DNA of 63,946 nucleotides, the filler included, from Octopus bimaculoides (taxonomy: Eukaryota): NCBI RefSeq assembly GCF_001194135.2. It is 7 parts of 7 records of this genome, joined end to end, with 100 filler letters (N's around TTAATTAATTAA, not from the genome) between each part and the next. Parts side by side here need not be neighbours in the genome. Positions count along the whole stretch, not along the records: positions 44,396 to 56,588 come from NW_026325016.1; 6 more parts are not named here. The stretch is one strand, 5' to 3'. Each line of letters begins with the position of its first letter. The stretch's first letter is position 1. This document shows, piece after piece, positions 1-63,946 of this stretch. The notes below the pieces were generated by a model. That model searched no databases, was not told the DNA's origin, and saw nothing but the letters and a program-made list of their open reading frames with translations. The position numbers and the translations under genes are program-made.

Positions 1-169
1 TATATATATATATATATATATATTAAATGTAACTCGACTTTAAGCTCTGCTATTTCGAATACCTGTCCAATCTTGTGAATATCCGGAGAAATGTAGTGTT
101 AACGAATCGAAACAGTAGTTCTCGCTGTCGGGTTTTCCGAACGATTATGTTATAATTACATATTAAGCA

Positions 170-570
170 TTTGTTGTACTGGAGTGGTGGTCATATTTTG
201 ACAATTAAACGCACGCACGATATATTTTGTCTTCACTTCAACTTTATTATTGTTGTTTTTGTTTCTTTGTCAAAGCTCTTTCGTCACACATCCTGTGACC
301 TCTCCAACAGCACTTAATCTCATTAGTCTTCTCTTGTTCTACTTATTTCATTTTGTCTTTCTGAAAGACAAAACGACAAAGTGGAATAAGCATAACAAGA
401 GGAAAAACATGGGATAAAAAGTCGTTGAAGAGGTCACAGGATGTATGACGAAAGGGCTTTGACAAAGAAACAAGAATGATAATAATAAAGCTGAAGTGGA
501 GACAAAGTATATAATGCATGTGTTTAATTGGTAAAACATGACCATCCCCAAGTATAACAATATCTGTTTC
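170..570. repeat. Imperfect ~400-bp palindrome (foldback/MITE-like)
   Basis: Centre TTTTGTCTTTC-T-GAAAGACAAAA at 351-373; arm 261-308 (GTTTCTTTGTCAAAGCTCTTTCGTCACACATCCTGTGACCTCTCCAAC) matches the reverse complement of ~424-470 with 3 mismatches; similarity extends to ~172/570. Confidence 0.85.
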
Positions 571-782
571 AACTCACGATTTCACATCAAGGATCTTGCA
601 AAGCAAATACATAATGATATATATGAAGTACTTTGTCTTATAACCGTAAACTACATACATACATGCGCACGTACATACAAACATGCATGCATACACGTAT
701 TGATATACTCACATATATTAGTATCTATCTATCTAGCTATCTGTCTATCTGTCTACCTCTTTCTCTCCCCTCCCTCTCTGTA

Positions 783-831
783 TACACACACACGCACTCA
801 CATGCACGCACGCGCACACACACACACACGC

Positions 832-872
<41 letters not shown>

Positions 873-873
873 C
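783..873 (+). repeat. (CA)n/CACG microsatellite
   Basis: Direct reading; source of the HTHT/CVCV ORFs. Many similar tracts occur (e.g. 6870-6942, 9026-9118, 31199-31283, 57845-58000). Confidence 0.95.
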
Positions 874-2483
874 AAATATATGGGGGGAAAGAGATGGTGA
901 TTGGGAGAAAGACGGGGAGATCTTTATAGTCGTTCGACACATTTATTGACTAGAATTAAATATCCCCTTCATCAAAAATGTGTGATTTACTTTTCATTTA
1001 AGTGAGAGGAATTACAAAATGCCAAGTCTTTAAGATGGCGTTGATGAGAGACACACTCAAACACATATAGCATGAGTAATGACATAAACAGCTAGAAGGA
1101 CACCTTCACAACGCAACTACTATCACCTTCACTTCAACATTACAATAGCAACAATACCAACATTCATATGTCACTAACAACGCGGTCTACATCAGCATTA
1201 AGTACAACGACTAAGATAACTGCAACAAGAATAATAACGAAATACAGCCAGCAATTGCACTGCTTCTTCTAGTGTCAAATTCCAGTTATTTTATTGGTCT
1301 CGATTTCCATTACGTTAATGTGAAAATATTGAATAAAAGCAAAGCAAAAAGAAACTAAAATTGATTTTTGAAATATAAATAATACATCATACTAAAAAAC
1401 TGATTATGATTTCTCTGTTTTCAGTCACAGAACATATAATCACACACACAACACACACATACACACATGTACACATACACACACGCACGTAGTCATTCAG
1501 TCAAACAGGCATATTTATACTCACACAGGTGTACACATTAACATACACTCACCAATGCAAACTCGCATACATATTCATACAAAATCACGTTTCACGCTCA
1601 TACGACATGGCGCACGTACTTACAAATACTCTTACATTTAAACTCAAGCACACACGCATACATGCACACATACACTTGCACAGACATCTACACACGAAAA
1701 CACGTATGGACTCATATATTTCATGCACGTATACACACACATAACGCAACATATACATTAACCATGTAGACACTCACAGACACACATATATAAGCATACA
1801 TACAATGGTAGACTTACACACACACACACACACACTTACAAACGCACATAATGACACAAACTTACAATAGTCACATACTCAGAACTATGTATATACATGC
1901 ACACACCTATAATCCGCGACATAAGACAAATCACAACACAATACACCATACATCATGCAAAAGTCAACAGTAATTCCTTCCCAAGATTTAGTACCGTATT
2001 TAATACATTCCTTGCTTACATACACATAAACTCATCACACACAAACGCGCACACGCAATCACGCCCGCACACACACACACACACACACACAGACATCTAC
2101 TCAGGCACTCACTTTAGGTCTCCTCATACAAACACTCACACACATATACAGATGCAAACATTAATCACACCACGCCGCACAACTGTTACATCTAATTATA
2201 TATTCTTTAGATACTGAGTGATACTAAAGTGCTGTTCCTAATCCAAATCGCCGCCTTTGATGCCCGTCTGCCAAGGACAATTTCCTTCCATGTTTTTAGT
2301 TTACTACCGAATGTGTGGTTAAAAAGCTCGCTTTGCAATCAGGTATTTTTTCGTCCAGTACCACAGCACAGTACCTTGGATAATTGTCTTCTACTATTGC
2401 TCCGGCCTGACCAATGTCTTGTGAGTGAATTTGGCGGACGGAACCTGTATGGAAACCCAGCGTACATACATACATATATACAT

Positions 2484-2794
2484 TGTTGGCACTCTGTCGC
2501 TTACGACGTCGAGGGTTCCAGTTGATCCGATCAACGGAACAGCCTGCTCGTGAAATTAACGTGCAAGTGGCTGAGCACTCCACAGACACGTGTACCCTTA
2601 AAGTAGTTCTCGGGGATATTCAGCGTGACACAGGGTGACAAGGCTGACCCTTTGAATTACAGGCACAACAGAAACAGGAAGTAAGAGTGAGAGAAAGCTG
2701 TGGTGAAAGAGTACAGCAGGGTTCGCCACCATTCCCTCGTGGAGCTTTCTGTGTTTTCGCTCAATAAACACTCACAACGCCCGGTCTGGGAATC
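2484..2794 (-). mobile_element. tRNA-derived SINE (octopus-type), head cut by gap
   Basis: Body GGTTCCAGTTGATCCGATCAACGGAACAGCC...CTCAATAAACACTCACAACGCCCGGTCTGGGAATC; the end is the reverse complement of a B-box-like segment (GATTCCCAGACCGG). Confidence 0.7.
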
Positions 2795-3544
2795 NNNNNN
2801 NNNNNNNNNNNNNNNNNNNNNNNNNNNNNNNNNNNNNNNNNNNNNNNNNNNNNNNNNNNNNNNNNNNNNNNNNNNNNNNNNNNNNNNNNNNNNNNNNNNN
2901 NNNNNNNNNNNNNNNNNNNNNNNNNNNNNNNNNNNNNNNNNNNNNNNNNNNNNNNNNNNNNNNNNNNNNNNNNNNNNNNNNNNNNNNNNNNNNNNNNNNN
3001 NNNNNNNNNNNNNNNNNNNNNNNNNNNNNNNNNNNNNNNNNNNNNNNNNNNNNNNNNNNNNNNNNNNNNNNNNNNNNNNNNNNNNNNNNNNNNNNNNNNN
3101 NNNNNNNNNNNNNNNNNNNNNNNNNNNNNNNNNNNNNNNNNNNNNNNNNNNNNNNNNNNNNNNNNNNNNNNNNNNNNNNNNNNNNNNNNNNNNNNNNNNN
3201 NNNNNNNNNNNNNNNNNNNNNNNNNNNNNNNNNNNNNNNNNNNNNNNNNNNNNNNNNNNNNNNNNNNNNNNNNNNNNNNNNNNNNNNNNNNNNNNNNNNN
3301 NNNNNNNNNNNNNNNNNNNNNNNNNNNNNNNNNNNNNNNNNNNNNNNNNNNNNNNNNNNNNNNNNNNNNNNNNNNNNNNNNNNNNNNNNNNNNNNNNNNN
3401 NNNNNNNNNNNNNNNNNNNNNNNNNNNNNNNNNNNNNNNNNNNNNNNNNNNNNNNNNNNNNNNNNNNNNNNNNNNNNNNNTATGTATATATGTGTGTATA
3501 CACACAAACACACAATAGAACACACAAAGAATCAAACAGAACTC

Positions 3545-3592
3545 ACTGCAAGCTTTCCGCCTGGTGCCTCGCTTGCTCACGGAAGATCAAGT
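3545..3592 (+). mobile_element. Mariner transposase fragment (WVPRLL linker motif)
   Basis: AAGCTTTCCGCC-TGG-TGCCTCGCTTGCTCACGGAAGATCAAG reads KLSA(R)W-VPRLLTEDQ with a frameshift. Confidence 0.5.
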
Positions 3593-4713
3593 TGTCAGTT
3601 TAAGGTATAATATTAATACCTCTGTCCTTCACAATGGTAAACAGTATATAATAGTTAATCAAATCTACTAATTAGTCCTCCTTCGTTCTCAACTCCTCTT
3701 TGAGTTATAGTTCTGCCGCCGTGACATGCAGTGTCTTGGGAAGTTAAATGCAGCAGAGCACATTTCCTCCAGTAGCATTCTGAAGAGAAAAATAATTGTA
3801 TGTGGAAGAAATAATAAACTGTCCCCAAATAAATAACCAGATACCAGTAGAGGAAAAACAAAATGAGAATACAACAACGTCGAGAGGACAGAAAAAGCCA
3901 TGGAAACAACAAATACAGAAAGTATAGACGAAGAATTTCAGGAAGTACATAACAGGAAGAGGTAAGAACTAAAGAATTCACCCCCCAAAAATTCAAACAA
4001 AAAGAAAACGAGTGAAGAAATTATATACCTAGTATGTAACAGACAAGCACTCAACATACAGAAAATACATATATATAACACACCCACACAGTTCACCTCA
4101 CCTCCGCAAACACCCAAGAAAAAAACAATCATTGCAAACAGCCTAGAATCACCCGATAGGCACACACGAAAGTATACACAAAAAAGCCACACAAGCCGAC
4201 ATGCATCACATACAGGCCAACCACGCAAAATACCACTGAGCATTTCGCCCGGCGTGCTACCGTTTCTGCCAGCTCGCCGCCTTAGGACATAAGCATTCAT
4301 TTTAGCAATATATTCTTTATTCTTATTGCTTTGTTAAGTGTTACTTCCTTACTCACTTACTTACTGACACGAAATTTCGTAGCATTTCACCCCATAACTT
4401 TTCTTCTATTAATTTTTGTTCAATGCGACTAACGGCTCTGAATTCCTCATACATTTTTTTATCATTTAAGCCTAAGAAAAGTATACTTTTATTTTAAAAT
4501 TAAAAAGTTTATGTTAATTGAAGGTGAATAGGTGCCTTACTACCCCCCTTGAGGTCGCAGATATTTTGATGTAACTTTTTTCTACTGGACCAAATCTCAA
4601 ACTATTTATGCCAAAGTGTAGCTGAGGAAGTGTCCTTTTTAAAACTGTTAACAGTTTGCAATTTAGTTGAGAACGGAATTAGTGGTGAAACTTGGAAGCT
4701 GCTNNNNNNNNNN

Positions 4714-5174
4714 GCGACGTTTTAATCCCAAGAGGACATTTCCTCTAAGCTGGTTAACGATGCACTGGGGCATCCGATATACTGTGAGCAGGAGAACAAA
4801 CCCCTGCCACCCTCTAGCGACGGTACCAGTATACCAGTCTGGTTTCGGGCTATTTCTACCTCTTTTCAGTACTGGAGACCTCCTCTGCTAGAAATGGCAG
4901 TAGCTCGCCTCTGCTCGCAATGTATATGAATTCAAGCGAACACAAAGTCGCTGATTTTGCAGCAAGCAAAAAAGCTAGTTCTAAAATCTCTCTAAGAGTT
5001 GATCGCAGACGATATGTCCAGTACTAAAGAAAGGCTGAAATAACCCGAAACCAGACTGGTATGCTGGCTCCGTCGCTAGAGAGTGGTAGAGGTTCGTAAC
5101 CCTGCTTGCAATATATCGGATGCAGCTGTGCCTCGTTAATCAGCCAGAGATGTTCTCTTGGGTTTAAAAATCGC
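4714..5174. mobile_element. Foldback/MITE-like element with ~165-bp inverted arms
   Basis: CTCTAGCGACGGTACCAGTATACCAGTCTGGTTTCGGG (left) vs reverse complement of CCCGAAACCAGACTGGTATGCTGGCTCCGTCGCTAGAG (right); outer ends GCGACGTTTTAATCCCAAGAG / CTCTTGGGTTTAAAAATCGC; ~130-bp spacer. Confidence 0.8.
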
Positions 5175-5819
5175 AGTAGATTCCGGTCGAACGGAACAGC
5201 CATATTGAAGGGGCTACGAACATTACTTGGTTTATATATATATATGATCAAATGAATGATAACATACAATAGATAATTGTCAGCTCATGCACTTACGTGC
5301 TGCATACCTTTTCAAGTACTTGATTCTATCTGAATCCTCGTCTTTGATATATACATATATATTTATATATATANNNNNNNNNNNNNNNNNNNNNNNNNNN
5401 NNNNNNNNNNNNNNNNNNNNNNNNNNNNNNNNNNNNNNNNNNNNNNNNNNNNNNNNNNNNNNNNNNNNNNNNNNNNNNNNNNNNNNNNNNNNNNNNNNNN
5501 NNNNNNNNNNNNNNNNNNNNNNNNNNNNNNNNNNNNNNNNNNNNNNNNNNNNNNNNNNNNNNNNNNNNNNNNNNGATTTGACGCTAATATCCATTATTAT
5601 TGTAATTTATTCCTATGTCAACATTTCTGTATAAAGCTATATTTGACCGTCAAATTTAAGTCAAACATATAAGTTGCCTTACACGTCTTCAGGGAATACA
5701 TTTGAGAACAAACAAAAATCAAACAAAAGGAGTCTAATTTAAACTAAGGAGTCTAATTTAGACTTTTTTGTGGTGAAATCTCTTGCTATATTGGTAACGA
5801 TTACATGGTTTTCTATGAA

Positions 5820-5850
<31 letters not shown>

Positions 5851-6084
5851 TATATGTATGTGTGTGTGTGTGTGTGTGTGTATGGACAGTTTGATAGCTT
5901 CCGGAAGTCAGAAGACTGCGTCAAGCACTACTGTCTGCTTTGGCATGGTATCCACGGCTGATTACTCTTTCAAAACACACTTTACAGAGTGTCATGTATT
6001 CTTTTTACGTAGTACTAACAGCTGTGCAGTTACTAAGTAACTTGCAAGATAATATCCCTCAAGTGAGTGGGGAGTAGTACTGTG

Positions 6085-6452
6085 GGTGGCGACTTTGTAT
6101 CAAGTGGCGGCTTTGTATGAATAAAGACCCCTTTCGGTCATGAATGACCATGGGATTGCACCTTGAAACTTACCCTCCAAGGCACAATCCGGGCAAGGTT
6201 GTTTATATAAGACCAGCAGTCGTCTCTGTATACCAGCCTCTCCTCTCCACGCCACCAATGTCATCCAAGGGAAATGCAAAAGGCCGATACAGCTTGGCAC
6301 CAGTGACTTCACAACTCATTTCTACGGCTAAGTCAACTAGAGCAACGTGATATGAGTGTCTTTCTCAAGAACACAGCATCAGCCCGGGCCGGGAATAAAA
6401 CTTACTATCTCATAATTGTGAACCCGACGCTATAACCACTGAGCCATGCGCC
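6085..6452 (-). mobile_element. tRNA-derived SINE
   Basis: Ends in AACCACTGAGCCATGCGCC (reverse complement of an A-box head GGCGCATGGCTCAGTGGTT), with body GCAACGTGATATGAGTGTCTTTCTCAAGAACACA. Confidence 0.7.
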
Positions 6453-6869
6453 TTTACAATATGAATGTATAGAGATAAGAAACAGGTATCTTGCTGTAGA
6501 GGAGATATATGGCTATCCCAGTTGGAGAGAGAGATAGAGAGGCAGGGAGAGAGCGAGGGAAGAAAAAGAGAGAAGAAAGAGAGAGAAGAAAGAGAGAGGA
6601 GAAAGACAGAGAAGATGGTGAAGATGTGCTGGCGGACTCTCAAGATGCATGGAGGTGTGTACATACACAGGGAGAAATACACATCATAGAAGTTTTCTAC
6701 AAGCAAACATGACTTGTCCTAGCAAAAGTCGGGCCGGGTGATGGTATTTCCGTTAGTAGAAATGTCATAAATAATTCTTTTTAATATGGACACAGAACCT
6801 GATGTTTTAAAGAGAAGAATTAGTATATTAAATCAACCACAGTATTATATAAATTACGGTTACGCGCAT

Positions 6870-6905
<36 letters not shown>

Positions 6906-6909
6906 ACAC

Positions 6910-6942
<33 letters not shown>

Positions 6943-8239
6943 NNNNNNNNNNNNNNNNNNNNNNNNNNNNNNNNNNNNNNNNNNNNNNNNNNNNNNNNNN
7001 NNNNNNNNNNNNNNNNNNNNNNNNNNNNNNNNNNNNNNNNNNNNNNNNNNNNNNNNNNNNNNNNNNNNNNNNNNNNNNNNNNNNNNNNNNNNNNNNNNNN
7101 NNNNNNNNNNNNNNNNNNNNNNNNNNNNNNNNNNNNNNNNNNNNNNNNNNNNNNNNNNNNNNNNNNNNNNNNNNNNNNNNNNNNNNNNNNNNNNNNNNNN
7201 NNNNNNNNNNNNNNNNNNNNNNNNNNNNNNNNNNNNNNNNNNNNNNNNNNNNNNNNNNNNNNNNNNNNNNNNNNNNNNNNNNNNNNNNNNNNNNNNNNNN
7301 NNNNNNNNNNNNNNNNNNNNNNNNNNNNNNNNNNNNNNNNNNNNNNNNNNNNNNNNNNNNNNNNNNNNNNNNNNNNNNNNNNNNNNNNNNNNNNNNNNNN
7401 NNNNNNNNNNNNNNNNNNNNNNNNNNNNNNNNNNNNNNNNNNNNNNNNNNNNNNNNNNNNNNNNNNNNNNNNNNNNNNNNNNNNNNNNNNNNNNNNNNNN
7501 NNNNNNNNNNNNNNNNNNNNNNNNNNNNNNNNNNNNNNNNNNNNNNNNNNNNNNNNNNNNNNNNNNNNNNNNNNNNNNGTGTCTGGGGAGAGTCATTTTC
7601 TTTTTGTGCCTTATAATTTAACACACTCACCGGTAAAATTTCCATTTATTCCTTATTTTTATTTTCCTAAAATTTTCGTTGCGTCTTGCAACCTTTTCAA
7701 TAGTCTTGACTCTGCTCTTTATTTATATTACGTTCCTTTTTGTTTGTTTGTGCGCATGTGTGTGGGTCAGTGTGTGTGTGCCTATGCATGCATGCATGTA
7801 TGCATGTATGTATGTATGTATGTATGTATGTGTGTGTATGTTGTATATATGTGTGTGTCTGCATATGTATATATGTATTATGTGTGTGCATCTTTATGTA
7901 TGTGTTCTTCATAATCATGTGCTTGTATGTCCGTCTTTGTGTATTTTTTATGTATGTGTGTGTGTGTCTCCTTGTGTGTGCATGTCTATGTGTGTGTGTA
8001 TGGATGTGCATCTCCATATGTGTGGACACGTGCTTCCATATGTGTCCTTGTGTGAAGTAAAGTGAGTGTATATATATGGTCATGTGTTTTAGTCTCCATT
8101 TGCGTATGTGTGCTTGTCCGTTCATATAACCTATGTACCTATCCGTTGCAGTAATGATTCTGCCAGCTCGTCGCCTTACTCTTAACAATGTATTGGTTTC
8201 AAATTTTGGCACAATACAAGCAGATTTGGAAGAAGGGGT

Positions 8240-8410
8240 AAGACTTTTAAATCTGCCCCTAGGGCCCAACTGGTACTTGTTTTATCGACCCCTGAAAGGA
8301 TGAAAGGCAAAGTGGACCCCGATGGAATTTGAATATACAATCGAAATACAGAAGAAATGCCACTCAGCATTTTACCTGGTGCAGTAAGGATACTGCCAGC
8401 TCGACGCCTA
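8240..8410 (-). mobile_element. tRNA-derived SINE (GACCCC-GAAAGGATGAAAGGCAAAGT family)
   Basis: CTGGTACTTGTTTTATCGACCCCTGAAAGGATGAAAGGCAAAGT...CTGCCAGCTCGACGCC; same family at 4240-4285, 11230-11315, 38700-39178 and 40130-40340. The core resembles the MetaSINE domain (from memory, unverified). Confidence 0.75.
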
Positions 8411-8737
8411 ACCCTTAATAATATATTAAACTGTAATAATGGGTCCCTACACCACCTGAGCCTCAATGATGCAGTACCCAAACAACCGACTTTAATATAG
8501 GACTGTCATGTTATACAGTATGATATAAGTATGTATGGATGCATGCATGTTTGTCTTCAGTTTTATTTCTTGAGTTTCACAGCAATGGAAAAAAAGTTGG
8601 TTTCTAGCCTAGAAACAAACTCTCACTGGAAACTAAAAATAAGTGTTCTACGGATAGACGTAGATATGTATACATATATGCATATATCAATTTATGTATG
8701 TACGCATGTATTATATACATATATTCATACATGTATA

Positions 8738-8777
<40 letters not shown>

Positions 8778-8787
8778 NNNNNNNNNN

Positions 8788-8832
<45 letters not shown>

Positions 8833-9023
8833 ATTGATTGAGTTCTTTCATCCCCTTCAGGTATTGTCATGACGAATCCCTGAAAGTGTTCAACAAACAG
8901 TATTAATCACTTTCTGACTACTTTCTTCTTTTATTAATATATAAAATCTGTACAACACTACAAACACTCTTTACATACATAAATACATGCATGTGCATGT
9001 ATAGATATAACATATATATATAT

Positions 9024-9122
<99 letters not shown>

Positions 9123-9399
9123 GTACGTATATATGCGTATATGAATGTGTACATGAACAAACATGTGTAGGTAGGTATGCTTGTCATTGGATCTTATTAC
9201 ATGTATTAAATGAATGTTTTACATATTTTGATTATATCTTTGACATGTTAGAAGCTGATAAAACGTATTCTTTTCTGTTTTGTGAATTCCGGATCCTCAA
9301 GATTGATACTGTAGCAATAAACCTCATAATTTAGAGCTCCAATAAGTATTAGTGGAAATCTAAATTTAAAGCTCGTTTAGAGTACTTGCAAGATTTATG

Positions 9400-9960
9400 T
9401 TGGGTTTGCATTTTGTTAAAGTCATAACAAGAAAATTCCACGAGTATTCTTTCGAATTATCTGTAATTATGCTCTCCAAATCACTGTAGCTTCCTCTATT
9501 TGTGTTCAGAGTACTATACTTTCTACAGTTTTCTTTATACAGTGTTCATAATTAGAAATCTCAGACAGCTACTTATGAGGTGGATGATATCCTCAATGTT
9601 ATTTTCACAAAACCTACATCTGTTGTCGCCTCTGATGGTTTATCAGCATCCCTATCCCTTTTGTGTATCAGGTATTTTGTTGCAGTTTCCGCTCCTTTAT
9701 CATAAAAATATGCCCTTCAAAGTTAGAGCTAATATCCTAGTTCTTAAACTACTATAAACTACTGTTTGTCAATGCCATTGTCACTTTGAAACCTTCTGGG
9801 AATATAGCTACGTATGACCTTTTGCTGGTAAGTATGCAGCCTCTTTTCTGATGACCCGTTGCAGTAGAGTTGGGTAGATTCTCTAGGTGTATATCCCAGT
9901 TCATAAGTCATGGAATATTTTCTGAGAAGTTCCATTCCAATTCTCATGATGTTATCGACC
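9400..9960 (-). mobile_element. Degraded R4/Dong-like (RLE-type) non-LTR retrotransposon fragment
   Basis: Minus strand reads FEGHIFMIKE..ATKYL and DNRCRFCENNIEDIIHLISSC (CCHC knuckle), with frameshifts. Confidence 0.6.
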
Positions 9961-10380
9961 GCAAGTGTGCAGACTTGATCCTTGGCTGGACTTCAATATT
10001 TGGTAATTAGTTAATGAAATCGAAGAGATATGAGTGCGAGATTTAAAGGCTGTTTGAATCAATGATTTCTCTCTGCTACCTTCTTTTCCTTTTAAGTAAA
10101 AGTAGTCTAAATTACCATTGCTGTGGAAATTCCCGGTAAATTTTCGTGCTTTAGCGAAAATAGCGAAGATCTCATGTAGCGTCCTATGTATGTACTACGT
10201 ATGTATGTATGTATGTATGTATGTATGTATGTATGTATGTTTGCATGTATGTATGTATGTACGTATGCATGCATGCATTATGAATGTATGTATGTAGGTA
10301 TGTATGTACACACACATATACATATACGTATATATACACGTATATACATATTTACATATGTATTTATCTATGTAGATGTA

Positions 10381-10425
10381 AATAATAATAATAATAATAA
10401 TAACAACAACAACAACAACAACAAC

Positions 10426-10477
<52 letters not shown>
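10381..10477 (+). repeat. (AAT)n/(AAC)n microsatellite, 5' flank of R4/Dong insertion
   Basis: Direct reading; a second (AAT)n tract at 11143-11221 flanks the 3' side. Confidence 0.95.
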
Positions 10478-10482
<5 letters not shown>

Positions 10483-11140
10483 CAAAGACCAAGTAGATTC
10501 CCAATGTATGTTATGCAAATCAAGAGAGGAAAGCGCTACTCACATAGTAAGTGAATGTGGCATGCTGGCCCAGAAGGAATACAAGAAAAAACATGACAAC
10601 CTAGGGAGAGTAATCCACTGGGAGTTATGTAGAAAGCTAGGATTTGAACATACTAATAAATGGTATGAACATGAACCTAGTAAAGTACTAGAAAGTAAGA
10701 AATACAAGATGTTGAGGGACTTTAACATTCAGACTGACAGAGTAATAGAAGCTAGAAGGCCTGATTTTGGCAGTAGTAGATAAAGAGAATAGAAAGTGCC
10801 AGATAATTGACTTTACAGTCCCAAATGATGAAAGAAATCAATATGAGAGGTATAGAAGAAATAGCACAGTACCTGGACCTAGCCATTGAATTACAGAGAC
10901 TATGGAAAGAGCGGGTAAAATATATCTCAGCAGTTATAGGTGCATTGGGAACTATCCCTAAAGATCTGAACAGATGGATAGAGCAAATAGGCATAAAACC
11001 CCGTTTAGATTAGCTCCAGAAAACAGTGTTATTAGGGACAGCTAGGATACTTAGGAAGGTTCTTGGCATCTAAGGTTACTTGTAGCCCGATGTTAGGATT
11101 TTTTCTTTACCAATATCTAATTTGTTGCGTGTATATGAAA
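10478..11140 (+). mobile_element. 5'-truncated R4/Dong-clade non-LTR retrotransposon (CCHC + restriction-like endonuclease)
   Basis: SQCMLCKSREESATHIVSEC...HDNLGRVIHWELC...DFNIQTDRVIEARRPD...YLDLAIELQRLW...VIGALGTIPKDL...LQKTVLLGTARILRKVLGI*, then a short 3' UTR and (AAT)n. Confidence 0.9.
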
Positions 11141-11142
11141 AT

Positions 11143-11225
<83 letters not shown>

Positions 11226-11744
11226 CAACAGCAGGGGAGGGGTATAGTCGACCACATCAACCTCAGTACTTGACTGATACTTATTTTGTCGGCTCTGAGA
11301 GGATGAAAGGCAAACAGGGCTGCATGCAAATAATAAGAGAGGTGTTCTCCGACGATTAAAATCAAGAGCGATCAGATACTTATATTCAAATTTGCTAGAA
11401 CGTATGAACAATGAATAGATTCCTTCTTGTGTGGATTTTCGCTTTTCCATATATAGTATCTTCCTGGCAGACATCAGCAGGCGTCCGCAAATAATGTGTT
11501 TGCTGATTTCTATAAACAAAAGACCTGTGCTCTCATTACATTCATCGGTCCGGCGAGATAATTTGACTGAGAAGACACATAATATGGTCGAAACAATGTA
11601 GTATGTCAAACTCACCTTATACGCCTGAATCGTTTTATAAATACACGTTGTTTAAAGGGAGGAGGTCTTCTTCAATGACAATAAATAATAGCGATCAGAT
11701 ATTCACGTTCGAATCTGTCAGAACATATGAATTAATACATATGT

Positions 11745-12030
11745 TATAGAATATTATTTATTCCGATCATATAACAACGAACAATGTACTTGTTTATGTG
11801 TATTATATAAAATAAAATAGTTCATTGAAATATGTAAGTAAATGATTAAAATATTTTTCAAGATTTGTGCCTTTATAATTAGATATGTTGTAGAATATTA
11901 TTTATTCCGATCATAAAACATCGGACAATATATTTGTTCAGACATATTAAAAAAAAGAAAAGAAGTAAAATAGTGCATTGAAATAAGTAAGCGAATGATT
12001 AGAATAATGTCCAAATTTGTGCCTTTGTAA
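11745..12030 (+). repeat. Diverged tandem duplication, ~143-bp unit x2
   Basis: TAGAATATTATTTATTCCGATCATA...TTTGTGCCTTT occurs at ~11747 and ~11890. Confidence 0.75.
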
Positions 12031-14066
12031 TTTTACTTTAAAAATAATTTATATACAACTCCGACTTCATTCTTTGTTCACCCTTGTGAATTACCTTTCT
12101 TAACACCGAGAAATACCTAACATATCCTCTGGTAAGCGCACACACCTTACTTTGGAAAGTTTCTTATATGCATTCATTGTAAAATATTTTTTAAAATTTA
12201 TATTATCTTTCTTTAAATATAATATATTTTATCAATTGATAATCACTTCATTCTCGTTTTAAAAAGTTATGGACTATTCAAAATGTAAAAGAAAAAATCA
12301 TTTATGTCCAGGAAAGACATAATATTGATATTAGATTATTTATATTTTTTATTTATAATTTCATATACGAAGTATAAATGCTGTTGATTCAGTAGTTTTG
12401 AATAGAAAAACGTTATTACTCTCTAAAAGTTTCACACCTCACTTGACTACAGTTTTGCTCTCATGACAATAAATATACGTAAACATAATGAAAAATGTAT
12501 AAGCTTTTAATAAAAAGAAGTAAACTGGTAATGTTCTAGAGATTTAGAATGATGCCACATTTATGTAACAAAACAATATTCAAAATAATATGAGTACAAA
12601 ATGTAAAGTAATAAAAATCTGCCTACGTTTTATGAATAAATATACATGACTGACACCCTGGAAAAAGTGTTTCTCATACATATGTATTACTCTCATTGTT
12701 TATAATTTTACCCCATCTGAAGTAATTTACCCCTGCTTTTATGATCTCTGCCTCAGTGTAACGGCAACGTTTGCAACATTGTCCAGGATTTTTGTTGTAG
12801 TATGAAGTTAAATACTCCTTCTGCGAAAGTTCTTGTGATATTGCAATAATTTGGCAGCGTATCTTCAGCATCAATATCTTCGTTTCCGTTATGTATCAAG
12901 AAATTATAGAAATTATATTGTTGTATGCGTTGGGACCTATTTTCAATGGAATTTTGGCTACATCTAAGATAGCTCAATACAAACCCAGTTTAAATTTCTG
13001 CTTTACATCTTTCGATACTCCTACTTGGATCACATACTCAAATTACCGTTTCCACCACCTGTTTCTAACTTTTATCTCAAAGTTTGGTAGGATGTTTAGT
13101 CTCTTAGAAATTTCATAAGTATCTACTGGAAATTTGTCGAAAATCCTCATTTATTTATTTGTTTATTTATTTGCTTATTTGATATTTCATTTATGAAATA
13201 TAAATGTTGTTGATTCAGTAGTTTTGAAAATAAAATGTTATACACTCTAAAAGCAATGAAAAAAAAAATCATGTTTAACGTTATAAGGTAATATATAATA
13301 TATCTAATTTATCCTCTCCATCTATTGCTGTCTCTGCGTTTCTAGCTTTTACATGCATACAAATACATATGTATGTGTGTGTGTGTGTGTGTGTGTGCAT
13401 ACATGTATCATTATACTGTTGCTCTAAGCATGAGTTTTCCGCTTTTATTGAGCTCTCTGGGTAATAGAAAGAAATACTTTCAGTTTACTTGAAAATTTTT
13501 TATTTCTATAATTACAGATAATTTCTAATTTCTACAAGTTGATTTGAAATTCGATTTTTTTTTAATGTAAATTTTGGTGATTCAAATATTATTGTCAAGT
13601 CTTTCACAGAACAAGTAGTGCGTTATTTGTGTTCATGATATTTCAACTCTTTCGATATTTCACCATCTCTACATCTTACTGTATACAAACAGTAAAGTGC
13701 TCAGACGACTTTCAGTTACGCTGAGGAAGGCACCACATGTCCGTGTATTTCTATATACGGCTGTCGGCAAGGAACATAATCGTCTTATGAGAAGCCGATT
13801 AGAATATATTATGCAATTATTTCAATATGAAGCAAAATTTTATTTTTAACTGTCTCTTCGTTTTAGCTGTACTTATGTCATTATATTATTGCTTTAAGAC
13901 ATTTTGTTTTTCCAATTTTATTGATCACTCTTGCTAATTTCATTGTGCAAAAGAAATATTTTCTTTAGAATTGCGGAATATTTGTGCTTATAATTACTAA
14001 ATCTTACCATCCATCCAATCACCTGTCCGTCCGTCCGTCCGTCCGACGTTCCGTCTGTCTACTTGC

Positions 14067-14067
<1 letters not shown>

Positions 14068-14144
<77 letters not shown>

Positions 14145-14145
14145 G
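14068..14145 (+). repeat. (ATCT)n microsatellite
   Basis: Direct reading. Confidence 0.95.
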
Positions 14146-14352
14146 TCTGTCTGTCTGTCTGTCTCTCATTTACTTCCACCTCTTTCTGTCGGGTCTCTTT
14201 CTGTATACATGCATACAAATGCGCGTAAAAACACACGTGCATACATAGAAGAAAGGCTGACACACGCACACATGCGCATTCATACGCATACATACATACA
14301 TACGCACTTCACATTTACAGAAACAAAATCATATGTAAACATTACACCCCTT

Positions 14353-14452
14353 NNNNNNNNNNNNNNNNNNNNNNNNNNNNNNNNNNNNNNNNNNNNTTAA
14401 TTAATTAANNNNNNNNNNNNNNNNNNNNNNNNNNNNNNNNNNNNNNNNNNNN
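14353..14452. other. Artificial scaffold linker (44 N + TTAATTAATTAA + 44 N)
   Basis: Identical 100-nt construct at 14353, 29515, 39179, 44296, 56589 and 60473; the 12-mer has stop codons in all six frames. Confidence 0.95.
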
Positions 14453-14495
<43 letters not shown>

Positions 14496-14544
14496 TACAT
14501 ATATATATATGTATTAGAAGTATGTCTGGGTGTCTTTGTAACAT

Positions 14545-14725
14545 GTGTTTGTCCATTATTTGACAGCCACTGCTGGTGTGTTTATGTCCCCATATGTCAG
14601 CAAAAGAGACCAACAGAATAAATACCAGGTTTAAAAAGATGACAAGTACTGGGGTTGATTAGTTCGACTAAAATTCCACAAAGTGGTGCCCCAGTATGGC
14701 TGCAGTCTAATGACTGAAACAAATA
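14545..14725 (+). mobile_element. SINE 3' part
   Basis: CTGCTGGTGTGTTTATGTCCCC...GCAAAAGAGACC...CAGTATGGCTGCAGTCTAATGACTGAAACAA; same tail at 34670-34822 and 50085-50270. Confidence 0.7.
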
Positions 14726-15271
14726 AAAACGATATATATATATATATCATCATATATATATATTTACTTTGTGGATGTATGTGTATATATGTATTTATAT
14801 ATTGTCTGGATGTTTTGCGTTCTTGTCCCATTTTGTATTTCATATATATATATATATATAGCGGCATACATACACTTTGGTCTCTTATATGTAAGTATAT
14901 ATTTATTTAAATCTTATATAACTCTCTTCTTTCTTTCTATCAGCCCTTTCACGCTTACTTAGTTCATTCCACTCTTTGTTCTTTTGTTCCCCTGCTCTCA
15001 CATTTCCTGGCCTTCTCTTCATGCTCACTTTTCCTCCTCTTTTCACTTCACTGTGTCCCTGTCACTTTTTCTCGCCCCTCCTTAATTTTTCTGTCCTTCT
15101 GCCTCTACCTCTCTCTCTTCTCTCCCCATGTGACCAGTGTTCGGCCAAGCCTGACCTTTCATTCTTGGTTCTGCCGCCATATGTGCAACATCTGTATTCC
15201 TCCCTGTGCCTGTGAAATCTTGTATCCCTGCCATAAGGCTTTATTTCCACACACGCCAGCNNNNNNNNNNT

Positions 15272-15306
<35 letters not shown>

Positions 15307-15319
15307 TAACCATTCTCTC

Positions 15320-15760
15320 TGCCCATAATTCCTGGGAGGGTCAAGTCTCCTACACAGTGTCATATCAGAAACAACTAACATTACACATTCCAGCTGAATT
15401 CCCAAATGTAACCAGCTGAGGCTATGGATATTATCCAGCCACCATGTCATTGATCTACTTCTAGGTCTCCTGCCAGTGTGCTCCATTTGAAGAATCCATC
15501 TTACAATTCGTTTCTGTGGCATGCTAATCACAAGTCCATAGCACTGAAGCTGTGACCTCTCAATGCAGAGAAGTAGCACTTTGACTTCGAAAGACTCTCT
15601 GATCTCTGAGCTACACAACGTCAAATAAGGTTACTCCAGAGATCCTTTCACAGAACTCCATATTGGCTGCTTGCATTCACTATCATATTCTTTTGGTCAT
15701 TGCCAAGCATTCATAACCATAAGTGCAGATAGGCACAAAAACTGAAAACATAGAATATAT
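15320..15760 (-). mobile_element. RTE-clade LINE, 3' fragment
   Basis: VFVPICTYGYECLAMTKRI..MQAANMEF and IERSQLQCYGLVISMPQKRIVRWILQMEHTGRRPRSRSMTWWLD match the post-RT C-terminus of RTE ORFs. Confidence 0.75.
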
Positions 15761-15949
15761 ATAACATATATATACTACATATATAATCTCATCATCATGT
15801 CATGTCTGTTTTCCATGCTGCCATAAGTTGGGCACTGAGCTCCAATGTTAGCTTTGACATGGTTTCTATAGCTGGATGACCCTCCTAGTGTCAAACACTG
15901 AGTGATTTTTTTTTTGTGACTCGAGTATTAGTGAGATTGCCAAGAAACT

Positions 15950-15984
<35 letters not shown>

Positions 15985-16177
15985 AATAAAAAAACACCTA
16001 CTCAACTGAGTGGAAGTGTATTTGAGAGAATGAGAGTTGGCTTATGCCAGGTGTTGAAAGGCTAAAATATAACAGGTGTTTGCTAAAAAGGGGACACATA
16101 ACTAAGGTTGAATGGCTATCCACCTGATAGGCTCAGGAAAAATTTAACCCATGCCTTTCAAGGAAATTAGCCACCTT

Positions 16178-16290
16178 CAGGCAGTTGATTTCCTTGATGT
16201 GACTTTAAACTTAGTCACTAGTGCTTCCTATGTTTTTCTTTAAGAAACACTCAATTCCCATTGCACTCCAACCCACCCATCACCTCCTCG
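16178..16290 (+). mobile_element. Penelope-like RT fragment
   Basis: QAVDFLDVTLNL and HSNHP motifs of the PLE RT thumb region. Confidence 0.55.
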
Positions 16291-16904
16291 CTTTCAAAAA
16301 AATTAAAACTCAAAATATTTCACTTTCGTCAGATGTTTCACACATGTGTAGAATTCTACTGAAATAGCAGACGTCAAAAAAAAAAAAAAAAAANNNNNNN
16401 NNNNNNNNNNNNNNNNNNNNNNNNNNNNNNNNNNNNNNNNNNNNNNNNNNNNNNNNNNNNNNNNNNNNNNNNNNNNNNNNNNNNNNNNNNNNNNNNNNNN
16501 NNNNNNNNNNNNNNNNNNNNNNNNNNNNNNNNNNNNNNNNNNNNNNNNNNNNNNNNNNNNNNNNNNNNNNNNNNNNNNNNNNNNNNNNNNNNNNNNNNNN
16601 NNNNNNNNNNNNNNNNNNNNNNNNNNNNNNNNNNNNNNNNNNNNNNNNNNNNNNNNNNNNNNNNNNNNNNNNNNNNNNNNNNNNNNNNNNNNNNNNNNNN
16701 NNNNNNNNNNNNNNNNNNNNNNNNNNNNNNNNNNNNNNNNNNNNNNNNNNNNNNNNNNNNNNNNNNNNNNNNNNNNNNNNNNNNNNNNNNNNNNNNNNNN
16801 NNNNNNNNNNNNNNNNNNNNNNNNNNNNNNNNNNNNNNNNNNNNNNNNNNNNNNNNNNNNNNNNNNNNNNNNNNNNNNNNNNNNNNNNNNNNNNNNNNNN
16901 NAAA

Positions 16905-17930
16905 AAAAATTGTGGTTAAAATCTTTTCCGAGGGGATGGGGAGAGGACTTCGGTAAATTTATAAGATCCGAGGTTTTCGCCCATAACTTTGAGGAAAATA
17001 AATATCTTTTAATGAAATTGTATATAAATACCTTTCAAACGACATGCATTAAGGATGCCTAATGTATCGTAAACCCCTTATTTTTGTTCGGAGAAAAAAG
17101 GGGTGGAGGAGAAACCGGAATTATTGGAAAATATATTTTTTTTTCGATGAATGAATTACGGTGACCTAATCTGCAATCTGGAACTAATATATCCAGTGAT
17201 TGGATCTTTCTGAATTGACGGGCGCCACTTGTTTTCTTAACGAAACACTTTCAAACTTGGGATACTGGTAGAATGTGTCATATAAAACATCTTTTTCTCT
17301 TAGCCTTAAAAGTGGGGTGAGGACGGGCGAAAGTCTTTCTGAAAAATGTTTTAGGATGGAGTGGAGTGGGGAATTTCGGAAAATTCACCTGAGTCCACTT
17401 CAATTCGTCTTAACTTTCAAGAAAATGGATATTTTTTAATGAAATTCTCTACAAATATACCTCAGATTATGTAGATTCTGAGGACATAGGAATTTTGGGG
17501 GAAAACAATTGGGGTTATTTTTGGAACCGTTCCCCACATGGGTGTGTTTCGGAACAAGTCTGTATTTGTTTTATTTTCTGTTTTGTGCGTTTGTGCATCC
17601 GTAGATTTCTACCAAACGCGCGCGCGCACACACACGTATGTAATTAAAAAAAGTTCAAACGGGGAATTATTCCATTCAATATCATATCTATTACAGAGAT
17701 TACGTAACAAATTATACTTTACACTTCTATATTTAATTGTGCGTGTATATTCCTTATTTTTGCTTCTTGTGTCTTCTGGGATTCCGTAAAAAAAAAAATC
17801 AATATATATATCCATTTTCCCGAAAGTTATGACGGAAAAATCGGATCTTGTGAATTTTCCAAAAGTCCTACCCCCACCCACCCAGATTCGTTTGCGCAAA
17901 TTTTTTTTGTCGTATTCGTTTTCTACACAG
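16905..17930. repeat. Modular repeat cluster with direct and inverted copies
   Basis: Unit GGACTTCGGTAAATTTATAAGATCCGAGGTTTTCGCCCATAACTTTGAGGAAAAT (~16945) recurs directly at ~17370 and inverted at ~17810-17870; 17200-17300 matches 18877-18990. Confidence 0.7.
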
Positions 17931-19380
17931 TTAACACCCAGCAGGGTGTTTTTTTGTTGTTTTTTTTAACGGGAGAGGATTTTTATATTAACCGTCGGCC
18001 GGGGGCAGAAATCTGTAGTTGTGTCCTATTTTGTTTCGGAGGTCGTTGTTTATGTGCAGATTCAACAACCTTTATTATTTAATCTCCTGTAGGCCAGTAA
18101 ACAATCTTCAGTGCGAAACGAAGCCATTGATGTTTTTTCTTTCCTCGCTCATGATTTTTCTTGTTTTGGATTTATATTTTCATGTGGAATATCTATGTAA
18201 TTAAGTATGCTGTAACAACGAGAGCCTCTGACATGGATATAGCTCTGACGCGTGTTCAATAATAATTAAACGGTTAGAAATTTAAATTTAAAAAATCACT
18301 GTTGAATTTTGAAAACATTTATAATTACCTTAATGTTTGGCTGAGTTATAACTCTATAAGTGAAAACAAAATTATTTCTTCGTAGATGCCTAAATAGTTT
18401 CATAGAAAGACGGCGTGATAACATTGACATGCTGACATACTCAAAGGACAAACTGCAACTAAATAATTGAGTTATCTCCCCATGGTTTATCGGGTTTTCT
18501 TGTCCTGTGCACAATTTACATGTACTTGGTAGGAAGAACAAAGGAAGATGTGCACTTTCTAGCAAGGTCTATTGATTTGTGGGTATCGTACTAAGTGTAA
18601 CACGCAAAAACATGGTTTAGGGAAATAATCTTATGATTCAGGTTCTTTGTTTGCATGATGACGATGTCAAAAATAATCTGGGTACTTCTTCGGTGTGTGT
18701 GTGTGGGGGGGATTCCGAATAAGTGCCATAATGTAATAGTCCATTAACTTTGGAATAGATGTAGTAAATTAAATCGGATCTATTCCATCTCAATCACAGA
18801 TTTTTTAATTAATTTTTGTCAACTAAACAGTTTGAAACTTCGAATACTGGTAAAATTTCTCACGTAGATCCCGGTTGGATCTTTTCCTTTTGGCCGGCGC
18901 ATAGAAAAAATAATTTTTTGTAACTAAACACTTTCAAATTTCGTATACTGGTAGAATGTGTCATTTAAAACATCATTTACTCTTGGCGTTTTTAAGAAAA
19001 TTTTTTTATTTTCGAAGTTATTTCGTGTTAAAGTTGTCGTATTTCGGTATTTTCAACCAATTAATGGAGTCTATTGTGGTGAAAACAATTACTGCTGTGG
19101 TTTGTCAACAAGACGTTCTGGCGGTGTAAATTTACTTTGTCACTGTTATTTCTGATATATTTACATTTGAGATTCACGTGTATATAGTTTAATCAATTCA
19201 ATTATTAGTTATTTAAAAAAAAAATTCAGTTTATTTTGTTTGTAGAAGTATTTTCGTTTTGTTTTAGCGTTTTCGAAATTGCCTATTTTGGGATCTTTTC
19301 CCTTGAATAAAATTACTGCCGTTGTTTGTCAACAACTATCGGCGGTATATATTTTGTTTGTCACTGTTATTTATGACATC

Positions 19381-19490
19381 GGGTTTTAGGGTCAGGGTTA
19401 GGGTTTTAGGGTTAGGGATATGGTTTTAGGGTTAGGTTAGGGTTTTAGGATTACGGTTAGGGTTAGGGTTGGGATTTTAGAGTTAGAGTT
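19381..19490 (+). repeat. Degenerate (TTAGGG)/(TTTTAGGG) array
   Basis: GGGTTTTAGGGTCAGGGTTAGGGTTTTAGGGTTAGGG...GGTTAGGGTTAGGG. Confidence 0.9.
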
Positions 19491-19560
19491 ATAGAAAAAT
19501 GTGAAAAATGAAGAAATTGGAGGAGGTGGGCAAAAATGTCTTTCCGAAAATAGCTGAAAA

Positions 19561-19672
19561 AAACCCTAACCTAACCCTAACTCTCAAACCCTAAAACCCT
19601 AACCCTGACCCTAAAACCCTAACCTTAACTCTATAACCCAAACCCTAACCCTAAAACCCTAAAGCTAAAACC
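19561..19672 (-). repeat. Degenerate (CCCTAA)/(CCCTAAAA) array, inverted relative to 19381-19490
   Basis: AAACCCTAACCTAACCCTAA...CCCTAAAACCCTAACCCTGACCCTAAAACCC. Confidence 0.9.
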
Positions 19673-20454
19673 AGTACAAATGCACGAACGATGTCATAAA
19701 TAACAGTGACAAAGTAAATTTACACTGCCAGAACGTCTTGTTGACAAACCACAGCAGTAATTGTTTTCACCTCAATAGACATCATTGATTGGTTGAAATT
19801 ACCGAAATATGACATCTTTAACACGAAATAAATTTGAAAATAAAGAAGTTTCTTAAAAACGCCAAGAGTAAATGATGTTTTAAATGACACATTCTACCAG
19901 TATACGAAATTTGAAAGTGTTTAATTACAAAAAATTATTTTTTCTATGCGCCGGCCAAAAGGAAAAGATCCACATGGTTTACTCTTAACGTTTTTGACAA
20001 AATTTTGTATTTTAGAAGTTGTTTCGTGTTAAGGGTGTTGTATTTGGGTAATTTCAACCAATCAATGACGTGTATTCGGTTGAAGAAAGCTACTGCTGTT
20101 TATGATAGTAATCGAAGAGGAACAACTTCCAGGTCATCTCTACTAAATGTCACTACTCTGTTCTCTGTTTACTCAAAAACATTAAGAGTAAACCATGTTC
20201 TATGTGAAAAATTTTACCAGTATTTGAAGTTTCAAACTGTTTAGTTAAAAAAAAAAAAATTAATTAAAGAGATAGAATAGATCCATTAAATCAAACCTAT
20301 ACATTACATGTATTTATTTTGCTGATCTCAGCTAGATGACAAGTTAGGTTGATTCTGGAGTTACACTTAGAGTGTAAATAGATGTAACTTAATACAGCAA
20401 ATATTTTGCTCAGCATTCTTCACTTTTTACCGCACCACCATGCTTTATCTTTTA

Positions 20455-20820
20455 CTTTCTTTTTAATTGTTTCAGTCATTAGACTGCAGCCATGCTGCTA
20501 CACCACCTTGAAAAGTTTCGTCCAATGAATTGACGACAGTACTTATTTCCTTTAAAGCCTGATACTTATTCAGTTGGTCTTTTTGCTGAACCGCAACGTT
20601 GTGGTGACATAAACACACCAGTGTCTGTTGTCAAGCGGTAGTAGGAGTAAGCAGCACACATATACGACAGGTTTCTTTAAATTTTTGTCTATGAAATCCA
20701 CTCACAAAGCTTTGGTTGGCCCAAGGCAATAATAGAAGACATTTGCCCAAGGTGCCACACAGTGGAACTGAGCCCAGAACCACGTGGTTGGGAGCCAAAC
20801 TGTTTGCCATACAGTCATGC
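20455..20820 (-). mobile_element. Near full-length tRNA-derived SINE with CORE-like segment
   Basis: GAAGACATTTGCCCAAGGTGCCACACAGTGGAACTGAGCCCAGAACCACGTGGTTGGGAG plus the inverted 3' tail TTGTTTCAGTCATTAGACTGCAGCCATGCTG. Confidence 0.75.
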
Positions 20821-21619
20821 ATTATAGATGAAAAAGGTTTTCTTTCTATTCACCAACAGATAAATAGTAGTGATCTCTGACATTGTCAAATACATATTTC
20901 AGAGAGGTAACAATCAATCAAATTGTTTCCTAGTATACCATCGTTGCCTATTGTATCAGTTTCAATAGAATGAAGATAAAATCAACATCAACAATTTGAA
21001 CTCAGAATGTAAAGAAATGTGAATGAATACTGCAAGACAGTTTGTCTCTACAGATTCTTGTCTATATAGTACTAAAATTCAAATTTTGTTTGTCTACATG
21101 TGTGTTCCTTAATTTCAGGTTAAACAATGTACTGTGGACCTAAAATGTTTTTATTAACTTACTCTTGGTCATAAGCCCATCTTGTGTATGAAAAACATAA
21201 ATTGAATGAATCCGACACAAAGAAACTTCAGACCAAGAATTCCATTCATTATCACACTGATACATTTAGAAAGTTTTCACCATCACTGACAACGAAGAAA
21301 ATGAAGAGAACATGCAAAATTATACATATACATACATAAAAAACACACATGCATACATACATACAACTCTGAGATAAAATACAAATCATTCATAGCAGAC
21401 AAATATATGTACATGAATGGGTGCATACATACAAACACACAAAATGAAAAGAATATGCATACAGATATGAAAGGATTTACATGTGCGCACATGCACACAC
21501 AGTTCTGTAATAATATATCATTGTCATTTGTTTTTTTTCTTAATTCTCACTATCTCTCAAATAGCTAAATTCATTCTTTATGCTTTATTCTCTCCTCTGT
21601 ATCTGATGCTCTCTTTCTA

Positions 21620-22070
21620 GAGAGGTAACTGCAGGAAAAGAATTTAGCTAAAACTAAGTAATTACAATTGGCATTTGTTAGCCTGGAGAAAGCCTGACAG
21701 GATCCTTTACTCTGTGATCTGGTCGTCACTGAAGAAGTTATGAGTACATAAATGGTTTGTAAGAGCCATATATATGCCATGTGTAGGGGAATTGTCAGCA
21801 AGATGAAAGTAATGAGTACAGCAATTTAGTGTGCAGGATTCATTTGTCAGCCCTCATATTCATTGTAGTCCGACAGGTCATAACAGAGGAAGTTAAGACT
21901 GGTTGTCCTTGGGAATTACTAGCTTTATATATGGGTAACCTAGTTCTTATGATTGAAACTATCAGATTTACAAAAAAAAAAAAGAAAAAACAATCCAGAC
22001 ATGAAAGCAAAACCTGGAATCAAAGACCAAAGTTTTAGTAAGCAGTAAAACGGACAAGGCTCTATATTCT
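21620..22070 (+). mobile_element. RTE-clade reverse transcriptase relic
   Basis: LQEKNLAKTK*LQLAFVSLEKA (FVDLEKAFD motif) and LSALIFIVVRQVITEEVKTGCPWELL (upstream of a degraded YADD). Confidence 0.75.
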
Positions 22071-22608
22071 TCAGGCATTATTACTATTCTGCTGCCCTTC
22101 CTCTTACCTCACCCACTTTTTCTGCATCCTCAGTCATCTCCCCCAACTCGTGTATCATTGGTCATCCCTAACTCTCACAACCCTACTCAATTTCTAGTTG
22201 TCACCTACTCTTCCCTCCCTCCATTCCTCCTCAACATTTGCTCATAATATTTACTGTCTCACCCATTCCCAATCTCTAACCTGCTCTCATGCACTCTTAA
22301 ATCTACACATCCACATTTCCTATTTTCATATCCTCACTTATATCTACTCACCTTGTGTTTTGGGAGTCAATTCCGATGCCTTACTATAACTATTTTTTTT
22401 ATCTCTTTCCAGTTCTACCCATCCACTTTCACCTTCTCTTCTATAATGTGAGTAGCTGTGGAGTTCTACAAGAAATCTCTCTCACACAGCCCATACCATA
22501 AAGCTGCCTCCCTCTCTATTGTAACCCCACTCAGTCAAAGAAGGTCTTAGTCTCATAGGCTGCATGGTGACCACACATGTGCTGATGCTATATAAAAAGG
22601 ACCTTGTG

Positions 22609-23449
22609 CAAGGCAGTATCAAAAAGTTCTCAGACTAGTTCTGTAGTGCATCAATGGATGACAACACACAGTTGTGTATACAGTGAGAGCTGGCAGTGTG
22701 CTGAGTGACATCACTGTGTTTACTTTGCAAGTTGTGAAATTTGTGTTTTTGTGATCATGTATATGTTTTAGTCTGCATTTTTGTCTTGGACAGGAACAAA
22801 GAGCCAATATGAAAGTTTGTGTTAAACTCGGGAAGTCTACTACAGGGACATTGAGCATGCTTTGGCAAGCTTACCACAATGAGGCAATGGGTTGTACACA
22901 ATGTTTTGAGTGGCATGGGTGCTTGAGCATTACCCCCAGAAATGTGGTAATGTGCATTGAGAATTTGTCTCCCACGGCCAGACGGTCAATCAAGAGTTCT
23001 ACTGCAACATTTTGAAGCGTTTGAGGGAGGATATTTGGCAAAAGCAACTGGATCTGTGGAGTGCAAAGGAATGGATTCTTCATGCTGACAATGCACCCTG
23101 TCACCAAGCACTCCTTGTGAGTTTCTCACCAAAAACATAGTATTACTTCTGCACCCACCCTATTCACCAAATTTAGCACCCATTGACTTCCATCTCTTCC
23201 CCAAGATGAAAAGGCAGTTAAAGGTCACTGTTTTAACACCGTTCTCAAGATCCAGAGTGAATCACAGATGGTCCTTGACATAATTACAGAAAATGACTTC
23301 CAGGCTGGATTCCAAAAGTGGCAGGAATACTGGAACCAGTGGATTGCTGCACAAGGTGACTATTTCAAAGGAGATGATGTTAACATTTAGATAAATAAGT
23401 TATTTTTCATTAAGCATAACCAGTCTGGGTACCTTTTGATACTACCTCA
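22609..23449 (+). mobile_element. Internally deleted mariner element
   Basis: TIRs AGGCAGTATCAAAAAGTTCTCAGACT / AGTCTGGGTACCTTTTGATACTACCTC+TA; EQRANMKVCVKLGKS, HADNAPCH, PPYSPNLAPIDFHLFPKMK, GDYFKG. Confidence 0.85.
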
Positions 23450-23734
23450 TACATGGTGTAAAGTGGTTGGTGTTAGGAATGGCACCCATAGAAATTGAAG
23501 CAGATCCTGTTAAACCCCTGTCAGCATGGAACATGATATTAAATGATGATGATTGCTTCATACACTAGCATGGTAAAGAATTTATGGAATCAATCGCCTT
23601 CTGAATTTAAAAAAAAAAATGAACATAATAGTTAATCCGCACACCCAAAAATACATCTCCAAAAATTTTATTTAAAAATATGAATTATACAGGATAATGG
23701 GACATTTAGGATATTGGGGGAAATTGCTTAGTTA

Positions 23735-24170
23735 CAGACTGTATGGTGCTTGTTATGATGTGGTATGATGAAATTGCTTTGTTATAGGCTGCAGGAAGCT
23801 TGTTATGATGCCCTATAATGAAATTGCTTTGTTATAGGCTTCATGATGCTTATTATGATACTGTATAATGAAATTGCATAGTTATAGGTGGTATGATGCC
23901 TGTTATGAGACTGTATGGTGAAATTGCTTGTTATGAGGCGGTATGATGAAATTCGTTTGTTATAGACTGTATGATGCTTCTTATGATGCTGTATGATGAA
24001 ATTGCATTGTTATAGATGGTATCAGGCTTATTACAATGCTGTATAAAAAAATTGCTTTGTTATAGAGTATATGAAGTTTAGTATTATGCTATGTGATGCA
24101 ATTGGTTTTTTATAGACTTTTTTGATGGTTGTTGTGGTGCTTTATGAGGAGATTGCTTTGTTATAGACTA
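23735..24170 (+). repeat. ~51-bp minisatellite, ~8 diverged copies
   Basis: GAAATTGC(T/A)TTGTTATAG recurs at ~51-bp spacing (e.g. ~23770, ~23821). Confidence 0.85.
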
Positions 24171-39178: not shown

Positions 39179-39278
39179 NNNNNNNNNNNNNNNNNNNNNN
39201 NNNNNNNNNNNNNNNNNNNNNNTTAATTAATTAANNNNNNNNNNNNNNNNNNNNNNNNNNNNNNNNNNNNNNNNNNNN
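39179..39278. other. Artificial scaffold linker
   Basis: 44 N + TTAATTAATTAA + 44 N. Confidence 0.95.
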
Positions 39279-39610
39279 GCAACAGATCGCCAGCAATTGC
39301 TTCATCACAAATTGCCATCCTGTGAAAAGGGATTACCCTGCTATGTATAATCAGGGCAGCGCAAAAAGTTGTTTTGCACAAGCATTTCTATAGCCAATTG
39401 CACGGATGAAATTTACGTATGCTTAATAATTTTACGCAAAACAGCCTTCAGACTTTCCCTATTAATTTCATCGTCTTTTGAATTATGAACATATTTACAT
39501 CATAAGGGTTTTTTCGTTGTAAGGCTTTCTTTTTTAGTTGATTTTCAGCTAGCAAGACTTATCGTAGATGGCATAAGTCACACCCGGACAAGGTCGGGTT
39601 ATACTGCTAG
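39279..39610 (+). mobile_element. Helitron-like 3' terminus
   Basis: Hairpin CCCG-GACAAGGT-CGGG, 8-nt spacer, CTAG (39607-39610) followed by T. Confidence 0.6.
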
Positions 39611-40031
39611 TATATATATATAACACAACACGAGAACAAACAACATAAGTTATATCAGAAACACCTACAACATAACATAACAAAATCAATACCACACAGA
39701 CATAACCAAACATATCAATAATGTTTCCTTAATTAAGCAAGAAGCATCTTTGAATGATGAAAGTAAAGTAAAGGAAGTAGGAATTAATGTCAGAGCTGAG
39801 GCAGCACACCGACACATTATAGTTATTAACAAATTATTCATACTGTTAGTCTGATAGGCAATTCCAGTAGGTGGGGTGGTAGTTGAGTGTCAGTGTCTGT
39901 TCTTCTCACCAAAGAAGACATTACAACAATACAACAGAAGTATGTTAGTATAGTGAACTTTATTCATAAAGGAAGCAGAGAGTTGCAACAGTTGACAATA
40001 AATACCAACAGATCTACCAATAGTTAGATGC

Positions 40032-40078
<47 letters not shown>

Positions 40079-40129
40079 GATATATATGGTTATTAATTAT
40101 TTTCAGGCTCCAACAGAATAAAGGGATTT

Positions 40130-40340
40130 TTATAATACTTTCTGTTAAAGGCACAAGGCCTGAAATTAGTGGGGTGGGGTAAGTCGATCACATTGATATC
40201 AGCGCTGAACTGGTTCTTAATTTATCAATGGTGAAAGGACGAAACTCAAAGTCGAGCTTGGTGGAATTTGAACTCAGAATGTAAAGATGAGCGATATACC
40301 ACTAAGTATTTTGCCTGGCGTGCTAACCATTCTGACATGT
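40130..40340 (-). mobile_element. tRNA-derived SINE
   Basis: GGCACAAGGCCTGAAATT...GGAATTTGAACTCAGAATGTAAAG...GCCTGGCGTGCTAAC. Confidence 0.7.
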
Positions 40341-42403
40341 CGCCACCTTAAGGGTATTTTAATAATAAGGACACCAAGACAGGGTTCAGTACAGCATATC
40401 CGCGTATCAAAGGTATATGTGAACGTTGATGTAAATACTAATCTATAGACAGACTTGTTCTTTCACTTATATCTACATTCACATGGACAGACCAATCGAT
40501 ATAAGTTCCCATGTATATGTTAACAAACACAAAGGTATACTTAGGCATGCAGTGAATATTCCATTTTAAGTTCCGGATCCAACATAGGGAAATTTCCGAG
40601 AGTGGTGTAGTATAAATGAGAGCACAAATGGGCTGAATTTCACTACACCGGTTTCAGACTCATTTTATATTTATGAAGAAATCAATTATATATTGAATAA
40701 AAAAAGCATTTTCCTCATTTGAATTAAAATTAAAATTTGAATCTAATATTTAGGATTTTACTCATGCGGCACATAGGGAGCGTTCACTCAAACTTCCCAA
40801 TGCATTTCATTATATATATATATATATATNNNNNNNNNNNNNNNNNNNNNNNNNNNNNNNNNNNNNNNNNNNNNNNNNNNNNNNNNNNNNNNNNNNNNNN
40901 NNNNNNNNNNNNNNNNNNNNNNNNNNNNNNNNNNNNNNNNNNNNNNNNNNNNNNNNNNNNNNNNNNNNNNNNNNNNNNNNNNNNNNNNNNNNNNNNNNNN
41001 NNNNNNNNNNNNNNNNNNNNNNNNNNNNNNNNNNNNNNNNNNNNNNNNNNNNNNNNNNNNNNNNNNNNNNNNNNNNNNNNNNNNNNNNNNNNNNNNNNNN
41101 NNNNNNNNNNNNNNNNNNNNNNNNNNNNNNNNNNNNNNNNNNNNNNNNNNNNNNNNNNNNNNNNNNNNNNNNNNNNNNNNNNNNNNNNNNNNNNNNNNNN
41201 NNNNNNNNNNNNNNNNNNNNNNNNNNNNNNNNNNNNNNNNNNNNNNNNNNNNNNNNNNNNNNNNNNNNNNNNNNNNNNNNNNNNNNNNNNNNNNNNNNNN
41301 NNNNNNNNNNNNNNNNNNNNNNNNNNNNNNNNNNNNNNNNNNNNNNNNNNNNNNNNNNNNNNNNNNNNNNNNNNNNNNNNNNNNNNNNNNNNNNNNNNNN
41401 NNNNNNNNNNNNNNNNNNNNNNNNNNNNNNNNNNNNNNNNNNNNNNNNNNNNNNNNNNNNNNNNNNNNNNNNNNNNNNNNNNNNNNNNNNNNNNNNNNNN
41501 NNNNNNNNNNNNNNNNNNNNNNNNNNNNNNNNNNNNNNNNNNNNNNNNNNNNNNNNNTGTGAGTGTGTAGTGTTGGTGAGAAGTGTGGGATTGTGAGTGT
41601 TAGGTATGGGTGTGTGTGTGTTTATGTGTGTCTGTATGTGTGTTTCCGTGCGCGTGTGTGTATATTTTTTGTGCGTGCGTGTATGTGTATATTGTGTATG
41701 TTTTCGTGCGTGCGTGTGTGTTATGTATGTGAGTGAGTATTGTGTATGTGAGAGGTGTGTGTATATGTGTATGTGTGTGTGTGTGTGTGTGGTTTTGTGT
41801 ATGTGAGAGGTGTTTATGTGTGTGCGTGCGTATGTGTGTGAGAGCGTAAGGATGTGTGCCAGGTATGTGTGTTATTTTGTGTGTGCACTCCTGTGTGCAT
41901 GTGTATGCAGCTGTGTATGTAGGCGTGCGCGTATATATGGGTGTGTGTGTGTATATATGTGCGTTCGTCTATATGTGTGTGAGGGCGCGCATGTATGTTT
42001 GTCATGTATGTGGGTGGTATATTTGTAAGGTGTGTGTGTGTAGGTGTATGGGAGGTATGTGTGAATGGGGGTATGTANNNNNNNNNNNNNNNNNNNNNNN
42101 NNNNNNNNNNNNNNNNNNNNNNNNNNNNNNNNNNNNNNNNNNNNNNNNNNNNNNNNNNNNNNNNNNNNNNNNNNNNNCGAGTCTGAGCGTGTGAGTGCAT
42201 GCATATGTGTTGTGTGTGTGTGGTGTGCTTGTATGGGTGCGTGTATTTTTGTGTGTGGGTATGTGTGCGTGTAGGAAGGGGTGAGATAAAAAGTGGAAAA
42301 ATGTAGTGAGTGTAATAAGAGAATAATGGATATAATGTAGGGGGGGGGTAAAAAAAGGAAAATAAAAAATAAAGAAAAGTGTTGCATAGACGTAAAGGGA
42401 GAG

Positions 42404-43480
42404 TCATAAGGAGGAGGGGACTGCATTGAGTCCGAAGGGGAAAGAAGAATTAAGGTTAAAAATGTAGCGTTGCTCCAAGTGGAGTCGCAAGGGAGTGGAC
42501 CCATGGTGCAGGGCGAGGCCAAAAACGGAGATGTTAGAGGGAGAGTGGTTGGCCAAGTGGAAGTGATGGGCGACGGGGGAATCCGAACCTAGCCGAACGT
42601 CCCTTAGGTGTTCGGTGAAACGGTCGGCCAGCCGGCGGCCCGTCTGCCCCACGTAGAGTTGGTTGCATAGGGTGCATTTGATGCAGTAAATTAGGTTGGN
42701 NNNNNNNNNNNNNNNNNNNNNNNNNNNNNNNNNNNNNNNNNNNNNNNNNNNNNNNNNNNNNNNNNNNNNNNNNNNNNNNNNNNNNNNNNNNNNNNNNNNN
42801 NNNNNNNNNNNNNNNNNNNNNNNNNNNNNNNNNNNNNNNNNNNNNNNNNNNNNNNNNNNNNNNNNNNNNNNNNNNNNNNNNNNNNNNNNNNNNNNNNNNN
42901 NNNNNNNNNNNNNNNNNNNNNNNNNNNNNNNNNNNNNNNNNNNNNNNNNNNNNNNNNNNNNNNNNNNNNNNNNNNNNNNNNNNNNNNNNNNNNNNNNNNN
43001 NNNNNNNNNNNNNNNNNNNNNNNNNNNNNNNNNNNNNNNNNNNNNNNNNNNNNNNNNNNNNNNNNNNNNNNNNNNNNNNNNNNNNNNNNNNNNNNNNNNN
43101 NNNNNNNNGAGGCGGAGGAACTGGGAGTAGGGGATGGCCCGTTTGGTGTGGAATGGATGGGAGGAGGAGAAGTTGAGGTAGAGGTGGGAGTCAGTGGGTT
43201 TGAAGAAGGCGGAGGTAGTTAGAGAGTTGGAGGGGGGGTTGATGGAAAGGGAGATGTCGAGGAAGTTAACAGAGGTGGTAGAAGTAAAGTCAAGAGCAGG
43301 GTGGAAGTTAGAGAGGAAGGAGATGAAAAGGCAGAGCTGTTCGCGGGAGAGGGAGGTGGCTCCTATACAGTCATCTATGTAGCGACCGTATAGTTCCTGG
43401 GTCGGACCGGAGAATTGGGAGAATACTTGGGCCTCAATGTAACCAACAAAGAGGTTGGCGTAATTGGGCCCCATTCTCAT
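42404..43480 (-). mobile_element. Penelope-like element (RT + GIY-YIG endonuclease), 5'-truncated, gapped
   Basis: MGPNYANLF, RYIDD, VNFLDI, KPTDSHLYL..SSSHP; after the gap NLIYCIKCTLCNQLYVGQTGRRLADRFTEH...GLN. Confidence 0.92.
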
Positions 43481-43738
43481 ATATATATATGTATGTATAT
43501 TAGAGGTGTACTTGTCGACACCTCTGTTGATACAAATTAGTCATTCAAAAACACACAAACACTCTTAACTTCATTTAAACATTTATTATCAAATACAATC
43601 TGGTCACTGATACTGTTCAATTGCATCTAGTTTCAGATGTAGTTGTCAGTCAGGTTTTATGGTTATAAATATATTTTTTAAGTGCTCTTTGGGCAATCAG
43701 ATTGGCAGGATGTACATAAACTCATGTTTCTAAACTAT

Positions 43739-43781
43739 TCTTTTCTGATGAAAGGTCTTTATGCCTGAAACATACAAAGGT
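43739..43781 (+). ncRNA. Degenerate hammerhead-ribozyme-like motif
   Basis: CTTTT-CTGATGA-A-AGG-TCTTTATG-CCT-GAAAC-ATAC-AAAGG; core and stems I/II present, cleavage triplet non-canonical. Confidence 0.3.
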
Positions 43782-44295
43782 TACTCAACTTCCCATTGTT
43801 TGAAGCTTTCCTTCTTCATTATTTACTATATTTTTATCTACATAGACCCCGTCGTTCCACTTGCCAATTATTAGGTGATAGTAGGTAGTCAGTTAACACA
43901 ATATTTGGTTAAGATTTACAAACCTTCTCTTTCCTCTTTCTTTTGAGTGGAGTTCTTTAGTATTGTACAGAACAGTAAGTCTGAAATAACCTCAGAAGAG
44001 AATCTATCAGTATATGACCACAGGTTGACAAAAGCTGTATGGGGAGGGATAGAGTGCAAATGTATCAGTAGCAGTAGAAGTAACAGTAGTCATAGCAGTG
44101 TTAGTAGTTGTTGATATATATATATTGTCAGTGGATTATATATTCAAAAAAGGTGCACACACTAAAGAGCACCAATATATTTACATGCAGTTAAATGTCT
44201 GCCATTAAAGTTTGATGACTTGTCTGTAAAGCTAAGCACTTTATAGATGCAAGATCATTGATCACTCTATGACCAGACATATATTTAACTGCATG

Positions 44296-44395
44296 NNNNN
44301 NNNNNNNNNNNNNNNNNNNNNNNNNNNNNNNNNNNNNNNTTAATTAATTAANNNNNNNNNNNNNNNNNNNNNNNNNNNNNNNNNNNNNNNNNNNN
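44296..44395. other. Artificial scaffold linker
   Basis: 44 N + TTAATTAATTAA + 44 N. Confidence 0.95.
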
Positions 44396-45086
44396 CATCT
44401 CTCCCTCCGGAGGAGGAGGGGGGCTCTTCCACAACCAACTGTTCCAGGACCATACTCTGGTCCTGGGAACAGTTCTTTTTAATGTGGCCCGGTTCCAGGC
44501 ACAGGTGACACTTGGGGTGGGGGCGTCCCTCAAGTATCACCGGTTACCTGCAACCGGCCATTTAAAAAAAATCTGGAAAGACCAGATTCTTGACTGATTG
44601 GGTCCACAGGGTCAAAACAGCTTTTGACCCAATCCAATCAGCCGCCGGCAAAGTTTTAACATTAAGCAGCTTGGATCCGCTGCCACCCAGATCCCGGCGG
44701 ATAGTGTCTTCTATCCACTGGGGTTCTATCCTGGGTGGCAACCCGCAGGCCCAAGCTCTTGTCAACTTCTTCCCACCATACGTGGAAAGAAAGAAAATCT
44801 CTTTGCCCTCTAAGGGCTGGCTCGCAAATTTGGAAGCCTCCTCAAGGGTGTCAAATAGCAACCATACCGTTGCATACTTGACCCCCCCCCCTGGAGATGA
44901 ATTTAATAGTTGGCAAATACTCTGCCAAGTCTTTTTTTCAATTTTTGTCTTTTGAAAGAGGGCGATGGTGTCGAGCAACTTTGAGTAAGTCCTTAACACC
45001 ACCGTCCTCTCTTCAAAGTCTTTCATCCACTGTTTGGGTAGGACAATCTCCCACTCCAACGTAGTGTTGTTTATCTTTTTTGCCAT
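44396..45086 (-). mobile_element. Tx1/L1-type LINE ORF1 with CCHC zinc knuckle (frameshifted, cut by scaffold end)
   Basis: 174-aa ORF (…TRAWACGLPPRIEPQWIED…) then ILEGRPHPKCHLCLEPGHIKKNC (CX2CX4HX4C); putative 5' UTR to ~45580. Confidence 0.7.
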
Positions 45087-45789
45087 GTTTTTTTTGGGGG
45101 AAAAAAGTTCACAGAAAACAAAAGTTCACAGATTTCAAAAAAGAACAAAAATGCAGGAAGAAAGAAGACAACAAACAATTCAAAAATACAGCAAACTATT
45201 CTTCTGGCCGTCCTGGTACTCCTGGCCAACTCGGTAATCCACTTGGTAATCCAAGGCACAAAACAGTCACACAACAATTTCACCAAAAAATGGGTAAAAA
45301 AATAAGCACAATTATAGGAGGAGGGATACGCCCCCAAAACACACTTCTCACCGCTAAGTGAGATTTCTAAGCACAACTACAGGCAGACAATTTGCCCGGA
45401 ACTCAGTGGAGATTTCTTGTTCGACAAAATAAATAAACACGAACAACAAACCCCCACTGAATCCCAAAAGATCAAATGTCTTACCTTGTAGTTGTGCTTC
45501 ACTTGTTCAATAATTCACGACGTTGGTGTACGGCGTCGTGACTCCTAGCAGTGCAAAAAAACACTCACCAACGGATGCGCGGGGAAGCAAGCTTCTTACC
45601 ACACAGCCACGCCTGCGACTATATAATTAAATAAAAATACAACAATAAATAAAAAATGGAATTTTGTACATTTGAGCTAAGCTGCACAGGCTTGATATTC
45701 AATTACAAATTTACACACAATTTGAACAATAATGAAAACGATAGTTTTGTTACTTATGATCTGGTTATTCAAGCTAAAAACAATCATAT

Positions 45790-45832
45790 TTAAGGTCTGA
45801 GTTGAATCAGTTTTATTCAACTCAGACCTTAA
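45790..45832. repeat. Perfect 18-bp stem hairpin bounded by TTAA
   Basis: TTAAGGTCTGAGTTGAAT-CAGTTTT-ATTCAACTCAGACCTTAA. Confidence 0.9.
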
Positions 45833-48020
45833 TTAACCAACTATTCACTAAACTATAAATCAAGTATATTAACTCGAAATTAAAATCTTTACTGAACTAT
45901 AACCTGAGCTAAATTGTACTAAACTATAATCTAAATTAAATACTCAACTCTCTGTAGTATTTAAAATCTCACGGTAAAACTTATAAATAAAGTAACTATC
46001 GGTATCAGCAATAACAACATTTGCACCAAACCCCATGTCACTACAACATCAAATAATATGTCCATTCTTAGTGAATTGCCATTCAAATTCCTGCAATATA
46101 TTTCTCGAGAATTCACATCAGAAACGACACAGGAGACAGAAAAAAACAGAACGANNNNNNNNNNNNNNNNNNNNNNNNNNNNNNNNNNNNNNNNNNNNNN
46201 NNNNNNNNNNNNNNNNNNNNNNNNNNNNNNNNNNNNNNNNNNNNNNNNNNNNNNNNNNNNNNNNNNNNNNNNNNNNNNNNNNNNNNNNNNNNNNNNNNNN
46301 NNNNNNNNNNNNNNNNNNNNNNNNNNNNNNNNNNNNNNNNNNNNNNNNNNNNNNNNNNNNNNNNNNNNNNNNNNNNNNNNNNNNNNNNNNNNNNNNNNNN
46401 NNNNNNNNNNNNNNNNNNNNNNNNNNNNNNNNNNNNNNNNNNNNNNNNNNNNNNNNNNNNNNNNNNNNNNNNNNNNNNNNNNNNNNNNNNNNNNNNNNNN
46501 NNNNNNNNNNNNNNNNNNNNNNNNNNNNNNNNNNNNNNNNNNNNNNNNNNNNNNNNNNNNNNNNNNNNNNNNNNNNNNNNNNNNNNNNNNNNNNNNNNNN
46601 NNNNNNNNNNNNNNNNNNNNNNNNNNNNNNNNNNNNNNNNNNNNNNNNNNNNNNNNNNNNNNNNNNNNNNNNNNNNNNNNNNNNNNNNNNNNNNNNNNNN
46701 NNNNNNNNNNNNNNNNNNNNNNNNNNNNNNNNNNNNNNNNNNNNNNNNNNNNNNNNNNNNNNNNNNNNNNNNNNNNNNNNNNNNNNNNNNNNNNNNNNNN
46801 NNNNNNNNNNNNNNNNNNNNNNNNNNNNNNNNNNNNNNNNNNNNNNNNNNNNNNNNNNNNNNNNNNNNNNNNNNNNNNNNNNNNNNNNNNNNNNNNNNNN
46901 NNNNNNNNNNNNNNNNNNNNNNNNNNNNNNNNNNNNNNNNNNNNNNNNNNNNNNNNNNNNTTATACTTGGTCGGTAGACATGAGAATATTTTCATTTTCA
47001 GCTTACATAGTTGTATTTAAGATATTTATGTGGTGAAATATATTAGCCAAATATTCAAGCTTTTGAGATCAAAAATTTATTTCGAAAAAGTTCTTTAAAA
47101 GAAGAAAATGAAAAACGAGGAGGAGGGGTGGGAGGAGGAGGAGGGGTGAGAGGAGGAGGTGGTTATCTTAATCATTTTTTTTTTTTACAAACGAATACAG
47201 AACCCTTAATAGAGCTTACTACCAATGAAAAAGCTCCATTAGTACAAATTCCAAGATAATATCCATTTGTTGATGTTGTTATTTTGAGTGCGTGATACTA
47301 TTACCGGGGCATATTTACTGCAAGTTAAATACCTCTTCTTCTCTGGCTGCTTCCTACAAGATCCAAATGGATTCATTAAATTTTGAAGTCGACTAGCAGG
47401 CTGTCTTAATGCAGACACCCGTTTCTTGGGCATGTCTGTCACGTGCAGACAGTTACAGAATTTTCCTCGTCGCCGTTTCTTTCTGACAGTCCCAGTGCAT
47501 CTTGGCGACAATAATCATATTACTGGTGCAGCCACAAGTTAGAGTCACAGACTCGGCAGGGGTTTCAATCCTGCATCATTTTGCAGGTGAATTCGTGTTC
47601 TGAGTTTTCTTCGGTTTCTGGGAAAATTCATTAGGCTGCAAGTGACCGCAACAGATTTGCCTACCCATGATCGTGAATGTTATTTGTGTTGCTTTACGTG
47701 CGTGACAAAACATCACACATAAGGTGTTTAATTGACATAAGTATCTAAATTCCTATACTATCTCTCATTTTTGAACAGGAGATAAAAAACGGATATATGT
47801 CATCGGAAACTTACCGAACTGTATGAAAACACTGTATACCCAATTGAGACAGAATGAAACTAAAATCGCCACCTGTGTATCATTATAAATCTACTTACAC
47901 CGATATAAGGCAAGGCATGATGCTTGTAATTGTCTGAGATAGAATCTCAGCATACTAATACATCTGTTTGTTGTCTACACCACCTGCCTTCGTCTTCTGT
48001 TTTTTTTGTGTGAATTCTCT

Positions 48021-48090
<70 letters not shown>

Positions 48091-48110
48091 TTATATATAA
48101 ATATTATATA

Positions 48111-49673
48111 CAGTATCTCACAGAAGTATGTACACCCCTAAAAAAATTCAGTAAAATTGCCATTACTCTGATAATATTGAGGGAAATCAAACGAAATTTA
48201 TACTGAATAAAATATATTATACATGCAAGCATTATACAAATTTGGAACACAAAGCAATAAACATTTTCAAATATATGAACGAAATATTAATTTTCAAACG
48301 ATACAAAATTATGTACCCACTAAAAGATTATTATTTATATTCAATATTTGGTGAGACCGCCATTGCTTTCAGTGACTGTATTGAGTCTTCTGGGCATAGT
48401 GTCAACTAAACTTTTGCATATAACCGATGAAATCTACCTCTATTTCTCCTGAATGATACCTTTCAACTGTGTTACATTGCGGGGTTCTTTCTCCTCACCT
48501 TCCTTTTCAAAACACCCCACAGATGTTCTAATGAGTTTAAATCAGGTAACATGGTAGGCCAAGGCAATGGCTTCACCTTTTTTATCTGATAAAATCTTAG
48601 TCGTCATCTTTGAAGTGCGTTTAAGGTCATTATCATGTTGGACCATGGAACGTCTTCCTAGTTTCTGCAATGTCACAATAAAGTCTTGAATCCATTGTTC
48701 TCTCAATAAATGTAAGTCCCCCCCACACCAGCCTCACCCATGCATCCCCAAAGCATAACATTTCCGCCGCCGTGTTTCACGGTAGGCACGGTGCATTTGT
48801 CGCTATTATCTTCACCTGGTTATCACCATACTCGTTTAATACCACCTGACCCAAACAAGTTGATTTTAGTCGCGTCAGATAAAAGAATTTTATTCCAAAA
48901 CTCCTTCACCTTACTGACATAGGTTTCGGCAAAAATAGATGACTTCATTTATGCCTGGTCATGAGGAGAGGCCTCCTACGAGGAATGCGTCCATAAAGAC
49001 CGCACTGATTCAAACTTCGGCGAACTGTTTGGGCGGATACACCTTTCCAATAACGTTGGATGTGGCGAATATCACGCGCAGTTAAAATAGAAGGACGACA
49101 TGGAGACCTGGACGATGTTTATTGCTTAGCCGTCCAGTAGCTTTGTACTTCTGAGTTACTTTGGTAACTGTGTTTGCGCTAATACGTATTCGTTTGCTAA
49201 TTAACTTGTGTCCTAAACCTTCTTGTGCAAATTAAAAATAATTTTCTTCAAATCTTCTGACAATTCGTTTCCTTTTGGTGACATTTTAATCAGAATGATT
49301 TTCACCATGGTACACAAATCAGAATTCTTGCAGATGCAATAACAATGATCAGCGCAAAAATGCCAGGAAAAATAATTTATTAGTATTGAAATTATCAGCA
49401 ATATCTGAATTTAGTAAAAACAAAAAAGTGGATAAAATATTGAATATAGCAAATTTCCTTTAGGGTGTACATATTTTTGTAACGTTTGAAAATTAATATT
49501 TCGTTCATATCTTTGAAAATGTTTATTGTTTTGTGCACCAAATTTGGATAATGTTTGCATGTATAATATATATTATTCAGTATAAATCTCGTTTGATTTC
49601 CTTCAATATTATCACAATAATGCCAATTTTACTGAAATTTGTTTAAGAGTGTACATACTTCTGTGAGATACTG
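48111..49673 (-). mobile_element. Full-length Tc1-family transposon, ~225-bp IR/DR-type TIRs, TA target duplication, dead transposase
   Basis: TA-CAGTATCTCACAGAAGTATGTACAC...GTGTACATACTTCTGTGAGATACTG-TA; MSPKGNELSEDLKK, ILLSDATKINLFGS, TVKHGGGNVMLWGCM, QHDND, PDLNSLEHLW. Confidence 0.95.
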
Positions 49674-49982
49674 TATATATTTATATATTCTTTTGTTAGT
49701 TATACTTTAGCGTTTGAAACTGTTGAATTTGTTCCAGTCTATAAGATTTATACTTTCTAAGTCATTCGACACGAGTTGGAGTCGTTCTATTTATTTTTTG
49801 CATTTGTCTCAATATGCTTAATGAGATAGTTTACTAAACGATTCAGCAGCGCTTCTACTCTCTTGCTATAACAACGTTTTTACTTTGTCGCTCTGTTTGT
49901 CTTCTGGATTTGAAAGTTAATTCTAAATGCTTACTAATCGTCTCTTACGTTTGTGTGTATATTTGTATACATATATGTATTA

Positions 49983-50024
<42 letters not shown>

Positions 50025-50084
50025 CGTGCGTGCGTGTGTGTGTGAGTATATGTTTGTATATATAAATATGTGTGTCTATGTTTG

Positions 50085-50270
50085 TGCTTGTTCCTCATCG
50101 TCACTTAACAAACTGTGTTGCTTTGTTTATGTCCCCGTAAATTAAGCGGCTCGACATAAAGAGATCGATAGAATAAGTACCGAACTTAAAAATAAGAACT
50201 GGGATCAATCTGTTCAACAAAACTTTGAAAGTTGTGTTCCAGCGTGGTCGCAGTCCAAGGATTAAAACAA
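50085..50270 (+). mobile_element. SINE 3' part
   Basis: GTTTATGTCCCCGTAAATTAAGCGG...GATAGAATAAGTAC...CCAGCGTGGTCGCAGTC. Confidence 0.65.
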
Positions 50271-50769
50271 GTTACCACGAAGCTCTGTTAATGTTTGCAT
50301 TGACATTTTACCTTGTTCCTTCATTGATCAACCTATGCTTTTTTTAGATATGGTCATTTTTTTCAACTGCTCTTGGTCATTTGTTTCTTTGATAAGTTTT
50401 TCGAGATGCCCGACAAAAGTAATAGGCGTCGATATCAGAAACTACACACTAATTCATATGTTGGAATAAGGAAGTGATGTTTGCTTATAGTTAAACTATC
50501 TCGACAAGAATATAGGTCTGGAGGGTGAAGAGAATCTAGTAGTGACCTGGAGCATTATTAAACAACAGTTTTGTGCTCAAGATCATGTTCTTCACAATAT
50601 CTTCCCGCTGCTACACAAAAGTATGATACAAACTCCATTTTGAAATTTTCTATTGTCATCTAGTTCTATCAATTTAATGTCCAAATCACAGGCAGATGCA
50701 TTTCTGATGTTTTCCTTATTAGTTCATTGGTTTAAATTGTTTCTTGTAGTATAACTACTAAGTAGTCTA

Positions 50770-51270
50770 GTACTTATGTTGAAAAACGATATTTTCTGAT
50801 CTTAGACATAGAGGCTGGCTTTTATTTCTTTTCAGGTGATAAAAGTGTGGAGTAAGTTTCTTTTCCAGAAAGTGGTCTACGATGAAACAGAGACAACTTC
50901 TGGGAAAGAAGACAGTTAAGGAACTTCTCCATACTTTCAAAAGTATTATCAAGCACGGCAGCTAATATCCCCAACCTCTAACTTGAATATACATGTCGTG
51001 AAGGGTAGCTGCCACGTTTTATTATACTTTTAAGAATCTCGAAAACTTTCTTGACTATTTGGGTGCCTAAGAATTTCCAGTTTCATTAGAGATACTGATG
51101 CTGTGTAGGTGACACCGTTGGTTTGCTTCTATCAAACAGATCTCTGCCAGCTGTGAATCTTTCCGAATTATTGACACTTTCATATTTTTAGATTTTTAAA
51201 GATGCTCCTTGCTCTTCCATGATGAAGATTGACTTAGCAGTTTTGTTTCTTCCACCAATGTCGCAAGTAT
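50770..51270 (-). mobile_element. Tigger/pogo transposase relic
   Basis: IME.ARSIFKNLK...RFTAGRDLFDR (CENP-B HTH end) and TTFWKRNLLHTFIT*KE (after the DET motif), with frameshifts. Confidence 0.55.
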
Positions 51271-51500
51271 ACCTACCATTTTCCCATAAATATTACTCTT
51301 TCAACAAGTCAACTTCTTTACTGATAACCATGAGGTTATCATAGCAGAAGCTTATATTTTGTCCGCATTCTTCTCACGGTGAGTCTAATCGTTGACGTGT
51401 CCCAGTTTAAAGGCTTACTAACATATAACTGACGTTCGTGATCGTCCAGTCACTTCAACCCTTGCAATCTAAGATGTGACTTTACCTCGACACATTAGGT

Positions 51501-51780
51501 CAGTGGTTCCCAGATATTTTCAGGTTGCCGCTCCCTTGGCAAGCAGGCCACTTTCCTAGCGCCCCGCCTCTTCCTCATCACCACCACAAATATGGACTTA
51601 TTTTTTCAGCAAATTCAGAACAACTGTATTTTATAAATATTACTTAACCTAATTAACCCATTTTTTAAATATACACTGCTCGCTTTTGGTTAAACCATTA
51701 TCGCTCCACTTTTCTTCAACGCTCCCTGGATCTTTTCACTGTCTCCAGCAGGGCAGTACTGCCCACTGTCGGAACCACTG
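51501..51780. mobile_element. 280-bp hAT (Buster/Charlie-type) MITE
   Basis: TIRs CAGTGGTTCC / GGAACCACTG; 8-bp TSD CATTAGGT / CATTAGAT with central TA. Confidence 0.85.
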
Positions 51781-52126
51781 CATTAGATGAACTTTCGCTT
51801 CAAGTTTCACATTTATGCGGTAGCAGACAGTTTAACAGTAACGAAAAAGCTCAAGTTTTTAGTCATCTTTCGTTTGCTTTTCTTATCCTTTCTATAGTTA
51901 TGCATTTTTTTGCACTACAAATTTTATTCGCCCTTCAGATTGTTATTACCAGTGCTTGCTTCAGGTGTGACTCAAGGATGGGGACTTTCACACCAAGGTA
52001 TGCAACTGTACAGTCTTTGATGAGTTTATCTAATATATATAGTTTTCCATCCATGGCTACATACACACACCTGCTCATACGCACACTTGCTCATACACAC
52101 ACCTGCTCATACACACACCTGCTCAT

Positions 52127-52157
<31 letters not shown>

Positions 52158-52369
52158 AGGTTTCCTTTTAGTGTTTGACCGTTACTTTAAAATGGTACAG
52201 TACACACAACCCGAAAACCATGCTCTACCCTGTGCGTATTCCTTATTCAAACTCCCATCTCTAAGTACAAAAACAGCAAAAACAGTCCCTTATTCCGCTC
52301 ATTAAGCTCCCAGTTTTCAAGCGAAAATTTACTGGTATGTAGAGTTTCTTTCTGTATTATTTCTTACCC

Positions 52370-53420
52370 GTCCTGTGATACTTAAAAATGGCTAACATTG
52401 TTTCCTGCAATTTGGAAACAAAGGTCCAGAGATTAGCTTGAAAAAGGAGAATATGTGTTTCCCTTCCTTGAAGCTTTAAATTTAGTTTATTCAGCTGGTC
52501 GAAAATGTCAAGGTACGCAACCCTTTTATTCCATGCTTCATCTTCGAAGTGAGCTACAAGATCTTTCTTTTCTTGAACCTCCAGGAATAGCTTTATTTCA
52601 TCTTTCATCTTTCATCTGGAAGACACGATTAACAACATGCCCTTTCTATAACCAACATACTTCTACGTAGAAAAGAAGGACTTCGTGGTCAGTATTCATG
52701 TCTTTACGTAGTTCTTTGAATAGCCGCGTATTGAGTGCTGCAGCTTTCACATAATTTACAATTTTGATTACAGAATCAAGCACTTCCTGCAAAGAGGCAT
52801 GGAGAGTCTTACTGACGAGAACATATCGGTGGATCATGCAGTGGATACCTTTGACTTGATGTACTAGCTTCTTCATTCTCGACAAGACTTCTGACTTCGA
52901 TCCCAGCGTAGCCAGTACTCCATCCGTACAAAACCCACACGTTTTCCCGTTGAAGGCCTTCCTCATGGAAAAAATTTTAAACTTTTACCATGACATCATC
53001 AGATTTTGTAGTGGTTTCAAGTGCACTGCAGAACAAGAATTCGTCTTTAATGTCACCTGAATGATTGTATCTCACGAAGACAAGCGACTGAGAACATGAA
53101 CTTACATCTGTTGACTCGTCGAGCTCAAAGGAGAACAGAGACGCCTTGATTTTGGTCAGAACCTACTCCTTCACATCCATAGACATTTTAGAAATGCGCC
53201 TCTTTATAGTAATATTTGACGGGACTACTTGCTGCATCTTCTTTTCACTGGCTTCTCCAAGAATAAGATTTACTGCTTTCAATATGCATGGTTTTAGAAG
53301 AATTTTTCCAATCGTGTGACACTTTTTTTCTTTAGCAATTTCCAATGCAATTTCATATGAGGCTTCCACTAAGGCTGGTGAATACGGACTTGTCTTTCCA
53401 GGGGCAAAGTTAAAAGTTCT
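52370..53420 (-). mobile_element. hAT Buster/Charlie-type transposase relic
   Basis: EASYEIALEIAKEKKCHTIG, FELDESTDVSSCSQRLVFVRY, CTDG, HCMIHR, LFYVEVCWL, AYL-DIFDQLNKLNLKLQG; stops and frameshifts. Confidence 0.92.
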
Positions 53421-54473
53421 CCCAAACGACTTGGTTAATGAATTATTCTTTTATTATTTCGTAATCCTTCAGCGTAGCACAAAATATAGATTTGCGATTC
53501 TTAAATTATTTGCTAGGGGCTATTTACAATATTGACCATGTATAGTTCTGACAACTACATCATTTCAAAGTTCACCTAGTGACAGTGTTGACTGATATTT
53601 GTTCATGTTGCCGTCCAATTCTTCAACATCAGTCATGAAGACAAAAATGTTAAGATGATACTATAAGATATAAGTTTAGCAGTTGTTATGTATTCCAAAG
53701 TCAATATCAATAAACAAAAGAAAGTGGGGTATGATGTGAGGGATATTCGGTTGTTATTTGTAGCTATATGAATAACACAGCCAAAAAGTGGATTGAAGAA
53801 GGGCATTGTTGGGATGAAGAACAGATCTGGTAGGTTGCAGAAAGCTCCTGAGAAGGCAAAGAATGCAGCTAAGAAAAAAAAGCATGAAACATGAATGTGT
53901 AACTGAAAGCGAGGTTCTAACTTCTATGGATATTTTGCCACATTGTGTAAGAACAGCACTGAAAATCCTTGGATATGAGCAAAGAGTTGCAAGAAATAAG
54001 CCAATGATTTTAAAATCCAATACGACCAAAAGTTTCAGCTGAACTAAAATGTTCTGTAACAAAGAAAACAAATGTTACTTATCTATAATATGGTCTAATA
54101 ACAGCAATTCCTGCCAGTTTTTGCAATTCTATGCAGATATATATTGTGGTTCGTCTTTCGGTGGTGGAATGGATCAGATATAATTATAATTTTTAACATA
54201 ACCACAAAACTGCAACCTTATGATGAAGAAATAGTTGATTAAAATCTACTTCAGTATTTAATTAGTGCTTATTTTACCAATCTGAATATGCTTGAACACT
54301 GAACGGAAATATACATAACTGAATACAGCTAGACATTTTGTTTACTGTTTCATTAATTGTGCCATTAGCAGCTGTTGTATATATATTCATATTAACAGCA
54401 ACAGTAAAATGGTAGTGATGATATTACTACTACTATCACAGTACGATACCGAAATGACTGTCACATTCATTGA

Positions 54474-54481
54474 TGACGTCA
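54474..54481. promoter_or_regulatory. Palindromic CRE (TGACGTCA) ~90 bp upstream of ATG 54571
   Basis: ATGACGTCAT at 54473-54482; motif only. Confidence 0.25.
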
Positions 54482-54570
54482 TAGTTGAAAGTGAATCATT
54501 ATTGAATAATTTAGTTTTATTTCTCTGCATTGAGAATCAATTTGAATTGACCAGCACGAATACCACAGAA

Positions 54571-56588
54571 ATGGCTGACCGTTCACAATATCCAGACGAA
54601 TTAGAGCTTGCTAGATCACGTCAGCTACACAGTCCACAATATGCATCAGAATATCACTTCAATGTAAGACCATCACACCTACATCGAAATTTACTAGAAC
54701 CTGACAATGCAGATCAAGCACAGGGATCATCATATGCATCAGCACGTCGTTCCATGTCTCCGTATTTGTCACGACATTCTCTACCACGCTGGAGCAGATC
54801 AATGCCATCATTTCGAGATGATTTATATCGCACTTATCCATTGAGTCTTGCAACTCGTACAGAACAGGCACCCATATTTCTACATAATTTAACCTATCAA
54901 GGGTACCCTACTGCCTACACAACACCATCACCGCATGGACCGCAACGTCTATCTGAACAACAAGTATCTCCTCTCGTAACATGGGACCCTGATACTTCGA
55001 GACGGAGTCGTGATATTTCAAGGTATGAGCCAAGCACGCCATCAGAATATAGGGCGAGAAGTTTTCATAGATTCAGTACATCACCGATAGAAGAAACAGA
55101 ATACCGTCATGCTCTCTTGGATAGCTTTAGGCATAGCACACCACAACGACAGAGAACATCAAGTTTTCGTATCAGAAGTCCATTAACATTTCGTCATCAT
55201 CGTAGTTCGAGTTCTGAACAAAGCCCATCGTCCCGATATTCGTTACCAAGACCACTTCGAAGCAGGTCAGAGGAATATAGGGTACGTGACTTTCAAACAA
55301 CAGATACAATTTCTGATCTTGGAGAATTTGTAAATCTAGTATCTCCTGACACTTCGAGAAGGACTCGTGATGCTGACGACTATTTAGCAGCATTCGGAGA
55401 AGAGGCACATAATCTAGATTCGTCAAGTGGGTCATGTTTTTCAGATTTTATCGGTGAAGTTGAACCTCTGTCAGCGAATGAAATAAGGTCTCATCCTTTA
55501 AACAGACTGTGGGATAGAGCATTTTATCGGCGATATCCTCGAAGCCAGAGAGTTGCGGCAATTAGACATGAAATGCCAAACATTGAACAGTGTGTATTCG
55601 AACAACAAATACCTCTTGACGCAACGCGGGATTCTGACACAACGCGGGATCCTGACACAACGCGGGACACTGATGTAATGCGGGACCCTGACACTTCCAG
55701 ACGAGACCTTGCCATTTCCAGACGAGACCCTGACACTTCCAGAGGAGACCCTGACACTTCCAGAGGAGACCCTGACACTTCCAGAGGAGACTCTGACACT
55801 TCCAGAGGAGACCCTGACACATCCAGACGAACTCGTGATTCTGAAGAATCTTTGGCAGCATTTGGAGAAGATGCACGTAGTCCAGATTCGTCAAGTGGTA
55901 CATGTTTTTCAGATTATATCGGTATAACAGAACCTCTGTCCGCGGAGGAAATAAGGTCTCACCCCTTAAACAGAGTATGGGNNNNNNNNNNNNNNNNNNN
56001 NNNNNNNNNNNNNNNNNNNNNNNNNNNNNNNNNNNNNNNNNNNNNNNNNNNNNNNNNNNNNNNNNNNGATCCTGAAACAACGCGGGACACTGATGCAACG
56101 CGGGACCCTGACACTTCCAGAGGAGACCCTGACACTTCCAGAGGAGACCCCGACACTTCCAGAGGAGACCCTGACACTTCCAGAGGAGACTCTGACACTT
56201 CCAGAGGAGACCCTGACACTTCCAGACGAACTCGTGATTCTGAAGAATCTTTGGCAGCATTTGGAGAAGATGCACGTAGTCCAGATTCGTCAAGTGGTAC
56301 ATGTTTTTCAGATTATATCGGTATAACAGAACCTCTGTCCGCGGAGGAAATAAGGTCTCACCCCTTAAACAGAGTATGGGATAGAACATTTTATCGGCGA
56401 TATCCTCGAAGCCAGAGAGTTGCGGTAATTAGACATGAAATGCCAAACGTTGAACAATGTGTATTTGAACAACAAATATCTCCTGACGCAACGCGGGATT
56501 CTGACACAACGCGGGATCCTGAAACAACGCGGGACACTGATGCAACGCGGGACCCTGACACTTCCAGAGGAGACCCTGACACTTCCAG
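54571..56588 (+). CDS. Uncharacterised lysine-free R/S/D/T/P-rich protein with nested tandem repeats; C-terminus missing
   Basis: Stop-free frame from 54409 to the scaffold end (one 86-N gap); GAAATGG context at 54571; three ~75-aa modules separated by TRDPDT/RGDPDTS repeats; no Lys. Confidence 0.75.
55346..56588 (+). repeat. Higher-order coding tandem repeat (~450-bp units containing 18- and 21-bp subrepeats)
   Basis: CCCTGACACTTCCAGAGGAGA (21 nt) and ACGCGGGATCCTGACACA (18 nt) subunits; 55822-55981 identical to 56221-56380. Confidence 0.95.
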
Positions 56589-56688
56589 NNNNNNNNNNNN
56601 NNNNNNNNNNNNNNNNNNNNNNNNNNNNNNNNTTAATTAATTAANNNNNNNNNNNNNNNNNNNNNNNNNNNNNNNNNNNNNNNNNNNN
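56589..56688. other. Artificial scaffold linker
   Basis: 44 N + TTAATTAATTAA + 44 N. Confidence 0.95.
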
Positions 56689-56710
56689 ATAGAAATTATT
56701 ATTATTATTG

Positions 56711-57021
56711 TTCAGTAGTTTTATTTTTATAACGTGCTTTCACTTCACTACCGAGCGCAGCTCTGTGCGCCTTGGGTATGTGCTGCGTTTTGCTGTGGTG
56801 CTCTTATGTTTACTGTATTGAAAGTGTTTTGCGTAGAATGTGTGCAGTACCCAGTAGTGCAATTTTCTGTATGTTATATATATTTGTAAGTCCTGGTGTT
56901 TTTGTTATGTATTTGCCTGAATATTTTTTTCTTATACCTAAGGCACCTACTATGATAGGAATTGTTTCTGTTTTTAGATTCCACATTCGAGTTACCTCTA
57001 TTTCCAGGTCTTTGTATTTTG
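56711..57021 (-). mobile_element. 5'-truncated R4/Dong-clade 3' end inside (AAT)n
   Basis: SKYKDLEIEVTRMWNLKTETIPIIVGALG...IQKIALLGTAHILRKTLSIQ*; (ATT)n at 57022-57090 and ~56696-56710. Confidence 0.85.
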
Positions 57022-57090
<69 letters not shown>

Positions 57091-57863
57091 GCAATAATAG
57101 TATTTACGTAAAAAAAAACAAAATAATAACCACAGCAACAGCAACACCAGCAGCAGCAGCAATAGCACCATTGGACAGCAACGGTAATGTATAACAACAT
57201 TAATCTTGTTATCATTGTGGCTGTCGCATTGCTTAGTTTCCAACGTTTTATCTTCCAGCTAAAACCACTAGTTAGTTAGTTAGTTCTCAGGGATTCGTAC
57301 TAATTTCCTATCGAAAGCGGAAAGGGAAGAAAGAAGAGGAAGTAGAGTAGAGAGAGAAGGAGAGAGAGAGAAAGAGGAGAGGATGAAGAAGATGAAGAAG
57401 ACAGAGATGGCGAAATATGAACTGAAAGAAAGGAGAACAGATTGGTGAAAAAAAAAAAAAAGAGACGTATAGCGTAATATTGAATAAAAGAGCAGTCAGT
57501 AGAGTTCTTGGAGTTCTTTGTGAAATGGAATTGGTGCGAAATAGCAGTCTCACAGCACGCCAGATGTCATACGTATTCTTATCAACACCTGGCGTCTTAT
57601 CGGTTTTACGCAAAGAGACAGACAGAAACGCACTCACTCACGCACGCTCGCACAACCGCGTGCACTTACACACACACGCGAGCATGCACACACTAACGCA
57701 CTTGTACAGGCCTGTGTATAACTTTATGAATATAAATGTATATACATATACATATAAATATATAAATACACACACACACACATAGCTATGTGCATATGTG
57801 TATGTTTGTGTGTGTGTGTGAGAGCCTGTATGCGTGTGCGAATATGTATATATATATATAAGC

Positions 57864-57923
<60 letters not shown>

Positions 57924-57933
57924 NNNNNNNNNN

Positions 57934-57997
<64 letters not shown>

Positions 57998-58830
57998 ATA
58001 CATGTACATGTATGTTTGTGTGTATGCATGTATGTATATAAGTATGTATGCATGCAGGTATATATGTATCTGCGGGATGACCGTGTTTGTATGTGTATGT
58101 GTGTATGTGTATATGCAGTGACCGTGCGGGTGTGTATGTGTGTGTTTCTGTCACATAAACACCCTATTATGGACTTAAGTATGCTTATATACATACGTAT
58201 CAAAAGATGTACGTAGATGTACGAACACACACTCACACACACATACACACATGCACACACACGAACACGTGCGCACAAACATGCACACACGCAAGCACAC
58301 ACATCCGCATATATATTTGTATGGGTGTAGGTGAGTGTGCCAATGTAAATAGGTTTATATAGATTCATATATATATATATGTGAGTGTGTGCCTGCGTGT
58401 GTGTGTGTTTGTGTGTGTTTACGTCAGTAATTATATGCGCACATCTTGAAGTATTGAAGAGACACAAAAACATGCATAAATATGTGCAGCGTGCGTATGT
58501 ATTCGTGTGTATGAGTGTGCGGATGCAGGAGTTTGCTTGCATATGCATTCGTGTGTGTATTATGTATTAGATACATGTGTGTGCGTGTGCGCCTGTGTGT
58601 GATCATGTGAGTGCATATGCATGTATTTTTGCAATTATAGCCATACATAACACACGCACGCACATATATATGTGTGTGTGAGAGTACGGTGTATGAGTTT
58701 GTGTGTGTGTTTGTGTGTGTGCGTGTGTGTGTGTGTGCGTGTGCGTGTGGTGTGTGTGTTGCGTGTTATATTTGTAAGCACATACAGATTTACGAACGCA
58801 CTGCACTGATGTTTATCAGCATATGCCATA

Positions 58831-58865
<35 letters not shown>

Positions 58866-59513
58866 GCGAGTGCACATATACACACACGCACTCCCACATA
58901 AACACACGTACACACCCCACATACACATACACATACAGACATACACACACACATACAACATCCACCTTCCCCCATGCACACACACATGCAAGCGTACAAA
59001 GATATTCGCATGGGGTTCCTGACGTAAGCATGCCATGAAATATCAGATAAGAAGAGCAAAGATGGCTGACAATCGTAAAGAGTTGTCTCAACGAGTGTAA
59101 TTGTTTGAATTGTTTTCTCTGTTCGTTTGCTCTTCCAGCCAGGCTTCGGAGAGAAGCAACTACCGTCATGCTTCATGTTTGGTGACGCAAGTCGTATGCT
59201 TTAACTCCACATCATTGTTGCTTGTAATGGTTAAGAGCATGTTTTTTCTTTCTTTTTTTTTTTTTTGTATGTGCGTTTATGTATCTGTGATTGTATGTTA
59301 AGGTATATTATTTATTTTCTTTGGTGGTGTTTGTTTTCCATGGCTCTCTCTCCCTTTCTCTCTCTCGCTCTCCTTCCCCCATCTCTCCCCCATCTCTCCC
59401 CTTCTCTACCTCTCTCCCTCCCCTTCCCCCCTCTCTATCTTATCTTAAAGAGAAAAAATAGGAAAACAAACAAACCGTGTTGTAGATCGAACAAAAATGT
59501 AATAAAAATACTT

Positions 59514-59514
<1 letters not shown>

Positions 59515-59589
<75 letters not shown>

Positions 59590-59602
59590 CAATAACAACA
59601 AC

Positions 59603-59657
<55 letters not shown>
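59515..59657 (+). repeat. (AAT)n microsatellite / tail of adjacent LINE
   Basis: Direct reading. Confidence 0.95.
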
Positions 59658-59659
<2 letters not shown>

Positions 59660-59661
59660 AA

Positions 59662-60472
59662 TAATCTGTTCTTTATTAACCACAAGGGCCGACAAAAGTA
59701 ATATTGGACATTACAAAACATGAAGGACAAAGTGGGGTTACATAATGTGTCGTGTAAAAAGTTAATAACAACGGAAAATATAACAAAGAAAAAGCCTAAA
59801 AGAGGCAAATAACTCTGGGTTACACATGGAGAGACCCCACAAAAATCCACAAGCGCCACGACGACTAGGGCAATAGCTCTCTCCCCTCTTTCTCTCTCTC
59901 TTAGCCTTGGAAACTCAAAAGTGCATGCTCAAAGTAGGCCCTTTGACACAGACCATCTTCGCTACGTTTACCCACCTTTTAACAAAATTACTGGAAGTCA
60001 GCACTTTTCTCTCAACCTTCACTTTCCTTTTCAGATGGTATCTGAAAACGCTGATGAGGGGTAGGCCAAAGAGAAAAGTATTTGTCTTCAGCCCTTTCAG
60101 TCTAGACCTCCACACAGCCTCTTTCGCTACAGCCACGAGACATATGGAAATTGGCTTCCCTTGCTAGCCAAATGGCGGCGGAGCAATCTTCATGATAGAA
60201 TCAGCCGACAAGCGGACACGTCCTACACGTGACGGAAGGTATTCGATATAAACCTATATACCAGATATGCTTGGGCACTGGACGAATGCATGCAGAACAG
60301 TTTCGTCGCTCTGCGCACATCTCGGGCAGGTCTGACTGACGGCACTTCCGTGCTTGTAGAGTTTATCTCGAACAGGCAAATCCACCCTGTAGCACTGCCA
60401 GGCCAGGGATTTCTGGAAGTTATCCATAGGTCCCGGCCTGAAAGTCCTCCGGAACAGACTGGTGAGTTGAAA
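59662..60472 (-). mobile_element. Tx1/L1-type LINE 3' end
   Basis: DNFQKSLAWQCYRVDLPVRDKL...TCPRCAQSDETVLHAFVQC (CCHC), then AKEAVWRSR...F..RW; 3' UTR with AATAAA and (ATT)n. Confidence 0.8.
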
Positions 60473-60572
60473 NNNNNNNNNNNNNNNNNNNNNNNNNNNN
60501 NNNNNNNNNNNNNNNNTTAATTAATTAANNNNNNNNNNNNNNNNNNNNNNNNNNNNNNNNNNNNNNNNNNNN
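60473..60572. other. Artificial scaffold linker
   Basis: 44 N + TTAATTAATTAA + 44 N. Confidence 0.95.
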
Positions 60573-62322
60573 TATATATATATATGTATGTATGTATGTA
60601 TGTATCATTTAATGATATACCATCATGAGTGAGTTGTACGTCAATATGTTAATACATTTAAACGCAGATCATATTCATAATTAATATAAAGAATTCAGGC
60701 CATCTGATATTGATAAATCCATGAAAAGTTCATAAAATGATTTTCCTTCACAAAGAAGATAGAGTCAAATTAATAACATCACGTTTTTGACAGCCATCCT
60801 TACTCCTGAAAGCAGAGAGGATGTTACAGAAGAAGTGTCCTCAAGTTATATGTATGTAAAAGTTGTATTATATATTTAATATATTATGTTTTAAGTTGTT
60901 TAGAAATTTAGCCATCACGAGTGAGACCACGCAAGAACACACATATGGCTGTGATGCATGTGCGTGGTCTACCCTTATCAGACGGGTAGTTATGATCATG
61001 AGTATATTGGGTTTTGTATATTTTACTCCAGTGTCACCTTGGTGGCGTGCACTGCCGCCTCAATCAATAATAATAACAACAACAATAATTCTAGGATGGA
61101 ATAAACAGACTGATGTTCATCCTTTCTTGCCAGTATAAAGGCCAATTTAGCTAGAGTCCTTCTGCGATTCATCCACTGATGCAGTATCGCCTGATTAAAT
61201 GAATCAATGATGATGATGAACCGGATGCCCATGGATAATACGGACTATAGTGTACTAATCTCAAGGATACGGAGTCCGATGTTTAAATCATGTGATTTGT
61301 GGAAACGCGTGTAGCGGTATATTAACTATATATAAATTCCACCCTTGAATTTCATCATTATTATATTTATCCTACAATATATCAGCATTCAGTATCATTA
61401 GACGGTAGCCTTATTTATGCATGAATAAATATATGTTTGGATGCATTCCATTTGGGAGGTTTTTACTCAGATTTTATTTTCCTGAATATAGATGAATATA
61501 TAGTGTCTATTTTATTGGATTGCTAATGCTTAGAGAATGTTTTGTGTTACATTGTTTCGCTGTGATTCTTTACAATATGTGTTGTGTAAAATGTAAATAT
61601 TTTATTGGCCGGTGATTATATAGGGAATGTTTTGCATACATAGAATGGAACTATTTGAACTGTTAATATCTTGCGTACAATGTGGGCCGAGTTTAACTGG
61701 ATTATCTTTTGGACTGAGAATATCGTTGATATGGCTCTTACGATTTTACGTATTTATTTTATTATATCTTGTACTTCAGTTATTATTGATATCGTTTTCA
61801 AATTCATACCTGATTCCTGTTCATTTTAAATTCATGGATCGTGAATATTGACAGTTTCCACATCTCTCACCAGAAATGTTTTTGCAAAAAGTAATTGCAA
61901 TATCAAACTGAGTACAAATATTATTGTTTCATTCTTTGATAAATTTATTCTTGTACGGTTTTCTTTGATATCTTCGTCTGTCATTTCCCCGATTGTGGTC
62001 TGGTGGTTATTAGGTATCGTCTTTGATATTTTATCCTTTCCTATCCGTTCTTGTCTGCAAATGATGATACATGATCCAGTGGACATAGGTTCCTTTCTAG
62101 GAACATAATTGGGCTTGGCAAGGAATGGATCACCAGAAAGAATGTGGTCAACTCTCTCATTATATCTTTATGGTGATGTAGTGGTGGTCATCGTCGTATT
62201 TGTTATCGATTTATGCATAGAACACTTCTCTTTCTTATTCATTTCATCTTTATTGTTTGTAAATTAATGTTAAACGTGAATATGAAATATAGAATATTTT
62301 ACAAAATAAACTTTCGTTGCAG

Positions 62323-62358
62323 TTCTCTTCTACATCTCATTGACATTTGGAAATGGAC
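62323..62358 (+). CDS. 36-bp phase 1-1 exon encoding the end of a signal-peptide-like segment (xLFYISLTFGNG)
   Basis: Acceptor CTTTCGTTGCAG, donor GAC|GTGAGT; joins in frame to the PAN exon. Confidence 0.55.
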
Positions 62359-62921
62359 GTGAGTATATTTATATCAATATATACAGTATGAAAATTATGA
62401 AAATCATTACAGAAAAATTTGATTTATAAGTCCAGTTTAGGAAAATATTTTCTTTCTCAAACTAAATTAGTTGAAAAGAAAATTTATAATTTTTAGTTCA
62501 ATGCGAAACAGCCGTATAATGGTAAATTCCCATCTTAACATAATTTCCATTGGTTATAATTCAGTTTTCGCCAGTTCGTTAGCATTTTGTGAAATTTGAC
62601 TAAGTGCTGACATTGGGACAAACTTTACAACAGACAACCGTTAAACATTATAAAACATAACATATGAATCATTTAAATAATAGAATTAATTAAACAACTT
62701 TAAAAACTTATTCGCAGTCATTTTCATTAAACAGATAATATATCCCAAGATGCTTTGTACCTACACTATGGTAGTAACAACTTTATCACTTCTTCCTGGT
62801 TAAAATATCAATATTGATCGTCAAACATTTAATATTCTATTTCTTTATTATTATCTATTTTCATAATCTTTCACTTTCGTCTTTCTCTTTTGGTTATTTA
62901 ATTTGCCTGGCTTTGTTACAG

Positions 62922-63179
62922 TTGAATATCTGAAGTATTTTTTGAAAGTAGAAAACGCTCTTCTCAAGGACAGTAAAACATTGATGACACTTGACGTGGA
63001 TGCCTTCAACTGTTCAGAGAGGTGTTTTGAAACTTCGGTGTGTAAATCCTTTGTGAGCAGAACGATGAGTCCACGATGCATTTTATACGAAGATGACTCA
63101 ACAGAGAAGATACTAATAAAAGCAACTAATACCCATTTTTATCAGTTGAGAAGATCTGTGCCGACCAAGTTTAGAGACG
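62922..63179 (+). CDS. PAN/apple-domain exon (258 bp, phase 1-1)
   Basis: Acceptor TTTGTTACAG, donor G|GTAAAC; FLKVENALL...CSERCFETSVCKSF......RCILY...FYQ has the C-x3-C-x5-C-x-SF...C-x-L PAN pattern. Confidence 0.8.
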
Positions 63180-63347
63180 GTAAACAAATTTGAATCTACT
63201 GTGTTTATTTCATTCCTTGACTTGTATTCTATGTTTTAGTCGAAAGATAGACAATACTGTCGGTATTTCAAAAGTGTATGCGATTTCTCATGTCAATGTA
63301 GAATGGTGTCTGAAGATAAAAAATTGTTTATAGAGTTTTCGTTCCAG

Positions 63348-63544
63348 AGAGTGATGGTTCTAATAAAGGTTCGACTGATGCGTTTAGCACAGAATTTCGG
63401 ATTCAGACACAAGATTACCAAGGGGAAAAGAGAAAAGGCAACATTTTGTCAAAAGGTTATGTGTTTAGGTTCAGTGAAAGAGAACGTTTTTGTCTCAATA
63501 TCTTTGATGATGGAAATAATGCATGTCTGGTGTGTAATATCTAA
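63348..63544 (+). CDS. Candidate downstream exon of the PAN gene
   Basis: Acceptor TTTTCGTTCCAG, phase-1 compatible; ESDGSNK...SKGYVFRFSERERFCLNIF...ACLVCNI*. Confidence 0.35.
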
Positions 63545-63946
63545 GTTGTGTATAGATAACATTAGTCTGTGAGGAAGATGAAAAAGCATCTTACAATATA
63601 TGAGGATTTGATACGAGTTTTACTTAAATTGCGTACAATAATTACAGAAGATTAACTGAATGTGTGAAATACGGATTCGATTTTTTTCACATATTAAACG
63701 AAGAAATTTGGAAAGAAATTGGGTAACTCATCCACAAACGCATGAAAATCCTCAACCTGGATCAAATCACAATTGCTCACAATCCTGATCACCACTCTTT
63801 GTTTGTTTGTCTATTCATTATTTTCTTTATCCACATATTTTCAGTTTCATTCATTTTCAATTTCTTGTATAGTACTTTATCTTTGCAATCTTTCATCCTA
63901 CCTAAGCCTGACCTTCCTACTTCTAATAATAGCAGTTCTGTGGCAT

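What the first reader, a model, noticed from the sequence alone, without database searches (positions are those of the whole stretch)
54571..56588. A ~640-residue lysine desert in an unannotated open reading frame
Seen: the ORF track has no K anywhere from 54409 to the scaffold end, including ~260 non-repetitive residues (54571-55345), although AAA/AAG codons are easy to generate in AT-rich DNA; Arg is abundant instead. Known: long Lys-free disordered regions occur in ubiquitin-system proteins (e.g. San1, BAG6, RNF126/RNF115, RLIM/RNF6) and protect them from self-ubiquitination. Inference: Lys is being selected against, and the missing C-terminus may carry a RING or other ubiquitin-system domain.
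Basis: partly seen in the sequence, partly recalled or inferred. Interest (0 to 1): 0.8.

Follow-up and report, generated by a model that had tools for sequence, protein, structure and literature searches.

The report
Lysine-free octopus repeat-protein gene
The lysine-free reading frame is real and is a protein-coding gene. It belongs to a fast-evolving, Octopus-only family of arginine/serine/aspartate-rich repeat proteins, and its full-length counterpart in another octopus ends without any ubiquitin-system domain, so the "desert" is mainly a family composition trait and not a sign of a hidden E3 ligase.

Summary
Observation confirmed. The frame from 54409 to the end of the piece has 0 Lys in 697 read residues. 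The 259 non-repetitive codons alone should hold about 10 Lys (P≈4e-5). The 86-N gap does not break the frame.

The ORF is a single-exon gene, probably starting at ATG 54571. It has a unique N-terminal region followed by tandem 149–156-aa units. It sits in a cluster of Octopus-only paralogues with no Pfam or PDB match.

The orthologous O. sinensis locus gives the complete protein: 1453 aa, ending in a stop after more repeat units. It has no RING, no Cys/His cluster, 8 Lys (0.55%) and 160 Arg. Paralogues carry a Lys-rich head and a Lys-poor Arg/Ser tail; this gene has lost the head.

Amino-acid evolution is near neutral (dN/dS ≈ 1.15), yet no stop codon has arisen (6 expected in 349 codons). Lys appears at the neutral rate on the O. 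sinensis branch (4 seen, 4.0 expected). Lys is absent from older divergences (0 seen, 4.7 expected), and paralogue P0006 has 377-, 191- and 154-aa Lys-free runs.

Verdict: a real, conserved but leaky Lys depletion in a disordered Arg-based repeat protein. The ubiquitin-ligase inference is not supported. The reason for avoiding Lys is unresolved.

The parts
54116..54570 (+). Conserved upstream region, taken to be promoter and/or 5' UTR. It includes a palindromic CRE-like TGACGTCA at 54474-54481. It is probably not coding, although it is in frame with the ORF.
   Evidence: It is about 77% identical to the upstream region of paralogue L001, with indels that are not multiples of three. Copies lie upstream of other paralogues. 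Window 54368-54567 is 97% identical to O. sinensis, against about 86% for the CDS. No ATG lies between the CRE and 54571.
54571..55347 (+). Probable start codon (MADRSQYPDEL; A at -3, G at +4) and the non-repetitive N-terminal region of 259 codons with 0 Lys.
   Evidence: The N-terminus MADxSQYPD is shared by all paralogues. Composition and Lys statistics are. dN/dS against O. sinensis is 0.7 for aa 1-150 and 1.84 for aa 150-255. AF2 pLDDT is 45.
54976..55014 (+). First copy of the family signature motif VTWDPDTSRRSRD.
   Evidence: This is the most conserved motif across the family: P0001, P0002, P0005, P0006 and P0007.
55330..55620 (+). Repeat unit 1, the conserved ~95-aa module: PDTSRRTRD...AFGE...SSSGSCFSDFIGE...LSANEIRSHPLNRLWDRAFYRRYPRSQRV..IRHEMPNIEQCVFEQQ.
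   Evidence: Alignment A3 with P0001/P0002 shows 39-40% identity. The profile search found only Octopus proteins.
55617..55827 (+). Linker made of 18-nt (D-x-TTRD) and 21-nt (DPDTSRG) micro-repeats, all in frame.
   Evidence: Tandem Repeats Finder rows at 55617-55694 and 55684-55827.
55804..55981 (+). Repeat unit 2, cut by the assembly gap.
   Evidence: It differs from unit 3 at 1 of 178 nt.
55982..56067 (.). Assembly gap of 86 N. By comparison with unit 3 the hidden sequence is 134 nt (or 134 nt plus whole units), so the frame is kept.
56068..56588 (+). Linker repeats, repeat unit 3 (56203-56487) and the start of the next linker. The ORF is cut here by the end of the piece, not by a stop.

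Best explanation
The window holds the 5' two-fifths or so of a single-exon, protein-coding gene found only in the genus Octopus.

The product is an acidic, probably intrinsically disordered protein rich in Ser, Arg, Asp, Thr and Pro. It has a unique N-terminal region followed by tandemly amplified ~95-aa modules, joined by micro-repeat linkers whose copy number differs between species.

The gene is one member of a tandem cluster of paralogues that share a conserved upstream element and the N-terminus MADxSQYPD.

I infer three causes for the lysine desert:
1. The Arg/Ser-rich tail of this family has been Lys-poor for a long time. Arg is the only basic residue tolerated there.
2. This paralogue has lost the Lys-rich head that its relatives keep.
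3. Lys-free units were then amplified.

Selection keeps the frame open and holds its composition, including a moderate, leaky bias against Lys. It does not hold the exact sequence.

My inference is that the protein works through its composition and reiterated short motifs, as a multivalent Arg/aromatic/phospho-Ser scaffold. Lys is disfavoured because Arg-specific chemistry or avoidance of Lys modification matters in the tail. The gene is not a ubiquitin-system enzyme.
For: Coding and under selection:
- No stops arose where about 6 are expected in 349 orthologous codons, and 7-8 per deep comparison of repeat units. 8.3 are expected among 168 unit differences.
- All CDS indels against O. sinensis are 12 nt, except one 1-nt deletion that O. 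vulgaris lacks.
- The other frames of the same strand are full of stops.
- O. vulgaris annotates a 1378-aa gene here.

Sequence itself is unconstrained:
- dN/dS is 1.15 (CI 0.76-1.86), and divergence is equal at the three codon positions.

Full-length orthologue:
- 1453 aa, 8 Lys, 160 Arg, a stop after seven short and two long units, and no Pfam family.

Family:
- All true hits are Octopus proteins without domains.
- The genes are clustered on one chromosome.
- Heads carry 9-15 Lys per 100 aa. Tails have Lys-free runs of 377, 278 and 153 aa.
- The window protein aligns to P0004 at its N-terminus (P0004 aa 23-33) and then from about P0004 aa 538 (also aa 366-411), and to P0006 residues 396-560. 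It skips the heads.

Lys avoidance:
- Composition models.
- 0 Lys seen against 4.7 expected in old differences.
- 2 seen against 6.3 expected among units.

Disorder:
- The charge-hydropathy measure falls on the disordered side.
- AF2 pLDDT is 45-50.
Against: - No expression, localisation or function data could be obtained, so the scaffold mechanism is inference from composition only.
- Low AF2 confidence with a 1-5 sequence alignment is weak evidence for disorder. The C-terminal half of the module is predicted helical at low confidence and keeps invariant C/W/F/H positions, so it may fold.
- On the O. sinensis/vulgaris branch Lys was gained at the neutral rate (4 seen against 4.0 expected; 8 seen against about 8 expected for the whole ORF). 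Current selection against Lys may therefore be absent there.
- In the window lineage, 0 seen against 2.5-3.7 expected is only P=0.03-0.08.
- All orthologue evidence comes from one full locus, which carries a frameshift, and one partial locus.
Confidence: 0.55

Rival explanations
1. One reading: a ubiquitin-system protein (RING or other E3, or a shuttle factor) whose disordered region is kept Lys-free to avoid self-ubiquitination, with the catalytic domain in the unassembled C-terminus.
For: The desert is long, non-random and in a probably disordered, Arg-rich region. That matches San1, Slx5, BAG6 and RNF6. Such deserts are enriched among ubiquitin-proteasome components (PMC10169902).
Against: - The complete O. 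sinensis orthologue ends in repeat units and a stop. It has no Pfam hit, no C..C pair, only 20 Cys in 1453 aa (two per unit) and no RING pattern.
- Downstream DNA holds only low-complexity and reverse-transcriptase-like ORFs.
- No paralogue has a ubiquitin-system domain.
- Only 12% of the top human deserts are ubiquitin-proteasome components.
Confidence: 0.03
2. Not an enzyme, but adaptively Lys-less so that the protein escapes canonical ubiquitination or other Lys modifications. For example, a long-lived scaffold, or a protein in a host-pathogen or reproductive conflict. Loss of the Lys-rich head would have completed the escape in this paralogue.
For: - This paralogue replaced the Lys residues that are conserved in the shared module of its relatives: NRKW became NR[LV]W, among others.
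- It lost the Lys-rich head.
- It has zero Lys in this species.
- It evolves fast, with one segment at dN about twice dS and about 2.5 times the flank divergence.
Against: - O. sinensis and O. vulgaris tolerate new Lys at the neutral rate.
- Related proteins pair the Lys-poor tail with a Lys-rich head, so tail depletion predates any whole-protein escape and does not need it.
- No degradation data exist.
Confidence: 0.2
3. Translation starts at the upstream in-frame ATG (54409, MVVMILLLL...), which acts as a signal peptide. The product would then be a secreted or matrix protein whose RGD heptads bind integrins. Lys-free stretches are common in extracellular proteins.
For: - The hydrophobic MVVMILLLL lies in frame.
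- The window has 10 RGD motifs.
- 65% of the top human deserts are membrane or extracellular-matrix proteins.
- The O. vulgaris model starts at an upstream ATG, equivalent to window 54454.
Against: - The upstream stretch is conserved with paralogues at the DNA level, with frame-breaking indels and stops there.
- It is far more conserved (97%) than the CDS, which fits a regulatory region or UTR.
- O. sinensis has Pro substitutions in the hydrophobic run: LLPLP.
- The RGD heptads are absent from the O. sinensis units.
- Paralogue N-termini align to MADxSQ, not to the upstream stretch.
Confidence: 0.07
4. There is no functional protein. The ORF would be an accidental open frame in tandem-repeat DNA, or a decaying pseudogene, and the Lys lack a by-product of repeat composition.
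For: - dN/dS is about 1, with equal divergence at the three codon positions.
- There is a 1-nt deletion in O. sinensis.
- Much of the ORF is repeat, and the antisense frame is also open for 275 codons.
Against: - No stops against about 6 expected per 349 codons since the species split, and about 12 expected for the whole O. sinensis ORF (P≈4e-6).
- Indels are multiples of three.
- The 259-codon unique part is open and Lys-free too.
- The frame is kept in three species.
- The module keeps invariant residues across paralogues at 36-47% identity.
Confidence: 0.05

Closest known systems
Lysine-desert proteins of the ubiquitin-proteasome system (San1, Slx5, BAG6, UBQLN1/2/4, RNF6, RLIM/RNF12, RNF111)
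   Same: A Lys-free stretch of several hundred residues, longer than most listed human deserts. It keeps Arg, lies in a probably disordered region, and is largely kept in the orthologue.
   Different: No RING, HECT, UBL or UBA domain in this gene, its complete orthologue or any paralogue. The orthologue gains Lys at the neutral rate. Sister proteins carry a Lys-rich head on the same chain. No homology to these proteins.
SR-related / RS-domain proteins (NCBI named the neighbouring paralogue XP_036359032.1 'serine/arginine repetitive matrix protein 2-like')
   Same: Composition rich in Ser and Arg and poor in Lys, low complexity, tandem repeats, probable disorder, and many R-x-x-S/T sites.
   Different: RS/SR dipeptides cover at most 28% of any 50-aa window, and there are only 40 dipeptides in 642 positions. 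There is no RRM or PWI domain. The protein is net acidic (D+E 114 against R 88). The NCBI name appears to reflect composition rather than detectable homology (my inference: no Pfam family in P0006).
Reflectins (cephalopod proteins that lack Lys, Ala, Ile and Leu; from my own knowledge of Crookes et al. 2004, not checked here)
   Same: Cephalopod-restricted repeat proteins rich in Arg, Asp and Tyr and lacking Lys, encoded in clusters of paralogues.
   Different: No reflectin motif (0 matches to [MF]D-x5-MD-x5-MD). Met is rare. Ala, Ile and Leu are present. No sequence similarity.
Taxon-restricted, tandemly duplicated, fast-evolving genes for disordered repeat proteins (general class)
   Same: Restricted to one genus, clustered paralogues, intronless CDS, repeat number varying between species, dN/dS about 1 or above, and no known domain.
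   Different: The complete absence of Lys in one paralogue is unusual within that class.

Membership tests
Lysine desert (descriptive class, as in PMC10169902) | A long stretch without Lys that is not simple repeat (passes a Shannon entropy filter) | tested here: met
   643 residues without Lys. The 259 unique residues have an entropy of 3.79 bits out of 4.32. The paper's exact cut-off is not known to me.
Lysine desert (descriptive class, as in PMC10169902) | The desert is conserved between species | tested here: inconclusive
   O. sinensis has 8 Lys in 1453 aa (0.55%), with a longest Lys-free run of 568 aa. The Lys residues are derived where polarity can be read, and were gained at about the neutral rate. 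Only Octopus species were available.
Lysine desert (descriptive class, as in PMC10169902) | The desert is exposed or intrinsically disordered | tested here: inconclusive
   The charge-hydropathy measure falls on the disordered side, and 55-57% of residues are disorder-promoting. AF2 pLDDT is 45-50, but from very shallow alignments.
Ubiquitin-system lysine-desert proteins (RING E3s such as San1, RNF6, RLIM; shuttles such as BAG6, UBQLN) | Presence of a RING, HECT, U-box, UBL, UBA or BAG domain | tested here: not met
   Pfam finds nothing in the window protein, the full-length O. sinensis ORF or the paralogues. The RING regular expression and the C..C count are both zero.
Ubiquitin-system lysine-desert proteins | Introducing Lys increases ubiquitination or turnover | not testable with these tools
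   This needs R-to-K variants expressed in cells, as in PMC10169902.
SR / SR-related proteins | An RS domain: a stretch of at least about 50 aa dominated by RS/SR dipeptides | tested here: not met
   The maximum coverage of any 50-aa window by RS/SR dipeptides is 0.28 in the window protein and 0.24 in O. sinensis.
SR / SR-related proteins | An RRM, PWI or other RNA-processing domain | tested here: not met
   No Pfam family.
Reflectins | Repeated reflectin motif [M/F]D-x5-MD-x5-MD | tested here: not met
   0 matches. The motif definition is recalled from memory.
Octopus 'MADxSQYPD / WDPDTSR' gene family (uncharacterised; defined here) | N-terminus MADxSQYPD, the motif [VT]-[TS]-W-D-P-D-T-S-R-x-S-R-D, and (in a subset) the module SCFSD[FY]...SH.LNR.W...MP.[IV]E | tested here: met
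   BLASTP E-values are 5e-18 to P0001 and 7e-25 to P0006. The profile search gave 1e-102 and 2e-42 to P0005 and P0002. The upstream element is shared, and the gene lies in the same cluster.

The most novel reading that the evidence does not exclude
An Octopus-specific, head-less paralogue has been driven to a completely Lys-free state as an adaptation. It would be a disordered Arg/Asp/Ser repeat protein that cannot be canonically ubiquitinated, acetylated or SUMOylated on Lys, in a gene family evolving at or above the neutral rate. Possible roles include a degradation-resistant scaffold or a player in a molecular conflict. That would make it a natural lysine desert outside the ubiquitin-proteasome system, with built-in 'leaky' controls in sister species.
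Probability: 0.2. Interest if true: 0.5.

Novelty: new member of a known kind. Interest (0 to 1): 0.3.

Why it matters
The locus is a cautionary example. A striking, statistically real lysine desert does not by itself point to a ubiquitin-system protein. Here the missing C-terminus could be read from a sister species, and it holds nothing of the kind.

The locus also documents an uncharacterised Octopus-only gene family. The family consists of clustered, intronless genes with a shared CRE-like upstream element. Its reading frames are kept open while the amino-acid sequence drifts at the neutral rate.

That makes it a compact natural system for asking what selection acts on in disordered repeat proteins: length, composition, or the choice of Arg over Lys.

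If the Lys avoidance proves adaptive, the species pair gives ready-made controls: zero Lys in this species against eight recent Lys in O. sinensis.

Tried and rejected
- **Pfam** on the window protein, the full O. sinensis ORF and the paralogues found nothing. The only rows were far below their curated cut-offs: DUF1641 at 15 bits and Invasin_D4 at 19 bits.
- **PDB profile search** with the repeat module found nothing.
- **AlphaFold2** of the module (5-sequence alignment) and of the N-terminal 259 aa (single sequence) gave pLDDT 50 and 45. This is too low for a fold search, so none was run.
- **Word-indexed protein searches.**
  - The 470-aa query found only P0001.
  - The 259-aa unique region found nothing, although an O. 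vulgaris orthologue is annotated.
  - As a result the O. vulgaris 1378-aa protein could not be retrieved. Only its first ~147 codons were read, from L006.
- **Profile search of 1.84 billion representatives** found 4 true family members, all Octopus (P0005, P0002, P0006, P0007). The three weakest hits were rejected as spurious: P0008 and P0009 are Tyr/Asn/Asp-rich repeat proteins, and P0010 is a Lys-rich repeat protein.
- **Literature searches** for the SRA runs behind L001-L004 and for the family accessions found nothing. The species of L001 and whether those contigs are DNA or RNA stay unknown.
- **Hyper-editing or A-to-G 'hard-wiring'** as the cause of Lys loss was considered and rejected. 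A is not depleted in the ORF: 25%, 29% and 37% at the three codon positions.
- **A pure GC effect** was considered and rejected. The position-specific composition model still predicts 3.8% Lys, while Asn and Ile are only mildly low.
- **A neuropeptide precursor** was considered and rejected: no signal peptide at MADRSQ.
- **The antisense 275-aa ORF** (55562-56389) is a by-product of the repeat. Its longest listed O. sinensis counterpart is only 112 aa.
Full report
**1.

The + strand frame that opens at 54409 runs to the end of the piece without a stop. It has no Lys in 697 determined residues. From ATG 54571 it has 88 Arg, 96 Ser and 77 Asp.

I tested the gap first, as asked. The 60 nt before the gap match repeat copy 3 at 60/60, and so do the 60 nt after it. 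In copy 3 these two matches are 134 nt apart. Both 134 and the 86 N equal 2 mod 3. After the gap only frame 0 is open: 0 stops against 4 and 21. The frame therefore continues, whether the gap is read as written or rebuilt from the repeat.

The absence of Lys is not a repeat or composition artefact.
- The 259 unique codons (54571-55347) should hold 10.0 Lys under a position-specific base-composition model. This gives P(0)=3.6e-5.
- All 643 codons should hold 24.6.
- The other two frames of the same strand carry 22 and 25 AAA/AAG codons.
- 164 of the 643 codons are one mutation away from a Lys codon.

Two caveats apply.
- The ORF is 45% GC against 37% upstream.
- Units 2 and 3 are almost identical, and the piece ends inside the array. 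The assembly has not resolved the array, so the repeat residues are not independent evidence.

**2. What the ORF is**

*Architecture*:
- a unique N-terminal region;
- a first copy of the motif VTWDPDTSRRSRD at 54976-55014;
- tandem units of 149-156 aa. Each unit has a ~95-aa module (PDTSRRTRD…AFGE…SSSGSCFSD[FY]IG…LSA.EIRSHPLNR.WDR.FYRRYPRSQRV..IRHEMPN.EQCVFEQQ) and a linker of in-frame 18-nt and 21-nt micro-repeats (D.TTRD, DPDTSRG).

Pfam finds nothing.

*Homologues are all from Octopus*:
- P0001: a complete 492-aa ORF on Logan contigs of an unidentified species;
- P0002, P0004 and P0005: O. vulgaris hypothetical proteins;
- P0003: O. sinensis LOC118763368 isoform X2;
- P0006: O. sinensis XP_036359032.1, named 'SRRM2-like';
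- P0007: O. bimaculoides A0A0L8H845.

The other hits of the exhaustive profile search are unrelated repeat proteins. None of the three paralogues scanned (P0004, P0005, P0006) has a Pfam domain. The module has no relative in the PDB.

*Orthologous loci.*
- The window is collinear with O. sinensis CM016863.1 (L005) at about 88-90% identity.
- It is also collinear with O. vulgaris OX597818.1 (L006) at about 91%.
- So it comes from a third Octopus species.
- In O. vulgaris a 1378-aa gene is annotated starting at the equivalent of window 54454.

*The gene lies in a cluster.*
- In O. sinensis two paralogues lie upstream and P0006 lies 11 kb downstream.
- In O. vulgaris one member is inverted.
- A second pair of paralogues lies at 51.6 Mb on the same chromosome.

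**3. The 'missing C-terminus' can be read, and it is not a RING**

In O. sinensis the ORF runs from L005 40667 to a stop at 45027, once a 1-nt deletion is allowed for. The window and O. vulgaris both lack that deletion.

The product is 1453 aa. It has the N-terminal region, seven short units (108-126 aa apart) and two long divergent units. It ends …QCLFQQQVIPPVARD*.

It has no Pfam family, no C..C pair, no RING pattern, and only 20 Cys, two per unit. Downstream DNA shows only low-complexity and reverse-transcriptase-like ORFs.

**4. Where the desert comes from**

*A Lys-poor tail is a family trait.*
- Paralogues have a Lys-rich acidic head, with 9-15 Lys per 100 aa.
- This is followed by an Arg/Ser-rich tail with long Lys-free runs: 377, 191 and 154 aa in P0006; 278 and 210 aa in P0007; 153 aa in P0005.

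*This paralogue has no head.*
- It keeps the shared start MADRSQYPD, matching P0004 aa 23-33.
- It then matches P0004 from about residue 538 (also 366-411). It aligns to P0006 residues 396-560 at 37% identity.
- P0006's 377-aa Lys-free run (residues 151-527) covers most of that aligned region.

*Lys was replaced inside the shared module.* Relatives keep Lys at conserved module positions (NRKW, RRKR/NLKL, VK..MP/VKPNIKQC). This gene has NR[LV]W, RRYPRSQR and IRHEMP in every unit in both species.

*Amplification multiplied the result.* Lys-free units were then copied many times.

**5. Is Lys being selected against?**

*The gene is under selection to stay open, but not for its sequence.*
- Against O. 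sinensis (349 codons), dS=0.111 and dN=0.128, so ω=1.15 (bootstrap 0.76-1.86).
- Differences are spread evenly over the three codon positions.
- With the observed divergence and transition/transversion spectrum, about 6 stop codons should have arisen in those 349 codons. About 12 should have arisen over the whole O. sinensis ORF on its own branch. None did.
- CDS indels are 12 nt.
- Among 168 unit-versus-consensus differences, 8.3 stops are expected and 0 are seen. Synonymous changes match expectation exactly: 44 against 44.1.

*For Lys the picture is mixed.*

| Comparison | Lys seen | Lys expected |
|---|---|---|
| Recent: window vs O. sinensis, 349 codons | 4 | 4.0 |
| Intermediate: units vs their consensus | 2 | 6.3 (P≈0.05) |
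| Old: N-terminal long unit vs O. sinensis unit 8 (d≈0.30) | 0 | 4.7 (P=0.009) |

- All four recent Lys are on the O. sinensis side. The first two are shared with O. vulgaris.
- All 8 O. sinensis Lys are singletons. They are derived wherever other units or paralogues give polarity, mostly by GAA→AAA.
- Eight over the whole ORF is what neutrality predicts.
- For the window lineage, 0 seen against 2.5-3.7 expected gives only P=0.03-0.08.
- Most of the homologous stretch of P0006 is also Lys-free, despite 63% amino-acid divergence.

New Lys therefore appear freely but have not persisted over long times. This fits weak purifying selection against Lys, or a relaxation specific to the O. sinensis/vulgaris branch. 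I cannot separate the two with the data at hand (note).

**6. Mechanism (inferred)**

The protein is probably disordered.
- The charge-hydropathy measure falls on the disordered side, and 55% of residues are disorder-promoting.
- AF2 pLDDT is 45-50 with almost no secondary structure in the N-terminal region. This is weak evidence, given the shallow alignments.

Selection seems to act on three things: an open frame, the composition, and a few reiterated motifs with invariant D-T-S-R, F-S-D, S-H, N-R-x-W.

Family members carry a Lys-rich head on the same chain as the Lys-poor tail. Escape of the whole protein from ubiquitination is therefore an unlikely family-level reason.

A region-specific need for Arg fits better. 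Candidate reasons are Arg-aromatic or phospho-Ser contacts, recognition by basophilic kinases, or condensate behaviour. PMC10169902 itself notes the Arg/Lys difference in phase separation.

For this head-less paralogue, complete Lys-lessness could still have become functional. I give that 0.2.

**7. Comparison with known classes**

The gene qualifies descriptively as a lysine desert. It fails the defining feature of the ubiquitin-system subclass, which is a ubiquitin-system domain.

In the human screen only 12% of the top 200 deserts are ubiquitin-proteasome components, and 65% are membrane or matrix proteins.

It is not an RS-domain protein: at most 28% RS/SR coverage in any 50-aa window, and no RRM. 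It is not a reflectin: the motif is absent.

It is a member of an uncharacterised Octopus gene family that I can define only by its own motifs and its upstream element.

**8. Verdict**

- The 'selection against Lys' reading is partly supported: it holds over deep time and leaks recently.
- The ubiquitin-ligase reading is not supported.
- The finding is a new member of a known kind, a lysine-desert disordered protein outside the ubiquitin system, in an orphan gene family.
- Interest is moderate to low, at 0.3.

The most informative next data would be transcripts, a long-read locus, more octopod orthologues, and polymorphism data.

Noticed in passing
window 54368-54570 (CRE-like TGACGTCA at 54474-54481): The ~200 nt before the start codon are 97% identical to O. 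sinensis and O. vulgaris. Further-upstream DNA is about 91% identical and the CDS about 86%. A 28-nt element, CATTCATTGRTGACGTCAYAGTTGAAAG, recurs exactly upstream of paralogues in both orientations: L001-L004, L005 1340(+), 24117(-), 40560(+), and L006 6568(-), 21500(+). It is probably a family promoter or 5'-UTR element with an ATF/CREB-type site.
   Followed up: partly
L005 about 40841 (equivalent to window about 54733): The O. sinensis assembly has a 1-nt deletion in codon 59 relative to the window and O. vulgaris. RefSeq LOC118763368 isoform X2 (P0003) joins the upstream paralogue's exon, 30 kb away, to this gene. It ends in the out-of-frame peptide MHHHVIPCLRIG...IVLIH. This is either an assembly error or a real lesion, and the model looks chimeric.
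   Followed up: partly
window 55684-55827 and 56104-56226: The 21-nt repeat encodes DPDTSRG. This creates 10 RGD tripeptides in this species. The O. sinensis units lack the heptad array and have no RGD there. So this is a species-specific micro-amplification of the family's DPDTSR motif, and the RGD is probably incidental.
   Followed up: partly
window 55020-55335 (aa 150-255 of the protein): This segment has dN 0.22 against dS 0.12, and about 0.08 divergence in the flanking non-coding DNA. Nonsynonymous changes number 47 of 244 sites, against about 85 per 1000 in the flank (Fisher P≈4e-6). Against its own synonymous sites the excess is not significant (P=0.15). It hints at positive selection or local hypermutability.
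   Followed up: partly
window 54571-56588 compared with 47000-54400: CpG observed/expected is 0.85-0.95 in the ORF against 0.70 upstream. The ORF is 45-50% GC against 37%. Composition is being held away from the background even though amino-acid changes look neutral.
   Followed up: no
window 55562-56389 (-): An antisense ORF of 275 codons (LLWKCQG repeats) runs through the repeat array. The longest O. sinensis counterpart in the ORF list is only 112 aa, so it looks like a by-product of the repeat.
   Followed up: partly
window 52646-52966 (-) and 53163-53369 (-): Two short minus-strand ORFs (106 and 68 aa) look to me like remnants of a transposase-type gene. Pfam found nothing. The DNA is conserved at the orthologous position in O. 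sinensis and O. vulgaris.
   Followed up: partly
window 46155-46960; 48024-48110; 52060-52157: A second, 806-N assembly gap lies at 46155-46960. Microsatellites lie in the upstream intergenic DNA: (TA)44 and CA-rich 16-nt repeats.
   Followed up: no
L001 1-540: The Logan contigs carrying paralogue P0001 appear in four or more runs with identical 3' ends. Their 5' ends vary inside a (TA)n tract, and they include the conserved upstream element. I could not decide whether they are genomic or transcript assemblies, and the species is unknown.
   Followed up: partly

What the first reader, a model, noticed from the sequence alone, without database searches (positions are those of the whole stretch)
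55346..56588. Novel ~75-aa module repeated at least three times, spaced by expanding 6- and 7-aa repeats
Seen: the module LAAFGE..DSSSG.CFSD.IG..EPLSA.EIRSHPLNR.WDR.FYRRYPRSQRVA.IRHEMPN.EQCVFEQQI recurs with both Cys, the Trp and HPLNR conserved. Linkers are TRDPDT and RGDPDTS arrays of variable copy number, and all length changes keep frame. Copies 2 and 3 are identical over 160 bp; copy 1 is diverged by substitutions (about 7 synonymous, more nonsynonymous), so purifying selection is not shown from these copies alone. I do not recognise the module. Inference: an actively expanding, possibly length-polymorphic lineage-specific domain whose array broke the assembly.
Basis: partly seen in the sequence, partly recalled or inferred. 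Interest (0 to 1): 0.7.

Follow-up and report, generated by a model that had tools for sequence, protein, structure and literature searches.

The report
Octopus orphan gene with repeated module
The repeats are real and lie in the coding exon of a fast-evolving gene found so far only in octopuses, in which the family's conserved tail module has been copied in tandem and left the assembly unfinished; what the protein does is unknown.

Summary
One reading frame is open from 54571 (MADRSQYPDE) to the piece end, with 0 stops against 9-64 in the other five frames. It carries the module at 55348-55611, 55816-55981 (cut by the gap) and 56215-56478. Linkers are 18-bp and 21-bp repeat arrays.

The two sides of the gap are not continuous. 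By homology with copy 3, at least 134 nt are missing, against 86 N written. Both counts keep the frame. The 521-bp right-hand block is one 447-bp unit plus a 74-bp identical overlap, which suggests a collapsed tandem array.

The module matches nothing in Pfam or PDB, and AlphaFold2 gives no confident fold. It is not unique, though. A scan of 1.84 billion proteins gave three hits, all Octopus "hypothetical" or "SRRM2-like" proteins. The piece is collinear at 88-94% DNA identity with O. vulgaris chromosome OX597818.1, where the ortholog is annotated at 1378 aa.

The module is the family's C-terminal region. The heptads are slippage copies of its own DPDTSR motif. Constraint is weak (dN/dS 0.13-0.5). 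Function is only inferred: a Ser/Arg-rich, lysine-free, disordered intracellular scaffold.

This is a new member of an unnamed, taxon-restricted family, of modest interest.

The parts
53713..54570 (+). Conserved 5' flank (promoter or 5'UTR) shared by the gene family
   Evidence: 78% DNA identity to the stretch directly upstream of O. vulgaris P0001 and 81% to that upstream of O. sinensis P0002. 91.5% to the O. vulgaris ortholog over 53368-54884. The last ~270 bp are 95-97% identical to the ortholog, more than the coding part.
54571..56588 (+). Coding exon of the gene, from the family-conserved start MADRSQYPDE to the end of the piece; no stop codon reached. The frame is open from 54319, with in-frame upstream ATGs at 54409 and 54454; the latter is the annotated start of the O. 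vulgaris ortholog
   Evidence: 0 stops in this frame against 9-64 in the other five. The start aligns with MADHSQYPD of P0001-P0004 and with P0003's annotated start. The first 104 codons are 83% identical to the O. vulgaris ortholog, dN/dS 0.50. 0 Lys codons in 643 codons against about 22 expected per 470.
54958..55014 (+). First copy of the family motif QQVSPLVTWDPDTSRRSRD, not followed by a recognisable module
   Evidence: 86-91% DNA identity to the four copies of the motif in the O. sinensis P0002 gene and 81% protein identity over 21 residues. The sequence after it is not significantly like the module: 22 of 300 shuffles score as high.
55270..55347 (+). Family motif EEYRVRDFQTT..EFVNLVSP that precedes the module
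   Evidence: Matches EQYRVRDFQTT..QEFEKQV.PFVTW of P0002.
55348..55611 (+). Module copy 1 (DTSRRTRD..LAAFGE..EQCVFEQQI), the diverged edge copy of the array
   Evidence: 81% amino-acid identity to copy 3. 29 of the 33 nucleotide differences fall before 55520. 45% identity to the O. vulgaris P0001 modules.
55612..55815 (+). Linker 1: four 18-bp hexads ([ST]RDPDT type) followed by six 21-bp heptads (DPDTSRG type)
   Evidence: Tandem Repeats Finder rows 55617-55694 and 55684-55827. Net charge -7 over 68 aa.
55816..55981 (+). Module copy 2, first 55 residues only, cut by the gap
   Evidence: Identical to copy 3 over 160 bp; 1 mismatch (55821) over 229 bp.
55982..56067 (.). Assembly gap (86 N) inside the array; true content is at least 134 nt by homology with 56381-56514
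   Evidence: plus counting on the sequence.
56068..56214 (+). Linker B, 5' part: end of the hexads plus five heptads
   Evidence: 56068-56141 is exactly identical to 56515-56588, which sets the tandem period at 447 bp = 149 aa. One heptad fewer than linker 1, plus substitutions.
56215..56478 (+). Module copy 3, complete
   Evidence: 47% identity to the P0001 modules by tblastn.
56479..56588 (+). Linker B, 3' part, running into the end of the piece (N)
   Evidence: Tandem Repeats Finder row 56482-56561; identical overlap with 56068-56141.

Best explanation
SHOWN. The finding is the 3' part of one long coding exon of an octopus gene. The piece is orthologous to Octopus vulgaris chromosome OX597818.1 at about 93.95 Mb, where the corresponding gene is annotated with a 1378-aa product. 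The gene belongs to an unnamed family known so far only from Octopus. Its genes sit in tandem clusters. Those read here in full are single-exon; the O. sinensis P0002 model appears to hold one intron (span 3982 nt for 1134 aa). The family shares:
- a conserved 5' flank;
- a conserved start, MAD[HR]SQYPD;
- Ser/Arg-rich low-complexity sequence;
- a (T)WDPDTSR.SRD motif;
- in some members, a roughly 90-residue module next to that motif. Short paralogs carry this module once, at the very C-terminus.

In this gene the module plus its linker has been amplified as a 447-bp (149-aa) tandem unit.

INFERRED FROM THE SEQUENCE. The 21-bp heptads (DPDTSRG) are slippage copies of the module's own DPDTSR(R) motif. 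The 18-bp hexads are an older array of the same peptide theme. The array evolves in concert by unequal crossing-over or gene conversion: the inner copies are nearly identical and the edge copy is diverged. That near-identity is why the short-read assembly collapsed it, leaving a gap and a scaffold end inside it.

INFERRED FUNCTION, LOW CONFIDENCE. There is no signal peptide at the conserved start. Composition is S 15%, R 14%, no lysine. Acidic linkers (net -7 to -9) alternate with an Arg-rich, helix-prone core (SHPLNRVWDRTFYRRYPRSQRVAVIRH, 8 Arg and 1 Asp). The product is therefore most likely an intracellular, largely disordered, multivalent scaffold of the RS-domain or condensate type. Each module would add one more copy of a short binding element, so copy number would tune valency.
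For: Coding:
- 0 stops in frame against 9-64 in the other frames.
- Frame-specific absence of Lys codons: 0 against 15 and 20 in the other two frames, 22 expected.
- Substitutions are biased to the third codon position: 16 against 9 and 8.

Orthology:
- Window 48489-54884 is collinear with L003 13788-21932 at 88-94% DNA identity.
- The first 104 codons are 83% identical, dS 0.13, dN/dS 0.50.
- The ortholog product is 1378 aa.

Family:
- Only 3 hits in 1.84e9 proteins, all Octopus: E 2e-47, 2e-19 and 1e-8. P0004 adds a fourth.
- Tandem arrangement, single-exon for the O. vulgaris genes.
- Shared 5' flank.
- The module lies at the extreme C-terminus of P0003 and of the O. sinensis ORF L002:20519-21694; hhalign probability 87%, E 4.5e-6.
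- The module is independently arrayed in O. vulgaris P0001, with different linkers and periods of 180 and 116 aa.

Array mechanics:
- 447-bp period and 74-bp identical ends of the right-hand block.
- Divergence falls from about 17% to about 4% to 0% from the edge inwards.
- Heptad codons gac cct gac act tcc aga gga against the motif gac cct gac aca tcc aga cga at 55810.

Constraint: dN/dS 0.13-0.29 among P0001 modules and 0.40-0.46 among the window modules.

Composition and charge.
Against: - No expression, localisation or interaction data were reachable, so the functional part is inference from composition alone.
- AlphaFold2 gives only low-confidence short helices, pLDDT 56-60. The module may be a conserved disordered segment and not a binding domain.
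- Between paralogous modules of different species, dN/dS is 0.6-0.95. That is close to neutral.
- Low dN/dS within arrays can be inflated or deflated by gene conversion.
- The two Cys are not conserved in P0003 or in the O. sinensis paralog.
- The O. vulgaris ortholog could be read only for its first 147 residues. That it also carries the array is inferred from its length.
- Copy number here rests on an unfinished assembly.
Confidence: 0.75

Rival explanations
1. Assembly artefact. The block 56068-56588 is a redundant copy (an alternative haplotype or an unresolved overlap) of linker 1 plus copy 2. Only two modules would then be real and nothing is 'expanding'.
For: Copy 2 and copy 3 differ by 1 base in 229. 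The block is short (521 bp), is bounded by N on both sides, and its two ends are identical over 74 bp. The gap length is only an estimate.
Against: The linker upstream of copy 3 differs from the one upstream of copy 2 by a 21-bp indel and 8 substitutions within about 210 bp, while the next 160 bp are identical. The block carries the same B-type linker on both sides of its module, which needs at least two consecutive B-type junctions. The O. vulgaris ortholog is 1378 aa, about 670 aa longer than what is assembled here. The paralog P0001 has four modules in a chromosome-level assembly.
Confidence: 0.12
2. A non-functional or decaying sequence: a minisatellite whose unit happens to lack stops, or a pseudogenised family member drifting neutrally.
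For: dN/dS between species' paralogous modules is 0.6-0.95 and 0.5 for the orthologous N-terminus. No confident fold. The gene lacks the roughly 300-370-aa acidic N-terminal region present in P0001-P0004. The fourth module of P0001 is cut by a frameshift.
Against: The 813-nt non-repetitive part is also free of stops, 0 against 6-29 in other frames. Lys codons are absent only in this frame. The O. vulgaris ortholog has the same short N-terminus and is annotated as a 1378-aa open gene. dN is below dS in every within-array comparison. The 5' flank is better conserved than neutral DNA.
Confidence: 0.1
3. A secreted adhesive or matrix protein. Translation starts at the upstream ATG 54409 (MVVMILLLLSQ.., a short hydrophobic leader), and the heptads display repeated RGD integrin-binding tripeptides.
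For: 10 RGD tripeptides in the visible linkers. An in-frame upstream ATG is followed by 8 hydrophobic residues and is conserved in O. vulgaris.
Against: RGD is an automatic by-product of the DPDTSRG repeat. Paralogs have no RGD and no hydrophobic leader. In O. vulgaris the stretch reads MVVMILLPLP, with two prolines. The 100 bp upstream of that ATG, outside any ORF, are equally conserved, which points to UTR or promoter. The O. vulgaris annotation starts downstream at MTVTF. The composition (RS-rich, few Cys) is not that of a typical matrix protein.
Confidence: 0.05
4. An ORF of a transposable element or a satellite family.
For: The piece is full of transposable-element debris: a gag-like ORF with a weak CCHC knuckle at 44396-45086, and microsatellites.
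Against: No transposable-element domain in the ORF or its homologues. Only a handful of copies exist, in conserved syntenic positions. The family-specific 5' flank and start codon are conserved. Nothing similar occurs elsewhere in the piece.
Confidence: 0.02

Closest known systems
Octopus vulgaris CAI9722905.1 (P0001, 927 aa), CAI9722906.1 (P0003, 461 aa) and the unnamed 1378-aa gene at OX597818.1 ~93.956 Mb; Octopus sinensis XP_036359032.1 (P0002, 'serine/arginine repetitive matrix protein 2-like')
   Same: They share the start MAD[HR]SQYPD, the 5' flank, a single-exon coding layout (P0002's gene model excepted), the WDPDTSR.SRD motif and S/R-rich composition. P0001 and P0003 also carry the Cys/Trp module, at 39-45% identity, and P0001 has it in a tandem array. 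The 1378-aa gene is the positional ortholog, 83% identical over the N-terminus.
   Different: The window gene and its ortholog lack the roughly 300-370-aa acidic N-terminal region of the paralogs. The linkers are DPDTSRG and TRDPDT micro-repeats, not the 90-aa P/S-rich spacers of P0001. The period is 149 aa, against 180 and 116 aa. P0002 has no Cys module at all. None of these proteins has a described function.
RS-domain proteins such as SRRM2 (nuclear-speckle scaffolds); comparison from general knowledge
   Same: Long, disordered, Ser/Arg-rich sequence with internal repeats: 26 RS/SR dipeptides in 470 aa. NCBI's pipeline gave that name to the paralog.
   Different: No cwf21 or any other Pfam domain, and no sequence homology. 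The name reflects composition only. The acidic DPDTSRG linkers and the Cys/Trp module have no counterpart in SRRM2.
Coding minisatellites and tandem-unit proteins that evolve in concert (for example involucrin, mucin VNTRs, PRDM9 finger arrays); comparison from general knowledge
   Same: An in-frame tandem unit, near-identical inner copies, diverged edge copies, nested short repeats made by slippage, copy-number change between relatives, and assembly collapse.
   Different: The unit here is 149 aa and holds a conserved non-repetitive module specific to an octopus family. Polymorphism between individuals was not tested.
Reflectins, the best-known cephalopod-restricted repeat proteins; comparison from memory, not tested
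   Same: Taxon-restricted genes that are mostly intronless, tandemly clustered and repeat-bearing, with unusual composition.
   Different: No similarity in sequence or composition. Reflectins are Met/Tyr/Asp-rich with their own motif, and none was hit in the protein searches.

Membership tests
Unnamed Octopus MADHSQYPD / WDPDTSR gene family (P0001-P0004 and relatives) | Significant sequence similarity of the product to family members | tested here: met
   phmmer E 2e-47 (P0001), 2e-19 (P0002) and 1e-8 (P0003) against 1.84e9 proteins. tblastn gives 83% over 108 aa to the O. vulgaris ortholog.
Unnamed Octopus MADHSQYPD / WDPDTSR gene family (P0001-P0004 and relatives) | Conserved start MAD[HR]SQYPD preceded by a homologous 5' flank | tested here: met
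   Window 54571 MADRSQYPDE. The flank 53713-54568 is 78-81% identical to the paralogs' flanks and 91-97% to the ortholog's.
Unnamed Octopus MADHSQYPD / WDPDTSR gene family (P0001-P0004 and relatives) | WDPDTSR.SRD motif, in some members followed by the ..SG.CFSD..H.LNR.W..FY..MP[ND]I[EK]Q.. module | tested here: met
   The motif occurs at 54982-55014 and at the start of every module. Module alignment A2 has invariant DTSR..RD, G, FS and S. hhalign to the O. sinensis paralog gives E 4.5e-6.
Unnamed Octopus MADHSQYPD / WDPDTSR gene family (P0001-P0004 and relatives) | Coding sequence in one exon, genes in tandem clusters | tested here: inconclusive
   The visible 2 kb is one uninterrupted frame, but the 3' end is missing. 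No paralog lies within the 10 kb upstream in this piece. In O. vulgaris the ortholog has P0004 and a 798-aa member within 17 kb.
SRRM2 / RS-domain splicing scaffolds | N-terminal cwf21 domain (or, for SR proteins, an RRM) plus an RS domain | tested here: not met
   No Pfam family at E <= 1 in the window ORF and none significant in P0001-P0003. Only the RS-rich composition is shared.
Cys/His metal-binding or disulfide mini-domains | Invariant Cys/His ligand set across homologues | tested here: not met
   Only 2 Cys per module. Both are replaced in P0003 (S and R) and absent in the O. sinensis paralog.
Transposable-element ORFs | Reverse transcriptase, integrase, transposase or gag domain; many dispersed copies | tested here: not met
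   No such Pfam hit. Three representatives in the whole protein library. Syntenic single locus.
Any structurally known fold | Confident model with a significant Foldseek or PDB sequence match | tested here: not met
   pLDDT 59.7 and 55.8. Best Foldseek match to PDB has E 8.4. phmmer and hmmsearch against PDB give 0 hits at E <= 10. With so shallow an alignment this does not prove that no fold exists.

The most novel reading that the evidence does not exclude
An Octopus-restricted family encodes a previously undescribed ~90-residue module. The module is repeatedly and independently amplified into in-frame arrays in different genes and species. In this gene the array forms a lysine-free protein with alternating acidic and basic blocks and species-variable valency, a candidate lineage-specific condensate or scaffold protein tied to some octopus-specific cell biology.
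Probability: 0.3. Interest if true: 0.5.

Novelty: new member of a known kind. Interest (0 to 1): 0.35.

Why it matters
Cephalopod genomes are known for lineage-restricted genes whose roles are mostly unknown. This one gives a clean, testable example. It is a small family with a conserved start, flank and tail module. It has independent module arrays in at least two genes, strong avoidance of lysine, and copy number that probably differs between species and perhaps between individuals.

On the practical side, it marks a place where short-read octopus assemblies are collapsed. Gene models there will be truncated or missing.

It does not open a long-standing question, and no function can yet be attached. 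Its value is mainly as an annotation correction and as a candidate for expression and localisation studies.

Tried and rejected
- Pfam on the window ORF and on the Octopus homologues gave nothing significant.
- PDB sequence searches with the single protein and with the module profile gave 0 hits.
- AlphaFold2 on 3- and 7-row module alignments gave low confidence. Foldseek against PDB was meaningless, E 8.4.
- The word-indexed protein search found nothing with the window protein. It also found nothing with the module alignment, although P0001 is in that collection. I treat this as a limit of the index, not as evidence of absence. With P0001 as query it returned only P0001 itself and P0004.
- An older, degenerate module after the first WDPDTSRRSRD motif (54982 onward) is not supported: 22 of 300 shuffles score as high.
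- I first read O. sinensis P0002 as the positional ortholog, because of the shared 5' flank at 77-81%. I rejected that once the O. vulgaris L003 locus proved collinear at 88-94% over 6.4 kb with an 83%-identical N-terminus.
- Exact-sequence look-ups of two mechanical ORFs of the piece, meant to name the species, found nothing.
- Literature searches by accession, by peptide strings and by topic returned nothing relevant.
- The AP2/EH-type motifs (DPF, NPF) seen in the O. vulgaris P0001 linkers are not conserved in the window gene (EPL in place of DPF). I dropped them as a functional lead.
- The rest of the O. vulgaris ortholog could not be fetched, because the look-up tool needs an exact protein and the flank limit is 10 kb.
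Full report
**What is in the sequence**

The piece 44396-56588 looks eukaryotic. GC is about 35%, rising to 42-46% over the finding. It holds microsatellites, transposable-element debris and three N runs.

One plus-strand frame is open from 54319 to the end of the piece. Over 54571-56588 that frame has no stop. The other two plus frames have 22 and 64, and the minus frames have 20, 9 and 42. In the non-repetitive 54571-55383 the counts are 0 against 6-29.

- Copy 1: 55348-55611.
- Copy 2: 55816-55981, first 55 residues only.
- Copy 3: 56215-56478.

The linkers are an 18-bp array (4.3-4.4 copies) followed by a 21-bp array (6.9 against 5.9 copies). The only length difference between the two linkers is one 21-bp heptad.

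**The gap, tested first**

The left flank stops one base after ..HPLNRVW. The right flank starts in the hexad part of a linker (DPETTRD..), so the two sides are not continuous.

In copy 3 the stretch between those two points is 56381-56514, which is 134 nt. The gap is written as 86 N. Both numbers are 2 mod 3, and the period (447) is divisible by 3. The frame therefore holds under the nominal length, under a one-unit fill, and with any number of extra units. This is an inference from homology, not an observation. The frame on each side is set independently by homology to the module and by the absence of stops.

The right-hand block (56068-56588, 521 bp) equals one 447-bp period plus a 74-bp exact overlap of its two ends. 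That is the pattern expected when near-identical tandem units collapse in a short-read assembly.

The block is not just a second copy of the left contig:
- Its linker differs from linker 1 by a 21-bp indel and 8 substitutions.
- The following 160 bp are identical.

An alternative-haplotype origin cannot be excluded without reads.

**Divergence and selection within the array**

| Comparison | Differences or measure |
|---|---|
| Copy 1 vs copy 3 | 33 differences in 264 nt |
| By codon position 1 / 2 / 3 | 9 / 8 / 16 |
| Synonymous / nonsynonymous | about 13 / about 20 |
| dN/dS | 0.40 |
| Fisher test | p = 0.023 |

Twenty-nine of the 33 differences lie before 55520. From there inward, divergence to the B-type unit is about 4% and then 0%. 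A diverged edge and homogenised interior is what concerted evolution of a tandem array looks like.

**Relatives**

Several searches found nothing:
- Pfam.
- PDB sequences.
- The word-indexed protein search.

A full HMMER scan of 1.84 billion representative proteins returned three hits. All are Octopus:
- O. vulgaris CAI9722905 (P0001, 927 aa, E 2e-47).
- O. sinensis XP_036359032, "SRRM2-like" (P0002, 1134 aa, E 2e-19).
- O. vulgaris CAI9722906 (P0003, 461 aa, E 1e-8).

A fourth O. vulgaris member, P0004, came from the last indexed search.

All begin with, or contain near the start, MADHSQYPD, matching window MADRSQYPDE at 54571. Their further features:
- P0001 carries four modules in tandem. 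Its spacers are quite different and its periods are 180 and 116 aa. The last module is cut by a frameshift.
- P0003 ends with a single module.
- An ORF next to P0002 in O. sinensis (L002:20519-21694) ends with a diverged module: hhalign probability 87%, E 4.5e-6.
- P0002 has the WDPDTSRWSRDFEDS motif but no module.

The module is therefore the C-terminal region of the family, amplified in some genes. The two Cys are replaced in P0003 and missing in the O. sinensis paralog, so they are not an obligatory metal or disulfide site.

**The ortholog**

The locus fetched around P0004 (L003, O. vulgaris OX597818.1 at 93.93-93.96 Mb) is collinear with window 48489-54884 at 88-94% DNA identity. Its last gene call starts at L003:21490, has a 1378-aa product, and runs off the locus.

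Its first residues are MTVTFIDDVIVESKS..EMADRSQYPDDLNEELELATSRQL... This is 83% identical to the window protein over 108 residues. For those codons dS is 0.13, dN is 0.066 and dN/dS is 0.50.

From this I infer that the window comes from an Octopus species about 10% diverged from O. vulgaris in neutral DNA. The gene is conserved and annotated there. About 670 further residues, room for four or five more 149-aa units, are probably missing from this piece.

My earlier idea that P0002 is the positional ortholog was wrong. The 77-81% flank similarity is a family feature. The 270 bp upstream of 54571 are 95-97% identical between the two species, more than the coding part, and this holds outside any ORF. 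That fits a promoter or 5'UTR.

**Origin of the linkers**

These points can be read directly from the sequence.

The heptad codons are gac cct gac act tcc aga gga. They repeat the module's own leading motif, gac cct gac aca tcc aga cga act cgt gat (DPDTSRRTRD) at 55810. That motif is the family-wide WDPDTSR.SRD. The heptads are therefore slippage copies of a conserved motif.

The hexads (gat cct gac aca acg cgg, DPDTTR) spell nearly the same peptide with different Thr/Ser and Arg codons. They are more diverged, with 80-82% matches against 91-96%, so they form an older array. The ten RGD tripeptides are a by-product of the heptad.

**Nature of the product**

AlphaFold2 on the module gave mean pLDDT 59.7 with 3 rows and 55.8 with 7 rows. 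Only short helices were predicted, in the C-terminal half, at pLDDT about 66-73. Foldseek found nothing.

Composition and charge:
- S 15%, R 14%, D 9%, P 8%, T 7%, with 26 RS/SR dipeptides in 470 residues.
- Not one lysine in 643 codons, against 88 arginines. The other two frames hold 15 and 20 Lys codons, and about 22 are expected from base composition.
- The linkers are acidic, net -7 and -9.
- The module core SHPLNRVWDRTFYRRYPRSQRVAVIRH has 8 Arg and 1 Asp, counted on the sequence.
- There is no signal peptide at the conserved start.

I infer an intracellular, largely disordered, block-charged, multivalent protein of the RS-domain or scaffold type, in which module number sets valency. I put this functional reading at roughly 0.3. 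The structural and evolutionary account I put at about 0.8.

**Constraint**

dN/dS is 0.13-0.29 among P0001 modules, 0.40-0.46 among window modules, and 0.50 for the orthologous N-terminus. It is 0.6-0.95 between paralogous modules of different species, where dS is 0.5-0.75.

The gene is coding and weakly constrained, typical of fast-evolving disordered proteins. Gene conversion makes the within-array values unreliable as absolute measures.

**Rivals**

| Rival | Confidence | Main argument |
|---|---|---|
| Redundant-contig artefact, only two real modules | about 0.12 | The linker differences and the long ortholog argue against it |
| Neutral or pseudogene sequence | about 0.10 | The open non-repetitive part, frame-specific lysine avoidance and an open ortholog argue against it |
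| Secreted RGD protein starting at ATG 54409 | about 0.05 | Paralogs lack both RGD and a hydrophobic leader, and O. vulgaris has prolines in the leader |
| Transposable-element ORF | about 0.02 | No such domain, few copies, syntenic position |

**Verdict**

Three corrections apply. The module is not unseen, because it is the tail region of a small Octopus gene family already present in databases as hypothetical proteins. The gene has an annotated ortholog. A folded domain is not shown.

Novelty: a new member of a known general kind, a taxon-restricted gene for a disordered protein that evolves by tandem repeats. Interest 0.35.

Noticed in passing
window 54571-56586 (ORF frame): No lysine codon in 643 codons, against 88 Arg. 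The other two frames hold 15 and 20 AAA/AAG, and about 22 are expected per 470 codons. The paralogs, and even the first 108 residues of the O. vulgaris ortholog, do contain some Lys.
   Followed up: partly
window 54300-54570 vs L003 21330-21606: The ~270 bp upstream of the conserved ATG are 95-97% identical to O. vulgaris. That is more than the coding sequence (~91%) or the surrounding non-coding DNA (88-90%), and includes bases outside any ORF. It is probably a conserved promoter or 5'UTR. In-frame upstream ATGs at 54409 and 54454 are conserved too.
   Followed up: partly
window 54569-54604 vs L002 10014-11618: Compared with paralogs P0001-P0004, the window gene and its O. vulgaris ortholog lack the roughly 300-370-aa acidic N-terminal region. 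YPD(E) runs almost directly into LELARSRQL. The O. vulgaris ortholog has 4 extra residues (DLNE) here.
   Followed up: partly
L001 12632-12899 (O. vulgaris P0001 3' end): The fourth module of P0001 stops at ..DPFSAE, and its remainder continues in another frame just after the stop codon. This is a frameshifted terminal repeat, or an assembly error, in the O. vulgaris array.
   Followed up: partly
L002 20519-21694 (O. sinensis): A 391-aa ORF lies downstream of P0002. It has the family start (MADHNQY) and a diverged module at its very C-terminus. It was not among the called genes listed for that locus.
   Followed up: partly
L003 4107-6503 (-) and 10001-11932 (+): Two more family members lie head-to-head within 17 kb upstream of the ortholog in O. 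vulgaris: a 798-aa gene and P0004. No counterpart of P0004 is present in window 44396-48488. That stretch is not collinear with O. vulgaris and holds an 806-N gap.
   Followed up: partly
window 44396-45086 (-): A gag-like ORF of 174 aa is followed by a weak CCHC zinc knuckle (Pfam zf-CCHC, E 9e-4, below cut-off) that is cut by the edge of the piece. It looks like retroelement debris.
   Followed up: partly
window 52357-53369 (-): Three short ORFs on the minus strand look by eye like fragments of a hAT/ZBED-type transposase. Pfam gave no hit. The stretch is also present in the orthologous O. vulgaris region (L003 16405-19026), so the insertion is old.
   Followed up: partly
window 53368-53376 vs L003 19026-20413: O. 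vulgaris has about 1.4 kb here that the window lacks. It includes an 82-aa gene call on the minus strand. This is an insertion in O. vulgaris or a deletion in the window species.
   Followed up: no
window 55562-56389 (-): A 275-aa antisense ORF (LLWKCQG repeats) runs through the linkers and across the N gap. It exists only because the reverse complement of the heptad has no stop, and it ends outside the repeats.
   Followed up: yes
window 46155-46960; 48024-48110; 49958-50060; 52092-52157: An 806-N assembly gap, a (TA)n microsatellite and two (CA/TG)n microsatellites. The latter match many places in the Octopus loci.
   Followed up: no
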